A stretch of 64,000 nt of DNA from Candidatus Helarchaeota archaeon (GCA_019058315.1 JAHPZH010000001.1:695536-759535), one strand, 5' to 3'. Counted from the stretch's first letter, positions 1 to 64,000 are shown. Translations and numbers: made by a program. Notes: generated from the letters alone by a model not told the origin.

Positions 1-2
1 CT

Positions 3-914
3 CCTCCTAATTTTGAACGATTAGAAAATGCAGTTTCTTTAGATTTAAAAATCGGAGGGTCGGAAGCAAATGTCGCAATTGCCTTGGCACGCTTAAAACT
101 AAAAACTAGTTGGTATTCAAAGCTAACCGATAATTCTCTGGGTCGAAGAATAGAAAATGAGATTAGAAAATGGAATGTCGATACTAATCATCTAATTTGG
201 ACAGCAGATTCTAGAGTTGGATTATATTTTTTAGAATTTGGTAGTAAACCGAGACCCTCTAAAGTGATTTATGATAGAAAAAATTCTGCTATTTCAAATA
301 TTTCAAAGAATGAAATAGATTGGAACTATTTAGGAGATACAAAATTATTTCATACTTCTGGAATAACTCTTGCATTAAGTGAAAATTGTAGAGAAGTAGT
401 ATCTTCCATTTTAGATTTTTGTAAATCAAAAAATATCATAACTTCCTTTGATATTAATTATAGATCAAAATTATGGACTATAAAAGAAGCAAGGGACAAG
501 TTGGAACCGATTTTAAGCAAAATTGATATAATAATAAGTTCAGAAAATGATATAGATCTCATATTTGGATATAAAGGCGATTTTAAGGAAAAAGCTAAAA
601 AAATTAAGAATGAATTCAAACCAAAAGTTGTTGCTCTTACCAGAGGTCCAGAATCACCATTGATTCTTGATGAAACTGGAAAAATTCTATTGGGAACTGG
701 AAATCGTCCTAATCTAATTGATAGGATTGGGGCAAGCGATGCTTTTGCGGGAGGGATAATTTATGGCTATCTAAAAAATGACATTGAAAAAGGATTACAA
801 TATGCCGAGGCTATGTCAGCACTAAAATTTTCAATACCTGGTGATTTTGCAATTATTAATATTGAAGAAATTGAGGAGTTCATAAAAACAAAAAAATCTA
901 CAATCGATAGATAA
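3..914 (+). CDS. kdgK: PfkB-family sugar kinase, 2-keto-3-deoxygluconate kinase-like (5' end truncated by window edge)
   Basis: The frame is open from base 3 (PPNFERLENAVSLDLKIGGSEANVAIALAR). It has GGxEANVA, VIYDRKNSA, HTSGITLAL, SFDINYRSKLW and DRIGASDAFAGG (PfkB signature 2). Confidence 0.8.
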   Translation, partial: PPNFERLENAVSLDLKIGGSEANVAIALARLKLKTSWYSKLTDNSLGRRIENEIRKWNVDTNHLIWTADSRVGLYFLEFGSKPRPSKVIYDRKNSAISNISKNEIDWNYLGDTKLFHTSGITLALSENCREVVSSILDFCKSKNIITSFDINYRSKLWTIKEARDKLEPILSKIDIIISSENDIDLIFGYKGDFKEKAKKIKNEFKPKVVALTRGPESPLILDETGKILLGTGNRPNLIDRIGASDAFAGGIIYGYLKNDIEKGLQYAEAMSALKFSIPGDFAIINIEEIEEFIKTKKSTIDR

Positions 915-926
915 AGGTATGAGAAA

Positions 927-3900
927 TTAATTTTCGAATATTTTTTGAACAAATTTATCTATTTTTGAAAAAACCTCTATATCTCCCATATAATTTTTAA
1001 ATTCTTCTTCAAAAAACTCTTCAACTATTTGAATTAATTCTTTTAATTTATTTTGTAATGTAATTAAATTTTCGTCTGTTATTAAAGCAGCACTTACATA
1101 TCTACCGTGTTCGAGGAGGATTGTTGCCTCTTCTTGTTCAACTATTTTTATTTTTGTCTTATCTAAAGTTAATTCTTGCAATAAAGCGGATATTCCTGTT
1201 AATCCTCCTGCAACTAATTGCGACTCAAGCTCATCTACCTCTTCCACCTCTCTAAACGATTTACTATAAATACATGTTCCATTCGGCATGATAAAATAGA
1301 TTTGATGGATTCTTTTTGGCCAATTTAATTCGGATTCTGTTGCTAAATCTGTTCTTTGCATCTCGTCAATATCAATTGAGGAACTTATTTCGCTGGGACT
1401 AGCAGGAGCTGAAATTCCAATACTGCTGGCTGAAATTGCAGGTTTCTCAATAAGATTTAGTGCAGATGTAAGTATTGCTCTTTCATCTTTAATCATTTTT
1501 AAATGTTTTAAAATCTCATCTCTTTTTTGTTTGTATCCTGCGTCAGTAAAAATTTTTAATGCGTTATTGAGATAAGTTATGGCAATATTCAAATATTGAT
1601 TCTTTTTAGAAAAGTCCATTACATTATCAGATTGAATCAGATGCCATAATCCATCAAAATAAGTCGATGTTGCTAAAGCCCATTGGGCATCTTGTTTAAA
1701 TCCACCCATTTGATATTGTTTTGATGATTCTCGTAAGTACATTTTTATTCTTTTATAATAATCAGTTTTTTCTATTAAATCGATGGATTGGTCAAAACGA
1801 CTTCCATATTCAAGAGCTGAGCAAAAAAGTGAATTTCCTAATGATAATTTTTTCATTCTACTTTCTGGAAAATGTGTGCTTGCATCTTTAAACAAATCAG
1901 AAGCTACACCATAAAGTGATGGTTTTTGATCTACTTCCGCTCGCTCCATATTTTCCCAAGCTTGACATAGATAAAAAATTGCTTTTAATTCTTCTCCTTC
2001 AGTTTTAATTGTTTTAGAGATATTTTCAAAAAGAGTACCTGCTTTATTATAAAGTTCGGCAGCAAGGAGATGATTTCCACTTTTACTTTCTAATCTTGCT
2101 TGCTCAATCTGTTGACGAGCAATACAATAGGTCACTCTATATTCCGCAACTTGAATTAATTTTGAAATTCTATCTATTTCCTCTAAAATTTTCTTTTTTC
2201 CAAGAGTTGTATTGAGGACTTCAATTGCTTCTTGAAAATTAACCTTGGCAACTAAATAGGTTGCGGCTGCTTCCTGATGTTTATTTATTTTGCTTAATTT
2301 TTCTGCTTTTTCTAAAGTTGACCATGCAAAATAGAAAGGAGCTTCAAATCTATACTCACGAATATCCTTTAATATGTAACTTGCTTGTTCGTAATTTAAT
2401 TGTGCATTTTGATGGTCTTCATTTGCATGATAAGATTTAGCAAATTCAATAATTTTCCAAGCGTTGACATAATTTTTTAATTTTTCAATTCTTTTACCTA
2501 ATTTCGTAAAAGTAAGCGTCATGATTGCGTTATCAAATGAATTAATCGCATTCTTATAATTATCTGCCGCAGAGAGGTAGTTTCCTAAACGATCATCAAT
2601 TTGTGCTGCCTTTACATAAGCCGAACCTACTAAATTAAAATAACCCTTGTTTTTACAATACTCTATCGTATCCATATGCGTCGAATAAGATTGATTAATT
2701 AATTTATCATCATCTGTTAGTCTTCCCAACTCGTAGTAAATATCTCCTAATATGAATAGATGTTCGATATATAAAAAAGCAGCTTCTTGTTTTTTGCTTT
2801 GTGTTAAAAGTTCAATTGCTTTTTCATAATATTTAACAATATCTGATTTTATTGAGGAATTTATTGCCAGATAAATTGCGGCTCTGGAAGTAGACATTAG
2901 AAAAATTGAATAATAATACGTATTTTGAATTCTCTCAATTTTATATTTAAATATATTATCAAAAATCTTAGATGCCATCTGTAAATATTTAGAACTCTCT
3001 TGTATATCTTTAGACAAATCCCCAATTATTGCATAATTCGTACTCATAGCTATATCTCTTGTCAAATTATATATTTTATAACTGGGATTCATGACTATTG
3101 ATGAAAGTTCAATTGATATTCGATTAATTAAATCTGCAGATTTTTTAGAAAAATCAATACGTTGCATGTCCGGAATTGTTGGGCTAATTGCAATCATACC
3201 AACTACAGCTGCTGATACAAAAACAACATTTGCCACCATTATCTTTGGAAAGTATAAAGAAATAGAATCTATACATCTATCTAAATCATCCATGACACGT
3301 TTAAAATCAGCACTAAAATAACCTAAATATATTGACATTACTGCATTGGAGAAACGAACAAAATAGAATAAAGTTAAAAATTGATTAGCATTAGTTTTGT
3401 GCAATAATAGTTCCGCTTTTTTTATAGAATTTTGAGATGATTTTAAGACTTTTTTTAAAAGAAATTGATTATCTACATATAATAGAGAAAAAAACATATA
3501 TAATACAGAATATATCGAGTATGCGTTAAATAAACATAGCGTTTTATCTGAATTTTCAAATTTTTCGATAAATTCTTTAACTATTTCCTGATTATCTGTG
3601 AGATATTGCTTCTTTATTAAATTATCGGCAGGTAAATATGCAAATGTGAGGTGACAAAATTCCACGATACTGAGCAAATAATATTGTAGGTAAATTTCAG
3701 GAAAATCTTGTAGGTTTTTTAATTCTTCCCATATTTTTTTTGTAAGATTATCATGCTCCAGAGCCAATTCCTTAAAATCCGTATTTTCGTCAAGTCGGAT
3801 TATTTTCTCACTAATAATTAAATTCAATGCGTTACTTTCAAAAATGACCATTTTTAAAGAGTCTATTAATTTTCCATTTTTTATATTAAGTAATTTAGCC

Positions 3901-4310
3901 TCCTTAAAATGGTTTTTCGCTGAAAATAATAAAAATTCTTCATTTCCTTTTTCAAATTCAATAATATATTTTAGAAAGTTAATGAATCCCATAGTAGCAT
4001 TTATTTTTTCGACGTTGTTTAACTCTTTAAATATTATAAGAGCTTTTTGAAAACTTGAGATTGATAATTGATAACTCTTTAACACATCTTCTTCGATTTT
4101 TTCGAAATTTGCAGCCATCTGATAAATTTCGCCCAATCTATAATTTGCGTCACCTGATAATTCTTTATATTTTTGCTCAGAACTGATTTTTCTCGCTTCT
4201 TCTAAATGATTTATTGCATCTTTCCAGTTATATTTACGTTCGTCTTCTGTTGCTTTGGTAAATAATTCTTTTACTTGCTGTAAAATTTCATCTCGTGACA
4301 ATTCTGACAT
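927..4310 (-). CDS. Large TPR/helical-repeat protein with C-terminal longin-like domain (Asgard-type)
   Basis: About 950 aa of TPR-like helices (GDANYRLGEIYQ, LGDIYYELGRL, AADNYKNA). The last ~125 aa read IHQIYFIMPNGTCIYSKSF..LVAGGLTGISALLQEL..ILLEHGRYVSAALIT..FFEEEFKNYMGD, a longin-like pattern. Confidence 0.7.
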   Translation of the reverse strand: MSELSRDEILQQVKELFTKATEDERKYNWKDAINHLEEARKISSEQKYKELSGDANYRLGEIYQMAANFEKIEEDVLKSYQLSISSFQKALIIFKELNNVEKINATMGFINFLKYIIEFEKGNEEFLLFSAKNHFKEAKLLNIKNGKLIDSLKMVIFESNALNLIISEKIIRLDENTDFKELALEHDNLTKKIWEELKNLQDFPEIYLQYYLLSIVEFCHLTFAYLPADNLIKKQYLTDNQEIVKEFIEKFENSDKTLCLFNAYSIYSVLYMFFSLLYVDNQFLLKKVLKSSQNSIKKAELLLHKTNANQFLTLFYFVRFSNAVMSIYLGYFSADFKRVMDDLDRCIDSISLYFPKIMVANVVFVSAAVVGMIAISPTIPDMQRIDFSKKSADLINRISIELSSIVMNPSYKIYNLTRDIAMSTNYAIIGDLSKDIQESSKYLQMASKIFDNIFKYKIERIQNTYYYSIFLMSTSRAAIYLAINSSIKSDIVKYYEKAIELLTQSKKQEAAFLYIEHLFILGDIYYELGRLTDDDKLINQSYSTHMDTIEYCKNKGYFNLVGSAYVKAAQIDDRLGNYLSAADNYKNAINSFDNAIMTLTFTKLGKRIEKLKNYVNAWKIIEFAKSYHANEDHQNAQLNYEQASYILKDIREYRFEAPFYFAWSTLEKAEKLSKINKHQEAAATYLVAKVNFQEAIEVLNTTLGKKKILEEIDRISKLIQVAEYRVTYCIARQQIEQARLESKSGNHLLAAELYNKAGTLFENISKTIKTEGEELKAIFYLCQAWENMERAEVDQKPSLYGVASDLFKDASTHFPESRMKKLSLGNSLFCSALEYGSRFDQSIDLIEKTDYYKRIKMYLRESSKQYQMGGFKQDAQWALATSTYFDGLWHLIQSDNVMDFSKKNQYLNIAITYLNNALKIFTDAGYKQKRDEILKHLKMIKDERAILTSALNLIEKPAISASSIGISAPASPSEISSSIDIDEMQRTDLATESELNWPKRIHQIYFIMPNGTCIYSKSFREVEEVDELESQLVAGGLTGISALLQELTLDKTKIKIVEQEEATILLEHGRYVSAALITDENLITLQNKLKELIQIVEEFFEEEFKNYMGDIEVFSKIDKFVQKIFEN

Positions 4311-4577
4311 TATTTGAAAATCCGCTCTCAGTTATCTTAATTTAAATAAATATTTCTCAAATATAAAAAGATACAATACAACAATTGTCTAGAAAAATGG
4401 ATATTTCAACTCAAGGAAATCTAAGAAGTAATAAACTTTTATAGTAAAACTCTTAAAACTAAGGATTGAAATTTAAATTGAAAAAGTGTATTTATTCTAT
4501 CATTTTCTTTCTAGATGAGTAAATATCTTCTCAAACACTGTTATAATAAAATAAAAGAATATTTGGTTGGGATAATA

Positions 4578-7500
4578 ATGAAAAAAATCGCGAAAATTAG
4601 TTCAAGTATAGTAATTCTTGCTCTTTTATTAGGTCTCTTTGTTAACCTTCCTAATTGGAATCAATCCAATATAATTACTCTACCATTTCCTAATTCAGAA
4701 AGTCAACTCACTGTTAAATATGATATATGGTCAGATGGTGCTATATGGCATATAAGTGGAGACACAGACCTTGCAGCTGCTTCCACTGATCCTACCTATG
4801 GGGGCGGTGGATATGGTAATTCTACCCACCCTTATATAATTGAGAATGTTACTTATAATGTATATACACAGAATGCACATGGAATCACGATTCGCGATAC
4901 TTCCAAGCATTTCATTCTAAGGAATTGCTACATGTATGCCCCAAAAAGATGGAATGATGGACCTAACCCGTACGGGGGATTCTTGTTCTTAAACGTGACA
5001 AATGGACTTGTTAACAGTTGCAAAGTCACCGGTTATCCCTTATTCACTGCTACGCATCCTACGTTGTTTGCATTTTGGGCTGAACAGTGTTTCAATTTAA
5101 CATTTGATAACTGTGAGGTGAGTAACATCGATTATCTCAGCCGATTTTGTCCGGTTTACCTAGGATTTGCCATTTACACTGGTAATAATAATATCACGAT
5201 AAAAAACTGTGATATACAATGCTCACAAGGGATGGAGCTTTATTGTTCCTCAAATCTTACCATTCAAGGTAATAATATTGGCGGACCCTCAGGTCTTCCC
5301 ATAGAACAGGACATGGCAGAGATAAAAAACGGGATTATTGTAACAAAAACTAATAATAGCCTCATAGAAGATAATGATTTTGATTATTTTGGTAATACTA
5401 ATGATTATACATGTGGTATTAGTCTTGGTACTACAGAAAATAATATAATTGTAAATAATTACATTCCCCAACCCTATGAGGGTAGACAAATTATAGAATA
5501 CACGAGTGGTGTTGATAACTCATTTATAAAATTAGAATCACCTACAGATAATACGGATTATGTGGGGCCCGAAGCACCCTCACCGGGTTATTACACCAAT
5601 TCGGAAGGTTTTGAAAGACTTGGGGATATGACCTATCCATGGGGTGAACCATATACATCTGAATCAATTTGGAAGCATTATATAGGAGCAAATTCCACTT
5701 TAGCGATTATCCCAAACAAAACGGATGCAGGGGGAAATGACCATAAAAAGGTACTAGAATGCTACAATTGGGAGGGAATCTCATACTATGTTGACAAGCG
5801 GCTAGACAATCCGCTATCAATACCTCTCTCGGGAACCTATGAATTTTGGTTTGCAAAAGAGGATTCGGGATCTGGAACCGTCGCATTTCAGTTTTATCAT
5901 GAGATTCCTGAAGTTACATTAGAAAATACATCTGAGATTATGTTAGAAGGTGGTTTGTTTAAGTATCGGGATAATGTTACACTGGTCAATACAGGCATCC
6001 CAGTAGCGGAAGACAAGTGGTATAGGCTTTCGATCGATTTTTGTGCTGATAGTAGTTCATATGAAGGCCTACCCTCAAATCACTGTCAGTTTCGTATTCA
6101 TGATTCAGATGGACATAGATTATTATACCGCTCTCCAGCTATCGAATTTTTGAATGAATCTATCGATCATTTTAGGGTTACAACTCAAACCAGTGGGAGT
6201 TCAAATCTCACAGTATTTATTGATGCGCCAGGATTTTCATGGGATCCAAGTTATGAAGTAGGTGATAATGCGGATGAAGGAATACTCCTTAATTTTACCT
6301 ATCAACAAGATGGAGTCTGGGATTATTCTTTAGCATATTCAGTTGATGGTCAACCAGAGATAAGTGATCCTATTCATTTTGAATGGTTAGCTGCTGGCAA
6401 AAAAGTCATCCCGTTACCAGATTCAGATGGTACGCATTCCATTCAATTAAAATGTAATGCTACAGTCTATTATACTATGTTTAATTATGCTCCTTCTACT
6501 TATCTCTCGAAAACAAAATCATTTACGATTAGTTATTATAACACCTATTTGGATATTATCGAGCACACGGAAAATGGCGAAGTATTTCCTCCGGGATTGC
6601 TCGGTCTGACAACTGCTGAAGATTTAATGGTTAATATGACCTATAAAACCCGGCTCGGGACCGCCCCAGACACGATGGATACGTGGACGAATGTCTCTTG
6701 GTACTATAAAATTAATAACAACCCTTGGAATGGACCTTACAACCTGGGCTATTGGTACGGGCTCAAAAATGTGAGTTTTGTCATAAGTAACACTTCGTAT
6801 AACGCCTTTGACCATATTTATTACTATTTAGCATTCGAACAGTATGATAATGACAGTAAATATCTCGATAGCTATTATTGGACTGGAGATTCTCATCAGC
6901 AAGGAGCCTTTCAATATGATGAATGGGAAGCCCAGTCAACCGCGTTTCATAAGAAGGTCGCACCCATTGCTTATGATTTGTCGTTGAATTATAGCGTGTT
7001 TTTCCATTCCCAAGTAGAAACTACTCTCCCCCACGTGGGAGGGTATAATGATACAGCATATCCAATGTTGGGTATTACAAATGGAGAAATTCAGGTCGAT
7101 TTTCATAATCTCACAAGCACCCTGACCAATTATAGCGTTGTGTGTTTAAATAACCAAACTAATTTGAATCATACAATGGATCAAGCCTCGAGCAACATTT
7201 CTACCACTGTTTCACCCATATTTAATTATGACCAGGGAATTAAAAGCCCATTTATATTACCTTTAACCTTACCGTTGACAGTGAATGATAATTATACCTT
7301 TCCAGTGATGTGGTTTGATGGGCTTGATTCTGACCGCAATTTGACCTTTACTGGAGATCTTCTCAATTTAACATATCGCGGTGAAGAGGAATTTTGGCCG
7401 TATTCCTGGCGTACAGCATTGAAATTCAGCTCGGATGATAATAAACACATCATTCGTTACGACAAATTCACAAAAATAATGATTTATTATGAATCACTCA

Positions 7501-8738
7501 ACGATACAATCCCTAATGCGACTCAAAAAATGGTCTTTGCCCTTGTAGAAAACAATGCTGATTATCCAAGTAACTTGTATATAGAGACTCGTGCCGAGGT
7601 CGTCTATGAGGATATATATATCATTCCTGACCACCTTCTGGCAATTGTATACGATCCACCAGGAGATCATAGTTATGGTCAATTCAAATCAGGAACAACA
7701 ACTACAGTAGGTTTTCAAGTCGATACTGAAGTTGTAGTGGAAGAAGAGTTTCAATTCGATTTAAATATTCTTGGATTTGAGGTTTCGGATTATATCCAAG
7801 ATGAAATTGGATGTGAAGATTATCATAACGTAGAAGTGGATGGCAAAACATACGAAACAGTCGCAGAAATTACATTTCAGAAAACTTTAACCTCTTCAAC
7901 TTTTTCTGACAATGCATCATTCATTGGTCATGGGGGCGGAGATCTCTATTATGGTTCCGGGCTCCTTGTACATTATTATGTAATGCAATACTTTGATTAT
8001 ATCGTAATTGGCAATGAATCTCAAATGACTGTGGAAGAATCTAAAGATCCTCCAAATCAACAATTAGATGATATTTTAGTTTGGAATGGAACTTTCTGGG
8101 TGGATTATTTACTGAATTTAAATTCTACCTTCAGCGTACTTGGTGCATATCTCGATGATTATAATCATCAAATTGGAAATGATAACTATAGCTTATCAAC
8201 ACTTTTAGCTGATAATATTTTTGTAGATAATGAACTTCTTGGAGATGAGCTTGATCATGTGGAGATACTTCCAGAATCACCAGTCTTTTGGACCCCAGGT
8301 ACTTATACTGAATATTTATCATCCATGACAGAAACTACTTCTGAGGTTAGATATTCTGTAAGAACAGAAATTCCTGAATCAAAGGCGTTCGAATATGGTA
8401 ATAGTTTATCTGGCGGGCCTGGGGGGACATGTGTGGGTATACTTGGCTGGGGTGTAAATTTTGATATGACAACAACAATAACCACTACCACATTAGATAC
8501 TACAGCAACCGAAACAAATGAAGAGATTCTCTGCCATCTTGAGGATGACGATGGGATGCCTATAGGGCTCCATGATCAATTTCTTATTGACATATATAAA
8601 GATAGACGATTTAATACATTTGGATTCATTATTCATGAAAATCAATCTTATTCTTCTTCTCCATTCGAGAATTTTAGTCGCGACCGCCGACCACCTCTGA
8701 ACTGTTTGATGTCCCAGCTTATCTCCAAGGGAATGTAA
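4578..8738 (+). CDS. Large secreted/cell-surface protein, N-terminal part (right-handed beta-helix, LamG-like and further beta domains); frameshifted into the next ORF
   Basis: ATG 4578 precedes a signal-like hydrophobic segment (MKKIAK..IVILALLLGLFV). Also GYGNSTHPYIIEN followed by PbH1/NosD-like repeats, a SGTYEFWF..KWYRLSIDF jellyroll-like stretch, and many N-x-S/T sequons. Confidence 0.7.
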   Translation: MKKIAKISSSIVILALLLGLFVNLPNWNQSNIITLPFPNSESQLTVKYDIWSDGAIWHISGDTDLAAASTDPTYGGGGYGNSTHPYIIENVTYNVYTQNAHGITIRDTSKHFILRNCYMYAPKRWNDGPNPYGGFLFLNVTNGLVNSCKVTGYPLFTATHPTLFAFWAEQCFNLTFDNCEVSNIDYLSRFCPVYLGFAIYTGNNNITIKNCDIQCSQGMELYCSSNLTIQGNNIGGPSGLPIEQDMAEIKNGIIVTKTNNSLIEDNDFDYFGNTNDYTCGISLGTTENNIIVNNYIPQPYEGRQIIEYTSGVDNSFIKLESPTDNTDYVGPEAPSPGYYTNSEGFERLGDMTYPWGEPYTSESIWKHYIGANSTLAIIPNKTDAGGNDHKKVLECYNWEGISYYVDKRLDNPLSIPLSGTYEFWFAKEDSGSGTVAFQFYHEIPEVTLENTSEIMLEGGLFKYRDNVTLVNTGIPVAEDKWYRLSIDFCADSSSYEGLPSNHCQFRIHDSDGHRLLYRSPAIEFLNESIDHFRVTTQTSGSSNLTVFIDAPGFSWDPSYEVGDNADEGILLNFTYQQDGVWDYSLAYSVDGQPEISDPIHFEWLAAGKKVIPLPDSDGTHSIQLKCNATVYYTMFNYAPSTYLSKTKSFTISYYNTYLDIIEHTENGEVFPPGLLGLTTAEDLMVNMTYKTRLGTAPDTMDTWTNVSWYYKINNNPWNGPYNLGYWYGLKNVSFVISNTSYNAFDHIYYYLAFEQYDNDSKYLDSYYWTGDSHQQGAFQYDEWEAQSTAFHKKVAPIAYDLSLNYSVFFHSQVETTLPHVGGYNDTAYPMLGITNGEIQVDFHNLTSTLTNYSVVCLNNQTNLNHTMDQASSNISTTVSPIFNYDQGIKSPFILPLTLPLTVNDNYTFPVMWFDGLDSDRNLTFTGDLLNLTYRGEEEFWPYSWRTALKFSSDDNKHIIRYDKFTKIMIYYESLNDTIPNATQKMVFALVENNADYPSNLYIETRAEVVYEDIYIIPDHLLAIVYDPPGDHSYGQFKSGTTTTVGFQVDTEVVVEEEFQFDLNILGFEVSDYIQDEIGCEDYHNVEVDGKTYETVAEITFQKTLTSSTFSDNASFIGHGGGDLYYGSGLLVHYYVMQYFDYIVIGNESQMTVEESKDPPNQQLDDILVWNGTFWVDYLLNLNSTFSVLGAYLDDYNHQIGNDNYSLSTLLADNIFVDNELLGDELDHVEILPESPVFWTPGTYTEYLSSMTETTSEVRYSVRTEIPESKAFEYGNSLSGGPGGTCVGILGWGVNFDMTTTITTTTLDTTATETNEEILCHLEDDDGMPIGLHDQFLIDIYKDRRFNTFGFIIHENQSYSSSPFENFSRDRRPPLNCLMSQLISKGM

Positions 8739-8782
8739 CCTTACATTGTGCTGCTGTAGATGATGAAACTGGTGTCGATTAC

Positions 8783-9712
8783 GTGAAATTCTACTATGAT
8801 GATGATCCAGTTTTTGGTGCTGATTCTCAACTAATTCCAACCGAAACCATGCCCAACGTGTATGGTACTGTCTATAATGCAACGACGATCGATGTGTATG
8901 ATTTACCGTGGAATACAAGCGCTTTCCATGGAACATATTACCTATTTGCTGTAACATACGACAGTGCTGACCCTCTAGCAAACTATCTTGTTTCGTCAGT
9001 ATATACAGTTGAGATTGATAACGTTCTTCCGACAGTCTGTCAGGCACGCGTATACGGACCATATACTGGTGCAATTTCTCTCTATGCCAATGTTTGGGAC
9101 GCAGATTCTGGGATAGATTATGTGGAATATTGGGATGGAGACCCCACAAATCCCAATAGTACGTTACTTGGGATGAGTTTCGATGCTAGTAGTTCCTATA
9201 GCTTTGCCTGGGCGACCGACCCTAGCGGATTGGATGATGGTCTACATTATATTTACGCCCGTGCCTATGATGAAGCTGGAAACTACCTCGATTCAACATC
9301 ATTCGAGATAAATGTGTATTCCCATGCCCCGTCGGAGCCCATCGATCCGTTATATTTGATTGGAGGTTTGATGGCAGGTACGATGGGAGATATGACAAAA
9401 GATTTGATTATATTTACATTAATAGGTGCTTTAGTTGTCTTTGCAAGCGTTATGACAGTGATGGTATGGAAATCGCGTAAACCCTCAACCTTACCTTCCA
9501 AATCGAAAGCTGAACTATCTACCAAACAACCACTTGATATTTTAAAAACAAGATTGGCGATGGGTGAAATTACGCAAGATGAATACATCCAAAATAAGAA
9601 ATTGATAGAAGAATCGGATACTTCAGTTGACCAGACATCTACTACTAAAAAAGCTCCACCAGATCCAAATAAAAGTATCAAAAAATCAGCTAAAAAAGCC
9701 CGCAAACGCTGA
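8783..9712 (+). CDS. C-terminal part of the surface protein: two Ig-like domains, TM anchor, SHOCT domain, basic tail
   Basis: The frame is open from 8678 and reads SELFDVPAYLQGNVTLHCAAVDDETGVDYVKFY upstream of the called GTG. Ig-like motifs DSGIDYVEYW and YIYARAYDEAGN. TM LIIFTLIGALVVFASVMTVMVW. SHOCT-like PLDILKTRLAMGEITQDEY. Confidence 0.7.
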   Translation: MKFYYDDDPVFGADSQLIPTETMPNVYGTVYNATTIDVYDLPWNTSAFHGTYYLFAVTYDSADPLANYLVSSVYTVEIDNVLPTVCQARVYGPYTGAISLYANVWDADSGIDYVEYWDGDPTNPNSTLLGMSFDASSSYSFAWATDPSGLDDGLHYIYARAYDEAGNYLDSTSFEINVYSHAPSEPIDPLYLIGGLMAGTMGDMTKDLIIFTLIGALVVFASVMTVMVWKSRKPSTLPSKSKAELSTKQPLDILKTRLAMGEITQDEYIQNKKLIEESDTSVDQTSTTKKAPPDPNKSIKKSAKKARKR

Positions 9713-9918
9713 AGGTAATTGGAGACATTTTTTAATTTATTCTTAATCACTTTTTTTATTTATTTTTAAAATTTTTGATTTCTACTTGAAATTTACACAG
9801 GAACAAAAATATTCCTCCGTATGAGCTAGGATTCTCTAAAAATCGACAATTGATAACTTTTTAATATTGAGATATGAGATAAAAATCTAGATTAGTAAAT
9901 TCTAATGGTCTGATTAAA

Positions 9919-11592
9919 ATGTCTGAAGAAAAAGTCGATTTGAAAAAAAGAAGCAACAGAATATTTGAAGTTATCAAGCAAACACCATTTTATTATGTCC
10001 CTTTAGGGGTCATAAAAGGTTTGGGTTTGGAAGAGAAAGAAATTAATAAAAAACCTTTTATTGGAGTCGTTAATACGTGGAATGAAATAAATCCTGGTCA
10101 TAAACATTTAAATTCTTTAGTCGAAGCTGTAAAATATGGAATCATCGAATCTGGTGGAATACCATTTGAATTTTGCACTGTGGCACCATGTGATGGATGG
10201 AGTGAAGGAAATCCAGGAATGCGCTTCATTTTACCCCACCGTGAAATAATAGTGGATTCAATTGAAGCAATGATTGAAGCACATTCTCTTGATGCTATGG
10301 TTACTGTCTCCAGTTGTGATAAAATCAATCCTGCTATGTTGATGGTTGCTGCAAGATTAGATATTCCAACAATTTGCGTTCCTGGAGGTCCTGGCATACG
10401 AGAAATATTTTTTGAACCTGATTATCGAGGCACTGAAATTCGATACTATGAAGAAATGGAATATAAGATCAAATGTATTACATGTGCTTCATATGGAGCA
10501 TGTGATTTAATGGGAACCGCTAATACTACACAATGCATTATGGAAGCATTTGGGATGACTTTACCAAATGCCGCTACAAGTCCTGCATTTTCACGAGCAA
10601 AGATTGTTATGGCAAAAGAATCTGGAAAAAGAATTATGACTCTACTTAAAGAAGGAATAACTCCTTCTCAAATTATGACTAGAGAATCACTAGAGAATGC
10701 CATCATGGTTAATCTGGCTATTGGCGGCTCGACAAACTCGGCATTACACCTCCCTGCAATTGCTGATGAAATGGGTATTGAATTTGATTTAGATTTATTT
10801 AATGAATATAGTAAAAAAATACCATCAATTGCAAATATATCTCCGGCAGGACAGTATGGTGTCACTGATTTATATAAAGCAGGAGGAATACCTGCAGTTA
10901 TGAGTCGTCTCAAAGATTTTATTCATTTAGATTGCCTCACTGTTTCTGGTAAATTAATTAAAAAAATCATTCGAAAGGTTAAAGTGTTAAATGATGAAGT
11001 AATAAGACCCTTATCTAATCCTGTTTTTCCAGAAGGAGGAACCGTTATTTTAAAAGGTAATTTAGCACCAAAGGGTGCAGTGATAAAACAATCTGCAATT
11101 GAACATAAAGAAATGTTACAATTCGAAGGCCCTGCAGTATGTTTTAATTCTGAAGTTGATGCAATAAATGCTTTAGTAAAAAAAGAAATTCAGAATGGTA
11201 CTGTTGTTGTGATTCGTTATGAAGGTCCAAAAGGTGGTCCTGGATTCCCAGAAATGTTAGCATTTACTGCTACACTTAGTGTTTTAAGGGATATGGATAG
11301 AGTTGCTATAATAACCGATGGACGTTTCTCGGGTGGAACACAAGGCCCTGCAATAGGTCATGTCTGCCCCGAAGCGTATGTAGGAGGTCCAATTGCAGTT
11401 GTTCAAAATGGGGATTTGATTAAAATAGATATACCCAATAGGACCCTCAATGTTGAGATTACAGATGATGAAATTCAAGAACGATTAAAAAAATGGAAAC
11501 CCTTTGAAAAAGATATTAAAAGCAAACTTTTACTAAAATATAGAGCTTTAGTAACTTCAGCTGCAAAAGGTGCTATATTAAAATATGACTGA
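9919..11592 (+). CDS. ilvD: Dihydroxy-acid dehydratase (IlvD/Edd family)
   Basis: KPFIGVVNTWNEINPGH, PCDG, SCDKINP, GTANT, GGSTN, GNLAPKGAVIK, RYEGPKGGPGFPEM, TDGRFSGG, GHVCPEA. Confidence 0.9.
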   Translation: MSEEKVDLKKRSNRIFEVIKQTPFYYVPLGVIKGLGLEEKEINKKPFIGVVNTWNEINPGHKHLNSLVEAVKYGIIESGGIPFEFCTVAPCDGWSEGNPGMRFILPHREIIVDSIEAMIEAHSLDAMVTVSSCDKINPAMLMVAARLDIPTICVPGGPGIREIFFEPDYRGTEIRYYEEMEYKIKCITCASYGACDLMGTANTTQCIMEAFGMTLPNAATSPAFSRAKIVMAKESGKRIMTLLKEGITPSQIMTRESLENAIMVNLAIGGSTNSALHLPAIADEMGIEFDLDLFNEYSKKIPSIANISPAGQYGVTDLYKAGGIPAVMSRLKDFIHLDCLTVSGKLIKKIIRKVKVLNDEVIRPLSNPVFPEGGTVILKGNLAPKGAVIKQSAIEHKEMLQFEGPAVCFNSEVDAINALVKKEIQNGTVVVIRYEGPKGGPGFPEMLAFTATLSVLRDMDRVAIITDGRFSGGTQGPAIGHVCPEAYVGGPIAVVQNGDLIKIDIPNRTLNVEITDDEIQERLKKWKPFEKDIKSKLLLKYRALVTSAAKGAILKYD

Positions 11593-11603
11593 TAATTTTT
11601 AAC

Positions 11604-11610
11604 GGGAGGA
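11604..11610 (+). promoter_or_regulatory. Shine-Dalgarno-like ribosome binding site (GGGAGGA) 6 nt before ATT 11617
   Basis: Direct sequence aacGGGAGGAataagcATTaacgaatat. Confidence 0.6.
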
Positions 11611-11616
11611 ATAAGC

Positions 11617-13161
11617 ATTAACGAATATGATGTAATTATCATAGGTTCTGGATTAGGTGGTCTATCTTGTGCAGCAATTCTTGCAAAAAATGGATACAAA
11701 GTTGCAGTATTTGAAAGACATCATACACCTGGTGGATATTGCACTAATTTTAAAAGAAAAGAATTTGAATTTGATGCATCAATTCACCAAATAGCTGGTT
11801 GCGAACGAGGAGGGCTTCTTCATAATGTTCTCGTGGAAGCGGGTGCAGAAGACTATGTGGAATTTATTAAATTAGATCCTGCTTTCAAAATAATCTCAAA
11901 TAATTATGAATTTGTAGTTCCTCAAGAAAAAGAAGAATATATTAAACGATTATGTGAGAAATTTCCCGAAGAAGCAAAAGGAATTAGAAAATATTTTGCT
12001 CTCAATAAAAAATTCTTTGATTTTGCGAAGAAATGGTACGAGATATATGGTCTCAAAAAAGCATTATATGCATTAAGACATATGGGTACCGCATTATCTA
12101 CTTTATTTCATTTAAAAAATACACTTCAAGATATTTTAGATAAATATATTAAAAACCCAGATTTAAAAGAGATACTATCTCAGTTATGGGGGTTTTTAGG
12201 ACTTCCACCAAGTGAACTTTCCTATGTTTACTACACTATTGGTATTTCCGCTTATATGGAAGAGGGGACTTTTTATCCACGAGGTGGATCACAGAAAATA
12301 TCAGATGCATTTGTAAAAGCAATGAAAGAAAATGGAGGAGAACTTTTTCTAAAAAGCGAAGTAGAAGAAATTTTAATTGAAAAAAAAACCGTTAAAGGTA
12401 TAAAATTAACAAATGGCGAAATTTATAAAGCCCCAGTCGTAGTCAGTAATGCAGACGGTGTTGTAACGTTTAATAAATTAATAAAAAGAAAATATCTTCC
12501 TAAAAAATATTTAAAAAGAATTAATAATATGGTTCCATCAATATCCGCTATCAGTGCTTACCTAGGGCTTGATATTGATTTGAAAAATTTCGGTATTAAA
12601 GATTTTGATATAATGGTGAATAAAAATCTAAATCCGGAAAATTATTATAATGAAATAATGGATGGGGTAAAATCAAAATCGTTTGTAGTGTCAGTTTATA
12701 GTAATGTTGATGAAAGTTTTGCACCTCCTGGTAAAAGTGTAGTAACAGTTTTAAACCTTGCATCATGGGGGGATAAAAAAGAAAATCGCTGGAAACTAGA
12801 AACAGATGGGACTAGAGGTGAAATCTATAAAAAAAATAAGGCAGACTGGTTAGAATGGCTAGTGTCCAGAGCTGAAACTCTTATTCCCGAACTTAGGAAC
12901 CATATTGAAGTCGCTGAGGTTGCCACTCCAGTCACCTATCATAGATATACACTGAATCAAGGTGGTGCATTAGTTGGTTGGGCGTCTAGTAGGGAGCAGA
13001 GTATCTTTAACCGTTTGCCTCAAAAAACACCCATTAAAGGGCTCTATCTTGCTAGTGCATGGGCGTTCCCTGGCGGTGGGGTGAATGGCGTTACATTGGG
13101 TGGGAAATGGCTTGCTAGAAAAATTCGTAAAAAATATAAAATTAAGGAAAAAATCAATTAG
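11617..13161 (+). CDS. Phytoene desaturase/CrtI-like FAD-dependent oxidoreductase (probable ATT start)
   Basis: In frame upstream of the called GTG (11833) is INEYDVIIIGSGLGGLSCAAILAKNGYKVAVFERHHTPGGYC, a Rossmann GxGxxG. Also YPRGGSQ, APPGKS, ATPVTYHRYT and TPIKGLYLASAWAFPGGGV. GGGAGGA lies at 11604-11610. Confidence 0.85.
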   Translation: MNEYDVIIIGSGLGGLSCAAILAKNGYKVAVFERHHTPGGYCTNFKRKEFEFDASIHQIAGCERGGLLHNVLVEAGAEDYVEFIKLDPAFKIISNNYEFVVPQEKEEYIKRLCEKFPEEAKGIRKYFALNKKFFDFAKKWYEIYGLKKALYALRHMGTALSTLFHLKNTLQDILDKYIKNPDLKEILSQLWGFLGLPPSELSYVYYTIGISAYMEEGTFYPRGGSQKISDAFVKAMKENGGELFLKSEVEEILIEKKTVKGIKLTNGEIYKAPVVVSNADGVVTFNKLIKRKYLPKKYLKRINNMVPSISAISAYLGLDIDLKNFGIKDFDIMVNKNLNPENYYNEIMDGVKSKSFVVSVYSNVDESFAPPGKSVVTVLNLASWGDKKENRWKLETDGTRGEIYKKNKADWLEWLVSRAETLIPELRNHIEVAEVATPVTYHRYTLNQGGALVGWASSREQSIFNRLPQKTPIKGLYLASAWAFPGGGVNGVTLGGKWLARKIRKKYKIKEKIN

Positions 13162-13201
13162 AATATGATTAAAGGAAAATAAAACAGGTAAAGATTAAAT
13201 A

Positions 13202-14275
13202 ATGATCAATAAAGATTTTCTCAAAGCATTCGATGACGGAAAGGTGTATAAAGGGGGAGTAGCTTATGCAATAATCCGCTGTTATAAAGCTGGAGAATTG
13301 AATATAAGTTCGAAAAAGATAGTTGCCTGTGATCCATTTAGCTCTCTTGAATCAAAACCATTAGATGAAAATATCAAACCTGGAGAATATCCAGTAATTT
13401 TAAGTGTAATTCATTATGATGTTGCTGCTGATGTGGCATTTGCCATGATTAAATTTAGAGGTGGAACCCCCACTAAATGGGTAAATGCTTTGGGATATAA
13501 TAAACAAGGTAAAGAACTTGCAATCCCAGTGGATTCTGCCCATGCTTGTTTTATAGATGCCACTAATGCTGAAAAACTTCATGATTCTTTATATGCAAAA
13601 GGATGGGATCAAAAAGCTTATGATAAATTTCAACAACGAATAGAAGACTCAATGAAAAATAATAATTACCTTTATGCAAATATTACAATATCTGAGGAAA
13701 ACATGGATGAAAATATAATTGCTTTCCCATCTGGCTATGGGGATGGAGGCTATCCTTGTTATTGGGGTTATGATGAGGATGGTCTAAACTGTCTTTTAAT
13801 AGATTTTTTAGTTTTTGATCCTGAAAAATATACTCCTTGGCCTGATAAAAAAGAAATTCCACCAATCCCTGATTATGGTGAATCATTTTTTAATTGGTTA
13901 GTAAAAATAGGTCAGATTTTTAAAGAGCAAATTATAAATAAACAGCCCTTAGAAAAAAAACTAGTTGAATACATAAATGGATTAGTAAATTTTGAAATTC
14001 CAGATGAAATTTTGACTTACTATAAATTTTGCACGCCATGGGAAAAAATTGAGGATCCAAAGAGTGAATGGCAAAAAATTTTCAAACATATAAAAGAAAA
14101 ACATAATTTTGAATCAGTTCCAATATTCATTTTTGATTCAGAAAGCTATATCGTTGCAAAATTAATAAATACAAACAGTTTTGAAGTCTGGAATATGTAT
14201 AAAGATGGTTTTTACTTACGTGCCTTCGACATTCGCACATTTTTTATAAATTTTGTTCTTACCGTTTACTTATAA
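13202..14275 (+). CDS. DUF4241-domain protein with possible SMI1/KNR4-like C-terminal extension
   Basis: IVACDPF, IKPGEYPV, VDSAHACFID and FPSGYGDGGYPCYWGYD are typical of DUF4241. The C-terminal part contains FEIPDEILTYY. Confidence 0.65.
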   Translation: MINKDFLKAFDDGKVYKGGVAYAIIRCYKAGELNISSKKIVACDPFSSLESKPLDENIKPGEYPVILSVIHYDVAADVAFAMIKFRGGTPTKWVNALGYNKQGKELAIPVDSAHACFIDATNAEKLHDSLYAKGWDQKAYDKFQQRIEDSMKNNNYLYANITISEENMDENIIAFPSGYGDGGYPCYWGYDEDGLNCLLIDFLVFDPEKYTPWPDKKEIPPIPDYGESFFNWLVKIGQIFKEQIINKQPLEKKLVEYINGLVNFEIPDEILTYYKFCTPWEKIEDPKSEWQKIFKHIKEKHNFESVPIFIFDSESYIVAKLINTNSFEVWNMYKDGFYLRAFDIRTFFINFVLTVYL

Positions 14276-14288
14276 TCTGTTGAATAAA

Positions 14289-15344
14289 ATGAGTCTTAAT
14301 GAACCTAAATATAATTTGGATAATTTTTTGGCAAATATCCGTGATTGGATTAAACAATTTGAAATAAATGAAAAACCGGGATATTTTTTTTATAAACCCG
14401 TAGATCAAAATAAGTCTAAAACAAAACCTCTAAGTTTATATGGAACAACAGATATGGTTTTTACCCTCTATATAACAAATGAATTAGATAATTATTTTGA
14501 GGGTTTTACAAATGAAAAACGAGAATCTTGGATTGAAGCTATTCAAAGTTTTCAAAAACCTAAAACTGGATGGTTTACACAGGGTTCATGGAATTATTAT
14601 ACTCTTCATTTCAAAGAACATAGTACTGCATATGCAGCAGTTGCTTTAAAATTATTGGATGCAAAACCAAAATATTCCTTAAAAATCTCTGAAACACTAA
14701 AATCAAAACAAGCAGTTGAAAAATGGTTAGAAAAAATGCATTGGGGGCTATTATTTTGGCCAGGATCCCATAGAGGAGGTGGAGTTCCCGCATATTTCTT
14801 GACCACTGGGGAAATACCACATAAGGATTTTTTTAACTGGTATTTTGATTGGCTAGATAAAGAAGCAGATCCTGAAGTAGGTTTTTGGCGAAGAGGGCGG
14901 ATCCATAAAATTAAGAAGGATAGATTAACAAAACACGAATTAGGTGGCTCAATTCATTTTTATTGGATATATGAATTTATGAAACGTCCAATTCCTTATC
15001 CGAAAAAAGTCATAGATTCAACACTGAAGTTGCAAAACGAATTTGGATTATGGGACAAGAAATTGGGTTATTGTATAGATTTGGATGCAGTATTTAGCTT
15101 AAATAGATGCTGTCAGCAAGCTGATGGCTATAGAAAAGATGAAATTGATAAAGCTATTATTAAATTTTTAGATTATACAATTCCAAAATTAAATGATAGA
15201 GATTTTTTATTCACTAATTATGAAGATTCTCATAGGATTACAGGATATTTAGAAACAATAGCCGAAATCCAAAAATTTTATCCTAATCTAATTAAAACTC
15301 CTAAACCATGGATTGAAAGTTTAGATATAGCTCCATGGGTTTAG
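14289..15344 (+). CDS. Hypothetical alpha/alpha-toroid (prenyltransferase/terpene-cyclase-like fold) protein
   Basis: Repeated QW-like motifs (IQSFQKPKTGWF, LDKEADPEVGFW, LKLQNEFGLW) between amphipathic helices. ATG 14289 is preferred over the overlapping TTG. Confidence 0.5.
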   Translation: MSLNEPKYNLDNFLANIRDWIKQFEINEKPGYFFYKPVDQNKSKTKPLSLYGTTDMVFTLYITNELDNYFEGFTNEKRESWIEAIQSFQKPKTGWFTQGSWNYYTLHFKEHSTAYAAVALKLLDAKPKYSLKISETLKSKQAVEKWLEKMHWGLLFWPGSHRGGGVPAYFLTTGEIPHKDFFNWYFDWLDKEADPEVGFWRRGRIHKIKKDRLTKHELGGSIHFYWIYEFMKRPIPYPKKVIDSTLKLQNEFGLWDKKLGYCIDLDAVFSLNRCCQQADGYRKDEIDKAIIKFLDYTIPKLNDRDFLFTNYEDSHRITGYLETIAEIQKFYPNLIKTPKPWIESLDIAPWV

Positions 15345-15400
15345 AAGTGAAAATTTTGACCTCGAATTTTCAAAAATAATAAAGAAAAAGTAAAATGGAT

Positions 15401-15826
15401 TTAGGATTTATCTATACCCAATAATTTTTGTTCTAGAACGTCAGCAAATATTGCTACTTCTTGGATCATTGCACCCAATTCTTTATCAGTACATGAAGGA
15501 GCCAGAGTTCGTGAAACTATATACATTTTCTCTCCCTTTTGGTCGATTTGAGTTTTCGCTAAAATAAGATGTTGATTCAACATGAGTAAAGCCATTAAAG
15601 TTTCTAAACCCTTCTGAACATCAGATTTATCAAGATCACCTATAACGCTAACTACTTCGACAATCTGTCCTTGTTGTTCATGAGAACTTATCTTAGCGAT
15701 GCATCTTTGTTTACGGTCTTTAATTTCTACTTCGAATGCTACAACTTCGCCATAGTCTGTTTTAGCAATTTGATTTTTAAAGCCCAATTCATCTATTACT
15801 TTTTTAATATCATCATTTGTTTTCAT
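15401..15826 (-). CDS. YbjN/CesT-like chaperone-fold protein
   Basis: 141 aa with the pattern VEVVSVIG..ALLMLNQHLILAK..IVSRTL..ELGAMIQEVAIFADVLEQKL. Confidence 0.6.
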   Translation of the reverse strand: MKTNDDIKKVIDELGFKNQIAKTDYGEVVAFEVEIKDRKQRCIAKISSHEQQGQIVEVVSVIGDLDKSDVQKGLETLMALLMLNQHLILAKTQIDQKGEKMYIVSRTLAPSCTDKELGAMIQEVAIFADVLEQKLLGIDKS

Positions 15827-15939
15827 AAATAATGATTTTTATATACTTGTATAAAAAGATAATTACTTTCAATCTAGAAACTCTATTTTTATGAAAATAC
15901 TAAATATTTTTCAATTCTTTAGTAGCTTTTTATTTCAGA

Positions 15940-18438
15940 CTAGATTAAAATAGTTTTAAACTTCCAAGGATCTATTTCAATTTGACTTTCTTTCATAGAT
16001 TTTATTTCTTTATAGTTTAAATCAATTTCTTTTAATTTATTCTTAATTAATGGTCCAACTAATCTAATTTGATATTTGTTATTCGTTGGGTTAAATATTC
16101 TTATGTAAGAATTATTATTTCTTCTCCATAAATTAATTATTGAAACTGAAGGTTGTATTGAAAGAAAAGATTGACTTTTTTGGTTGAATTCAAAATTATT
16201 ATTAAGCTCAACTCCAATTAACCCAAATTGAAATGCATTTATATAATTGGAGATAGAATTTGTATCATCTTCATTAGTAATTACTATGGCAAATTCGAAC
16301 TTTCCTTTACTATTAATTGAATTCCGGAAATTGAAATTATCTCTATTAATCATAAATTTTTGACTATTCTTTTGCATATATAATATCCCAATTCCTTCCC
16401 CTTTCAACCAGAGAAAATCCAAAGTTTGTATATTTGATCTTTTTGTCTCTTCAATACCAAATGGATAATTAATTAAAGATTTTTGAATCTTAACAGCAGG
16501 ATAACAAATTATCTCCCTTAATAAATTGGAATCTAAAGAGAATTCAAGTCTATTTATATCATTATATTGGCAAATTTTGATTTTAAATTTTTGCTCCTTA
16601 ATTCTACCTATTATAATATTCACTTCTTCAATAGTAGACTTGTAATAGTGCTCAATGGATAGATTATAATCAGATTTAGATTTAAATCTTAGTTCACAAA
16701 CCTTTTTATCACGAAATTTAATTTCTATAGTCTTCTTATTCTCCAGAATTCTTATTTTATATAAAAAATTGTTAGTTTTTGTAGTTTTAGAATCCTTTTT
16801 AATCAGTGAATAGACTTTATATCCAAGAGAAGGAATTTCTGGAATGAATTTTAATTTCGAATCTTGATATTGAAAATCTATTTCTTTATCACTTTCCAAA
16901 GTTATTTCAGAAGGATGATCGAGTTTTAATTGAATTGAAAAAATATCTCTTCTAGTAAATGGAGAAGGATTAAATATTATTATATTTTTTAAGATGTTAT
17001 TAGAAATTTTCGGTTTTTCTTCTAAATTCTCGGACAATTTATAAATACTTTTTTGTATAAAACCTTCACACTTATTTATTATTTCATTTTGTATTTTTAA
17101 ACTTAAATCTGAAATTGAAATTTTGTTATTATTTAATTCTAACTTATTAAATTCATACTTATTATATTCTTCAGAACTCAATTGTTGAGCCATATAATCT
17201 CCTGTTCTTATAAAAGGAACAGCGTAATTATCATGAGCTTGAGTAAACAGAAATTTCTTCCATATTTCATCGAAAAATAAATCCTCTGATTTGATATTAA
17301 ATAAATTTAAAATACAATTTAGAATTTCAGCCGAAATAATAGAAGATTCACATTTTTTATTATTGAGAAATAAATCGCTGGGAACAAAGATGTAATCTCC
17401 TAAGGAGAATTGATCACGGCTAAACTTGAATTCACCATCTTTATTAATTTTTTCAAGTAATTCAGAACATAATACAAACTCTCCAAAGATATTAGAGTAC
17501 TTAGAAATTCTCCAGACTTCTTCTTGATAAGCTTGTGGCATAATAAAATCTTCAATGGACGAGTAAACAATATATTTCATAAAAGGACGTGCAACAGCTT
17601 GAAATAATAAATTAGAAATCTCTCTGAAAAATGTCCCATGCCAATATTCCCCATTAAAAACACTAGTCTGATCAGTAATTGCATCAATTTTAGTACCATC
17701 TAAACCAATCCAGTCTATATACCCTGAATTTGTAGTCGGAGTCTGTCCTAATAAGCGAGTTCTAAGAGAACTAAACTGAATATCAAAACCTTTGAGAATT
17801 TGAGGAATTTGTGGATGAAGTGCACTCTCTGAACAGTAATAATTGTTACATTTAATTCCTAATTCTTTTAATACTTTTAAACCATATTCAAATTGTTTAA
17901 TATTTGATTCAGCACTGATAATTAAATTATAAGGTTGAGTGTAAGACGGATTTATTATTTCGAGTCTACCAAGTTTTATTAATTCTAAAAATTTTGAGAT
18001 TTTCTCTGGAAATCTTTTTTTTAACCATTCTAGACAAGAAATGGCAATTTCTAAATTATACGGCATTTTGGTTTCAATTGCCAGATTCATTTTTTCTAAT
18101 AAACGATCTATGGCATAATTAGGTGAATCAAATTCGCAAAATCCCATATCGTCAATAATAACGCCACCATGCCCCCCTACGATAAAAAATATCTTTGGAT
18201 GAAATTCTCGTCTTACAATAAATCTAATTTTTTTAAGAATATCATAAAAAGACTGTTCCTTTGATTTTTTATCTAAATTTTTTAATGTTTTTAGTTGATT
18301 TATCTTTTCTCTTATCCTATCATAATTGATTTTATATTTTTTTATGGGATTTTTATCAGTAAATTTCTTAAGTAATTCAAGTATCTTAACTAAAGCTATT
18401 AGATCTTGTTCCATATTATTTTCCGCCGTTAATTTCAT
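15940..18438 (-). CDS. Divergent glycoside hydrolase family 38 (alpha-mannosidase)-like protein
   Basis: GRLEIINPSYTQP, ESNIKQFEYG, PQIPQIL, WIGLDGTKI, TQAHD, IFNPSPFTR, IPSLGYKVY and C-terminal IRIFNP..PWKFKT. Confidence 0.6.
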   Translation of the reverse strand: MKLTAENNMEQDLIALVKILELLKKFTDKNPIKKYKINYDRIREKINQLKTLKNLDKKSKEQSFYDILKKIRFIVRREFHPKIFFIVGGHGGVIIDDMGFCEFDSPNYAIDRLLEKMNLAIETKMPYNLEIAISCLEWLKKRFPEKISKFLELIKLGRLEIINPSYTQPYNLIISAESNIKQFEYGLKVLKELGIKCNNYYCSESALHPQIPQILKGFDIQFSSLRTRLLGQTPTTNSGYIDWIGLDGTKIDAITDQTSVFNGEYWHGTFFREISNLLFQAVARPFMKYIVYSSIEDFIMPQAYQEEVWRISKYSNIFGEFVLCSELLEKINKDGEFKFSRDQFSLGDYIFVPSDLFLNNKKCESSIISAEILNCILNLFNIKSEDLFFDEIWKKFLFTQAHDNYAVPFIRTGDYMAQQLSSEEYNKYEFNKLELNNNKISISDLSLKIQNEIINKCEGFIQKSIYKLSENLEEKPKISNNILKNIIIFNPSPFTRRDIFSIQLKLDHPSEITLESDKEIDFQYQDSKLKFIPEIPSLGYKVYSLIKKDSKTTKTNNFLYKIRILENKKTIEIKFRDKKVCELRFKSKSDYNLSIEHYYKSTIEEVNIIIGRIKEQKFKIKICQYNDINRLEFSLDSNLLREIICYPAVKIQKSLINYPFGIEETKRSNIQTLDFLWLKGEGIGILYMQKNSQKFMINRDNFNFRNSINSKGKFEFAIVITNEDDTNSISNYINAFQFGLIGVELNNNFEFNQKSQSFLSIQPSVSIINLWRRNNNSYIRIFNPTNNKYQIRLVGPLIKNKLKEIDLNYKEIKSMKESQIEIDPWKFKTILI

Positions 18439-18490
18439 TAGAATTTATTTAATAATTTTTATAATTATATCTATCACATTGTATTTCAAG

Positions 18491-19381
18491 ATGATAGATA
18501 CAAAATTAAGCAAAAAGACAAAGAAGAAGATTTTAGGTTTTCAAAGGGATGAAATTTCGGAACATCATATTTATAAAAAACTAGCTGCAAGAACTAAAGA
18601 CCTTAAAAACAAAGAAATTTTAAAAAAAATTTCAAATGAGGAGAGAGAGCATTATCAAACTTGGAAAACCTATACAAATATGGATGTAAAACCTAGTAGA
18701 TTCAAAATATGGAAGTTTTACTTAATCTCAATAATATTTGGGATAACATTTGGAATAAAATTAATGGAAGGGGGAGAAGAAGGAGCACAAAAATCATATG
18801 GAGAAATTCTCAAATTAATACCAGAAAGACCAGAAATTGAGCGGGTTATAAGGGAAGAGCAAGAACATGAAAGCCAGTTAATAGAATTAATTGATGAAGA
18901 AAGGCTCAAATATGTTAGTTCTATGGTTTTAGGCCTAAATGACGCACTTGTAGAACTAACCGGAGCACTTGCAGGTTTTACTCTTACATTTCAGAATAAT
19001 CTTGTAGTTGCAATAGCGGGATTAGTAATGGGAATAGCTGCCGCTCTTTCAATGGCAGCTTCAGAGTATCTATCAACAAAATCGGAAGAAAGTGAGAAAA
19101 GTCCAGCTAAGGCATCCCTATATACTGGATTTGCATATATCCTTGTAGTTTTCCTACTCACTATTCCTTATTTCTTTATTATGGATGTTTATATCTGCTT
19201 AGTGCTAACTGTTAGTAGTGCAATTCTCGTAATCTTAATATTTACTTATTACATTTCTGTTGCAAAAGATTTAGATTTTAAAAGAAGATTTCTGGAAATG
19301 GCTCTAATTAGTCTTGGAATTGCTGTAATCTCATATTTAGTAGGGTTTATATTAAGAATTTTCTTCCATATTGAAGTTTAA
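18491..19381 (+). CDS. VIT1/CCC1 iron/manganese transporter with N-terminal rubrerythrin/ferritin-like domain
   Basis: EISEHHIY, EEREHY and EEQEHE (ExxH) motifs, then VLGLNDALVELTGALAG and ALSMAASEYLS. The start was moved to ATG 18491 to avoid overlap with the divergent gene. Confidence 0.85.
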   Translation: MIDTKLSKKTKKKILGFQRDEISEHHIYKKLAARTKDLKNKEILKKISNEEREHYQTWKTYTNMDVKPSRFKIWKFYLISIIFGITFGIKLMEGGEEGAQKSYGEILKLIPERPEIERVIREEQEHESQLIELIDEERLKYVSSMVLGLNDALVELTGALAGFTLTFQNNLVVAIAGLVMGIAAALSMAASEYLSTKSEESEKSPAKASLYTGFAYILVVFLLTIPYFFIMDVYICLVLTVSSAILVILIFTYYISVAKDLDFKRRFLEMALISLGIAVISYLVGFILRIFFHIEV

Positions 19382-19502
19382 TAATTCAAAAAATTCAAAA
19401 GCTTAAACTTTTTTTACTAAAATTCTTTAATCTGTATATTAATAAAAATAAAGTTAAAATAAATTAATTAACGCTTAACAAATCTAGGACCGAAATTAAA
19501 AG

Positions 19503-21338
19503 ATGTTAAAAGCAAATACAAAAAAAAATGCAATAAATCAATTGGAATTTTCTCCTGAAGAGGATAAATTCAAAGTCTATCGTGAAAAAGGAGTAAATAA
19601 TTGGATAATTGCCCACATTTTGAAAGGATCTAATAAATTAATTCTGATTTTAATGATTATTTTAATTATTGGGAGATCTTTACTTACTTCTGGTAATGTT
19701 GTAATAACTGGTGCCGCAATTTCCGAATTTATAAGCGGAAACACAGCAAATCTTGGATATTATGTATTAGTTATTTTATTATTGGGTATTGCAACTGCTG
19801 TAACACAGATATTAAATATTTATTTTCGTGAAGTTTTAGCACAAAGGATGGAAAGAGATACCCGAAGGGAGTTTTATACAAGTTTATTAGGTAAATCTCA
19901 AAGTTTTCATGATCTCCAAAGAATTGGCGATATTATGGCTAGAACTACTAATGATGTAAGAATGTTAAATTTTCTAATAAGCCCTGCTGTATCTTTAATT
20001 ATAGTAGCTGCTACAACTCTCGTAACCCCCATTATTTACATTATATTATATTATCCAATTGAATTAATTCTTACCCCAATCATATTTAATGTTTTATTTA
20101 TAATCACATTACGTGCTTATAGCAATAGACTAGCCCCTGTCACTGGAACATTACGAATGGAATTTGGATTAATGAATGCAAATTTAACAGAAAGCCTCGA
20201 AGGCATAGAAGTTGTAAAAGGTAGTACTCAAGAACAATTTGAGTTGAAAAAATACCTCTTGAATGCAAAAAAATATCGTGATGCATTTATTGAGCAGGGT
20301 TACATTCAAGCTAAATATCTACCTATACTATTTTTAGCTTTGGCAATGTCTGCCGGTTTTACACACTCAATAATTTTATTTTTGAATGGAGAAATTAATA
20401 TTGGTCAAATTATTTCATATTCAGGGTTACTAACACAGTTAAGTTTTCCCACATATATCTCAATTTGGGTTTTTATTATCGTTAAATTAGCGAAGGCAGG
20501 AGCGGAACGTTTAATTGAATTAATGAATCAAGAAACAGAAATTATGGAACCTATTGAAGGAATTACAAAGAAGATTAATGGAAATATAGAATTTAAAAAT
20601 GTATCATTCAAATATCCAAATACTGAAAAATTAGTTTTAAAAAATATTTCGTTCGAACTTAAATCAGGGCAAACGGTGGCTATTGTTGGAACAACAGGAT
20701 CTGGGAAAAGTACTCTTACAAAATTATTATCTCGTTTATATGATGTTTCCGAAGGTAAAATTTTAATAGATGACATAGACATCCGTGATTACACTCTAAA
20801 ATCTTTAAGAACACAAATTTCATATATTGAGCAAGATATTTTTTTATTTTCTACATCTGTACTTGAAAATATTTCATTTGGTAGAGCAGGTTCAATGGAA
20901 GAGGTTGTTCAAGTTTCTAAACAAGCACAAGCTCATGAATTCGTTACTGCTTTACCAAATAGTTATGAATCTGAAGTAGGAGAAAGAGGTGTACAATTAA
21001 GCGGGGGAGAGAAACAAAGAATTGCTATTGCGCGTTCCTTTCTTACAGATACTCCATTATTAGTTCTTGATGATTCTACATCTGCAATTGATTCCGATAC
21101 TGAAGATAAAATTCAACGTGCTATTAATATAGTAAGACGTGGTCGAACCACTTTTTTAGTTACTCATCGTTTAAGTCAGATCCGGTGGGCTGATTTAATC
21201 CTTGTCTTAAAATCAGGTCGATTAGTTGCCAAAGGTACACACGAAGAATTGATGGAGATTTCTCCAGAATACAAAAAGATTTTTGTTAAAAAATTTGATT
21301 TGCAAGTTACTACTCAATGTGAGGAGGAGGGAGTGTAA
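19503..21338 (+). CDS. ABC exporter, fused permease/ATPase (heterodimer subunit 1)
   Basis: TM domain, Walker A GTTGSGKST, LSGGEKQR, degenerate Walker B LVLDD, THRL. Confidence 0.9.
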   Translation: MLKANTKKNAINQLEFSPEEDKFKVYREKGVNNWIIAHILKGSNKLILILMIILIIGRSLLTSGNVVITGAAISEFISGNTANLGYYVLVILLLGIATAVTQILNIYFREVLAQRMERDTRREFYTSLLGKSQSFHDLQRIGDIMARTTNDVRMLNFLISPAVSLIIVAATTLVTPIIYIILYYPIELILTPIIFNVLFIITLRAYSNRLAPVTGTLRMEFGLMNANLTESLEGIEVVKGSTQEQFELKKYLLNAKKYRDAFIEQGYIQAKYLPILFLALAMSAGFTHSIILFLNGEINIGQIISYSGLLTQLSFPTYISIWVFIIVKLAKAGAERLIELMNQETEIMEPIEGITKKINGNIEFKNVSFKYPNTEKLVLKNISFELKSGQTVAIVGTTGSGKSTLTKLLSRLYDVSEGKILIDDIDIRDYTLKSLRTQISYIEQDIFLFSTSVLENISFGRAGSMEEVVQVSKQAQAHEFVTALPNSYESEVGERGVQLSGGEKQRIAIARSFLTDTPLLVLDDSTSAIDSDTEDKIQRAINIVRRGRTTFLVTHRLSQIRWADLILVLKSGRLVAKGTHEELMEISPEYKKIFVKKFDLQVTTQCEEEGV

Positions 21339-23162
21339 ATGGCATTTTTTGGTCTTGAAGCTGAAGAATATGATCGTAAATATAAAGATATAGAGTTATC
21401 TAAAAGGATATTAAATTATTTCACTCCTTATAATCGAAAGTTAGTTATCGTCATTATATTCCTAACAGCATCATCCGTCTCAAGCGCTATGGGTCCTATC
21501 TTAGCCAGAACATTAGTAAATAATCTCGAAACAACTCGTGATATTTCCTATTTAATTTTGGTAGTTCTAATAATTTTTATTTTAAATATCATTGCATTTA
21601 TCTTCAATTATTTTCGACAAATAAATTCGGCTGCTGTTATAGGAAATGTTGTTTTTGATTTGAGAAAAGATGCTGTCACAGCAATCTTAGAAAGAGATCT
21701 TTCATTTTTTGACAAAAATCCAATTGGAAAAGTTGTTAGTAGAATAAATACTGATAGCAGAGATTTTGGGGAAGCAATAAACCTTTTTATGCAATTTATT
21801 TCATCCCTCTTGATAATGGTTATTATCATTTCATTTATGATTACGATAGATCTGATATTATTTATAATATTAGTATCTATAATTCCTTGTTTTTTCATTA
21901 TAGCACTTACTTTCAGGAAAGCGGCAAGAAAAGCAACACTATTAGGTCAAAGAGCTCTTGCAAGAGTAAATAGTTTTGTTCAAGAGAGTTTTGCTGGAAT
22001 TCAAGTAGCAAAGACATTTAGACAGGAGGCAAAACTTTACGAAAAATTTAACGAAATAAATAATCAAAGTTACAAAGTTAATTTAAAAAGAGGAGTAACA
22101 CTGACATCTATTTTCCCTACATTAAATATAGTTCAAGGTATTATTTTACCACTAATAATTTATTTTGGTGCTATTGCTTTAAGATTTGGTAATATTGGAA
22201 GCATCCTCGGACTAGGTCTTGGCGCTGGTGATTTCTATTTATTTATTCAAAGTCTTTGGCAACTCTTTTTTCCATTGTTAACAATTGCTAATTTTTGGCC
22301 ACAATTTCAGGCTGGGTTATCTGCAGCTGAAAGGATTTTCTCTATTATTGACACACCCCCAGAAGTTATTCAAACAGGGAACAAACAACCTGAACAATTA
22401 GGAGAAATTGAATTTAAGAATCTAACATTTATGTATGATGAAAATAAAAATGTTTTTGATAATTTCTCTCTAAAAGTTCGTCCAGGGGAATCAATTGCAA
22501 TAGTGGGTCATACTGGAGCTGGAAAATCGACGATGGCAAAACTTTTAACTAGATTCTATGAATTTCAAGAAGGAGATATTCTAATAGATAGTGTAAGTAT
22601 TCGAGATTTTGACCTTAAAGCATATCGAAAATTAATCGGTTTTATTCCACAAGATCCTTTTCTCTGGGGAGAAACTATCGAAAATAATATTAAATATGGG
22701 AAATCTAATGCACGAAACGAAGAGGTGATGTGGGCCCTTGATCAAGCAGGTGGTTCTGACTGGATTAATGATCTGGATAATGGCTTAAAAACGAAAGTTG
22801 GTGAAAGAGGAAAGTTATTATCAATGGGACAACGCCAATTAGTAGCCTTCGCTCGAGTATTGCTCGAAAACCCCTCCATCTTCATTCTAGACGAGGCAAC
22901 CGCATCCGTAGACCCATTTACTGAAACTCGTATTCAAGAAGCTCTCCAAACTATCCTAAAAGAACGCACTTCTATTATCATTGCTCATCGTCTATGGACA
23001 GTTCGCCATGTGGACCGAATAATAGTATTAGACCATGGAAAAATTGTTGAAGAAGGAAATCATGATGAGTTAATGAAGAAATGTGGGGTATATGCTAATC
23101 TCTATAATACCTATTTTAGACATCAATCACTTGATTACATCGAAAAAGCAAAAAATCTTTAG
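21339..23162 (+). CDS. ABC exporter, fused permease/ATPase (heterodimer subunit 2)
   Basis: GHTGAGKST, LSMGQRQ, ILDEAT, AHRL. Abuts the previous gene, with GGAGG upstream. Confidence 0.9.
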   Translation: MAFFGLEAEEYDRKYKDIELSKRILNYFTPYNRKLVIVIIFLTASSVSSAMGPILARTLVNNLETTRDISYLILVVLIIFILNIIAFIFNYFRQINSAAVIGNVVFDLRKDAVTAILERDLSFFDKNPIGKVVSRINTDSRDFGEAINLFMQFISSLLIMVIIISFMITIDLILFIILVSIIPCFFIIALTFRKAARKATLLGQRALARVNSFVQESFAGIQVAKTFRQEAKLYEKFNEINNQSYKVNLKRGVTLTSIFPTLNIVQGIILPLIIYFGAIALRFGNIGSILGLGLGAGDFYLFIQSLWQLFFPLLTIANFWPQFQAGLSAAERIFSIIDTPPEVIQTGNKQPEQLGEIEFKNLTFMYDENKNVFDNFSLKVRPGESIAIVGHTGAGKSTMAKLLTRFYEFQEGDILIDSVSIRDFDLKAYRKLIGFIPQDPFLWGETIENNIKYGKSNARNEEVMWALDQAGGSDWINDLDNGLKTKVGERGKLLSMGQRQLVAFARVLLENPSIFILDEATASVDPFTETRIQEALQTILKERTSIIIAHRLWTVRHVDRIIVLDHGKIVEEGNHDELMKKCGVYANLYNTYFRHQSLDYIEKAKNL

Positions 23163-23193
23163 AAATATTGGGTGTATTTAATTCTAATTATAA

Positions 23194-24228
23194 TTACGGG
23201 TTTTTTCTTATAGCTTTTATTATAGAAATTATAAATAATATAACTCCGATTCCAATTCCAAGAATAACACCAAATAAAAAGAATAAAAAAGAAAAATCCG
23301 GAATAAACTTAATCAATGTGGATGTTAATGTAAAGGTAAAAGCTAAAATAATGAATAATTTCCAGGAAAATTCAATTGGTGGCTTATAATTTTCTTTTAT
23401 CAATTGTTCTTTAGATTTTCTAAGATTAAGATAAAATAAAATGAATATAATAGCATATAATATCCAAATTATTATTTGTGAACCAATATCGGGAAGGGCT
23501 TCAGGTCTTATTATAATACCAGTAATTAAATATAATATTATTGTAAAAACAAGAAGAATAAAGAATTGCTTTTGATTTGGTAATAATTGATACATGGTAA
23601 ATTTCACTCCACCAGTTTTCTTTCTCCAAATTAATACTAATATCCCAAGAATTATAGTTAAAGTGAATCCAGATAGTAATGAATGTGCAGGTTTAAACGA
23701 ATTAATACTTTGGAATCCACCGCACCATAGCGCAAATAATATTAGTATTAAATAGCTTTTTCTCTTTGAACTGAATAAATTTTGAACTTTTTCTGGGGCA
23801 TAGTTCATTATATCTCTTGATTTAGTAAGCAAATTTTCAGAACATAATAAAGGAATTATAAAAGCAAAAAATGCATGCCACCAAAAAACTAAAAGAAAGA
23901 ACTCGAAAACAGCTATTCCACCCAATTTAAAAGTGTTAGGTGCCCAATAAGGTTCCCAAAGAACCTTGGTAATATAAGCTTCATACATTCCATATATCAT
24001 ACCAGCTAAAAAAAGTGTATAAATATTCGGTTTTCCATGATTAAACACTATATATGATAAGACTAGTATATGAAGAGTGTATAATGGAAAAGTCACACAT
24101 AAACTCCATAGATCATAATAAGGTAACATTGTAGCCCCTGAAATAACTTCGGCAAATAGAAACGAAAAATTCCCTAAAATAATCCAAAAAAACAACTTCA
24201 ATTTTTTAGATGGTTCTAGTTCAATCAT
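23194..24228 (-). CDS. Conserved-looking multi-pass membrane protein
   Basis: About 10 hydrophobic segments and polar motifs FAEVISG, GMYEAYITKVLW, WWHAF. ATG 24228 is chosen; the ORF track extends to GTG 24300. Confidence 0.6.
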   Translation of the reverse strand: MIELEPSKKLKLFFWIILGNFSFLFAEVISGATMLPYYDLWSLCVTFPLYTLHILVLSYIVFNHGKPNIYTLFLAGMIYGMYEAYITKVLWEPYWAPNTFKLGGIAVFEFFLLVFWWHAFFAFIIPLLCSENLLTKSRDIMNYAPEKVQNLFSSKRKSYLILILFALWCGGFQSINSFKPAHSLLSGFTLTIILGILVLIWRKKTGGVKFTMYQLLPNQKQFFILLVFTIILYLITGIIIRPEALPDIGSQIIIWILYAIIFILFYLNLRKSKEQLIKENYKPPIEFSWKLFIILAFTFTLTSTLIKFIPDFSFLFFLFGVILGIGIGVILFIISIIKAIRKNP

Positions 24229-24307
24229 GTTTATTTCATAAGTAACATTATCAAATTCATTCTTTGAATTTTTATTATCTACAACATCCAAAATTATCAC
24301 TATAAAA

Positions 24308-24406
24308 TTAGATAGTTCCTAACATGGAAATCCCACTAATTATTAAAATAATACATATGATGATAATAATAACAATTGAATTAATTAATTCCTCCTTATT
24401 TTTCAA
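24308..24406 (-). pseudogene. Truncated 5' remnant (32 codons) of the Zn-ribbon membrane protein family
   Basis: Reads (L/M)KNKEELINSIVIIIIICIILIISGISMLGTI*. The upstream TGGGAGTCAAAAAATTGAAAAAT matches TGGGAGTTTAAAAACTTGAAAAAT at the start of gene 27528..28007. Confidence 0.6.
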
Positions 24407-24438
24407 TTTTTTGACTCCCATTGAATATAAGAGATAAT

Positions 24439-25233
24439 TTAATAATCTAAAACCGTCCCGCAATATTCACATTCACAAGGTGGTTTTTTTCTTAAAGGTG
24501 CATGGCATGCAGGACATTTTTTGATTAATATTTTTCTTTTTAGTCTTCTCTTTGATACTGCTTGAGATATATCTCTATATGGTCTTCTCTCGATAGGTTC
24601 ATATGAACTATATTGCGAACTCCTTCTTTTTTCTTCTTTTGAGTTTTCATAAAAAGCAAATTGAAAAATTATACCTACAATACCAATAAGAATCATAAAA
24701 AATCCAATAATTACTGTTGACGAATAAGGTTTAAGAAGTTCATATAATATTGTAGTCATAAGAAGAATATCCTCATTTGAGGATGATGAAAATAATAATA
24801 GAAATATCATAATCCTAAAACTGTTTACAGAAAATCTGTTCCTTTGGGAGTAAAAAATGTTTACTCCTCCGATTATTATTGAGACTATACAAATTATAAT
24901 TAATATAGGTTTAAGAACTGTTTTTTGCCGTTTTGTTAATTTAGAGCTAAGAAATGAATGACTTTTACCAGTTATAATAAGAAAACCAATAATTCCTATA
25001 ATATTTATTACAATTCCCGCAATAAATATATTATTATTAGGTCTCGATTCGTTATATATTGCTACTAAAACTGCCCAATTCATACTTTGTTCAAATAGTA
25101 AATAACCAGATAACAATTCTAATTCGTTACTTGTTTTAATGACAAATATTATTACATTTATTCCACCAATTACTAATAAAACCATTATAATGATTCCGAT
25201 AAATAAAAGAAATATTTTTTGCCAATCTTTCAT
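24439..25233 (-). CDS. Array gene A: membrane protein (2 hairpin modules) with C-terminal Zn-ribbon
   Basis: Hydrophobic modules, an Arg-rich linker and CPACHAPLRKKPPCECEYCG. Confidence 0.75.
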   Translation of the reverse strand: MKDWQKIFLLFIGIIIMVLLVIGGINVIIFVIKTSNELELLSGYLLFEQSMNWAVLVAIYNESRPNNNIFIAGIVINIIGIIGFLIITGKSHSFLSSKLTKRQKTVLKPILIIICIVSIIIGGVNIFYSQRNRFSVNSFRIMIFLLLFSSSSNEDILLMTTILYELLKPYSSTVIIGFFMILIGIVGIIFQFAFYENSKEEKRRSSQYSSYEPIERRPYRDISQAVSKRRLKRKILIKKCPACHAPLRKKPPCECEYCGTVLDY

Positions 25234-25290
25234 TTTTTTCTATTCCTTCTTCATAAAATTATTTTAGAATAATAATAATCTCTTACTTTT

Positions 25291-25347
25291 TTATCCAACA
25301 AGTCTTCCACAATATTCACATTCACAAGGAGGAGAATTCATTAATGG
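25291..25347 (-). pseudogene. Orphan 3' fragment of a gene-D-type Zn-ribbon end
   Basis: Reads PLMNSPPCECEYCGRLVG*, compared with gene D PLRKSPPCECEYCGRLIG*. Confidence 0.7.
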
Positions 25348-25354
25348 GTTTATT

Positions 25355-25444
25355 TCATTTAACAATTGATCCACAATATTCGCCTTCACAAAGTAGTTTC
25401 TTTCTTAAGGAGGCATGACAAGTATGACATTTTGAAAGGGTTAT
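25355..25444 (-). pseudogene. Orphan decayed 3' fragment of a gene-C-type Zn-ribbon end
   Basis: Reads ITLSKCHTCHASLRKKLLCEGEYCGSIVK*, compared with gene C LTLSKCPACHAPLRKKPPCECEYCGSIVK*. Confidence 0.75.
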
Positions 25445-25505
25445 TTTTTATATATTTTATTATTATCAATTTTTTTTGGCTACCTAATTGAATATCATAA
25501 ATAAT

Positions 25506-26282
25506 TTAATAATCTAAAACCGTTCCGCAATATTCGCATTCACAAGGTGGTTTTTTTCTTAAAGGCGCATGACATGCAGGACATTTTTTGATTGTTATTT
25601 TTCTTTTTGGTCTTCTTTTATATAGTTCTTGAGATATAGCCCTATATGGACTTATCCCAATTGGTTCATATCTTCTGTATCGTGAACTCCTTCTTACTAT
25701 TTTTCCTGAAGATTTATAAAAACTTAATTGAAAAAATAGAGTTGCCACTCCAATTATAGAAGTCACAATTCCAATAATTTGAGGTGAAGAATAGGGATTA
25801 AGTGAGTTAAGCAAAAATAAAATAATTAATCCAAAATCTACATCAAATAATATTATTATTAAACCATAAATATTTAATCTTTGTTTCGCATTTTGCATAA
25901 TAAAAAATAAGCTTACTCCACCTATCAACATGACTAAACTAATTATTATTAAAATAGGTTTAAGTATTGATTTTTGTCTTTCACTTAATTTAGAATTCAG
26001 ATGCGAATGACTTTTACCTGTTATAATAAAAAATCCAACAACACCTATACCAATTAATACAATTCCCGTAATAAACATATTGCGATTAGGTCTAGATCCG
26101 CTATAAAATCCTACTATAACCGCTAATTCATAATTTTTTTCAAATAAGAAATAACCCGAAAAAAACCCTAATTCGTCTTTCGTTTTAATGACAAATATTA
26201 TTGCATTTATTCCACCAATTACTAATAAAACCATTATAATGATCCCGATAACTAAAAGAAATATTTTTTGCCAATCTTTCAT
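25506..26282 (-). CDS. Array gene B: membrane protein (2 hairpin modules) with C-terminal Zn-ribbon
   Basis: N-terminus MKDWQKIFLL and C-terminus KKCPACHAPLRKKPPCECEYCGTVLDY are identical to gene A, while the internal loops have diverged. Confidence 0.75.
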   Translation of the reverse strand: MKDWQKIFLLVIGIIIMVLLVIGGINAIIFVIKTKDELGFFSGYFLFEKNYELAVIVGFYSGSRPNRNMFITGIVLIGIGVVGFFIITGKSHSHLNSKLSERQKSILKPILIIISLVMLIGGVSLFFIMQNAKQRLNIYGLIIILFDVDFGLIILFLLNSLNPYSSPQIIGIVTSIIGVATLFFQLSFYKSSGKIVRRSSRYRRYEPIGISPYRAISQELYKRRPKRKITIKKCPACHAPLRKKPPCECEYCGTVLDY

Positions 26283-26339
26283 TTTTTTCTATTCCTTCTT
26301 CATAAAATTACTTTAGAATAATAAAGAATTCTTACTTTT

Positions 26340-26396
26340 TTATCTAACAAGTCTTTCACAATATTAACATTCATTAGGAGGAAAATTCCTTAAGAG
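26340..26396 (-). pseudogene. Orphan decayed gene-D-type Zn-ribbon end with internal stop
   Basis: Reads LLRNFPPNEC*YCERLVR*. It is the counterpart of 25291..25347 at an offset of 1049 nt. Confidence 0.65.
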
Positions 26397-26403
26397 TTTT
26401 ATT

Positions 26404-27471
26404 TTATTTAACAATTGATCCGCAATATTCGCATTCACAAGGTGGTTTCTTTCTTAGGGGGGCATGACAAGCAGGACATTTTGAGAGGGTTAATTTTTTT
26501 TGTGGTCGCCTCCTGATTATTGGACCTGGTCGATATTTCCGATAATCTGTTGCTGGGTAGGCATAAGATGTTGATAAAGCTTGTATTGCTGGATATTTAT
26601 AAATTATTATTGAGACTACCGAACCTAAAACACCAATAACTGTCATTAGAATTCCAGAAATGAATTCTGGTGAATATGATTGAAATCCCATTCCTATTAT
26701 TATTAGTATTTCCACTAGAGATTCCAAATTAATATATATTGATGTTATTAACAAAATAGTCAATTTTTTAGTTTTTTGTTGAAAACCTAATATTGTCGCA
26801 ATTCCAATAATTAATGAAATAATACAAATTATAATTATTATTATTATAAATCCTAAAATTTGTCGATCCTCGAATTTGGAGTGAAAATCTGGACTTTTTC
26901 TTATAGTTGAAATGCACGTAGCTGCAATTCCAAATCCCGTCATCACAATTCCAATAATAAATGTTGAGTAATGAGGTTTAAGCCCATCATAAACAGCTCC
27001 TAAAAACACCATTTCTTTACTTCCTTCATTAATGATAATTAATGCCATTATAAGAGATGAGGATTCACGGCGGTTTTGAACAGAATTTAATAACATATTA
27101 ATTCCAGTAATCGCCAAAATGATGCAGATTATAATAAAAATAATCGTGATTATATTCTTTTGATGATCATCCAAATTGGAATATAAATCTGGACCTTTGG
27201 TAATTGTTAAAACGAATGTACCTACAATTCCAAGAATGATCATTATCATCCCTGCAATATAAATCGGTAAATGAGGGTTCATTACATTATAAATTAGTCC
27301 TAACAAGAAAAAACCTTCCTTGGCATTGGTAAAGAATATTGATGTTACGATAAGAGATTCCATTAATGTCTTTGTTTCGAATGAACTAGTTATTGTTGTA
27401 ATTCCTATTATTATTAAAAAAACAAAGATGACAAGAGCTAAGATAATAAGAGATACTTCTTTTCTATTCAA
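26404..27471 (-). CDS. Array gene C: membrane protein (3 hairpin modules) with C-terminal Zn-ribbon
   Basis: Three ~98-aa repeats (..KGPDLYSNLDDHQK / ..KSPDFHSKFEDRQ linkers) and CPACHAPLRKKPPCECEYCG. AGGAGG precedes the TTG start. Confidence 0.75.
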   Translation of the reverse strand: MNRKEVSLIILALVIFVFLIIIGITTITSSFETKTLMESLIVTSIFFTNAKEGFFLLGLIYNVMNPHLPIYIAGMIMIILGIVGTFVLTITKGPDLYSNLDDHQKNIITIIFIIICIILAITGINMLLNSVQNRRESSSLIMALIIINEGSKEMVFLGAVYDGLKPHYSTFIIGIVMTGFGIAATCISTIRKSPDFHSKFEDRQILGFIIIIIIICIISLIIGIATILGFQQKTKKLTILLITSIYINLESLVEILIIIGMGFQSYSPEFISGILMTVIGVLGSVVSIIIYKYPAIQALSTSYAYPATDYRKYRPGPIIRRRPQKKLTLSKCPACHAPLRKKPPCECEYCGSIVK

Positions 27472-27527
27472 TATATTTTTTCCTCCTTTCTTATATGAAG
27501 ATTTTAAATAGGATAATTATCATTCTA

Positions 27528-28007
27528 CTATCCAATTAATCTTCCACAATATTCACATTCACAAGGTGGTGATTTTCTTAAAGGTGCTTTACAAGCTGGA
27601 CAAAATGTTATCTCAATTTTCTTTCTTTTTCTTACCCTGAATATACTTCTTGGTTTAATATGTTGATAACTTGAATAAACTGGTTTAGAGCGGGTTTTAT
27701 TAAAAATTATTAATGAAACGAATAATACAATTACACTTATTATAATCATTGCAACTCCAGAAACGAAATTTGAATAATATGGACCTTCTCCAAACATTAA
27801 GTACATACTATAAAAAAACATAAAATTAAATACATCATCAAATGTATCACTAAATGGATCAATAAAAATCGGTAAAATAAATGTTAAATTCATTAGTTGC
27901 ATTCTACCTCTGAAAGCATTTACGACAGTTACTATTCCAATAATTATAAAAATAATACAAATTATTATTATAGCCCCTAAAATTATATTTTTTATTTCAT
28001 TTTTCAA
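27528..28007 (-). CDS. Array gene D: membrane protein (1 hairpin module) with C-terminal Zn-ribbon
   Basis: One module and CPACKAPLRKSPPCECEYCG. GGGAG precedes the TTG start. Confidence 0.75.
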   Translation of the reverse strand: MKNEIKNIILGAIIIICIIFIIIGIVTVVNAFRGRMQLMNLTFILPIFIDPFSDTFDDVFNFMFFYSMYLMFGEGPYYSNFVSGVAMIIISVIVLFVSLIIFNKTRSKPVYSSYQHIKPRSIFRVRKRKKIEITFCPACKAPLRKSPPCECEYCGRLIG

Positions 28008-28099
28008 GTTTTTAAACTCCCAATAACTCCATCACATAGAATCATCATAAAATTAAAAATTTAAATATATTGAATTAGGAATTTATTAATTCATTTTAA

Positions 28100-28130
28100 T
28101 GATTTGAATTTATATTAATTTTTCAAATCA
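28100..28130. promoter_or_regulatory. 9-bp inverted repeat (TGATTTGAA-N13-TTCAAATCA) between ogg and the array: possible operator or terminator
   Basis: Perfect arms at 28100-28108 and 28122-28130, with an all-A/T spacer. Confidence 0.35.
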
Positions 28131-28201
28131 CTAAATTATTGAATTATAAAATCAAATTACGGAATATATAGAATAAAATAAGAACTTTTTTATATCTATT
28201 T

Positions 28202-28831
28202 TTATTTCAATATTTTTCCAGTTTCCATATACCAAAGATATAGATCTAATTCCCCAAGAGTCAAATTCAATTCTCCTGCCATCTTCTTTAATATTTCTTC
28301 GATTTGTAAATATTTTGTTTTGGATAAAGATTTTGGTTTTTCATCAATTAATTTATTCTTAATCAATAAATCAATTATATGGAAATCAATTATAGCGAGA
28401 TTTTTAAAACCGATATTTCTTAAAAAATGGCTAGCTTCTTTGTAACCTAAACCTTTAATGTTTTTAACTAACCAATTTCTCAATTCATTCTCATTTTCAT
28501 AGGAATTAATAATTTTTTTTATATTGTCTTTATATTTCCTACTAACATCGATATAATTGGCTCGTTTGTTATAGAAACGATATTTAACCTTTTTTAAACA
28601 TTTTGCTAGTTCCGCTTCTTGAAGAGTTAGAAAGTCATCACCAATTTCATCTTGCACCCTGATACACATTTCTGCACTACAGTTGGCGGTCATTATGCAA
28701 AAACAAAGCTCCTTAAAAATTTCATTAGACTCTTTTTCCCCCAATTCCTGAAACTCTCTGATACGATTATCTACTAATTCTTTAATGTTACTTTGTTTTA
28801 ATTCTTGAATGAATTCTAATAAGTCTTGCAT
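28202..28831 (-). CDS. ogg: 8-oxoguanine N-glycosylase/DNA lyase (archaeal/Thermotoga Ogg type)
   Basis: FKELCFCIMTAN, YRFYNKRA, HhH motif IKGLGYKEASHFLRN, AIIDFHI, LDLYLWY. Confidence 0.9.
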   Translation of the reverse strand: MQDLLEFIQELKQSNIKELVDNRIREFQELGEKESNEIFKELCFCIMTANCSAEMCIRVQDEIGDDFLTLQEAELAKCLKKVKYRFYNKRANYIDVSRKYKDNIKKIINSYENENELRNWLVKNIKGLGYKEASHFLRNIGFKNLAIIDFHIIDLLIKNKLIDEKPKSLSKTKYLQIEEILKKMAGELNLTLGELDLYLWYMETGKILK

Positions 28832-28952
28832 TAAGTGTTTAAGATAAAATTCATTTAAATTGTCTTTTATATAGTAATTTCATTTTTATTCTGCTCTCTA
28901 CTGATTTATATCTAAATTCAACAAGTTCTATATAGTAATGAAATAGGAAATA

Positions 28953-29930
28953 GTGTTAATGAATCAAGTTTATATCGGTTGTGGAGGATGGGCATATGCT
29001 GATTTTGGAGATTCTCCAGGGACCCAGCTAGATAATTATGCTAAATTATTTAATTTTGTTGAAGTAAATTCGACATTTTACAGTCTTCCAAAGATAACAC
29101 AATGTGAAAGATGGAGGAATACAGTTCCTGCGGACTTTTCGTTTGCTGTAAAATGTAATAGGGGAATATCGCATCTTGGTCTTCTTAAACCAAGTAATCA
29201 GCTAATTAGACTTCTTAAGAAAATGACAGAAATTTGTAAAAAGTTAGAAGCTATAGCATTAATTATTCAAACTCCAAATAATTTTCTAAAAAAGCCACAG
29301 AACTTAAAAAATGCAAACGATTTATTTACGAGCATCGAATCATCTATTGATTTAGTATGGGAAATCCGGGGATATCAGCAATTTCCTCAATTACAATCTG
29401 AATTAAAGCAAATTCTTACGCAGCATAATATTTCACATTGTACTGATATTTCCAAAGATATTCCCCTTTATACAGCCAATTTAGCTTATACCAGACTCTT
29501 TGGCCAAGGAGAACAAAATATGTGGCAATTTGATGATAATGAAATCAAGCAAGTTCATAACAAAGTAGAAAATCTAAGAAAAGAAAAAAAAGTAGCTGTA
29601 ACATTCCATACGATGCGAATGGAAAGAGATACTGCACGATATCAAGAATTTTCAAATAATAATGTCTTAATCCCTACCACTGATTCTATCGGCTTAGAGT
29701 CTATCATGGATGTATTAAAAGAATATAATAAGTTTCCAATTACAAAAAAAGAATTACTGGATGCACATGGTTGGAAATTAATTGATTTAACTCCTCATTT
29801 GAGGATCAGAGCATCAAAACTGCTTAATAAATTACCAAATACGAAATATACCAGTTTTCAGTTCATAGAGGATCATTTGCGAAATATATTAGGTCAAATT
29901 AATCAGAAAAAATTAGATCACTTCTTTTAA
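28953..29930 (+). CDS. DUF72-domain protein with C-terminal extension
   Basis: YIGCGGWAY, FVEVNSTFY, FSFAVK, WEIRG, YTRLFG. Confidence 0.85.
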   Translation: MLMNQVYIGCGGWAYADFGDSPGTQLDNYAKLFNFVEVNSTFYSLPKITQCERWRNTVPADFSFAVKCNRGISHLGLLKPSNQLIRLLKKMTEICKKLEAIALIIQTPNNFLKKPQNLKNANDLFTSIESSIDLVWEIRGYQQFPQLQSELKQILTQHNISHCTDISKDIPLYTANLAYTRLFGQGEQNMWQFDDNEIKQVHNKVENLRKEKKVAVTFHTMRMERDTARYQEFSNNNVLIPTTDSIGLESIMDVLKEYNKFPITKKELLDAHGWKLIDLTPHLRIRASKLLNKLPNTKYTSFQFIEDHLRNILGQINQKKLDHFF

Positions 29931-29982
29931 GACTATTTTCTCCTCTTAAAATCATATAATGAAAATAAAAAAAAAAGAATGT

Positions 29983-31548
29983 TTATTTTCCTTCTTTGCT
30001 AGCTAGTCCTATTGCTAAAGGGATAAAAAATATTCCAGCAGTAATGCCAATTCCTATTATATCGTTCATTTGTTGGTCCCCACCGCTACTTGTAGCCAAT
30101 ATTAACATTAGTAAATCCATAGGTGAAAGTCCCTCTTCTAACCCTGCAGTAGTTGCTTCATACACTAAATTCCAACCTCCAGGTCCACCCATATATAATG
30201 CATTTCGAGTACATATCCCTGAGGCGGCTAAGGTAAATTCAACCTTAAAACTTCCAACATCCGTTGCAGTCCCATTCCATATTACCCACTTTCCAGGAAT
30301 TCCACCAGGGCTTGTATGATTGAAGCCAGGAACTGGTCCACCCATTGAAACAAATGCATATGTCATATTTACAATTGTGTGATTAGCTGCAGTAAAGTTT
30401 TGAGGTGCAATTTCTAACATTGGAATTCCCATATCGACGAAACCCATTATAAGACCATTTGAATAATAATTATATTGCCCAAAAATAGTATCATTATAAT
30501 TATCAAAAGATGCTATTGAGTTAAATGCGGCAATTAAGGTTGTTGCAAACGGGTTTGTGGTACCATATGTACTATTGTAATAACTATAATTTCCATATAA
30601 CGTATTTGCAATCCATCCATTTGGAAATATTGAGGGAGAAGAACTATTAACAGTTATAATATCGACTATAAGTTTATCACCTCTTTTTACGGGTATACCA
30701 AAACTAGGATCAACTTTGGTTATCGTATATGTCCAAGAAGCACCCGGAGAAACGGAAAATCCTCCAGATAATACTGTGGATGGAGGTAATAAGACCGTCT
30801 CAAATGTTAAATTCCAACCAATCGGGCTATTTACGTAAAATGCGTTTCTTGTGCAAAATCCGGAAGCATTAAAGGTAAATTCATATTTAAAACTAGTAGG
30901 TGTTGTAGAGGAACCATTCCAAATTTCCCACGTTCCATTTATGCTTGCTGGACTTGTGTGATTGAATGTGGGATCTGGTCCATACATTGAGAAATACGTA
31001 TAGGTTGTATTTACAATTGTGTGATTAGCTGCTGAAAAATTATTAGGAATCAATTCCATCATCGGCATTCCATTCATGTACATGAATCCAATAAGTAATC
31101 CTTGACTAAAATAATAATATTTTCCAAATAACATGTTTGAAACATTGGTATATGGGTGGGTTGAGTTGTAACCTCCAACAAAAGTTTCATTACCATCGAA
31201 AAGATCATCCCAGACTCCTGCTGTGCTGTTGAAATAAGCGTAATAACCAAATACGGTATCTGAAATCCAAGGACCTAGCGGATTTGGTTGTTGAAGCAGT
31301 GGTATTGCAGAATTATTTGTTTTGGATAATGTAATTTGAAAATGATCACCAGCAGTCATATCCAAACCAAGCGAAGGTTCACATTTTGTAATATTATAAA
31401 TCAAAGAATCACTTACAGTAACTTGGTATCCATCAGGCCCCTCTATAAAATTAGGTCCAATTGCTAGAACACGTTGAACTGGGAAAAGAAATAATAAAAA
31501 TGGAATAATTAAGGCAATCACTAGTAATAAGAATGTATTCTTTCTCAT
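29983..31548 (-). CDS. Secreted, C-terminally anchored surface glycoprotein with two ~214-aa repeats
   Basis: Signal peptide, two homologous halves (NFSAANHTIVN / NFTAANHTIVN, FNHTSP, GWNL) and a C-terminal TM with a basic end. An exact 24-nt repeat at 30367-30390 and 31009-31032 gives an offset of 642 nt. Confidence 0.75.
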   Translation of the reverse strand: MRKNTFLLLVIALIIPFLLFLFPVQRVLAIGPNFIEGPDGYQVTVSDSLIYNITKCEPSLGLDMTAGDHFQITLSKTNNSAIPLLQQPNPLGPWISDTVFGYYAYFNSTAGVWDDLFDGNETFVGGYNSTHPYTNVSNMLFGKYYYFSQGLLIGFMYMNGMPMMELIPNNFSAANHTIVNTTYTYFSMYGPDPTFNHTSPASINGTWEIWNGSSTTPTSFKYEFTFNASGFCTRNAFYVNSPIGWNLTFETVLLPPSTVLSGGFSVSPGASWTYTITKVDPSFGIPVKRGDKLIVDIITVNSSSPSIFPNGWIANTLYGNYSYYNSTYGTTNPFATTLIAAFNSIASFDNYNDTIFGQYNYYSNGLIMGFVDMGIPMLEIAPQNFTAANHTIVNMTYAFVSMGGPVPGFNHTSPGGIPGKWVIWNGTATDVGSFKVEFTLAASGICTRNALYMGGPGGWNLVYEATTAGLEEGLSPMDLLMLILATSSGGDQQMNDIIGIGITAGIFFIPLAIGLASKEGK

Positions 31549-31697
31549 AGCATTTCAATTCTTTATTATAATTTTTAGATTAGTATAATACTAAAAAACA
31601 ACATTATTAAAATAGTTTATTTTTGGGGTTAAACATCTATAGTTAAAAAAATAAATGAAAATCCAACTTTTAAATCTAATAATAACTAGAGGAAGAA

Positions 31698-33047
31698 TTA
31701 GCTATATTTTTTAATAAGCCGTTCAACTTGCTGAACTGAAGTACCGATATAATTCTTAGGATCTAGCCATTGATCCAATTCTTGAGAAGAAATCATTTGT
31801 TTTAGATCGGGGTCTTCTAAAATTCCTTCCTTAAAATCTAGATTTTCTTTTTTACATTTAATTGCGATTTTTCTTAATTTTTCATGTGCTATTTGTCTAC
31901 TAATCCCTTTTTCAACTAATTTAACCATGATTTTTTCTGCAAATATCTGTCCTTTTGTCATTTCCAAATTATTTTTAATATTTTCATAATTAAATTCAAG
32001 TCCATGGATAATCGAAATCATTTGGGTAAGCATATAATCTAATAAAATGAAAGTCTGAGGATAAATAACTCTTTCACAAGCTGAGTTTGAAAGATCACGC
32101 TCATGTTCTTGAAGGGCAGCATTATCAAGTACAGGGATTAAGTTTGAATAAATTACACGAAATAGACCACAAATCCGCTCGGATTTGTGTGGATTGCGTT
32201 TGCTGGCTAAGGTTGAACTCCCTACTTGCGATTTCTTGAAAGGTTCGAATATTTCAGCAATTTCAGTTCTTTGAAGATTTCTTATTTCCTTCGCGATTTT
32301 TGATAAAGTTGTTCCAACTAATGCGAGAAAGAAAAAAATCTCTGAATGTAAATCTCTCGGAACAATTTGGTTTGAAATTTCACTTTCTTTTATACCTAAT
32401 TCAGACATGACTAATTTTTGAATTTCGAAACCTTTTTCTCCAAAACTAGCCATTGTACCTACCATTCCACTCATTTTTCCTGCAATTGCTCTATTTAAAA
32501 TTTCTTTATTTCTTTCTAAATGCCTATTGATTTCAGTTGCCCAAAGAGCAAATTTCATCCCATAGGTTGTAGGTACTGCGTGCTGTCCATGTGTTCTACC
32601 TACACAAACTGTTTCTTTCTCACGTTTTGCTATTTTTATTAATCCTTTTCTTAATTCTAGTAGTCTTGTATTAATAATTTTTAGAGCATCTCTCAAAATT
32701 AAAGCCCATGCTGTATCTACTATGTCATAACTAGTTGCTCCATAATGTATGTAACCTCCTGCATCTTCCTCACAAACTTCTGCAAATGCTCGCACCATCG
32801 CCATTATATCGTGATGGATTTGATTTTCAATTTCTTTTACCCTTTCTAACTTGACAAATTGTGTTGAACCTTTTTTTTGAATTTTTTCAGCTGCCTGTTT
32901 AGGGATATTTCCTATTTTGGCATGGGCATTAGCCAAAGCAACTTCTACATCTAACCATTTTTGCAATTTATATTCTTCAGTAAATAAGGATTTCATTTCT
33001 TTTGTAAAATATCTATATTCAATGGGACTTACTGCCAAAATATTCAC
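31698..33047 (-). CDS. purB: Adenylosuccinate lyase
   Basis: HHDIMA, IHYGATSYD, GRTHGQHAVPTT, GSSTLASKRNP, ERDLSNS. Confidence 0.93.
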   Translation of the reverse strand: MNILAVSPIEYRYFTKEMKSLFTEEYKLQKWLDVEVALANAHAKIGNIPKQAAEKIQKKGSTQFVKLERVKEIENQIHHDIMAMVRAFAEVCEEDAGGYIHYGATSYDIVDTAWALILRDALKIINTRLLELRKGLIKIAKREKETVCVGRTHGQHAVPTTYGMKFALWATEINRHLERNKEILNRAIAGKMSGMVGTMASFGEKGFEIQKLVMSELGIKESEISNQIVPRDLHSEIFFFLALVGTTLSKIAKEIRNLQRTEIAEIFEPFKKSQVGSSTLASKRNPHKSERICGLFRVIYSNLIPVLDNAALQEHERDLSNSACERVIYPQTFILLDYMLTQMISIIHGLEFNYENIKNNLEMTKGQIFAEKIMVKLVEKGISRQIAHEKLRKIAIKCKKENLDFKEGILEDPDLKQMISSQELDQWLDPKNYIGTSVQQVERLIKKYS

Positions 33048-33084
33048 CTAAAATATTTAATCATATTTCTCTAATATTCATTAA

Positions 33085-34455
33085 TTAATTACACTTTTTT
33101 AAAATACCTTCTGCGGCTATTAATCCAGAAAGTGCAGCTGCAACAATTCCTCTAGTTAAACCTGCACCATCTCCAGCCACAAATAAATTATTAACACTTG
33201 TCTCTAAAAATTGATTGGTAATTACACGTTTAGCAGAATATTTAATTTCAGGAGCATAAAGCAATGTTGAATTATTAGCCACTCCTGGGATCAATTTATC
33301 TAATTTTTCCAAAGCTTCGATGATATCTATGAAGATCCGATGAGGCAATGCCATGCTGATATCTCCAGGGGTCACATTTTTAAGAGTTGGTTGTATAAAA
33401 TTATTTTTTAATTTGCTCCACTTAGATCTTCTATTTTTTCTTATATCCCCTAATCGTTGTATTAAAGGTTTTCCTCCCCCTAATGTAGCACAATTGAACG
33501 AAATAGTTTCTCCATAGGCCGTAGTGTCTTCTAATGGTTCTGTCAAAGATATCTTTACAAGTAAAGCAAAATTTGTATTGTTTGATCGCTCTGAAAGAAA
33601 AGAATGACCATTTGTTGTAATATTTCTTTCTCCATAAACTTCCTGGACTACGAAACCTTGATGATTTACACAAAAAGTCCTGACAAAATCATCATAAGTA
33701 GGAGTAAAAATATGAAATTTCGGATCTCTTGCAATAGAACAAATAGGTTCCATTACTGTAGATGGTACTTCAACTCTTACACCAACATCTAATGGCTCAT
33801 ATCGTGTTTCTACACCAATTTCACTCATTTGTTCTGAAAGCCAAGTCATACCAGATCTACCTGGTGCTACTAGACAAAAATCATATTTAATTTCTTTTCC
33901 CTTTGTTGTTATTATTTTATTGGGTCTTATAGTATCTACTTCCGTATTTAAAAGAAATTCGACCCCATTATTTTCTAATTTTTTTTGGATTGCACTAATT
34001 ACTTTTGGGGCGTTTTCAGTACCTATATGTCTTTGAGTTATGGGAATAAAATGTATACCAACTGAATTTGCTTTATTTTGTAATTCTTTAACTTGTGATT
34101 GCGAAGCTTGATATATATTTTTAGGAGCTCCATTAACAACAAATACATTATCAATATAATTAATTAATTCTAAAGCTTTTTGTTCATCTCCTGCTAAATT
34201 GCTTAATTCTCCGCCAATATTAGGATTTAAATTAAGTAATCCTGAAGAAAATAACCCCGCTCCACCTACCCCAGATAAAGTACGGCATGGTTCACAATTA
34301 GAGCAATATCTATAATCCTTTTGTAATTCACAATGCCGATTTTTAACTGGAGGTCCCTTATCTATAACTTTAATTTCTAATTGTTTATTTTCCATTAATT
34401 TATATGCTGCAAATAATCCTGCAGAACCTGCTCCAATAATTATAATTTTTTGCAT
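33085..34455 (-). CDS. NAD(P)/FAD-dependent oxidoreductase (COG2509-like)
   Basis: IIGAGSAG, Cys cluster CSNCEPC, GVGGAGLFS, DVGVRVE, VRTFCVN, NGHS, YAPEIKY, AGDGAG. Confidence 0.85.
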   Translation of the reverse strand: MQKIIIIGAGSAGLFAAYKLMENKQLEIKVIDKGPPVKNRHCELQKDYRYCSNCEPCRTLSGVGGAGLFSSGLLNLNPNIGGELSNLAGDEQKALELINYIDNVFVVNGAPKNIYQASQSQVKELQNKANSVGIHFIPITQRHIGTENAPKVISAIQKKLENNGVEFLLNTEVDTIRPNKIITTKGKEIKYDFCLVAPGRSGMTWLSEQMSEIGVETRYEPLDVGVRVEVPSTVMEPICSIARDPKFHIFTPTYDDFVRTFCVNHQGFVVQEVYGERNITTNGHSFLSERSNNTNFALLVKISLTEPLEDTTAYGETISFNCATLGGGKPLIQRLGDIRKNRRSKWSKLKNNFIQPTLKNVTPGDISMALPHRIFIDIIEALEKLDKLIPGVANNSTLLYAPEIKYSAKRVITNQFLETSVNNLFVAGDGAGLTRGIVAAALSGLIAAEGILKKCN

Positions 34456-34520
34456 TTTATTAAGATCCCAATTCGATATTGATAAAATTAATTTCTAGAG
34501 ATGAGTTCTATTAAATCAAG

Positions 34521-35000
34521 TTATTCATATTTTTTCCTTTTTTGTTCTCTATATAATTTTAGTTTTTCAGTCAATTCCTCGTTATATATAGCTATGATCT
34601 GAATAGCCAGAAGAGCCGCATTAGTTCCGTTATCAATTCCCACAGTCGCCACAGAAATTCCTGGCGGCATTTGTACAATAGAAAAAAGTGCATCTAAACC
34701 ACCTAAATTAACGTTAACGGGAACGCCAATAGTAGGTTTAATTGTTTTGGAAGCTATCACTCCTGGTAATGCAGCCGAAAGCCCCGCAATAGCTATAAAT
34801 ACTTGTGCGGGAGAAGAATTTATATAATTTTCTAATAAATATGGAGAGCGATGCGCTGAAAAAATTTTAGTTTCAAAAGGAATTTCGAATTCATCTAAAA
34901 TATCAGTAACTTGCTTTACAACCTCTCTATCAGCTTTATTTTTACTACCTGCAATAACTGAAATCAAAATATTGCTTTTTTTCACATCAATATCTGACAT
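34521..35000 (-). CDS. purE: AIR carboxylase / N5-CAIR mutase
   Basis: [44 protein letters not shown]. Confidence 0.92.
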
Positions 35001-35123
35001 ATAAACTCCTTCAAAAGTTTTTTGATAATTTTTTTATTTATGTATTTAATAATTATTATTCTAATCCTATTAATAAAGAAAAAATACTATTTTCAATTTC
35101 TTATTTATGTCGAGAGAATTTCA

Positions 35124-38100
35124 ATGGTCAGTTTAATAGAATGGATACCAGATTTTTCTTATTTTGCATATAAAGTGGCAAATCCTATTAATTTAGCAAA
35201 AAGTTTAAAGTATCTAGAAGAAAAAATCAAAAAAGGTGATATATTTCAATCTCTTGATGTTTTATTTTGGACTATTGTTTTAATTGACCGCCTAGATAAA
35301 AAAGAATTAATAGATAACAAATTAATAAAAAAATACATTTCTGAATTAAAGCATGAAGATGGTGGTTTTAAATTCTCGTCTGATTTAGAAAGTCCAGACA
35401 CATTATCTACTTCTTATTCCATAGCCATTTTGAAAATATTAGGAATAAACGAGCTTATCGATGATAAGGATATAAATTTTATTATAAATTCTCAAAATGA
35501 GGGAGGATTCATTCATTGTAATTCCAAAAGTTGTCATATTAATTGTAAAGGAAGAGCCTCGGTCGAATTTAGCTTGTATGCCCTTACTGCATTAATTCTA
35601 TTAAGTAAACTTGAAAAAATAAATAAAAAACGATTAATAGATTACTTAAAAAGAGAGACAAAGGATAACATTGAGTTAATTTATCAAATTCTCGGTTTAA
35701 AATTAATTAATGCACTTAATATTGATGATTTTGAGAGAAAATTTCCAATTTTAACATCTTGGCAATTACCGAATAGCGGATTTGGAATTAATACTAAATT
35801 TCCATCTGCAGAAGATACATATTGGGTTGGTATCTGTCTAGGCTTATTAAAAAAACTGGATTTAATAGAATTTAATGGAGTATTAGATTTTATAAGGGGT
35901 ATGCAACAAGATAATGGAGGTTTTACAGGTCAATATACTAGTATAAGTTCGCAAAAACCAACTTTAATTAATACAGTACAATGTATTGTAAGCTTATTTT
36001 ATATTTGGAATAATATAATTGAGATAATTGAAAATGAAATTCTTCTGTGTGCCCGTGATTTTTCCGATATTTATTTAATTCCAATCACTGAAAAATTCTC
36101 GGTATCTATGGATCTAGTGGTAGAAATTGCCAATTGGCTTATTTCAAATAAATGGATTGAAGGAGAAATAATAAATAGAGAAGTGATGTTTGATAGTTAT
36201 TTTAATAAACAGAATCAAATCTCTCAAGAAATAATAAACGCAATTATGAAACACGTAAAATCTTTCCAAAAACAAAAAGAACTCGATTTGAAAGAGTTAA
36301 GTAAGAATTTTGATTTTTCCAATCCCCTAGAAAGGGTAAAATTAGTTGTAAATGATTTACTTATCAATAAATTTTTAACAGGGAATGTAAAAGCCTATAA
36401 GAAAAAATATATCCTTGAAAATTTTGCTCTACCTGGTAAATATATCCAGCTTTCAAAACCAATTTCGTATGAGGAGATAATCGGAGAAAAGAAACGATTG
36501 GAAGTAGATAAACAAAAATTAATTACCCTTCGTTCAGAATTAATTAAAACCTCTAGAACTATTTTTGAAGAAATTCAGAAATTTATTGATAAGGAAAAAA
36601 TTACTGAAGCAAATAATAAATTACAGGATGAAATAAAATCCACAAGAGAGAAAATTTCAAAATTAGAAGAATTGATGAAAAACCTCAATTCTGAATATAA
36701 AATAATTGATTTTAAGTTATCTAATTTTAAATTCCAAAAAAACTGGCCATCAATAAAAAATGTAATTATAAAAGAGCTCAGTACAACAAAATTAAAAATA
36801 GAAGAATTAATCAAGAAAAAGGAAAAAGATATTTCGAAACGTTCCCAAGAGAAGAAAGAAGAAGAGGCTATTAACACTTTACGTACAAAATTAAGAGAAA
36901 TTAAAAATAAAATGAATTTGTATCAAGTTGAAATTAAGAATTTTTTTCCAAAAAATTTTACTGATCATGAAAATACACTGAAATTAATTAATTCTATCTC
37001 TGATTATGTTATTGAATCTGATTCTAACCTCAATTCTGAGTTTTCAAATTTATCTTCTGATCTGAAACTTGAGAAATTTAAAAAAGAGCTTGAACAAGTC
37101 AAAACGTCCTGGGAAAAGGAGAAACAAGATAGAAAAGAACTTATCAAATCCTACCATATCAAAATTGAAAAGAGAATTGAATTAGAAAAATTAATTGAAA
37201 AAGTTACTTCAGAACTTGAAGAATTCTCTAAAAATAAAAATGAACAAATCATAAAACTAACTAATGATAATAAATTAGATGAAGGCTCTAAATTATTAAA
37301 TGAATCCATTAATAAGTTTAAAGAATTGAATTTAAAACAAAATAAAGCTATTAAAGATTTTTTAGAGAAAATAAATAAAGAAATTTCTGATTTTTCTAAA
37401 TATTCTAGCGATCTTGAATCGGATTGGCAAAAAAAATTCAAAATTGAAGAAGAAAGATGGGATAAAATAGTATCCGAATTGAATACAAAACTCCATTCAA
37501 GCTTTGAAATTGAAAAGAAAGATGAATTGGATGAAAAAATGAAGCACTATGCCGAGGATATTAAAACCTCAATAGAAAAAATGAAAAAAACTGTATTAGA
37601 ATTAATTGAAACTGATAAAGTGATTGATGCAGGAAATAATACCAAAGAATTGACTGTAAAAATAGATGAAGAAATTAAAAGATGTAATCAAGAATGTAAG
37701 GATTTTATAAAGGATAAAAGTCGTGATTTTAAAAATTTTCGCGAAACTGTAAATTCTATTATAGAAAATTGGGAATCTGATAGTGAAAAACTAGTCCAAT
37801 CCTTAGAAGAAACAAAAATTGAATTAAAAAAGAAAATAAATGAAAAAGGATCAGAATTAAGAAAAATTCAACTAGAAGAACTAATTAAAAATGAAATTTC
37901 TGAAATTGAAGGTAAGATTGATAACTTTAAACTAAATTTTAATCAAACTATTGATTTTGGAAAAAAATTAGACGATTTTGAAGAGAAATTTGAAACAGAG
38001 TTATCTCAAATTAGGGATTCGTTAAAAATTTCTGATGATAAAATAAAAGATGTTATTAAAACTGCATCAAAGATTTATGAAATATTTGAAGAGCTAACAT

Positions 38101-38816
38101 CAAAAGAAATTAAATATTGGGATGATTCAAAATCTTCAATCGAAAATCAGTTAGAAATGATTTCAGGAAAGATCAATGATGAAATTCTAATAGTGAAAAT
38201 ACAAACAATAGTCAGTGCTTTTAAAGGTAATAAAATTGATTTAAGTTATTTATCCAAGGCATTAAAAACCAAATTTGAATCTCTTAAATTAAAAATAATT
38301 GAATTAATTTCTGAAAAAAGACTTGTTGGTGAACTTGATACCTTTGATATGTTCATTTTAAAGGAAGAGGCTAGTCCTAGTAAATTATTAATAGAACAGG
38401 TAAATGAAATAAAGAAAGATATATTAAGAACGCGTTATTTAATGGTAATACATAATGAAATAGGAGCTTCTGTTTATAATAGACAATTAGGGGATTGGGA
38501 CCTCGATCCAAGTCTGATGAGTGGATTTTTATCAGCAATCCAGAGTTTTAGTTCAGAAATCAAGAAGAAAAAGATTCCCATGAAACGGATGGAATATAAA
38601 GATTTTGAGATTATAATGGAACAAGGGGATTATATATTAGTGGCTTTATTCATAGATGGAAGAGAATCGGACTGGCTTCGAAGCAAATTAAAGTTATATG
38701 TTACGGAATTTGAAAAAGAATATGGAGAACAACTAAAAGAATGGGGCGGTGAACTTGCTACATTCAGAAAATCGGGATTTTTAGTGGATAAAGCATTTGA
38801 ATTATTTAGAGTGTGA
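35124..38816 (+). CDS. Multidomain protein: prenyltransferase-beta-like toroid + winged helices + helical rod + PCI-like WH + longin-like domain
   Basis: Four prenyltransferase-repeat motifs (KHEDGGF, QNEGGF, QLPNSGFG, QQDNGGF). WH-like LISNKWIEGEI and LLINKFLTGNV. Long K/E-rich helices. PCI-like IDLSYLSKAL..IIELISEKRLVGELD. Longin-like RYLMVIH..GASVY..LMSGFLSAIQSF. ATG 35124 is preferred. Confidence 0.7.
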   Translation: MVSLIEWIPDFSYFAYKVANPINLAKSLKYLEEKIKKGDIFQSLDVLFWTIVLIDRLDKKELIDNKLIKKYISELKHEDGGFKFSSDLESPDTLSTSYSIAILKILGINELIDDKDINFIINSQNEGGFIHCNSKSCHINCKGRASVEFSLYALTALILLSKLEKINKKRLIDYLKRETKDNIELIYQILGLKLINALNIDDFERKFPILTSWQLPNSGFGINTKFPSAEDTYWVGICLGLLKKLDLIEFNGVLDFIRGMQQDNGGFTGQYTSISSQKPTLINTVQCIVSLFYIWNNIIEIIENEILLCARDFSDIYLIPITEKFSVSMDLVVEIANWLISNKWIEGEIINREVMFDSYFNKQNQISQEIINAIMKHVKSFQKQKELDLKELSKNFDFSNPLERVKLVVNDLLINKFLTGNVKAYKKKYILENFALPGKYIQLSKPISYEEIIGEKKRLEVDKQKLITLRSELIKTSRTIFEEIQKFIDKEKITEANNKLQDEIKSTREKISKLEELMKNLNSEYKIIDFKLSNFKFQKNWPSIKNVIIKELSTTKLKIEELIKKKEKDISKRSQEKKEEEAINTLRTKLREIKNKMNLYQVEIKNFFPKNFTDHENTLKLINSISDYVIESDSNLNSEFSNLSSDLKLEKFKKELEQVKTSWEKEKQDRKELIKSYHIKIEKRIELEKLIEKVTSELEEFSKNKNEQIIKLTNDNKLDEGSKLLNESINKFKELNLKQNKAIKDFLEKINKEISDFSKYSSDLESDWQKKFKIEEERWDKIVSELNTKLHSSFEIEKKDELDEKMKHYAEDIKTSIEKMKKTVLELIETDKVIDAGNNTKELTVKIDEEIKRCNQECKDFIKDKSRDFKNFRETVNSIIENWESDSEKLVQSLEETKIELKKKINEKGSELRKIQLEELIKNEISEIEGKIDNFKLNFNQTIDFGKKLDDFEEKFETELSQIRDSLKISDDKIKDVIKTASKIYEIFEELTSKEIKYWDDSKSSIENQLEMISGKINDEILIVKIQTIVSAFKGNKIDLSYLSKALKTKFESLKLKIIELISEKRLVGELDTFDMFILKEEASPSKLLIEQVNEIKKDILRTRYLMVIHNEIGASVYNRQLGDWDLDPSLMSGFLSAIQSFSSEIKKKKIPMKRMEYKDFEIIMEQGDYILVALFIDGRESDWLRSKLKLYVTEFEKEYGEQLKEWGGELATFRKSGFLVDKAFELFRV

Positions 38817-38959
38817 AATACATTCAAATTTTGGTATTATAATGACTTTTAGATTTTTAGAACATTGATTTTTATTAATGGTTTTATATAATATTGTTAA
38901 ATATATTTTCATTAACAAATTAACAATTTCGGGTTTAAGGATTAATTCTGGGATTATTT

Positions 38960-41086
38960 ATGTCATTTAAAAAAAATTTGGAAGATACAAATAAATTATC
39001 CAAAAAACAAATGCATAGTAAAGCAGAAATTAAAGATGCTATGGAGACTTTAAGACAAGAAATAAAAGAAAATGTAAAAACTTTGACTCAGTTTCAAACT
39101 GATTTAAAAAAATATTTTCTTCGAAACTTTAGGGACCATTTATCCACAAAAGATTACATTAATTCTTATTCAGAATTTATTGAAAAAGCTGATTCTACTC
39201 TAAGTTATAATATTTCAAAAATATCTGATTTTATCCAAGAGGAAAAAAATAAAAGATCAATTTTAAAATATAAGACATTTTGGGCGAAAAATCGGAAAAA
39301 AGGTTTGGATATACTTCATATTTACCAAAGTAGACTTAATAAACGAATTGAATTTGAAGAATTTATTAATGAAAGGATGTCTGAATTACAAAACTTTACT
39401 GATGAATTAAATAATCAAATAATTAATATGATTAATGAAGATAATTTGAAAGGAGCGGTTCATTTATTAAATGATTCAATTAAGCAATATGATCAAATTG
39501 TTTTAAAACATAATGTTGAATTTAAGGAGTTTAAAAGTGTAATTAATAGGGAAATGGCTGATGCGATTAAATTCTTTATTGATTTAAAAACATCTTGGAT
39601 TAATAAAAATAATGAAGAAAAGATAAGATGGAGAAATTTTGTTATAGAAACAAGAAAAAAACTATCAACTACAAAAGAATCTGTATGGAAAGACGAATTG
39701 GAAGAAAAAATAGGAACTTATATTGACAATCTAGACAATTCCATTGATGATATGAAAGAAGAAATATCTAGATCAATGGAAACTGAAGATCCTATTAAAC
39801 TTGTAATGGATTTAAAAAACCAATGTGCCACAATTAATCAATCTATAAATAACTATCATAATGATATTAAAGTTTCTATTAGAAGTTCTATTAAGGACTT
39901 TAAAACCTCTCGTGAATCAATAAAAGATCAGATTGAACACTGGCAGAATGAAAAGAAAAGAATTACGAATTATCTAAATGAAATTAAAAATGAATTGAAA
40001 GATGAAATTGATAATATAGGTATAGATGTTAAAACTGAAGAATTACAAAAATTAATTAAAATGCAATTAGATGAATGGAAAAATAAAGTTAAGGAATTTA
40101 TATCAAATTATAATGACTTTGTTGATACTGGAGAATCATTAATTAGTTATGAACCTAAATTCGAAGCAGAAAAAACTCAAATTAAAAAATCTTTCAAATC
40201 ATCAGCATTATTGAAAGCATTTTTAAAAGATACATCCCGTGTTTATTCATCTTTTAATAAAATAGTGGATACTGATATTCAAGCTTATAAAAATTCAAGA
40301 AGTGTAATAGAGCATAACTTTGAATTAATAACTAATAAAATTAAAGAAGAAATTCTCATTCAGAGAATACAAGCGATAGTAAATGTTATAAAAGATAATA
40401 AAGTGGGAATAAGTTATTTAGCAAAAGCATTACGAGTTGATGCAAAAGCATTAAAAAGAAAAATTATTAGCCTTTTAGCAGAATTCAAATTAATAGGGGA
40501 ATTAGATCCCGTTTCTGGAATGTTCATTTTAAAAGAAAAAAAATTGCCTAATAAACTCGAAATCGATGAAGAATTAGAAGAGGAGCAAATTTTAGAAGAA
40601 GAAGAGGAAGAAGAAGAGGAAGTAGAAGAAAAAGTCGAAGAAAAAATAGAAGAAAAAGTAGAAAAAGAAGAAGATCTCATCAAAAAGGACATCTTAAGAA
40701 TTCGATATCTAATGGCAATACATAAATCAGTAGGTGCATCTGTATATAATAGAAAACTGGGGGATTGGAAACTTGATCCTGATTTAATAGGTGGCTTTTT
40801 AACTGCTATCCAAAGTTTGAGTACGGAAATTAAGCAAAAAGAAATTCCTATAAAACGAATGGAGTATAAAGAATTTGAAATACTAATTGAACCTGGTGAA
40901 TATGTTTTTGTCGCTTTATTTATTGATGGAAAGGAAACCGATTGGATTCGTGAAAAGCTTAAATTATATGTACAGGAATTTGAAAGTACATTTGAAGAAA
41001 AATTGAAAAATTGGTTGGGTGAATTGAGTGCTTTTGAAAAATCAGGACTTTTAGTTGATAAAATATTTGAATTATACCGTGTATGA
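38960..41086 (+). CDS. Paralogue lacking the N-terminal toroid: helical rod + PCI-like WH + acidic linker + longin-like domain
   Basis: Aligns with the C-terminal ~60% of the upstream gene (KNFTDH vs RNFRDH; ISYLAKAL..LIGELDP). The longin domain is ~70% identical by hand count. Confidence 0.7.
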   Translation: MSFKKNLEDTNKLSKKQMHSKAEIKDAMETLRQEIKENVKTLTQFQTDLKKYFLRNFRDHLSTKDYINSYSEFIEKADSTLSYNISKISDFIQEEKNKRSILKYKTFWAKNRKKGLDILHIYQSRLNKRIEFEEFINERMSELQNFTDELNNQIINMINEDNLKGAVHLLNDSIKQYDQIVLKHNVEFKEFKSVINREMADAIKFFIDLKTSWINKNNEEKIRWRNFVIETRKKLSTTKESVWKDELEEKIGTYIDNLDNSIDDMKEEISRSMETEDPIKLVMDLKNQCATINQSINNYHNDIKVSIRSSIKDFKTSRESIKDQIEHWQNEKKRITNYLNEIKNELKDEIDNIGIDVKTEELQKLIKMQLDEWKNKVKEFISNYNDFVDTGESLISYEPKFEAEKTQIKKSFKSSALLKAFLKDTSRVYSSFNKIVDTDIQAYKNSRSVIEHNFELITNKIKEEILIQRIQAIVNVIKDNKVGISYLAKALRVDAKALKRKIISLLAEFKLIGELDPVSGMFILKEKKLPNKLEIDEELEEEQILEEEEEEEEEVEEKVEEKIEEKVEKEEDLIKKDILRIRYLMAIHKSVGASVYNRKLGDWKLDPDLIGGFLTAIQSLSTEIKQKEIPIKRMEYKEFEILIEPGEYVFVALFIDGKETDWIREKLKLYVQEFESTFEEKLKNWLGELSAFEKSGLLVDKIFELYRV
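40564..40676 (+). repeat. Poly-Glu low-complexity tract with 12-nt tandem units (VEEK)n
   Basis: GTAGAAGAAAAA GTCGAAGAAAAA ATAGAAGAAAAA GTAGAAAAAGAA at 40622-40669, preceded by a GAA/GAG run. Confidence 0.8.
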
Positions 41087-41099
41087 GATTTTAAATTCT

Positions 41100-42011
41100 T
41101 TAATGATTCTTAATAAATTTATTTAATATTTTTTTAGTGGGTAATCCTTCTCTTGCTCCAATATGTTGTATTTTAATTGCAGCTGTTGCGTTACCCATTT
41201 TTCCACAATTTTCTAAATTTTGATTGTTTAAAATACCTGTAATAAATCCTGCTGAAAATGCATCACCTGCACCTGTTGTATCTAATGGTTTAACCTTATA
41301 AGGTGGAATTTTAAATTTATTTTTTTTATCTGATATGAGAGATCCATTAGATCCGAGAGTTATCGCAGCAATTTTAGGACCAATGTCAAATAGCATCTCT
41401 AAGGCATCCTCTAAAGAATGAACCTCCATTATTTTAATAAGTTCATCTTGTGGAGAAATATAAATGTCTGTTAAAGAAATTAAGTGTTCAATCTCTTTTA
41501 ATCCTTGATCTGCTATCAAAGCACCGGGATTTAGACTTACTTGGGTTGGAAAATTTTTAACAATTTCAGCAGCTTTCTCTAATGGGGCGATATTTTTTAA
41601 ACTTGCTAAATGTATTATTTTCGATGAAATAATAATTTCTCTTTTGATATCTTTAGGTTCTAAAATATTTGCTGCTCCGCTAAAAGCATATAATTTACGA
41701 TCTGCCCCACTTACCGCTGCATAACATACACCTGTGCCAATCTCATCCGAAAAAACAATACCCTCTATATTAACTTGTTCATTTTTAAAATCTTGAATCA
41801 ACTTTTCTCCGAAAGCATCTCGACCTAATTTGCCGATGAATGCGGACTTTAAACCCAATTTAGCACATGCAACCGCAAAATTTGCAGCTGATCCCCCACT
41901 TTTTACTTGTAATTTAGGTACATAAACCTCGTCATCAATTTCAGGAAAGCGATCTACAACCGCAACCAAATCGACTAATGCTGCACCAATTGCAGTAACA
42001 TCGATTTTCAT
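41100..42011 (-). CDS. PfkB-family carbohydrate/nucleoside kinase
   Basis: GGSAANFAVA, FIGKLGRDAFG, DTTGAGDAFSAG. ATG 42011 overlaps the upstream stop (ATGA). Confidence 0.88.
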   Translation of the reverse strand: MKIDVTAIGAALVDLVAVVDRFPEIDDEVYVPKLQVKSGGSAANFAVACAKLGLKSAFIGKLGRDAFGEKLIQDFKNEQVNIEGIVFSDEIGTGVCYAAVSGADRKLYAFSGAANILEPKDIKREIIISSKIIHLASLKNIAPLEKAAEIVKNFPTQVSLNPGALIADQGLKEIEHLISLTDIYISPQDELIKIMEVHSLEDALEMLFDIGPKIAAITLGSNGSLISDKKNKFKIPPYKVKPLDTTGAGDAFSAGFITGILNNQNLENCGKMGNATAAIKIQHIGAREGLPTKKILNKFIKNH

Positions 42012-43099
42012 CCTAAAGAACCTACCCAACCTCTAACTTTTTTTCTCATTAATTTCTGAGCTTTAATAATATCTTCTTTTTCTTTCGAAGATAATTTCTC
42101 TAAATTATTTATTATTGGCACAAAATTATTTTTTATGAAATACTCCCTACTATCTGAATCTACTAAATCTTTTGGAATCTTTTTAGGATCGTTTTTAAAT
42201 TCTGGATATTTTTGTTCCCATTTCTCAATGAATTCCCAAATATCTGGATATGCATTAAATATTACTAATATTCCAACTGAATCTGGTGAAGTAACAGCAA
42301 TATTTGCATAGGGAACGGAATATTCATTACCATTCCAAGATATTGCAAAAGCTCCCTCTCTTCCTGCTCGATCAAGCATATTTTTATCCGTTATACTATC
42401 CCCAGTAACTATCATCTCTGATATAGGATAATTAGTTTTTTTCGATATCTCTTCTAATGCCTTTTCTTTGCGCTTTCCTCCTCTCACAATTACTTTATTC
42501 ATAACTTTTATATAATCACTTTCTTGATTTTTCCAAAAATAGTTGTTTAAATCATCTATAACTGTCTCAAGTTGAAGATTTTTCTTCAAATATTTGGTAA
42601 AAATATCATCAATTAAGTTATTAATACTTTCATTAATGTCTTTTATTTGATTTTTTAATTCCTCTACATTCAAATTAGTACAATAAATATGATCTTGCTC
42701 AATACCTAATAAATTTCCAATATTATGTGCATGTTGTGTGTAGCTTGTAGAAATTACATAAACATCCCAGTAATTTTTTTTGATGCTTGATATAGTCTTT
42801 TTAATCCCCCGATTTAAACCTGGTCTATTTTTAGAGATTTCTATTAATTCGTCGTTATTAAAATACCAAATATAAAACGGGGCCAATAATCTTAAAGTGT
42901 CGCCCGGTTCATAACTTTCAATACCTAATTCTTTAACTATTTCTGGATAATCAATTAAATAATCGTCATAATTACTGAGCATATTAAAGAAGTCGCCTAA
43001 TCTCTCCCTCTTTAGTTTAGGTTCTAATAATTTACAAATTTCAGCTGCAAAATCGACATGACTTAAGGGACCTTCAAGATCCCATGCACATACTTTCAA
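42008..43099 (-). CDS. Archaeal HAD-superfamily phosphohydrolase (COG4030/EhaR-like)
   Basis: WDLEGPLS, YDDYL, YEPGDTLRLLAPF, ISTSY, GDSITD, NGNEYS. Confidence 0.75.
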   Translation of the reverse strand: MKVCAWDLEGPLSHVDFAAEICKLLEPKLKRERLGDFFNMLSNYDDYLIDYPEIVKELGIESYEPGDTLRLLAPFYIWYFNNDELIEISKNRPGLNRGIKKTISSIKKNYWDVYVISTSYTQHAHNIGNLLGIEQDHIYCTNLNVEELKNQIKDINESINNLIDDIFTKYLKKNLQLETVIDDLNNYFWKNQESDYIKVMNKVIVRGGKRKEKALEEISKKTNYPISEMIVTGDSITDKNMLDRAGREGAFAISWNGNEYSVPYANIAVTSPDSVGILVIFNAYPDIWEFIEKWEQKYPEFKNDPKKIPKDLVDSDSREYFIKNNFVPIINNLEKLSSKEKEDIIKAQKLMRKKVRGWVGSLG

Positions 43100-43121
43100 T
43101 TTTTATTTTTCTCCATAAATC

Positions 43122-44303
43122 TTATTCTTCTTTTCTAGGAGGTATTTTAAAAACTTTTCTTAAATACTTCAAATACTCCTTATCCTTGCACATTTGCTTA
43201 CCAGGACTATCGGATATTTTTGCCACAGGAAATCCATTGCATTGGGTCATTTTGATTACAATTTGTAAAGCTTTAGGACCCAAATCATTTGTTAAATTCG
43301 TTCCTATCCCAAATGAAATTCTTATTTTTCCATTATATTTTTCAGCTATCTTTATTGCTTTAGGAACTGTTAATCCATCACTAAAGACTGCCATTTTGGT
43401 TTTTGCGTCAATTCCAAGACGCGCATAAAGCTTTATTAATTTTTCACACCACTCATAAGGGTCTCCGCTATCATGTCGACATCCGTCATATAATTTTGCA
43501 AAATAAGAATCGAAATCTCTGAAAAAAGCGTCCATGCCTAATGTATCAGATAGAGCAATTCCCAATTCGCCTCTATATTCATCAGCCCAACTCTGTAATG
43601 CAAATTTTTGGCTATCTATCAACCGTGGACCTAAGGCTTGAGCAGCTTGTAAAAATTCATGCGCCATCGTTCCAATTGGTCGTAAATTAAATTTTTTAGC
43701 AAAATAAACATTACTAGTTCCTACAAATTTATCTGAAGGTAGTTCCTTACTCAATTTGTCAATTAAATGTTCATGCCATTCCCTTGAAAATCGTCTCCTA
43801 GTGCCGAATTCGATTAATTTAAACTCATAATCAGTTATATCTTGAATTAATTTAATTTTAGTATTAATTCTTTTGTCTCCCTCTTGCCATAATTTTTTCT
43901 TATCATGTTTTTGGTTTCTAAAATAGGTTTCATTTACAATGGCAAGGATAGGAACTTCGAAATAAATCGTAGTCAACCAAGGTCCAAATATTTTCAATTC
44001 AAAACCATTTTTTGTATCAATTTGAACTTCAGAACGGTTAAGTTGTAAAAGTCTTAAGAATTCTAAATATGTATCTTTAAAATATCCTAATTTTTTTAAA
44101 TAATCGAGTTCATCTGCATTTAGTCTTAATTTACATAAATTGTCGATTTCTTTTGATATTTCATCAGAATATGGAGTTAAATCAATACCTTTGGTTCGAT
44201 TTTTAAAAGTATATTCTACAATAGCTTGAGGAAATTGGTGAAAGACCACTTGACCCATCGTTAATTTGTATAAATCTGTATCTAACAAGCTTTCTATTAT
44301 CAA
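43122..44303 (-). CDS. pncB: Nicotinate phosphoribosyltransferase
   Basis: SLLDTDLYKLTM, EFGTRRRFS, GTSNV, GTMAHE, RHDSGDP, FSDGL, FGIGTNLTND, KISDSPGK. Confidence 0.93.
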   Translation of the reverse strand: MIIESLLDTDLYKLTMGQVVFHQFPQAIVEYTFKNRTKGIDLTPYSDEISKEIDNLCKLRLNADELDYLKKLGYFKDTYLEFLRLLQLNRSEVQIDTKNGFELKIFGPWLTTIYFEVPILAIVNETYFRNQKHDKKKLWQEGDKRINTKIKLIQDITDYEFKLIEFGTRRRFSREWHEHLIDKLSKELPSDKFVGTSNVYFAKKFNLRPIGTMAHEFLQAAQALGPRLIDSQKFALQSWADEYRGELGIALSDTLGMDAFFRDFDSYFAKLYDGCRHDSGDPYEWCEKLIKLYARLGIDAKTKMAVFSDGLTVPKAIKIAEKYNGKIRISFGIGTNLTNDLGPKALQIVIKMTQCNGFPVAKISDSPGKQMCKDKEYLKYLRKVFKIPPRKEE

Positions 44304-44328
44304 TTCTTAATCCTCTAATGAAAAAGTA

Positions 44329-45657
44329 TTATTTACCAAGAACTTTTTTCATATGAGCAATTCGTAAATTCAATAAATCTAAGGTTCCAACATCACTTCT
44401 ATGATACAATTCTCCTTTTATGTATTTAATTGATTTTTCGGCAATACGTTCAGCGATTTCAATTTTATCAGCTATACCAAGAACTCCGATGCTTCTAGAT
44501 TTAGTCGTTGTTATTTTCCCATTCTCCTTATTAACGGAGGCATAATATAGTCTTGCACCTTCTTTTTGTACTGCTTTTTCATCAACAATAACTTCTGTTG
44601 GTTTAGCATCAACTGGATAACCTTTGGGTGCTAGATATTTACAGACTGTAGCTTTATTTTCAAATTTTATCTTTAATGTATTTAATTTTCCATCAATAAT
44701 CCTTTCACAAATCTCCACAAAATCATTCTTTAGTATCGGTAGCACATTCATAGCTTCTGGATCTCCAAATCGAACATTATATTCAACTAATTTAGGTCCA
44801 TCTCGAGTTAACATAAATTGACCATATAATATTCCTTTATATTCTTGACCAGTTTCTTTTTTAACACAATCTACTGTTTTTTCCATTATTTGAATTGATT
44901 CTTTAATGGTTTTATCATCCACAAATGGTAATTTATGATCGGAGCAAGAATATGAACCCATACCTCCAGTATTGGGACCTTCATCACCATTTAGTAGTCT
45001 TTTATGATCTTGAACAAGCGGAGAACCTACTAAATGTGAGCCAGTGCCATCAATAAAAGCTTGAAGTGTAAATTCTTCACCTATCAATTTTTCTTCCATT
45101 ATTACTCTACTGCCACTTTTTATCAATTCTTGACAATAATCAAGAACTTCTTTATCATTCATTAAATGGTCTCCTGTAACCTTAACTCCCTTTCCACCAG
45201 TTAGACCATCAGGTTTAACAGCAACTTCATTATTTTGATTTAGAAATTTCTTTATCTCTTCCATATCTGAAGAAATAATATGCTCAGGATTACCCGGAAT
45301 TTTATATTTTGTCATTAAATCTCTACAAAAAGCTTTACTAATTTCTAATTTTGCTGGTTCTTTTTTAGGACCGACAGAAGGAACTCCCAATTTTACCAAT
45401 TCATCCGCAATACCATCTCCTAGTGGTGATTCCGGACCTATAACTGCAAAATTTAGATTTAAACCTTGCACAAATTTTTGTAATTTTTCAAAATCATTTA
45501 ATTTACCCAGTAGTATTTTAGCACTAAGGGCATCAATGCCAGGATTTTTTGAACTCATAAAACTAAATAACTCTATATCACTTTTTTTCAAGGATTCAGC
45601 TATAACATGTTCTCTAGCTCCATGTCCTACAAGAAGAATTCGAGTTTTATCACCCAT
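44329..45657 (-). CDS. purD: Phosphoribosylamine-glycine ligase
   Basis: GHGAREH, IGPE, KPDGLTGGKGV, QDHKR, GPNTGGMG, EYNVRFGDPE. AGGTGA RBS before ATG 45657. Confidence 0.95.
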   Translation of the reverse strand: MGDKTRILLVGHGAREHVIAESLKKSDIELFSFMSSKNPGIDALSAKILLGKLNDFEKLQKFVQGLNLNFAVIGPESPLGDGIADELVKLGVPSVGPKKEPAKLEISKAFCRDLMTKYKIPGNPEHIISSDMEEIKKFLNQNNEVAVKPDGLTGGKGVKVTGDHLMNDKEVLDYCQELIKSGSRVIMEEKLIGEEFTLQAFIDGTGSHLVGSPLVQDHKRLLNGDEGPNTGGMGSYSCSDHKLPFVDDKTIKESIQIMEKTVDCVKKETGQEYKGILYGQFMLTRDGPKLVEYNVRFGDPEAMNVLPILKNDFVEICERIIDGKLNTLKIKFENKATVCKYLAPKGYPVDAKPTEVIVDEKAVQKEGARLYYASVNKENGKITTTKSRSIGVLGIADKIEIAERIAEKSIKYIKGELYHRSDVGTLDLLNLRIAHMKKVLGK

Positions 45658-45889
45658 TTTTGTCACCTTTTTTTAAAAAAGTTCATTTAAAAGTTTAAAT
45701 TAATTTAAATAATCCAAAATATTAATTTTTGTTTCGTAACTCATTTATTTAATCAAAAATTTCTTTCAATTAATGAATTATAAATAAGTAAAATAATCAA
45801 TTAGATAAAATCCCTAAAATTTGCATTGAATATTTTGAAATTTTAAAATATTTTTAAAAAATATCAAGTAAATTGAATAAATAATGTAA

Positions 45890-47347
45890 TTAAATGAGTG
45901 CGTGTTGATTGTGTAACTCTTTTTCTAACTCTTTTAAGTCAATTGAACCTCTTAACTTATATTTCCCCGTTAAACAAGCAGTACATAATTCTGCTTCGGG
46001 TAAATCAAGTGCTTCTAATAGTCCATTAAGGGTTTGATATTGCAAAGTATCTGCATCAATAAATTTCCTAATTTCTTCAATAGTCTTTGAAGGTGCTATT
46101 AATTCAGAAGTAGTAGGAAAATCTATACCCATATAACAAGAATTAATTATAGGTGGGCATGAAATCCGAACGTGAACTTTATTTGCACCAAAATTCTTTA
46201 ACATTCTAACAATTCTTTTAGTAGTGGTTCCTCTAACAATGGAATCATCAACTAATATGAGATCTTTTCCTTCTATTAAGCTTTTAATGGGATTTAATTT
46301 ATATCTAACAGCGAGATCTCTATAATTCTGTCCTGGCATAATAAATGTTCTGTGAATATAACGATTTTTAATTAGTCCCTCTCTAAGAGGAATTCCCGAC
46401 TCAAGAGAAAATCCCGAAGCTGCAGTACGTCCAGAGTCTGGAACCGGCACCACAACATCTGCATCAACTGGAAAATCTCTTGCTAGAATCTTTCCTAATT
46501 TTTCTCTTACTTCATAAACCGTTTTACCATAAAATATTGAATCTGGTCTTGCGAAATAAACGAATTCAAACATACAAAATGCATGAGTTGGTAGTTTATA
46601 CACTTGTTTTGATGAAATTCCTGTATCATCAATTTTTATTATTTCTCCAGGTTCAAGATTTCTAATAAAATCACCTTCTAAAGTATCAATTGCTATACTT
46701 TCAGATGCTATTACTTCTAAATCCTGATCTGGAACTCTACCTAAAGCTAATGGTTTGAATCCTAATGGATCCCTAAGTCCATATAATTCTTTTTTTTCAT
46801 TTAGTATAACTAAAGAGTAAGAACCATCCAACTCTTGCATTGATAATTCTAATGCTTTAAGGAAATCATTATTGGTTTCTAATAAATTTTTTGCGATAAT
46901 ATGTGCAATTACTTCTGTATCGGTAGAAGTTGAAAAAACATGACCCTTTTCTCGATATTTCTTCTTTAATCGAATAAAATTAGTAAGAGTACCATTAAAT
47001 GCTAAACAAAAACTATTTCCATTTGAATGTGATTCAAATAAAAAGGGTTGTGCACAATCTAAAGAACTAGCTCCCACTGTTCCATACCTAACATGTCCAA
47101 TAGCGACCGAACCAAACAAACCCATTAAAATTCTCTCAGAAAAAACTTGATTTACTAATCCTATTTCTTTATAACCAGTGATCCTATTTGCTACATTAGT
47201 AAATATTCCTGCAGATTCTTGTCCTCTATGTTGAAGGGCTAATAATCCATCATAAACCTGCTTTGATACATGATGACTTGGGATATTTGAATAAATCCCA
47301 ATAACTCCACAGGATTCTCGAGGTTTATCAAAATAGGTTCCTTTCAA
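45890..47347 (-). CDS. purF: Amidophosphoribosyltransferase
   Basis: Propeptide then ESCGVIG, LQHRGQESAG, GHVRY, CMFEFVYFARPDS, VDDSIVRGTT, CTACLTG. Confidence 0.95.
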   Translation of the reverse strand: MKGTYFDKPRESCGVIGIYSNIPSHHVSKQVYDGLLALQHRGQESAGIFTNVANRITGYKEIGLVNQVFSERILMGLFGSVAIGHVRYGTVGASSLDCAQPFLFESHSNGNSFCLAFNGTLTNFIRLKKKYREKGHVFSTSTDTEVIAHIIAKNLLETNNDFLKALELSMQELDGSYSLVILNEKKELYGLRDPLGFKPLALGRVPDQDLEVIASESIAIDTLEGDFIRNLEPGEIIKIDDTGISSKQVYKLPTHAFCMFEFVYFARPDSIFYGKTVYEVREKLGKILARDFPVDADVVVPVPDSGRTAASGFSLESGIPLREGLIKNRYIHRTFIMPGQNYRDLAVRYKLNPIKSLIEGKDLILVDDSIVRGTTTKRIVRMLKNFGANKVHVRISCPPIINSCYMGIDFPTTSELIAPSKTIEEIRKFIDADTLQYQTLNGLLEALDLPEAELCTACLTGKYKLRGSIDLKELEKELHNQHALI

Positions 47348-47349
47348 AA

Positions 47350-49560
47350 TTATTCAACCCCCATAAGGTTTGGAATTGTTTTGATCCATTTTTTAATCAT
47401 TATATCTAAATTTAATACAATTTTATCTTGATCTGATTTAAAAATTAAGCTATTATTGTTAGTTACCTTACCAATCACATTAGAGACAACTTTATTTTCA
47501 TTAAAAATTTTCAGAACTTTATCTAGATTTTCTGGTTTTAAAGTTAGAATAAACCTTCCTTGTGATTCTGAAAATAATAATTCATCCAATCCTAGATTTG
47601 AAGCTGGAACGTCATTTAAATTGATTTCAGCGCCATAGTTTCCTTTAATTGACATTTCAGCTATTGTGATTGCTAAACCACCTTTAGAACAATCATGGGC
47701 GGCTGTAATAAGGTCCTCAGATATAGCTTTCAAAACTACATTTAACACTTTTTTTTCATTCTCTATATTTATTTTAGGCGCAATGCCCCCACTAATTCCG
47801 TGAATAAAATAATAATATTCTGATCCTCCTAATTCATCAAATGTTTCCCCTACAATTAAAATAATATCATTAGCATTCTTAAGAGCAAGAGTTGTATGAT
47901 TATCTAAATTCTCCATTAATCCTGCAATAACTATAACAGGTGAAGGTTTTACAGCAGTATTTGTAACTTTATCTTCATTATAAAAACTTACATTTCCTCC
48001 AATACAAGGTATATTCAATCCTTTGCACATATCAGTCATACCACGTACTGTTTCTTTGAATGTCCAAAATACTTCGGGTTTTTCTGGATCTCCAAAATTT
48101 AAACAATTAACCATAGCAATTGGTTCTGCACCCACTGCTACAACGTTTCGACAAGCTTCAGCAAATTGTCCTGCAGCCCCATTATAAGGATCAAGGTAAC
48201 AATGTTTTGAATTCCCATCAGATGCTATTGCAATTGCCTTATTAGTGTTTAATATCCTTAATACTGCAGCATCACCTTGTCCAGGTTTAACTACTGATCG
48301 ATCTCCTACTTCATGATCATATTGCTGATAAACCCATTCCTTACTCGCAATGTTTGGTGAACTTAATAATTGATAAATTGTTTCTGCAAGATCCTCTGGA
48401 ATCGAAGGTTTTTCAATTTTCTTTAATTCTTCAATATATTTTGGTTTTTTCGCTTCTCGATCCACTGTTGGAGAATCTGCTAATAATGTTGCTGGAACAC
48501 GACCAATTATATTCCCCTCTTTTTTGACTATTACTTCATCCCCTTTAACAACTCTTCCAACTATGGCATATGGTAAATCATATTTTTCAAAAATCTTGAT
48601 AATATCTTCAACATGTTCAGGTGAAACAACAAACATCATTCTTTCTTGTGATTCTGATAGCATAATTTCATAAGGAATCATTTTGGGTTCTCTAAGGAAA
48701 ATTTTATCAATATCAACTTCAACAGCGGTACCTCCACCTTCTGCAAGTTCAGAAGTAACGCAAGTCAATCCACCGCCACCTAAATCTTTAAGTCCATTAA
48801 CAAATCCTGTGCTTAGAGCCTCCAAAGTTGCATCTATGATTAATTTTTTAGTGAATGGATCACCAATTTGAACCGCTGGTCTGTCCTCTTCTGATTCTTC
48901 AGTTAATAAACGAGAAGCAAATGTCACTCCACCTAATCCATCACGTCCTGTAGATCCTCCCATTAAAATAAGAATATCTCCGGGGTTAGATGCTAGACTT
49001 GGAGAAATTTCTTCTTTTTTTGCTATACCAAGACAACCAACATTCACTAAACAATTTGCTTCAAAACTTTCATCGAATTCTACTTCACCACCGATAGTAG
49101 GAACTCCAATACAATTTCCATAATCTGCTATACCTTTCACTACATATTGAAAAAGCCATCTAGAATGAGCACTGTTAATATTTCCAAAGCGAAGAGGATC
49201 TAGTAATCCAATTGGTCTTGCACCCATACATAAAATATCCCGGATAATCCCCCCAATTCCAGTTGCTGCTCCGTTATATGGTTCAATTGCTGATGGATGA
49301 TTATGAGATTCTATTTTAAAAACCAAAGCTAAATCGTCTCCTATATCTACTACACCTGCGTCTTGACCCGGACCAACCAAAACTCGAGGTCCAGTTGTAG
49401 GAAGCATTTTTAAAATTGGACGCGAACTTTTATAGGAGCAATGCTCTGACCACATCACGTCGATCATGCCGATTTCTGTCATATTCGGAGTTCTCTTCAT
49501 CATCTTCTTAATCATATCAACCTCAGCGGGTTTTAAATCGACGTTAACTCCGCTAACCAT
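47350..49560 (-). CDS. purL: FGAM synthase subunit PurL (small type)
   Basis: MWSEHCSYKSS, ESHNHPS, GAATGIGGIIRD, DLGGGG, SESQERM, QYDH, GGNVSFYN. Alternative GTG start at 49572. Confidence 0.95.
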   Translation of the reverse strand: MVSGVNVDLKPAEVDMIKKMMKRTPNMTEIGMIDVMWSEHCSYKSSRPILKMLPTTGPRVLVGPGQDAGVVDIGDDLALVFKIESHNHPSAIEPYNGAATGIGGIIRDILCMGARPIGLLDPLRFGNINSAHSRWLFQYVVKGIADYGNCIGVPTIGGEVEFDESFEANCLVNVGCLGIAKKEEISPSLASNPGDILILMGGSTGRDGLGGVTFASRLLTEESEEDRPAVQIGDPFTKKLIIDATLEALSTGFVNGLKDLGGGGLTCVTSELAEGGGTAVEVDIDKIFLREPKMIPYEIMLSESQERMMFVVSPEHVEDIIKIFEKYDLPYAIVGRVVKGDEVIVKKEGNIIGRVPATLLADSPTVDREAKKPKYIEELKKIEKPSIPEDLAETIYQLLSSPNIASKEWVYQQYDHEVGDRSVVKPGQGDAAVLRILNTNKAIAIASDGNSKHCYLDPYNGAAGQFAEACRNVVAVGAEPIAMVNCLNFGDPEKPEVFWTFKETVRGMTDMCKGLNIPCIGGNVSFYNEDKVTNTAVKPSPVIVIAGLMENLDNHTTLALKNANDIILIVGETFDELGGSEYYYFIHGISGGIAPKINIENEKKVLNVVLKAISEDLITAAHDCSKGGLAITIAEMSIKGNYGAEINLNDVPASNLGLDELLFSESQGRFILTLKPENLDKVLKIFNENKVVSNVIGKVTNNNSLIFKSDQDKIVLNLDIMIKKWIKTIPNLMGVE

Positions 49561-49632
49561 CAATATATTCACTATCCAAATATTTGGATTTTACACAAGT
49601 ACTTAAATTTTATAAGTTATAAAAGTACACCT

Positions 49633-49672
49633 TTGACATTTTCATGTCAATCGACAAAAATTAACTGTCGAT
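49633..49672. promoter_or_regulatory. Two adjacent palindromes upstream of purL (TTGACAT-N4-ATGTCAA; ATCGACA-N9-TGTCGAT), next to a TATA-like element
   Basis: Arms at 49633-39/49644-50 and 49650-56/49666-72. TTTATAA on the minus strand at ~49617-49623. Confidence 0.45.
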
Positions 49673-49819
49673 AAATTTGGGCTAATATATCGGTTATCTA
49701 TTCCCATTTATAAAGATATTTTTGTCGGATAATTTAAATATCAAAGGTTAAATGATTCATTTATTAAATTAAAGCGCGTATAAATAAAAAAATAAACTAA
49801 AATTAAATCAAAAACCGAA

Positions 49820-50530
49820 TTAAGCTGATTTTTTCTTAATATATTCAAACATGGATTTGAAAATCAATATTCCATCATTAGTTCTAAATGGGCTAAGTAT
49901 TTTTTCAGAGGCACGTTCTGGATGTGGCATGAGACCAGCAACGTTCCCCTCTAAATTACAGACTCCCCCAATATTATCTATAGAACCATTTGGATTAGCT
50001 TCATCATTTATTTCCCCATTCTCATCAACATATCTAAATACAATTTGATCATTATCATACATTTCTTTTAATGCTTTTTTTTCATTAAAATAGCGTCCTT
50101 CGGCGTGGGCTATAGGGATATGTAACAAATTATCTTTGGTAATTTGATTAGTAAATGCAGTTCGATTCGTTTCACTTCTTATTATAACCCATTTACATAC
50201 AAAAGTTAAACAAGAATTTTTAATAAGAGCTCCTGGTAATAGTCCAGATTCGACTAGAATTTGAAATCCATTACAAATTCCTAAAACGGGTTTTCCTTCT
50301 TTTACCATTTCTTTAACAATCTTCATGGCAGGACTAAATGCTGCAATGATTCCTGCTCTTAAATGGTCTCCATAGCTAAATCCACCAGGTAAAATTACAC
50401 CGTCAAAATCGTCTTGAGATACAAATTCCTTATGCCAAATTAAGCTTGTATCTATTCCCATTTTCTTTAATATATAAATAGCGTCGAGATCGCAGTTGCT
50501 TCCGGGAAATTGAATTACTGGAATGTTCAT
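49820..50530 (-). CDS. purQ: FGAM synthase glutaminase subunit
   Basis: FPGSNCD, PGGFSYGD, GICNGFQ, AHAEG, NPNGS, MPHPER. Confidence 0.95.
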   Translation of the reverse strand: MNIPVIQFPGSNCDLDAIYILKKMGIDTSLIWHKEFVSQDDFDGVILPGGFSYGDHLRAGIIAAFSPAMKIVKEMVKEGKPVLGICNGFQILVESGLLPGALIKNSCLTFVCKWVIIRSETNRTAFTNQITKDNLLHIPIAHAEGRYFNEKKALKEMYDNDQIVFRYVDENGEINDEANPNGSIDNIGGVCNLEGNVAGLMPHPERASEKILSPFRTNDGILIFKSMFEYIKKKSA

Positions 50531-50802
50531 TTTTCAATACCTTTTACTTCTATACGTATAGTATGAACAACAGGGTTATAAATCCTAAGATCATTACAAA
50601 ATTTCAAAGTTAAATCTTCAGCAGCCTTTTCATTTTCTGATTCAACTTTTACACGAATGAATTTTCCTGTTCTAACAGAAGTAACTTGAGGATATCCTCC
50701 CCTGTTTATAAGATCTCTTTGAATAGTGGCACCTTCGGGGTCCTTTGCGGCAGGTTTATTTTCAATTACAATTTCAATTAAATATGTTTCCAATTTATTC
50801 AC
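50527..50802 (-). CDS. purS: FGAM synthase subunit PurS
   Basis: KDPEG, VRTGK, NPVVH. Overlaps purC and purQ by 4 nt each. Confidence 0.88.
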   Translation of the reverse strand: MNKLETYLIEIVIENKPAAKDPEGATIQRDLINRGGYPQVTSVRTGKFIRVKVESENEKAAEDLTLKFCNDLRIYNPVVHTIRIEVKGIEK

Positions 50803-51533
50803 CCTAATTTTGGATCTTTTTTTAATAACATCTTATATAATTCTATATAGGTATCTTTTACTTTGTTCAAAGGAGCTCCTTTTCTGTAGACATCCTTATC
50901 ATATATTTTTCCTTCTATTTTTTCATCCCATAATCTACAGCTGTCTCCATTTATTTCATCACCAACAACAAGGTTATTATTTTTATCTCGTCCAAATTCT
51001 ATTTTTAAATCTGCAAGTACAATTCCATAAGAAGTAAGATATTCAGCTAATGCATCTGAGACCTTAACCGTAATTTCTTTAATTTCCCTAGCTTCGTCCA
51101 CAGTTCCAAGATTTAAGATACGAATATGATCCTCATTTATCATCGGGTCATGATGTTCATCATCTTTATAATATAATTCCACTAACCCCGGTTTAAAATT
51201 TGTGCCTGCCTTAATAGGAAGTCGCTTTAATAGATGACCTGCGGCTATACGTCTACAAACTACTTCAACTGGTAACATAACAAGGCTTTTAACTTTCATG
51301 AAACGAGGGGGTGTAAATTCTATGAAATGAGTAGGAATCCCTTTTTTATTTAAAATTCTGAAGAATTCTGCTGAGATTGCAGCATTCAGATATCCTTTAT
51401 CTTTTATTATATCATGTTTTAAGCCATCGCCAGCTGTGATATCATCTTTAAATTCAAGAATAACTTCATTTGGGTTGTCTGATTCATAAACTATTTTAGT
51501 TTTTCCTTCACTAATCTTTTTTCCTAGCTTCAT
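50799..51533 (-). CDS. purC: SAICAR synthetase
   Basis: EGKTK, FKDDITAG, PVEVVCR, YKDDEHHDP, DLKIEFG, DEINGDSCRLWD, DKDVYR. Confidence 0.95.
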   Translation of the reverse strand: MKLGKKISEGKTKIVYESDNPNEVILEFKDDITAGDGLKHDIIKDKGYLNAAISAEFFRILNKKGIPTHFIEFTPPRFMKVKSLVMLPVEVVCRRIAAGHLLKRLPIKAGTNFKPGLVELYYKDDEHHDPMINEDHIRILNLGTVDEAREIKEITVKVSDALAEYLTSYGIVLADLKIEFGRDKNNNLVVGDEINGDSCRLWDEKIEGKIYDKDVYRKGAPLNKVKDTYIELYKMLLKKDPKLG

Positions 51534-52013
51534 TTTTATTACCAATTAGAAAACAATATTTTTATTTTAATATCGATTTTTCTGAACAAATTTCTATTGT
51601 TGTAATTATTTGTATTTTGGTTTAAAAGTATAAATATGCTTGATTTTTATCGGAATTAAAAATATTATTAAAAAAATAAAACATTTTCAAAATATATAAT
51701 TAATAATCAATTAAATTAACAATTCTTTGTATTTAAAACGTTATAATAAAATCAAATATAAAATAACATTTTTAGGCTTATAAATACTAGAAATCATAAC
51801 TTATAGAATTTTTTTATCTCCTTTTCTTACCTCTAAAGTCAAAAATTATTAGAAACTTATAATACCAACTAGGAGACTCCGACAAAATAGAGAAAAAATA
51901 TAATATATTTAAATAAATCTTTATAAATAAAGAATATTAAATCTAAAATATACTTAAAAAACTCAAATCCATATCTAAAAAAAAATTAAATTTAAGAAGA
52001 GAGTGAAAAATTA

Positions 52014-52277
52014 ATGGATGACAGATTAGAAATTTTAGCTAAAATCCTGATTGGAGGACTTATTACAGGAATTGGAATCGTACTACTTGGAGGAATTTGG
52101 TTTTTCTTAGATGTAATTCAACCAACAGGTAAAGCAGGTGCATTTTTAGCAGGAAGTACGGGTATGCAAATATTGGTAATTGCTGCAGCCCTATTAGCAA
52201 TATTCTTCTTGATAATCATATTTTCTACAATTTGGAAAAAAGGATACGATTATATTCTTGACAAATTGGAGAGTTAA
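52014..52277 (+). CDS. Small two-TM membrane protein
   Basis: 87 aa with two hydrophobic segments and C-terminal WKKGYDYILDKL. Confidence 0.6.
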   Translation: MDDRLEILAKILIGGLITGIGIVLLGGIWFFLDVIQPTGKAGAFLAGSTGMQILVIAAALLAIFFLIIIFSTIWKKGYDYILDKLES

Positions 52278-52295
52278 AAGTATAAGGTGGATAAA

Positions 52296-52601
52296 ATGAG
52301 TCCTAACGCAATGAAAGCGTTTGCCACATTCTTATCTTGGGCGATCATGATTACATTAATCGCTATTGTAGTTGGTGGAATTGTTCTTATCTTTGAGTCA
52401 GCAGTCACAGTTCAGGTTGGTTTCGTAACTACTGGATTTGCTGAATGGTTTTCAGGTATGTTTTCTCTATCGATTGGTCTAGGTTTACTTGTGATTGGTA
52501 TGCTAATCACAATGTGTTTCTTATTAGCTACAACTATTGCTATTTTAATTAAAAATGGACAGCAATTTATATTGAATATAATTACTACTATGGAAGAATA
52601 A
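52296..52601 (+). CDS. Small two-TM membrane protein (possible paralogue of the upstream gene)
   Basis: AGGTGG RBS before ATG 52296. Two TM segments and C-terminal IKNGQQFILNII. Confidence 0.6.
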   Translation: MSPNAMKAFATFLSWAIMITLIAIVVGGIVLIFESAVTVQVGFVTTGFAEWFSGMFSLSIGLGLLVIGMLITMCFLLATTIAILIKNGQQFILNIITTMEE

Positions 52602-52659
52602 ATTCCAAAATTATCTCTTTTTAACTCCAACAATTAGGATAAAAATTGTATCAAAATAT

Positions 52660-53193
52660 TCAATATTTTAATTTGTTTTGAATTTCATTTAATTTTTCTT
52701 GTATTTTAAGAATTAATTCTTTATGTTCTGAGTTTAAATTTCTTTTAAGATTATTTATAATATATTTTGTTTGTTCAAAATATTTTTTTACAAAATCATC
52801 AGGTTCATTTGGATGACCTGATATATTATCTAGTCGATCACAGAGTTTTATCAATAACGCCTCATCACTCATATTTTTCATTTTATTTAACAAATAATCG
52901 GCTTTGCCTAATTTAGAATATTCATCCTTATTGGATGTCAATTCTCCCACTAAATCTGCAACCTCTTTACCAAATTCATTTAATATCTCTTCAAAAGTGG
53001 TTTCGGTATCCTCAATTGTATCGTGTAAATATGCAGCCATTATCAGTACTTCATCTTGGGTATATTTTGCCACCATTGATGCAACATTGGAAGGATGTAT
53101 AAAATAAGGATTACCACCAAACTTGCGTTTCTGTCCTCTGTGTTTTTCTTCGGCAAATTTTTTAGCTTTATTTATTCTTTTATAATCCATCAT
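52660..53193 (-). CDS. Stand-alone RelA/SpoT-type HD hydrolase (small alarmone hydrolase, Mesh1-like)
   Basis: AEEKHRGQKRK, PYFIHP, AAYLHDTIEDT, FGKEVADLVGELT, IKLCDRLDN. No synthetase domain. Confidence 0.88.
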   Translation of the reverse strand: MMDYKRINKAKKFAEEKHRGQKRKFGGNPYFIHPSNVASMVAKYTQDEVLIMAAYLHDTIEDTETTFEEILNEFGKEVADLVGELTSNKDEYSKLGKADYLLNKMKNMSDEALLIKLCDRLDNISGHPNEPDDFVKKYFEQTKYIINNLKRNLNSEHKELILKIQEKLNEIQNKLKY

Positions 53194-53412
53194 AACCAAC
53201 AAGATTAATTATTAGAGATTTGAAAGGGGATGTAAATTAGAACAATAGCATGCTATATGATTATATTTTTAAATCTTATAGGTTTAACTTGGATATTAAT
53301 AAAAAGAATTTGGATAAAAAGATATACCGAAATTCATTAGTATTTAAAAATATGATTAAAAATTCAAAAATAGATTGTTAGAGATGATATTCTTTAAGGA
53401 GGAATATCATAG

Positions 53413-54168
53413 GTGAAAAAACTATCAATTTGTATCCCAACTTATAATGAGAAGGAAAATATTGAAATTCTAATAAAAAAAATTCAAGAATCCCTTGAAA
53501 ATGTAAAAATAGAGTATGAAATAATAATTATTGATGATAACAGTCCTGATGGAACAGGGAAAATTATAGATAAATTAGCAGAAAAGTTTAATAATATTAA
53601 ACCCATTCACCGTGAAAAGAAAGAGGGGTTAGCGATGGCATATATTGCGGGTTTTAGACACGCAACTGGGGATATGGTTATTACAATGGACGCAGACCTC
53701 TCCCACGACCCAAAATCTATCCCTGACTTCATTAAAGCCTCGGAATATTATGATATAGTTATAGGATCCAGATTTGTTCCCGGTGGAGGTAATTTTAATA
53801 GAAGTCGCTTTAGAGTTATGGTTAGTAAATTAACAAATCTCCTTGCAACACTCTTTCTAAAAGTAAAATCCAGTGATAGCACAAGTGGATATCGTCTATA
53901 TCATAGGAGAGTCCTCGAAAATATCCTGCATTATATCAGCTCCCAAAAATTTTCTTTCCAAGTTGAAATACTCGAAAAATCAAAATATTTCGAATTTAAA
54001 ATTGGTCAAGTTCCAATCCAATTTTATGATAGAAAGTTTGGTCATAGTAAATTTAACGCGAGAGAGGTTGGGGAATTCTTAGCTATTATTTTTGAAAAGT
54101 TACCGATTTTGAACCATTTACGCGAATTAAGGAGATTAGTTGAATTTTTTAAGAGAATTTTTATTTAA
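53413..54168 (+). CDS. Polyprenol-phosphate mannose synthase-like GT2 (DPM1-like)
   Basis: IPTYNEKENI, DDNSPDGT, MDADLSHDP, GSRFVPGG, DSTSGYR, FQVE. Confidence 0.88.
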   Translation: MKKLSICIPTYNEKENIEILIKKIQESLENVKIEYEIIIIDDNSPDGTGKIIDKLAEKFNNIKPIHREKKEGLAMAYIAGFRHATGDMVITMDADLSHDPKSIPDFIKASEYYDIVIGSRFVPGGGNFNRSRFRVMVSKLTNLLATLFLKVKSSDSTSGYRLYHRRVLENILHYISSQKFSFQVEILEKSKYFEFKIGQVPIQFYDRKFGHSKFNAREVGEFLAIIFEKLPILNHLRELRRLVEFFKRIFI

Positions 54169-54241
54169 TACTAAATTCTCTTAAGTTTTAAAACTAATTT
54201 CAGATTAAATTTAAATATTATATTATTATTAATGAATACAA

Positions 54242-55147
54242 ATGGAAAATAGACTGATTGATATCGGAATAACTGCTTATAATGAAGAAGAAAATATTGA
54301 AAATATTTTAGATTCTATTATGGCACAAAAATTTGACGAGAAAGTTAAAATTAATTCCATACTAGTTGTTGCAAGTGGATGTACCGATCAAACTGAAGCG
54401 TTAGTCCTAAAGAAAGCAAAAAAATATTCCCAAATCAAATTAATATCTGAAAAAATTCGAAGAGGCAAAGCTTCTGCAATAAATCTCATTTTTAAGAATT
54501 CACAAGCTGATATTATTGTTTTTATAGGGGCGGATGAAATTGTACCCAAAAATTCTATAAATGAATTAATCAGACCTTTCGAAAATAATCAAGTAGGAGC
54601 TGTTAGCGGCCATCCAATCGCTCTTAACGACGAAAAACAATTTGTAGGATATGCATCATGTGTTGTTTGGCGACTACATGATATCTATTCTAAGAATTAT
54701 CAAACAAAATTAAGCGGGGAATTATTTGCAATACGTTCAAATATAATAAAACAAATTCCATTGGTGAATTGCGATGATGCAATAATAGAAGTAATGGTTG
54801 CCAAGAAAGGACATAAAATTGCTTATGCCAGAAATGCTAAAGTCTATATAATGGGACCTCAAACTGTCAATGATTTTATTAATCAAAGAAAACGGGTTTT
54901 ACTTGGACATATGCAGATTAAAAAATTGATTGGACATACAATGCAGACTATGAGTTTTATAATAAATTTAAAATTAATTTTTATGTATATGAAAGAAAGA
55001 GGAATTTTAAAACACTTACCTCGAGTTATTTTTTCATTAATTCTAGAAGCTCTTGCACAAATTTTTGCCTTTTTTAGTAGTTTTAGGGGTAAATATGAAA
55101 CTGTTTGGAAACGAATAAGCAGTGCAAAATTTCTAAAAAAAATCTGA
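54242..55147 (+). CDS. Glycosyltransferase family 2
   Basis: ITAYNEE, SGCTDQT, RRGKASA, LSGELFAIR, DDA, QRKR. Confidence 0.82.
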   Translation: MENRLIDIGITAYNEEENIENILDSIMAQKFDEKVKINSILVVASGCTDQTEALVLKKAKKYSQIKLISEKIRRGKASAINLIFKNSQADIIVFIGADEIVPKNSINELIRPFENNQVGAVSGHPIALNDEKQFVGYASCVVWRLHDIYSKNYQTKLSGELFAIRSNIIKQIPLVNCDDAIIEVMVAKKGHKIAYARNAKVYIMGPQTVNDFINQRKRVLLGHMQIKKLIGHTMQTMSFIINLKLIFMYMKERGILKHLPRVIFSLILEALAQIFAFFSSFRGKYETVWKRISSAKFLKKI

Positions 55148-55160
55148 AAATCATAAATGA

Positions 55161-56942
55161 TTATTTTAATATAGCTGATTGGAAAGCATAATTGACGAAA
55201 TAGCTGTTTATTATATCTATATTAGGAATTATGGGTGTTAAAATTAAAATTTGAACTGTTAATAATATCATATTTGAAATTGAAATCAGAAAAATGATAA
55301 ACAATATCCATTTATATTGTTTTGTTTCCTCATAAAGTTCAAACATATTAAATTTTAGAAATTGTGACAGTTTATTATTGACTTTTTCAAATATTTCAGA
55401 TTTTTCCTCCTTAAATGAATCCTTATATTCTAAAATTTTCCAAAATAAAATAATATTTGCAATAAGAATACCTATTAATAAAATAAAAATTATTTCGACA
55501 TATACTACACCACGAAACCAAAATATGGAAACTACAAAACTGTTAAGGAATATTAACATAATTAAAAATCTCCCTTCTTTTATTTTAAAAGCATATAGTA
55601 ACAAAAGTGGAGACAACCATAAATAATACCATGGATAATTAACCCAGTATATAGAAAGGAAAATATAAAATGAATAAAAAATTGGGGTAATCGAATCTTC
55701 TCTATTAAAATCGTCAGATTTAATAAGCTGATAATAAAAAATACCTATGAAAAGAATCAACATTATTAAATTAAACATTATTTGTGTTCCATAAAACAAT
55801 TCAAACTTTAGGAAAATTTTACTAAAAAATAATATTATAGGAGATAAACAGAGAAGGAAAAACAGAGGTTTTTTTATCTCATCTTTAAAAGCAATAAACA
55901 ATAAAATTCCTAGCAATAACCATGATATTTCCAAATAATCTGCAAAAACAGAAATATCTTGAACAAAAAAAATCAATGAAGGAACAGCATCAGGAACATA
56001 AGATAAGAAAGAAATTATTAGGCCAGCAATACCCTTTATATTACTAGAATTATTAAGTGTACTTAGTAAACCAAGTACAGGAAGACGTCTGCTATGACCC
56101 CGTATTATTACTAGTATATCTATAATCATTCCAGGATTGTATAAAAGTATACCACCAAGTGCAATTAATACAGGGAAGTAAATAACAATTAGTCTTTTGA
56201 AGAAATGAGATATAGAATCACTTTTTTTGTAATAATAAATGAGAAAAATTGGTAAGACTAACATCGAATAAAATTTATAAAGAATTCCAATAAAAACAAA
56301 AATACCTGCCAACATATCTTTATGTTTTAAAAACAGATATATTGAAATTAATATTAATAATATCATTCCTGTATCATTATGTCCATTCCATGCAAATTCT
56401 ATTATAGAAACAGGGACCAGAGCATATAATAAGCAAATTTTGTGATTATCTTTTATTTTTAAATGGTTTGTAACTAAATAAATCATTATAATATTAAGGG
56501 CATCTAAAAAAACAAAAGAGAATTTGATAGCATAATAATCACCACCTGTTAAAAGAGCAATAGTAAAAAGAAATGCGTAATACACTGGACCATAAGCGCT
56601 ACCATGGTGATAGAATTTAATCTGACCATTTAAAAACTGTTTTGCGGTCCTATAATATATGTCATAATCGGGTGTCAACATTGTGCTTTTGAAAACAAAG
56701 GGAATACGTAACCAAAAGAATATAAGACATATAAAAAAGATACTAGTAAAATGTTTATTTCGTACTTCATTTTTCATGAGATAATTAACAAAATAAAAGA
56801 ATCCTATAATGGACAATACGTTTCCTAGTATGTAATAAAAATAATATTCTCCCCAAAACAGAAGGATTAAAAGTCCAATTGAGTATATAATTGAAAATAC
56901 AATAATTAATTTTAATTGAGAATTATTTGAACTCATTGTCAA
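55161..56942 (-). CDS. Multi-pass GT-C glycosyltransferase (GT87/DUF2029-like)
   Basis: Many TMs. DYDIYY, YGPVY, YALVPVSIIEFAWNGHND, LYKFY, YPWYYLW. Confidence 0.7.
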   Translation of the reverse strand: MTMSSNNSQLKLIIVFSIIYSIGLLILLFWGEYYFYYILGNVLSIIGFFYFVNYLMKNEVRNKHFTSIFFICLIFFWLRIPFVFKSTMLTPDYDIYYRTAKQFLNGQIKFYHHGSAYGPVYYAFLFTIALLTGGDYYAIKFSFVFLDALNIIMIYLVTNHLKIKDNHKICLLYALVPVSIIEFAWNGHNDTGMILLILISIYLFLKHKDMLAGIFVFIGILYKFYSMLVLPIFLIYYYKKSDSISHFFKRLIVIYFPVLIALGGILLYNPGMIIDILVIIRGHSRRLPVLGLLSTLNNSSNIKGIAGLIISFLSYVPDAVPSLIFFVQDISVFADYLEISWLLLGILLFIAFKDEIKKPLFFLLCLSPIILFFSKIFLKFELFYGTQIMFNLIMLILFIGIFYYQLIKSDDFNREDSITPIFYSFYIFLSIYWVNYPWYYLWLSPLLLLYAFKIKEGRFLIMLIFLNSFVVSIFWFRGVVYVEIIFILLIGILIANIILFWKILEYKDSFKEEKSEIFEKVNNKLSQFLKFNMFELYEETKQYKWILFIIFLISISNMILLTVQILILTPIIPNIDIINSYFVNYAFQSAILK

Positions 56943-57067
56943 GAAATTTGTATTTTTTCAATTTAAAACTTACTCAAAATTTTTAGAATAAATAATTTTC
57001 GAAAATTCACTATAATTGAGAATAGAAAACAAAAGATTTTATATTTTTTTTTCTAAATTGTATTCAA

Positions 57068-58063
57068 ATGCAATTAAGAGCTTTAAAAGATTTTATTGTT
57101 ATTCATAAAATTCTTCTTCTTATAGCTTTATTTCTAATAAACTTGCCAATAATTGGGCATATTTACGATTATTTTTATTTTAAAAGGGTAATTTCTAGGG
57201 TTAATGCTAATAATCTACGTGTCATAATTGAACCAAATAACATCTGTAATTTGCGTTGTGTGGTCTGTCCTTACCAGAAAATGAAAAGAAAAAGAGAAAC
57301 AATGCCTTTAGAATTATTTGAAAAAATTGTTGATCAATCAGTGGAATTAGGATGTAAAGTAATACAGCTCCAGCAATATAACGAACCATTTACCGACAAA
57401 GATATTTTTAAAAGAATATCTTATATTCGAGGGAAAAATATTGAGGTTTATTTTTACTCAAATGGAACCCTTTTAGATAGAAATATTCGTGAAAAAATTT
57501 TGATAAATCCCCCAAATTTGATACGTTTTAGTATTGATGGGATTGAAAAAGAATCATATGAAAAAATTAGAGTAGGTGCGAATTTCAAAAGAGTTGTTAG
57601 TAATGTTATTAAACTTTTTAAGGAAAGAAATGAACTTGGTTTGAAAGAACCTAGGATCGAAGTATGTAGCTTATTATTAGATAATAACAAAAATCAATCT
57701 AAACAATATTTAAATTTTTGGAAAGATAAGTGTGATAATGCTGCGGTGTATCCGGCAGATTCACGCATGGATGAAGATTATTCATATATTAAATATAATA
57801 AATTGAAACCTTACCCATGTTTCAATCCTCATAACATTGTTGTTTTAAGCAATGGAAAAGTATGCTTATGTTGTGTTGATTATGATGGTGAAGTTATTCT
57901 TGGTGATTTAAATAAGCAAAATTTAAAAGATATTATAAATTCAAAGAAAGTTAAAAACATTTATAACTCCCATTTAAAACAAAAATGTAATCTTCCTATA
58001 TGTAAAAGATGTTCGAGATTATACGTTGATAGCGCTTTCTATTGGTGGGATAATATCTTTTAA
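57068..58063 (+). CDS. Radical SAM protein with SPASM/twitch domain and N-terminal hydrophobic segment
   Basis: CNLRCVVC, NEPF, SNGTLL, SIDG, YPCFNP..NGKVCLCCVD..CKRC. Confidence 0.88.
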   Translation: MQLRALKDFIVIHKILLLIALFLINLPIIGHIYDYFYFKRVISRVNANNLRVIIEPNNICNLRCVVCPYQKMKRKRETMPLELFEKIVDQSVELGCKVIQLQQYNEPFTDKDIFKRISYIRGKNIEVYFYSNGTLLDRNIREKILINPPNLIRFSIDGIEKESYEKIRVGANFKRVVSNVIKLFKERNELGLKEPRIEVCSLLLDNNKNQSKQYLNFWKDKCDNAAVYPADSRMDEDYSYIKYNKLKPYPCFNPHNIVVLSNGKVCLCCVDYDGEVILGDLNKQNLKDIINSKKVKNIYNSHLKQKCNLPICKRCSRLYVDSAFYWWDNIF

Positions 58064-58070
58064 ACAATTT

Positions 58071-59246
58071 TTATAATAATTTTTTATATAATTCTAAGTG
58101 ATCTTTTATAGAAATTTCAGAATCAAACCTTTTATTTATGAATCCCTTACCCTCCTCTCCTAAAGAATCCCTCAACGCTTGATCCTTGATAAGTTCCATA
58201 ATTGCATTTGCTAATTCTCCAGAATTATTTGGAGAAACTAATAGTCCTGTTTTTCTATTCTCAATTACTTCTGTCATACCACCAACTTTAGTACTAATAA
58301 CAGGAGTTCCAATTGACATTGCTTCAAAAGAAACTCTAGAAAGTGGTTCTGGCCATATAGAAGGAATACATACAACATCTGCTAGCTGATAGAGTCTTAT
58401 CATCTTATTAAATGGAATTTTTCCCAGAAATTTTATATATTTATTTAATTTTAATTCAGAGCACAAATTTTTTAAAATATTTTCGTAAGGACCTTCTCCT
58501 GCAATTAATAATCTTATGTTTTTTATGCTACTCAAAATTGTTTTCATAGCTTGAATTAAGATATGAATTCCTTTTGCTTTTTCTAGTCTTCCTGAGTAAA
58601 CTAAAGTGTATAATTTATTTTGCCCAAGCTGCTTAGATTTTTTTTCTATTAAGTCTAATTTGTTCCATTTTGGTGGGAAATTATATATAGTAACCATTTT
58701 ATTTTTTGGTATTCCAAGCTTTGAAAGTCTTTTTTTAATGTAATCACTAACAGTTATTACTCGATCACACTTCTCTTTTAAAATTTTAATTAAAATTCTA
58801 TTTCTGCTTTTAAGAATTTGACTTATAAAGAATTTAAATAAGAAATTATATGGATGGAGAAGAACTTTAGGTAAAGGTTCTCTTATTGTCACTATTATGG
58901 GAATTTTCAATTTTTTTGCGACTTCTACACTTCCTGGTAATGCATAGATATTCTGTACATGAATAATATCTGGAAAAAAATTATATCTCTTAAAAGCGCT
59001 TTCTATAGTTCTTTTAAATAGCTTATCTAATAGAAAATTTCCAAGTAGTATTATTTCTTTGGGTATTGGGATTTTAAAATCTATCGGAATAAAGTTTTTA
59101 TTATGATTAGTCTGTTGGGTAGTTAAAATTTTAACCATTACCCCTTTATTTTCGAGACCTTTCCGTAATAAATTAGCTCCTATTTCTCCACCACCAAGTC
59201 TGCTCCAAAACGCTGAAATCAAGGCTAGTTTAAAACTTTTCGTCAT
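58071..59246 (-). CDS. Glycosyltransferase family 4
   Basis: GGGE, GRLEKAKG, PSIWPEPL, EAMSIGTPVI. Confidence 0.9.
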   Translation of the reverse strand: MTKSFKLALISAFWSRLGGGEIGANLLRKGLENKGVMVKILTTQQTNHNKNFIPIDFKIPIPKEIILLGNFLLDKLFKRTIESAFKRYNFFPDIIHVQNIYALPGSVEVAKKLKIPIIVTIREPLPKVLLHPYNFLFKFFISQILKSRNRILIKILKEKCDRVITVSDYIKKRLSKLGIPKNKMVTIYNFPPKWNKLDLIEKKSKQLGQNKLYTLVYSGRLEKAKGIHILIQAMKTILSSIKNIRLLIAGEGPYENILKNLCSELKLNKYIKFLGKIPFNKMIRLYQLADVVCIPSIWPEPLSRVSFEAMSIGTPVISTKVGGMTEVIENRKTGLLVSPNNSGELANAIMELIKDQALRDSLGEEGKGFINKRFDSEISIKDHLELYKKLL

Positions 59247-59621
59247 CTACTTTCTCCAATCTCGCTAATTTTTCTCCAATTAAATTAAATATCTTCCAAG
59301 TCTAGAGTAAAATAGAAATATTTAACTATTTTCTAATTATAATATTTTTCTTTAATGAGAAATTCTTTCATTTAATAGATAAGTTTATGACTAAAAAAAT
59401 TTCTATGGAATTTAATAGAAAATGGAACTTATTAATACAGCTAAATAAAATCAAATTCTGATTTTTCAAGATCTAATAAAAAACCGAGATTTTTTTATTT
59501 CCATAGTCCAAAATACCTAATTGAAATGTATTAAAAATAAAATTTAAATAATAAAAACTGAAAAATTATTCATTATAATTAGTTTAAAAAATTCAATTTT
59601 TCCAATCAATAATTTTAGGGC

Positions 59622-60779
59622 TTGAAAAAAATTAAAATTATAACTGTTCTAAAAGATCGAATTAGAAACTTATTAGATAAATATGGGAATATGGGATTAT
59701 ATCGCATAGGACTTTTATTATTTAATTATTTACAACATAAACAAATCAAAGCTCTATATCAAGAATATTTAAAAGTTTTAAAAAATAAACCTAAAAATGC
59801 CAAATCTATTCTATTTTTTCCCTCAGGTTTTTATCAAACTCTCCCCTCTGGTAAATTTCGTTGTTATAACGTTGCCAAATATTTAAAATCTAAAGGATAT
59901 TTTACAATTGTTGTTTCACCTAAATTAGGAAAGTACCAACGTAAAATGATATTAAAAAATCTAAAACCAGATTGGGTTTGGATTCAGAAGGCATATCACC
60001 CATTAAATAGATATAAATATTTTAGAAATTACAAGGTCCTCTTTGATTTAGATGATGCAGACTTTTTTAATCCATTTTTAAGAAAAATTATTCATGAATT
60101 CTTTAAAAAATTACAAATTATTACTTGTGGGAGTGAATTTATAAAAAATTATGCAAGGAAATTCTCTGATAATGCATATAAAATTTGGACACCCTTTCCT
60201 GTTGACAAAGATAAGATATTCAAAGTCCAAACTAAAGATCAAATAATTATTGGATGGACTCCAAATAATGCTGATGCAAATTATGAAAGTATAAAATTGC
60301 TTTATAAACCACTTGTAAACTTACATAAGAAATATAATATTATATTTAGAATTGATGGGAGAGGTGTAAAAAAAGTTGGGGAATTATTTTCGAATTTAGA
60401 CTGGGTTCAAATTATTTATACACATCCTTATAAACTTTTTTTAAAGAAACTTAAGGAAATTGATATTGGGATTCATCCATTAAACAAAACAACTCGTAAT
60501 TTGGCTAAAAGTTTTGGAAAGACTCTAAATTATATGAATGCTGGCATCCCTTGTGTGGTAAGTAATATTGGAGAAAATTCAATATTTTTTAAAGATGGAA
60601 TAAATGGATTTCTAGCAAGTACTCCCGAAGAATGGGAATTAAAACTTGGGAAACTTGTTAAGGATCAAAAATTAAGAGAAAAATTTGCAAACTTAGCTTT
60701 CAAAGATATGAGAAAAGAGTTATCCTTAAGTAATATATGTAAGAAATATGTTTTATTACTGTTTGGCGAAGATATATAA
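59622..60779 (+). CDS. GT-B glycosyltransferase (GT4-like)
   Basis: FDLDDA, IIGW, DIGIHPL, KTLNYMNAGIPCVVS, DGINGFL. The start is uncertain (TTG 59622 or a downstream ATG). Confidence 0.78.
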   Translation: MKKIKIITVLKDRIRNLLDKYGNMGLYRIGLLLFNYLQHKQIKALYQEYLKVLKNKPKNAKSILFFPSGFYQTLPSGKFRCYNVAKYLKSKGYFTIVVSPKLGKYQRKMILKNLKPDWVWIQKAYHPLNRYKYFRNYKVLFDLDDADFFNPFLRKIIHEFFKKLQIITCGSEFIKNYARKFSDNAYKIWTPFPVDKDKIFKVQTKDQIIIGWTPNNADANYESIKLLYKPLVNLHKKYNIIFRIDGRGVKKVGELFSNLDWVQIIYTHPYKLFLKKLKEIDIGIHPLNKTTRNLAKSFGKTLNYMNAGIPCVVSNIGENSIFFKDGINGFLASTPEEWELKLGKLVKDQKLREKFANLAFKDMRKELSLSNICKKYVLLLFGEDI

Positions 60780-60836
60780 AATATATTAACCTACTTAAAT
60801 TTAAAATTATATTTCGATTAATTTTCAAGAATAAAA

Positions 60837-62066
60837 ATGATAAATTCCAATTTGAAGAAATTAAAAATAATTCACTTACAAGGTACTAGATTTGGTCATT
60901 TTGTATATAAAACTCTTTCAGAAAAAGATTATGGTATCTCCCATAAGAGCTATCAACCTTATTTATGTGAGGAACAAGGAAAACTCGGACATAAAGTAAT
61001 TGGGATATTATTCTCAAAGGATGGAAAGAGTCTAATAATTGAAAGGAGAAAATATTATGTATTGTATTTTTTTCCTTCTGGATTTCAACTTCCCTTCCCG
61101 CTTAATAAAATTTATAAAGAACCAATTAATCCTGGTTTATTTTTAAGGATTATAAGGATGAAACCAGATATCATACATTTACATGGGTTATTCACTTATT
61201 TTATGTTCTATTTATTTTTAATTCCTTTATTACGAATTAAAAAAATAAAAGTAATTTCTCAATTGCGAGGATTAGACCCAGTTAATCCTATTAAAAGTCC
61301 ACTTAATTTATTTTTTTATATTATCCAATTCTTATTATGTAAGTTATCAAATATTGTTTTGTATCTAAATAAAAGAGTTGGTTATTTATTACAGAGATTT
61401 AAACTATGTAAAAGAGATAAAATAAAATTAGTACCAAATGGTATTGATTTGGAACTTTTTAAACCTTTGAATAAGTCAAAATGTATCCAATCTTTAAAAT
61501 TAGATACAAATATTCGCTATATATTAATGGTAAATCGAATTAAATTACCTCAAAAAGATGTTTTTACAGTTATAGATAGTTTAAAAGATTTTCTGTTAGA
61601 TAATGAAAATATCAAGCTGATTATAATAGGTGATGGACCCGATTTACCCAAATTAAAACATGATATTAAGAAACATAAATTAACAGATAAAATAATTCAT
61701 TATAATTTTGTAAAATTTGAAGAAATGCCATTATTTTATAATTCTTCAGATTGTTTCATCTTACATTCAAAATTTGAAGGAATGCCAAAAGTGATTCAAG
61801 AAGCATTTGCTTGTAAGACACCAGTTATCGCATCAAATATCTCTTCAATAAGAGATATAGTCAAACACAATAAATCTGGTTTATTAGTTGAATTTCAGAA
61901 AAAAGATCAAATATTAGAAGCTGTAAAAACAATTTTTTCTAACGATAAACTAAAAAATAAGCTTATTTCTAACGCATTTAATTTTATCCAAGATTATTCT
62001 TGGTTTAAAACTAGTAGTAATTTAATAAAATTATATAATGCAGAATTAACAAGACGAAATGGATAA
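60837..62066 (+). CDS. Glycosyltransferase family 4
   Basis: PDIIHLH, VPNGIDL, IIGDGP, SKFEGMPKVIQEAFACKTPVIAS. Confidence 0.9.
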   Translation: MINSNLKKLKIIHLQGTRFGHFVYKTLSEKDYGISHKSYQPYLCEEQGKLGHKVIGILFSKDGKSLIIERRKYYVLYFFPSGFQLPFPLNKIYKEPINPGLFLRIIRMKPDIIHLHGLFTYFMFYLFLIPLLRIKKIKVISQLRGLDPVNPIKSPLNLFFYIIQFLLCKLSNIVLYLNKRVGYLLQRFKLCKRDKIKLVPNGIDLELFKPLNKSKCIQSLKLDTNIRYILMVNRIKLPQKDVFTVIDSLKDFLLDNENIKLIIIGDGPDLPKLKHDIKKHKLTDKIIHYNFVKFEEMPLFYNSSDCFILHSKFEGMPKVIQEAFACKTPVIASNISSIRDIVKHNKSGLLVEFQKKDQILEAVKTIFSNDKLKNKLISNAFNFIQDYSWFKTSSNLIKLYNAELTRRNG

Positions 62067-62080
62067 TTCGAGGATAATAC

Positions 62081-63580
62081 ATGAGTTCCAAGGATAATAA
62101 CGAAAATAATGTTCTTAAAGATGAAGATCTATCCGATAAAACGGTTAAAGGCGGAGTATGGATATTTTCAATCAGAGTTATTGAAGAATTTATTTATCTC
62201 TTAAAAATCATAATTCTCGCAAATTTATTAGAACCTAGAGATTTTGGTTTGTTTGGCGTCGCTCTCTTAACATTAGATATCTTAAAAAATTTTACACAAA
62301 CTGGTTTTGAACGTGCATTAATACAAAAGAAAGAAAATATTGAATCCTATCTTAATAGTGCTTGGACAGTTATAATTATACGAGGTTTAGGTATATTTCT
62401 AATACTTTTTTTTATTGCACCAGTTGGTGCATTCTATTTTAATGCACCAGAAGCAACACCCTTAATTCAAGTAATTGGAGTATCAATGGTTATAACAAGC
62501 CTTGCTAATATAGGTTTTGTCTATTTTGATAAAGAATTAAATTTCAGCAAACGGTTTATTTATCAAGTAGTTGGAACTCTTCTAGATTTTATTTTAGCAG
62601 TTTCTTTTGCATTAATTTTTAGAAACGTATGGGCAATAATAGTTGGAGTACTTGCTGGAAATGCAGCAAGATCTATTATGAGTTATATTCTCCATCCTTA
62701 TAGACCTCGATTAAGTTCTGATTTTGGAAAAGCAAAAGAATTATGGGGTTATGGAAAGTGGATTTTTGCTGCTAGTATTGTAGGATTTCTAATAATTGAA
62801 GCAGATGATATTTTTGTTGGGATTTTATTAGGTGTAACTGCATTGGGTTTTTACCAAATGGCCTATAGAATCTCAAACTTACCTGCTACTGAAATTACAG
62901 AAATAGTTGGGCGAGTTACTTTCCCAGCATATTCAAAAATACAAGATGATAAATCAAAATTAAAAGATGGTTATTTAAAAGTACTAAAATTTGTATCATT
63001 TTTAACCTTTTTAGCTGGAGGTTTTATTTTTCTTTTTGCTTACGAATTTACAAAAATATTTTTAGGACAAAAGTGGGTTCCAATGGTTCTAGCGATGCAA
63101 GCACTGGTAATATATGGAATGATTAGATCTCTAGGGCGTACCACATTTGCTGTATTTCAAGGTATTGGAAAACCAAGAATTTTATTAAAGATAAATTTAA
63201 TTCAATTTGTAATAATGGCAATCCTAATTTATCCTTTTAGTGTAAATTATAATATATTGGGTACTTCTATCGTGATAGTGATATCCTCATTAATAGGAAA
63301 TATAATTAGTTTAATTATAATTTTTAGGACTATTAAAGCTGGAAAATGGGAATTTAGTAGATTAATAATCTTTCCTTTAATAAGCATGTCCGTTATGATT
63401 TCATCTATTTATTTTGCTAAAATATATTGGAAAATACCTATCGGAATAATGCAATTGGGTTTTTTAGCTATTTGTGCATTCTTAATATATATTAGTCTTA
63501 TTTTTATATTTGAGAAGATATTTAATTATAAAATAATTAAAGAATTGTTCGCTATATATAGACAAATAATAAAGCGATAA
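62081..63580 (+). CDS. Wzx/WzxC-type oligosaccharide flippase
   Basis: LANLLEPRDFG, ALIQKK, LGFYQMAY, VTFPAYSKIQDD, LGQKW; about 12-14 TMs. Confidence 0.85.
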   Translation: MSSKDNNENNVLKDEDLSDKTVKGGVWIFSIRVIEEFIYLLKIIILANLLEPRDFGLFGVALLTLDILKNFTQTGFERALIQKKENIESYLNSAWTVIIIRGLGIFLILFFIAPVGAFYFNAPEATPLIQVIGVSMVITSLANIGFVYFDKELNFSKRFIYQVVGTLLDFILAVSFALIFRNVWAIIVGVLAGNAARSIMSYILHPYRPRLSSDFGKAKELWGYGKWIFAASIVGFLIIEADDIFVGILLGVTALGFYQMAYRISNLPATEITEIVGRVTFPAYSKIQDDKSKLKDGYLKVLKFVSFLTFLAGGFIFLFAYEFTKIFLGQKWVPMVLAMQALVIYGMIRSLGRTTFAVFQGIGKPRILLKINLIQFVIMAILIYPFSVNYNILGTSIVIVISSLIGNIISLIIIFRTIKAGKWEFSRLIIFPLISMSVMISSIYFAKIYWKIPIGIMQLGFLAICAFLIYISLIFIFEKIFNYKIIKELFAIYRQIIKR

Positions 63581-63634
63581 TTATATTTCCAAATAATCGA
63601 AGTTATAATCCAAAGATCCTGTTGAGAAATTAAT

Positions 63635-64000
63635 ATGAACTCTATTAAATCATTGGTTATGTCATCTTGTTTGAGAAATAAGGATAAATTTTCAAGTATA
63701 ATAACTAAATATGAAGAACATGGCATCCTACATAGTGAAATGCTTGCAGTCTGTTCAGTAATACAGAATTTAGATATCAATCTAATTATAGAATCAGGAA
63801 GATACAATGGACAAAGTACAGAAATTCTTGCAAGGTTTTTTTCAGGAACAAAAATAAAAATAGTTAGTATTGAAATCATAAAAGATCAAAACGCAAAATA
63901 CGTCGAAGAGAAATTAAAAAAATATTCGAATTTGATTTTATTGTATGGTGATTCAAAGGATTTAATACCAAAAATTCTAACTATTTATCAAAAGGGTAAA
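63635..64000 (+). CDS. Class I SAM-dependent methyltransferase-like protein (3' truncated; missing from ORF track)
   Basis: Hand translation MNSIKSL..IIESGRYNGQSTEILARFF..IVSIE..LLYGDS..; the frame is open to the window end. Confidence 0.6.
   Translation, partial: MNSIKSLVMSSCLRNKDKFSSIITKYEEHGILHSEMLAVCSVIQNLDINLIIESGRYNGQSTEILARFFSGTKIKIVSIEIIKDQNAKYVEEKLKKYSNLILLYGDSKDLIPKILTIYQKGK

Follow-up and report, generated by a model that had tools for sequence, protein, structure and literature searches.

The question raised by this locus is what a single archaeal protein may do with a prenyltransferase-like ring at one end, a longin-like domain at the other and a long helical rod between them. 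The gene, P0002, lies in a stretch of 64,000 nucleotides from Candidatus Helarchaeota archaeon (hereafter the window), and the original prediction had read its product as a candidate ancestral GTPase-lipid or tether platform.

Domain architecture and distribution

P0002 starts at the ATG at 35124, which gives the same first residue as in its orthologs, and W7, P9, Y13, K17 and P21 near the N-terminus are invariant among these; a TTG further upstream, at 35022, was rejected as the start, as it contributes AT-rich junk only. The gene and its parts are:

35124..38816, + strand: whole gene P0002, 1230 aa (toroid, winged-helix region, repeat rod, PCI-type winged helix, longin)
35124..36023, + strand: prenyltransferase-beta-like alpha/alpha toroid, aa 1-300 (PF00432, Foldseek, AF2)
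35514..35546, + strand: H131-C132-x4-C137-x3-C141 insert, candidate structural zinc knuckle (family alignment)
35796..35825, + strand: degenerate catalytic site, aa 225-234, KFPSAEDTYW (HMMER alignment to RabGGTase beta K235-L-P-D238-V-C240-Y241)
36060..36458, + strand: winged-helix region, aa 313-445, a small b-a-a-b unit and then a PCI-like winged helix (AF2)
36471..38153, + strand: helical rod, aa 450-1010, four in-register repeats
36699-37058, + strand: rod repeat R1, aa 526-645
37059-37409, + strand: rod repeat R2, aa 646-762
37410-37721, + strand: rod repeat R3, aa 763-866
37722-38069, + strand: rod repeat R4, aa 867-982
38157..38378, + strand: PCI-type winged helix, aa 1012-1085 (PF01399, AF2, Atlas)
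38409..38813, + strand: longin-type domain, aa 1096-1230 (bb-a-bbb-a-a order, Fuz_longin_1, Sec22b match)

All five domain calls of the original prediction (toroid, winged helices, rod, PCI-like winged helix and longin) stand, and none of the three findings that it had named as counting against it was made: the N-terminus is a toroid of the prenyltransferase type, a longin-type C-terminus is supported, and no published account of a P0002-type protein was found in the literature, nor any description of one protein that unites a longin with a repeat rod and a prenyltransferase toroid. Ten full-length orthologs align with P0002 over its entire length, with identities of 42-84%. The family was detected in 8 of 41 relatives and, across the phylum, in 3 of 201 genomes sampled, its full-length conservation extending to a few Loki-type Asgard genera. 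This narrow distribution lends no support to an ‘ancestral’ platform, and neither does the presence in the same genome of a stand-alone toroid, L019, which is far nearer to RabGGTase beta (E 4e-21) than P0002 is (E 3e-7). The genes flanking P0002 belong to purine synthesis, lie on the opposite strand and are uninformative on function. No hydrophobic segments were found in P0002, from which a cytoplasmic location is predicted.

Downstream of the toroid two winged-helix-like units had been noted, which is roughly right: in the AF2 model a b-a-a-b unit at aa 313-351 is followed by a clearer winged helix at about aa 384-445 (pLDDT 75-90). The winged helix after the toroid gives a weak match to PF01399 (E 0.0023) and one to E3_UFM1_ligase (E 0.0086), and the equivalent winged helix of the paralog L017 matches PCI at E 0.00085.

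As judged from the alignments, the rod consists of four repeats and is no single coiled coil. The repeats measure 104-120 aa each (typically about 115 aa), and their sub-alignments are matched in register by hhalign (R3-R4 96.1%, R2-R3 92.7%, R1-R4 68.1%). Each repeat contains an invariant Trp (W541, W663, W779 and W883), and short conserved loops separate its long helices; W999 lies in the stretch that runs into the PCI-type winged helix. The ortholog P0008 has one additional tandem repeat.

The PCI-like winged helix behind the rod is confirmed by PF01399, found at E <= 0.1 in 9 of the 10 family members (best E 6.9e-8), and by structure. Specifically, the one ortholog checked in detail, P0006, scores 28.4 bits against a gathering cut-off of 22, and P0002 itself is below threshold (E 0.12); the domain is modelled by AF2 at pLDDT 81-87, and the model of aa 985-1082 resembles eukaryotic RPN6-like PCI clusters of the Atlas over 96 residues, with an rmsd of 3.2 A. 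The winged helix and its preceding helices are thus similar to those of PCI scaffold subunits (proteasome lid, CSN, eIF3) in matching PF01399 and RPN6-like models. Unlike those subunits, however, P0002 has no TPR-like solenoid before its winged helix, where Pfam detected no solenoid family and the sequence is that of the repeat rod, and a multi-PCI horseshoe assembly finds no support.

The toroid and its former active site

An N-terminal toroid with four GGF/GFG repeats is what PF00432 (E 1.3e-14, 54.7 bits against a cut-off of 26.5), Foldseek and the motif positions (aa 80-82, 127-129, 218-221 and 265-267) all indicate. The AF2 model of aa 1-470 has a pLDDT of 82.5, with values of about 90 across the toroid, and its top Foldseek match is RabGGTase/GGTase-III beta (E 5e-10, TM 0.72 by target, 20% identity); among its structural neighbours in the Atlas are PF00432 toroids from bacteria, archaea and eukaryotes, all of similar TM. 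The alpha/alpha fold and the GGF-type repeat loops are those of RabGGTase beta (RABGGTB), but one GGF repeat is deleted in P0002, a His-Cys3 insert is added, and the toroid is fused to a scaffold of about 900 aa; the stand-alone toroid L019 is closer to RABGGTB.

The original prediction had cautioned that the zinc ligands of protein prenyltransferases are not evident, and rightly so. In the HMMER alignment, D238 and C240 of RabGGTase beta are replaced by S228 and E230 in P0002, the corresponding family columns holding S/T and E/K/D and never Cys, while the position of His290, aligned by eye from P279, is occupied by L/F/I in the family. The residues H190, R232, K235 and Y241, which we take to be the isoprenoid-diphosphate ligands of RabGGTase beta, align with N183, I222, K225 and D231, so that only the Lys is kept, the other three positions being variable across the family. 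The catalytic residues are, on these alignments, lost.

The insert consists of H131, C132, C137 and C141, which are invariant in all ten family members. It faces a 7-residue gap of RabGGTase beta in the alignment and is absent there, and an H-C-x4-C-x(1-3)-C motif is also found in both long paralogs of the same genome. Presumably, it comes after a GGF loop on the barrel rim, at a place where the cavity of RabGGTase beta does not reach. A compact H-C-x4-C-x3-C pattern is typical of structural zinc knuckles, and the insert is a candidate for binding metal in this way. Close to the former active site, Q270, Y271, T272, S275 and P279 are conserved, and these residues and the His-Cys3 insert could also mark a newly acquired site for catalysis or metal binding.

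Matches in the genome to the alpha-subunit family PF01239 (PPTA) are mostly below the cut-off, the one at the cut-off being a 1045-aa ORF, and the same search also gives matches in four control genomes. Two PPTA-matching ORFs were scanned and score far higher as TPR_1/TPR_2, as ordinary TPR proteins do, and no convincing prenyltransferase alpha subunit was identified. Screened for a C-terminal CAAX, CC or CXC, all 108 Ras-like ORFs of this genome proved negative (in two, a Cys occurs, but only at position -5), in line with PMC10933270 on strain MK-D1. Furthermore, according to two of the three papers PMC10936438, PMC10933270 and PMC4917890, Asgard or Loki genomes yielded no RabGGTase homologs or prenyltransferases. 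The nearest Ras-like ORF lies 144 kb from P0002. A role in GTPase lipidation is therefore not supported here, and P0002 does not look like a prenylating enzyme, given the replaced zinc ligands, the three of four diphosphate ligands replaced and the missing prenylation motifs.

The longin-type domain, its predicted pairing and the membrane

A longin-type assignment of the C-terminus, as had been proposed, is supported by the order of its secondary structure elements, by structural matches and by a transitive link. The order bb-a-bbb-a-a is that of longins, as seen in an AF2 monomer of low pLDDT (about 45-65; 84-86 in the dimer prediction described below). The top single-domain structural match in Foldseek is the Sec22b longin (TM 0.65 by target, rmsd 4.2), with the VAMP7 longin and AP sigma among the further matches and roadblocks next, at 0.45-0.56. 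Sequence searches found no PDB match for the domain, and Fuz_longin_1 remains subthreshold (E 0.004, 17.7 bits against a cut-off of 26.1). Membership follows by transitive homology, because an HMM of the P0002 domain matches L027 (E 6e-15), which passes Fuz_longin_1 (E 3e-10, 40.8 against 26.1 bits). The same HMM matched 137 ORFs in this genome, 75 of which contain a strongly hydrophobic segment.

Directly downstream of P0002 lies a shorter relative:

38960..41086, + strand: P0017, 708 aa, toroid-less paralog of P0002 aa 570-1230 (BLASTP)
40556-40672, + strand: poly-Glu linker of P0017
40682-41083, + strand: longin of P0017

P0017 carries rod repeats, a PCI winged helix, the poly-Glu linker and a longin, and is 40% identical to P0002 over 697 columns (BLASTP, E 4e-154), rising to 68% in the longin domain. 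It is present only here and on a contig of an 84%-identical relative; a counterpart is absent beside the orthologs of 75%, 55% and 46% identity.

The two longins are predicted to pair with each other. The prediction reaches an ipSAE of 0.66, the best of three controls giving 0.13, and among solved complexes 58 of 80 attain the same mark, as do 2 of 110 mismatched pairs; since our own alignments were used, these counts apply here only roughly. At least 95% of the contacts agree between dimer runs, and the P0017 partner has a pLDDT of at least 84. The predicted interface is symmetric and is built from helix a1 and antiparallel edge strands (helix 33-55 and strand 59-69 in domain numbering; in P0002, helix a1 and strand b3, aa 1125-1161), and it holds many of the residues most conserved in the superfamily (D36, L39, G42, F43, A46, F50 and Y66, in domain numbering). 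Such a helix and edge-strand interface is, we assume, the known roadblock/longin dimer mode, as in MglB and LAMTOR, and the dimer score may therefore partly reflect likeness to solved dimers. Because the two longins are 68% identical, the prediction fits a homodimer and a heterodimer alike.

Several paralogs connect the family with membranes. Closest to the P0002 longin, at 54-56% identity, are the longins of three proteins in which the domain comes after 3 TM helices; these longins form one well-supported clade (100/99) with those of the toroid proteins. The 3-TM longins, like P0017, are confined to this lineage and so offer no explanation for what the orthologs of other genera do. A sister paralog, L018 (1473 aa), shares its toroid-bearing N-terminal 460 residues or so with P0002 (32% identity) and has a long C-terminal extension, in which its ortholog P0013 shows a weak PCI match. 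Proteins of this membrane-anchored Lokiarchaeia type (about 1470 aa; L018 and P0013-P0016), for which no publication was found, resemble P0002 in having the toroid, the H-C-x4-C-x(1-3)-C insert, the winged-helix region and the PCI-type winged helix, but L018 exceeds it by about 240 aa and has a 2-TM hairpin at its C-terminus, conserved in P0013-P0016, where P0002 has a longin. From these paralogs, a place close to the membrane may be inferred for P0002. A tether platform remains plausible, with indirect support from the membrane-hairpin paralog and the membrane-anchored longin paralogs, whereas the GTPase-lipid half of that idea is unsupported.

In Asgard archaea, longins are known to occur together with modules of the HTH/PCI, TPR and Ig-like types, and in some cases with GTPases, in one protein (Makarova et al. 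2024, PMC10936438; Tran et al. 2024, PMC10933270; Dey et al. 2016, PMC4917890), and the relatives of the P0002 longin have the same co-occurring domains, often HTH_24, MarR, ArsR or HVO_0163-type wHTH domains.

A possible scaffold and its alternatives

The reading that we favour, with a probability of roughly 45%, is that P0002 is a non-catalytic, dimeric scaffold of the cytoplasm close to the membrane. Pairing of the longins would hold two chains together at the C-terminal end, and the partner could be a second copy of P0002, the toroid-less P0017 or one of the three 3-TM-plus-longin proteins. Starting from this node, four helical repeats of about 115 aa would form a jointed rod leading to the toroid at the far end, with the PCI-type winged helices flanking the rod as putative docking sites. 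The toroid, having lost its zinc and diphosphate sites and gained a conserved His-Cys3 knuckle, would probably bind a ligand or a protein and transfer no prenyl group. Control of P0002 by small GTPases, if there is any, is likewise inferred. An analogy can be drawn with golgins, in which a long helical rod has a capture module at one end and a TM anchor or a docking domain at the other: the TM-hairpin paralog might correspond to TM-anchored golgins and the longin-ended P0002 to GTPase-recruited ones. However, P0002 has no sequence or fold homology to golgins, its rod is made of repeats whereas the golgin coiled coil is continuous, and we know of no vesicles or internal membranes in these archaea.

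Among the other explanations, a platform for small GTPases, in which the longin dimer would recruit a Ras/Rab/Arf-like GTPase or offer it a GEF/GAP-like surface, and an isoprenoid lipid would be bound by the toroid, thereby coupling the GTPase to lipid or membrane, appears unlikely. A small-GTPase role has been proposed for Asgard longin and roadblock proteins (PMC10933270, PMC10936438), and a tie does exist in this genome at the level of the superfamily: four of the 137 longin-like ORFs are fused to a Ras-like domain (e.g. L028, E 3e-46), and 20 of the 133 non-fused ones have a Ras-like ORF no more than 500 bp away, where random placement gives 7.1 +/- 2.6 (maximum 16 in 200 trials). But this linkage is concentrated in longin subfamilies distant from that of P0002 (17 of 67 at HMM-score ranks 71-137 versus 1 of 25 at ranks 1-25), and the distance of P0002 from any Ras-like ORF, the lack of prenylation motifs in all 108 of these and the loss of most diphosphate-binding residues of the toroid speak against it too. 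We give somewhat less credence to a purely structural linker of the Asgard cytoskeleton or envelope, similar to spectrin, in which the longin would only dimerise and the toroid would be a protein-binding head, with neither GTPase nor lipid involved. Spectrin repeats are three-helix bundles of about 106 aa, which the P0002 repeats (about 105-120 aa) resemble in size and pattern, including the Trp conserved in each and the short conserved loops between long helices, and the repeat number differs among orthologs; yet Pfam Spectrin (PF00435) has no match in P0002 at E <= 1, nor did the protein show any module for binding actin or tubulin.

It is improbable that P0002 has kept enzymatic activity by way of a metal site in a new place, with the His-Cys3 insert or the QYT..S..P residues taking over from the D-C-H zinc site for prenyl-transfer or terpenoid chemistry on substrates delivered by the rod and winged helices. 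The invariance of the insert, its occurrence in both long paralogs and the invariant residues around the former His290 position could be understood in this way, and active sites in the terpenoid-cyclase/prenyltransferase superfamily are diverse (10.1101/2024.10.28.620730). On the other hand, three of the four diphosphate ligands are lost, and a 900-aa scaffold tail would be unusual in a metabolic enzyme. The presumed location of the insert at the rim and its likeness to a structural zinc knuckle, as discussed above, also count against this explanation. Finally, a DNA or chromatin regulator, with winged helices binding nucleic acid and the C-terminal alpha/beta domain acting as a ligand sensor, as in IclR-type regulators with a winged helix and a GAF-like domain, is highly improbable. 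IclR-family regulators do occupy the top Foldseek rows for the winged-helix-plus-longin model (E 7.5e-4), and the wHTH domains frequent among the longin-like relatives could point the same way, but the IclR matches have a TM of about 0.2 and an rmsd of 14-17 A, the likeness being one of two-domain composition only. Moreover, the winged helices of P0002 match the PCI, protein-protein type, and 1230 aa with a rod and a toroid are atypical of transcription factors.

The scaffold remains the favoured reading: P0002 looks like a scaffold carrying a dead ring of the RabGGTase-beta type, and not like an enzyme that attaches lipids to GTPases.

Gene, distribution and domain architecture

The open frame on the forward strand of the window spans 35022-38816. 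Its start was assigned to the ATG at 35124 because all ten family members share that start position, whereas the upstream TTG at 35022 would add 34 residues of AT-rich filler that are missing from the orthologs and was rejected. Near this N-terminus, W7, P9, Y13, K17 and P21 are invariant in the alignment of the ten members, and no hydrophobic segment was found in the 1230 residues of the product (P0002). The original prediction had placed a toroid, winged-helix (WH) units, a rod, a PCI-like WH and a longin domain in this one polypeptide, and that architecture is borne out by the Pfam toroid family PF00432, Foldseek, the rod repeats, the Pfam PCI family PF01399 and longin homology.

Full-length orthologs are 42-84% identical to P0002 and belong to Loki-type Asgard archaea, their MAGs being labelled Helarchaeota, Hodarchaeota or Promethearchaeota. 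The genome itself (G000; 5.79 Mb, 12 contigs, 94% complete) was compared with its relatives using residues 1-470 as query, which gave matches in 8 of 41 relatives (largely members of the order to which G000 belongs, together with 2 of 31 from a neighbouring family) and in 3 of 201 genomes sampled evenly from the phylum; the remaining genomes count as 'not found with this query', which weaker paralogs can escape. The gene is flanked on the opposite strand by purE, purB, purD, purF, purL, a PfkB kinase and NAPRTase, an arrangement kept at two orthologous loci, while a third ortholog lies in an unrelated context. The neighbourhood was rejected as a functional lead. Near ortholog P0009, contig L038 of another MAG carries a two-domain gelsolin gene (L038:3756-4754, reverse strand) together with clustered JAB, UQ_con (E2) and ThiF (E1) genes; these are Asgard 'eukaryotic signature' genes and are not kept beside other orthologs.

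Residues 1-300 match PF00432 above the curated cut-off (E 1.3e-14), and the sole matches of the toroid in a PDB sequence search are RabGGTase/GGTase-III beta subunits. The same subunits are the best Foldseek match (E 5e-10, TM 0.72 by target, 20% identity) of the AF2 model of residues 1-470 (mean pLDDT 82.5), followed by FTase and GGTase-I beta and then by complement TED and squalene-hopene cyclase. However, bacterial, Bathyarchaeota and plant toroids among ESM Atlas clusters lie about as close to the model (TM 0.72-0.77 by target), so that the predicted toroid fold is firm but no closer tie to the eukaryotic enzymes is demonstrated.

Beyond the last toroid helix, the AF2 model has a small beta-alpha-alpha-beta unit (313-351) and then a winged helix (approximately 384-445) with a weak PCI match (E 0.0023). 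The rod (approximately 450-1010) is not a featureless coiled coil but four repeats of 104-120 residues, because, when the family alignment was cut at invariant tryptophans and the pieces were compared profile against profile, they matched in register and near full length (R3-R4 96.1%, R2-R3 92.7%, R1-R4 68.1%). In each repeat a Trp is conserved, as are short loops, and the ortholog P0008 has one additional tandem copy. In length and sequence pattern the repeats are reminiscent of spectrin repeats, but the rod gives no match to Pfam Spectrin. Further along, PF01399 is matched by nine of the ten family members at E <= 0.1 (best E 6.9e-8). At the aligned position the copy in ortholog P0006 scores 28.4 bits against a cut-off of 22, and that of P0002 is subthreshold (E 0.12). 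This PCI-type WH is modelled at pLDDT 81-87 (AF2, residues 985-1230) and resembles eukaryotic RPN6-like PCI clusters of the Atlas (96 residues, rmsd 3.2 A).

Catalytic residues and the search for a prenylation system

It had been cautioned at the outset that the Zn ligands of protein prenyltransferases are not evident in the toroid, and the alignments agree. Specifically, RabGGTase beta K-L-P-D238-V-C240-Y241 pairs with K225-F-P227-S228-A-E230-D231 of P0002 (HMMER alignment), R232 with I222, and H190 with N183, a variable position, while H290 is replaced by L/F/I after the invariant P279 (aligned by eye). Across the family, the columns at D238 and C240 are S/T and E/K/D, never Cys, and just the Lys and Pro are conserved there. 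The canonical Zn site (D238/C240/H290) and most of the diphosphate site (R232/Y241/H190) are therefore lost; the toroid also lacks one of the enzyme's GGF repeats. What the family conserves is different: an invariant stretch Q270-Y271-T272..S275..P279, and an invariant H131-C132-x4-C137-x3-C141 insert, where RabGGTase beta has a 7-residue gap. This His-Cys3 insert is common to both long toroid paralogs of the genome (L017, L018) and is a candidate structural zinc knuckle.

The genome also encodes a stand-alone toroid, L019:

G000:C5:402601-403542 (+), prenyltransferase-type toroid, 313 aa, PF00432 E 1e-33

RabGGTase beta matches L019 at E 4e-21, against E 3e-7 for the P0002 toroid. The His-Cys3 insert was not found in L019, nor does L019 have a Cys at the stretch that P0002 aligns to the enzyme's Asp-x-Cys (BLASTP alignment to P0002). 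Elsewhere, one uninterrupted frame of 14,437 aa (G000:C5:999860-1043173, reverse strand) has a PF00432 match at 27 bits.

Matches to the prenyltransferase alpha-subunit repeat (PPTA) in the genome are mostly below cut-off, with one, in a 1045-aa ORF, at cut-off, and the same search gives matches in control genomes without the enzyme. Two of the PPTA-matching ORFs were scanned, and both proved to be plain TPR proteins rather than a convincing alpha subunit. About five TPR proteins of approximately 340 aa, arranged in tandem (G000:C11:484000-492500), match PPTA and score far higher as TPR_1/TPR_2. Using a Ras HMM built from the genome's own short GTPases, 108 Ras-like ORFs were collected, none of which (0/108) ends in CAAX, CC or CXC. 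This lack of prenylation-type ends matches the report on strain MK-D1 by Tran et al. 2024 (PMC10933270) as well as Table 1 in Dey et al. 2016 (PMC4917890).

The C-terminal longin-type domain and small GTPases

The AF2 monomer of the PCI-plus-longin region has a pLDDT of 58.9 (approximately 45-65 in the longin part), and in this low-pLDDT model the C-terminal domain has the longin order of elements, bb-a-bbb-a-a. A single-domain Foldseek search finds the Sec22b longin as best match (TM 0.65 by target), then the VAMP7 longin, AP sigma and roadblock proteins. IclR regulators, the top Foldseek rows for the two-domain model, were rejected, since TM of about 0.2 reflects a similar two-domain composition and not homology. 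The domain matches Pfam Fuz_longin_1 at E 0.004, while 11-row and then 52-row profiles gave chance-level matches alone among PDB chains (Bcl-2 A1, SYCP3). Transitive homology is a stronger argument for longin identity than the weak monomer model. From 1.84 billion proteins a domain profile collects, at E <= 1e-3, 2958 cluster representatives with lengths of approximately 116 to 2774 aa, and sampled relatives carry HTH_HVO_0163_N, HTH_24, MarR/ArsR wHTH, TPR, Ig-like, FG-GAP and PCI domains; TPR, Ig-like and HTH/PCI modules on Asgard longin proteins have been described (Makarova et al. 2024, PMC10936438).

In the genome, the longin-domain HMM matches 137 ORFs, among which L027 passes Fuz_longin_1 (40.8 bits), L028 has the domain at its N-terminus, joined to a Ras domain (E 3e-46), and others carry HTH_47 or NPRL3-type HTH domains. 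Together, 137 longin-like and 108 Ras-like ORFs in 5.8 Mb represent a very large expansion; relatives have genomes of 3-4.7 Mb. A strongly hydrophobic segment occurs in 75 of the 137. Three longin-like ORFs are as follows:

window 927-4310 = G000:C3:696462-699845 (-), 1127-aa ORF with the same longin-like domain at its end, E 8e-20
G000:C5:554591-555673, L025, N-terminal longin-like domain then HTH_47
G000:C1:523201-524286, L026, N-terminal longin-like domain then HTH_47

The first is one of a class with 12 or more paralogs in the genome, approximately 1110-1140 aa long, a sampled member of which (L029) has TPR and a weak MIT match upstream of the longin-like domain. L025 and L026 each adjoin a Ras-like gene, one has a weak match to the NPRL3 C-terminal HTH, and their domain order is reminiscent of the GATOR1 subunits NPRL2/3.

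Four ORFs fuse the longin-like domain to a Ras-like domain; of the remaining 133, 20 have a Ras-like ORF no more than 500 bp away, where random placement gives 7.1 +/- 2.6. This signal sits in distant subfamilies (17/67 GTPase-linked at HMM ranks 71-137 vs 1/25 at ranks 1-25), and 144 kb separate the P0002 gene from the nearest Ras-like ORF; the link to GTPases thus belongs to the superfamily and is not demonstrated for P0002. On these grounds, together with the loss of the Zn and most diphosphate sites and the 108 motif-free Ras-like ORFs, the proposed role in prenylation or GTPase-lipid targeting finds no support.

Possible membrane links, predicted dimer and proposed function

Of the long toroid paralogs, L017 (1236 aa) is 25% identical to P0002 over approximately 800 residues that cover the toroid and the WH region and reach into the rod, and neither a longin domain nor a membrane anchor was found in it. 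L018 (1473 aa), the sister paralog, ends in a 2-TM hairpin that is kept in its orthologs P0013-P0016. With all search filters off, no longin domain was found in L017 or L018. The closest relatives of the P0002 longin (54-56% identity) are three proteins of approximately 280 aa in which the longin comes after three TM helices:

G000:C3:1227508-1229834 and G000:C1:274267-275109, three 3-TM-plus-longin proteins, two in tandem

Just downstream of the tandem pair, a 156-aa frame (C3:1229424-1229834) matches the TM part alone. In a tree, the 3-TM longins and P0017, the product of the neighbouring gene, fall inside a well-supported clade of toroid-protein longins (100/99), and the 281-aa metagenomic protein P0020 groups with the 3-TM longins. 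Taken together, the L018 hairpin, these 3-TM paralogs and the many hydrophobic longin-like ORFs suggest that the longin end may take the place of a membrane anchor through its pairing with membrane-bound longins. Co-occurrence of 3-TM longins with orthologs elsewhere was rejected, as full-length matches are found in G000 alone among 41 relatives, and the reading cannot hold for genera without such partners.

P0017 (708 aa, 38960-41086, forward strand) is a paralog of P0002 residues 570-1230 (40% identity overall, 68% in the longin), without a toroid and with a poly-Glu linker. A gene of this type lies beside the 84%-identical ortholog and is absent beside the 75%, 55% and 46% orthologs, two of these three loci retaining the purine-gene flanks. 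A conserved operon was thus rejected, the paralog being found just here and in the closest relative. Co-folding of the two longins scored 0.66, against 0.13 for the best of three controls, with at least 95% contact agreement between runs and partner pLDDT of at least 84; the mark applied is reached by 58/80 solved complexes and 2/110 mismatched pairs, counts that hold roughly since custom alignments were used. In the prediction the two chains meet symmetrically: helix a1 (domain residues 33-55) packs on its twin and edge strand 59-69 pairs antiparallel with its twin. This interface holds many of the most conserved residues of the longin superfamily. It shows the known roadblock/longin dimer mode, as in MglB and LAMTOR structures, so the high score may in part come from likeness to solved dimers; with longins 68% identical, homo- and heterodimer are not separable by co-folding.

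The best reading, held with no more than moderate confidence, is that P0002 is a scaffold or tether. This part of the original idea survives, while its GTPase-lipid half finds no support. A more elaborate version is improbable: the toroid would hold an isoprenoid chain or lipidated partner non-catalytically, and P0002, close to the membrane, would serve as a tether or as a scaffold for handling lipids. Its longin would recruit it by pairing with membrane-anchored longins, and one of the approximately 100 small GTPases would act as its switch. If true, P0002 would be the functional equivalent in archaea of golgin-type tethers, or else of prenyl-binding escort factors, made from a fold related to that of the eukaryotic Rab-prenylating enzyme.

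P0002 is a new combination of known domain kinds, with a narrow distribution. No description of a toroid-rod-longin architecture was found in the literature on Asgard prenyltransferases, longins and GTPases. According to reviews and structural surveys, Asgard archaea possess numerous Ras/Rab-like GTPases and longin/roadblock proteins and are without prenyltransferases and CAAX-type substrates (PMC4917890 Table 1; PMC10933270). A RabGGTase-beta-like toroid does occur in some Loki-type Asgard archaea, where it shares a polypeptide with a longin domain, but in its fused form it cannot be the missing prenylation enzyme, which tempers claims of 'ancestral prenylation'. The family is an undescribed one of scaffolds with three kinds of C-terminus (longin, membrane hairpin or neither), and the reuse of the P0002-type longin domain on 3-TM membrane proteins provides candidate partners that may link Asgard longin modules to membranes.
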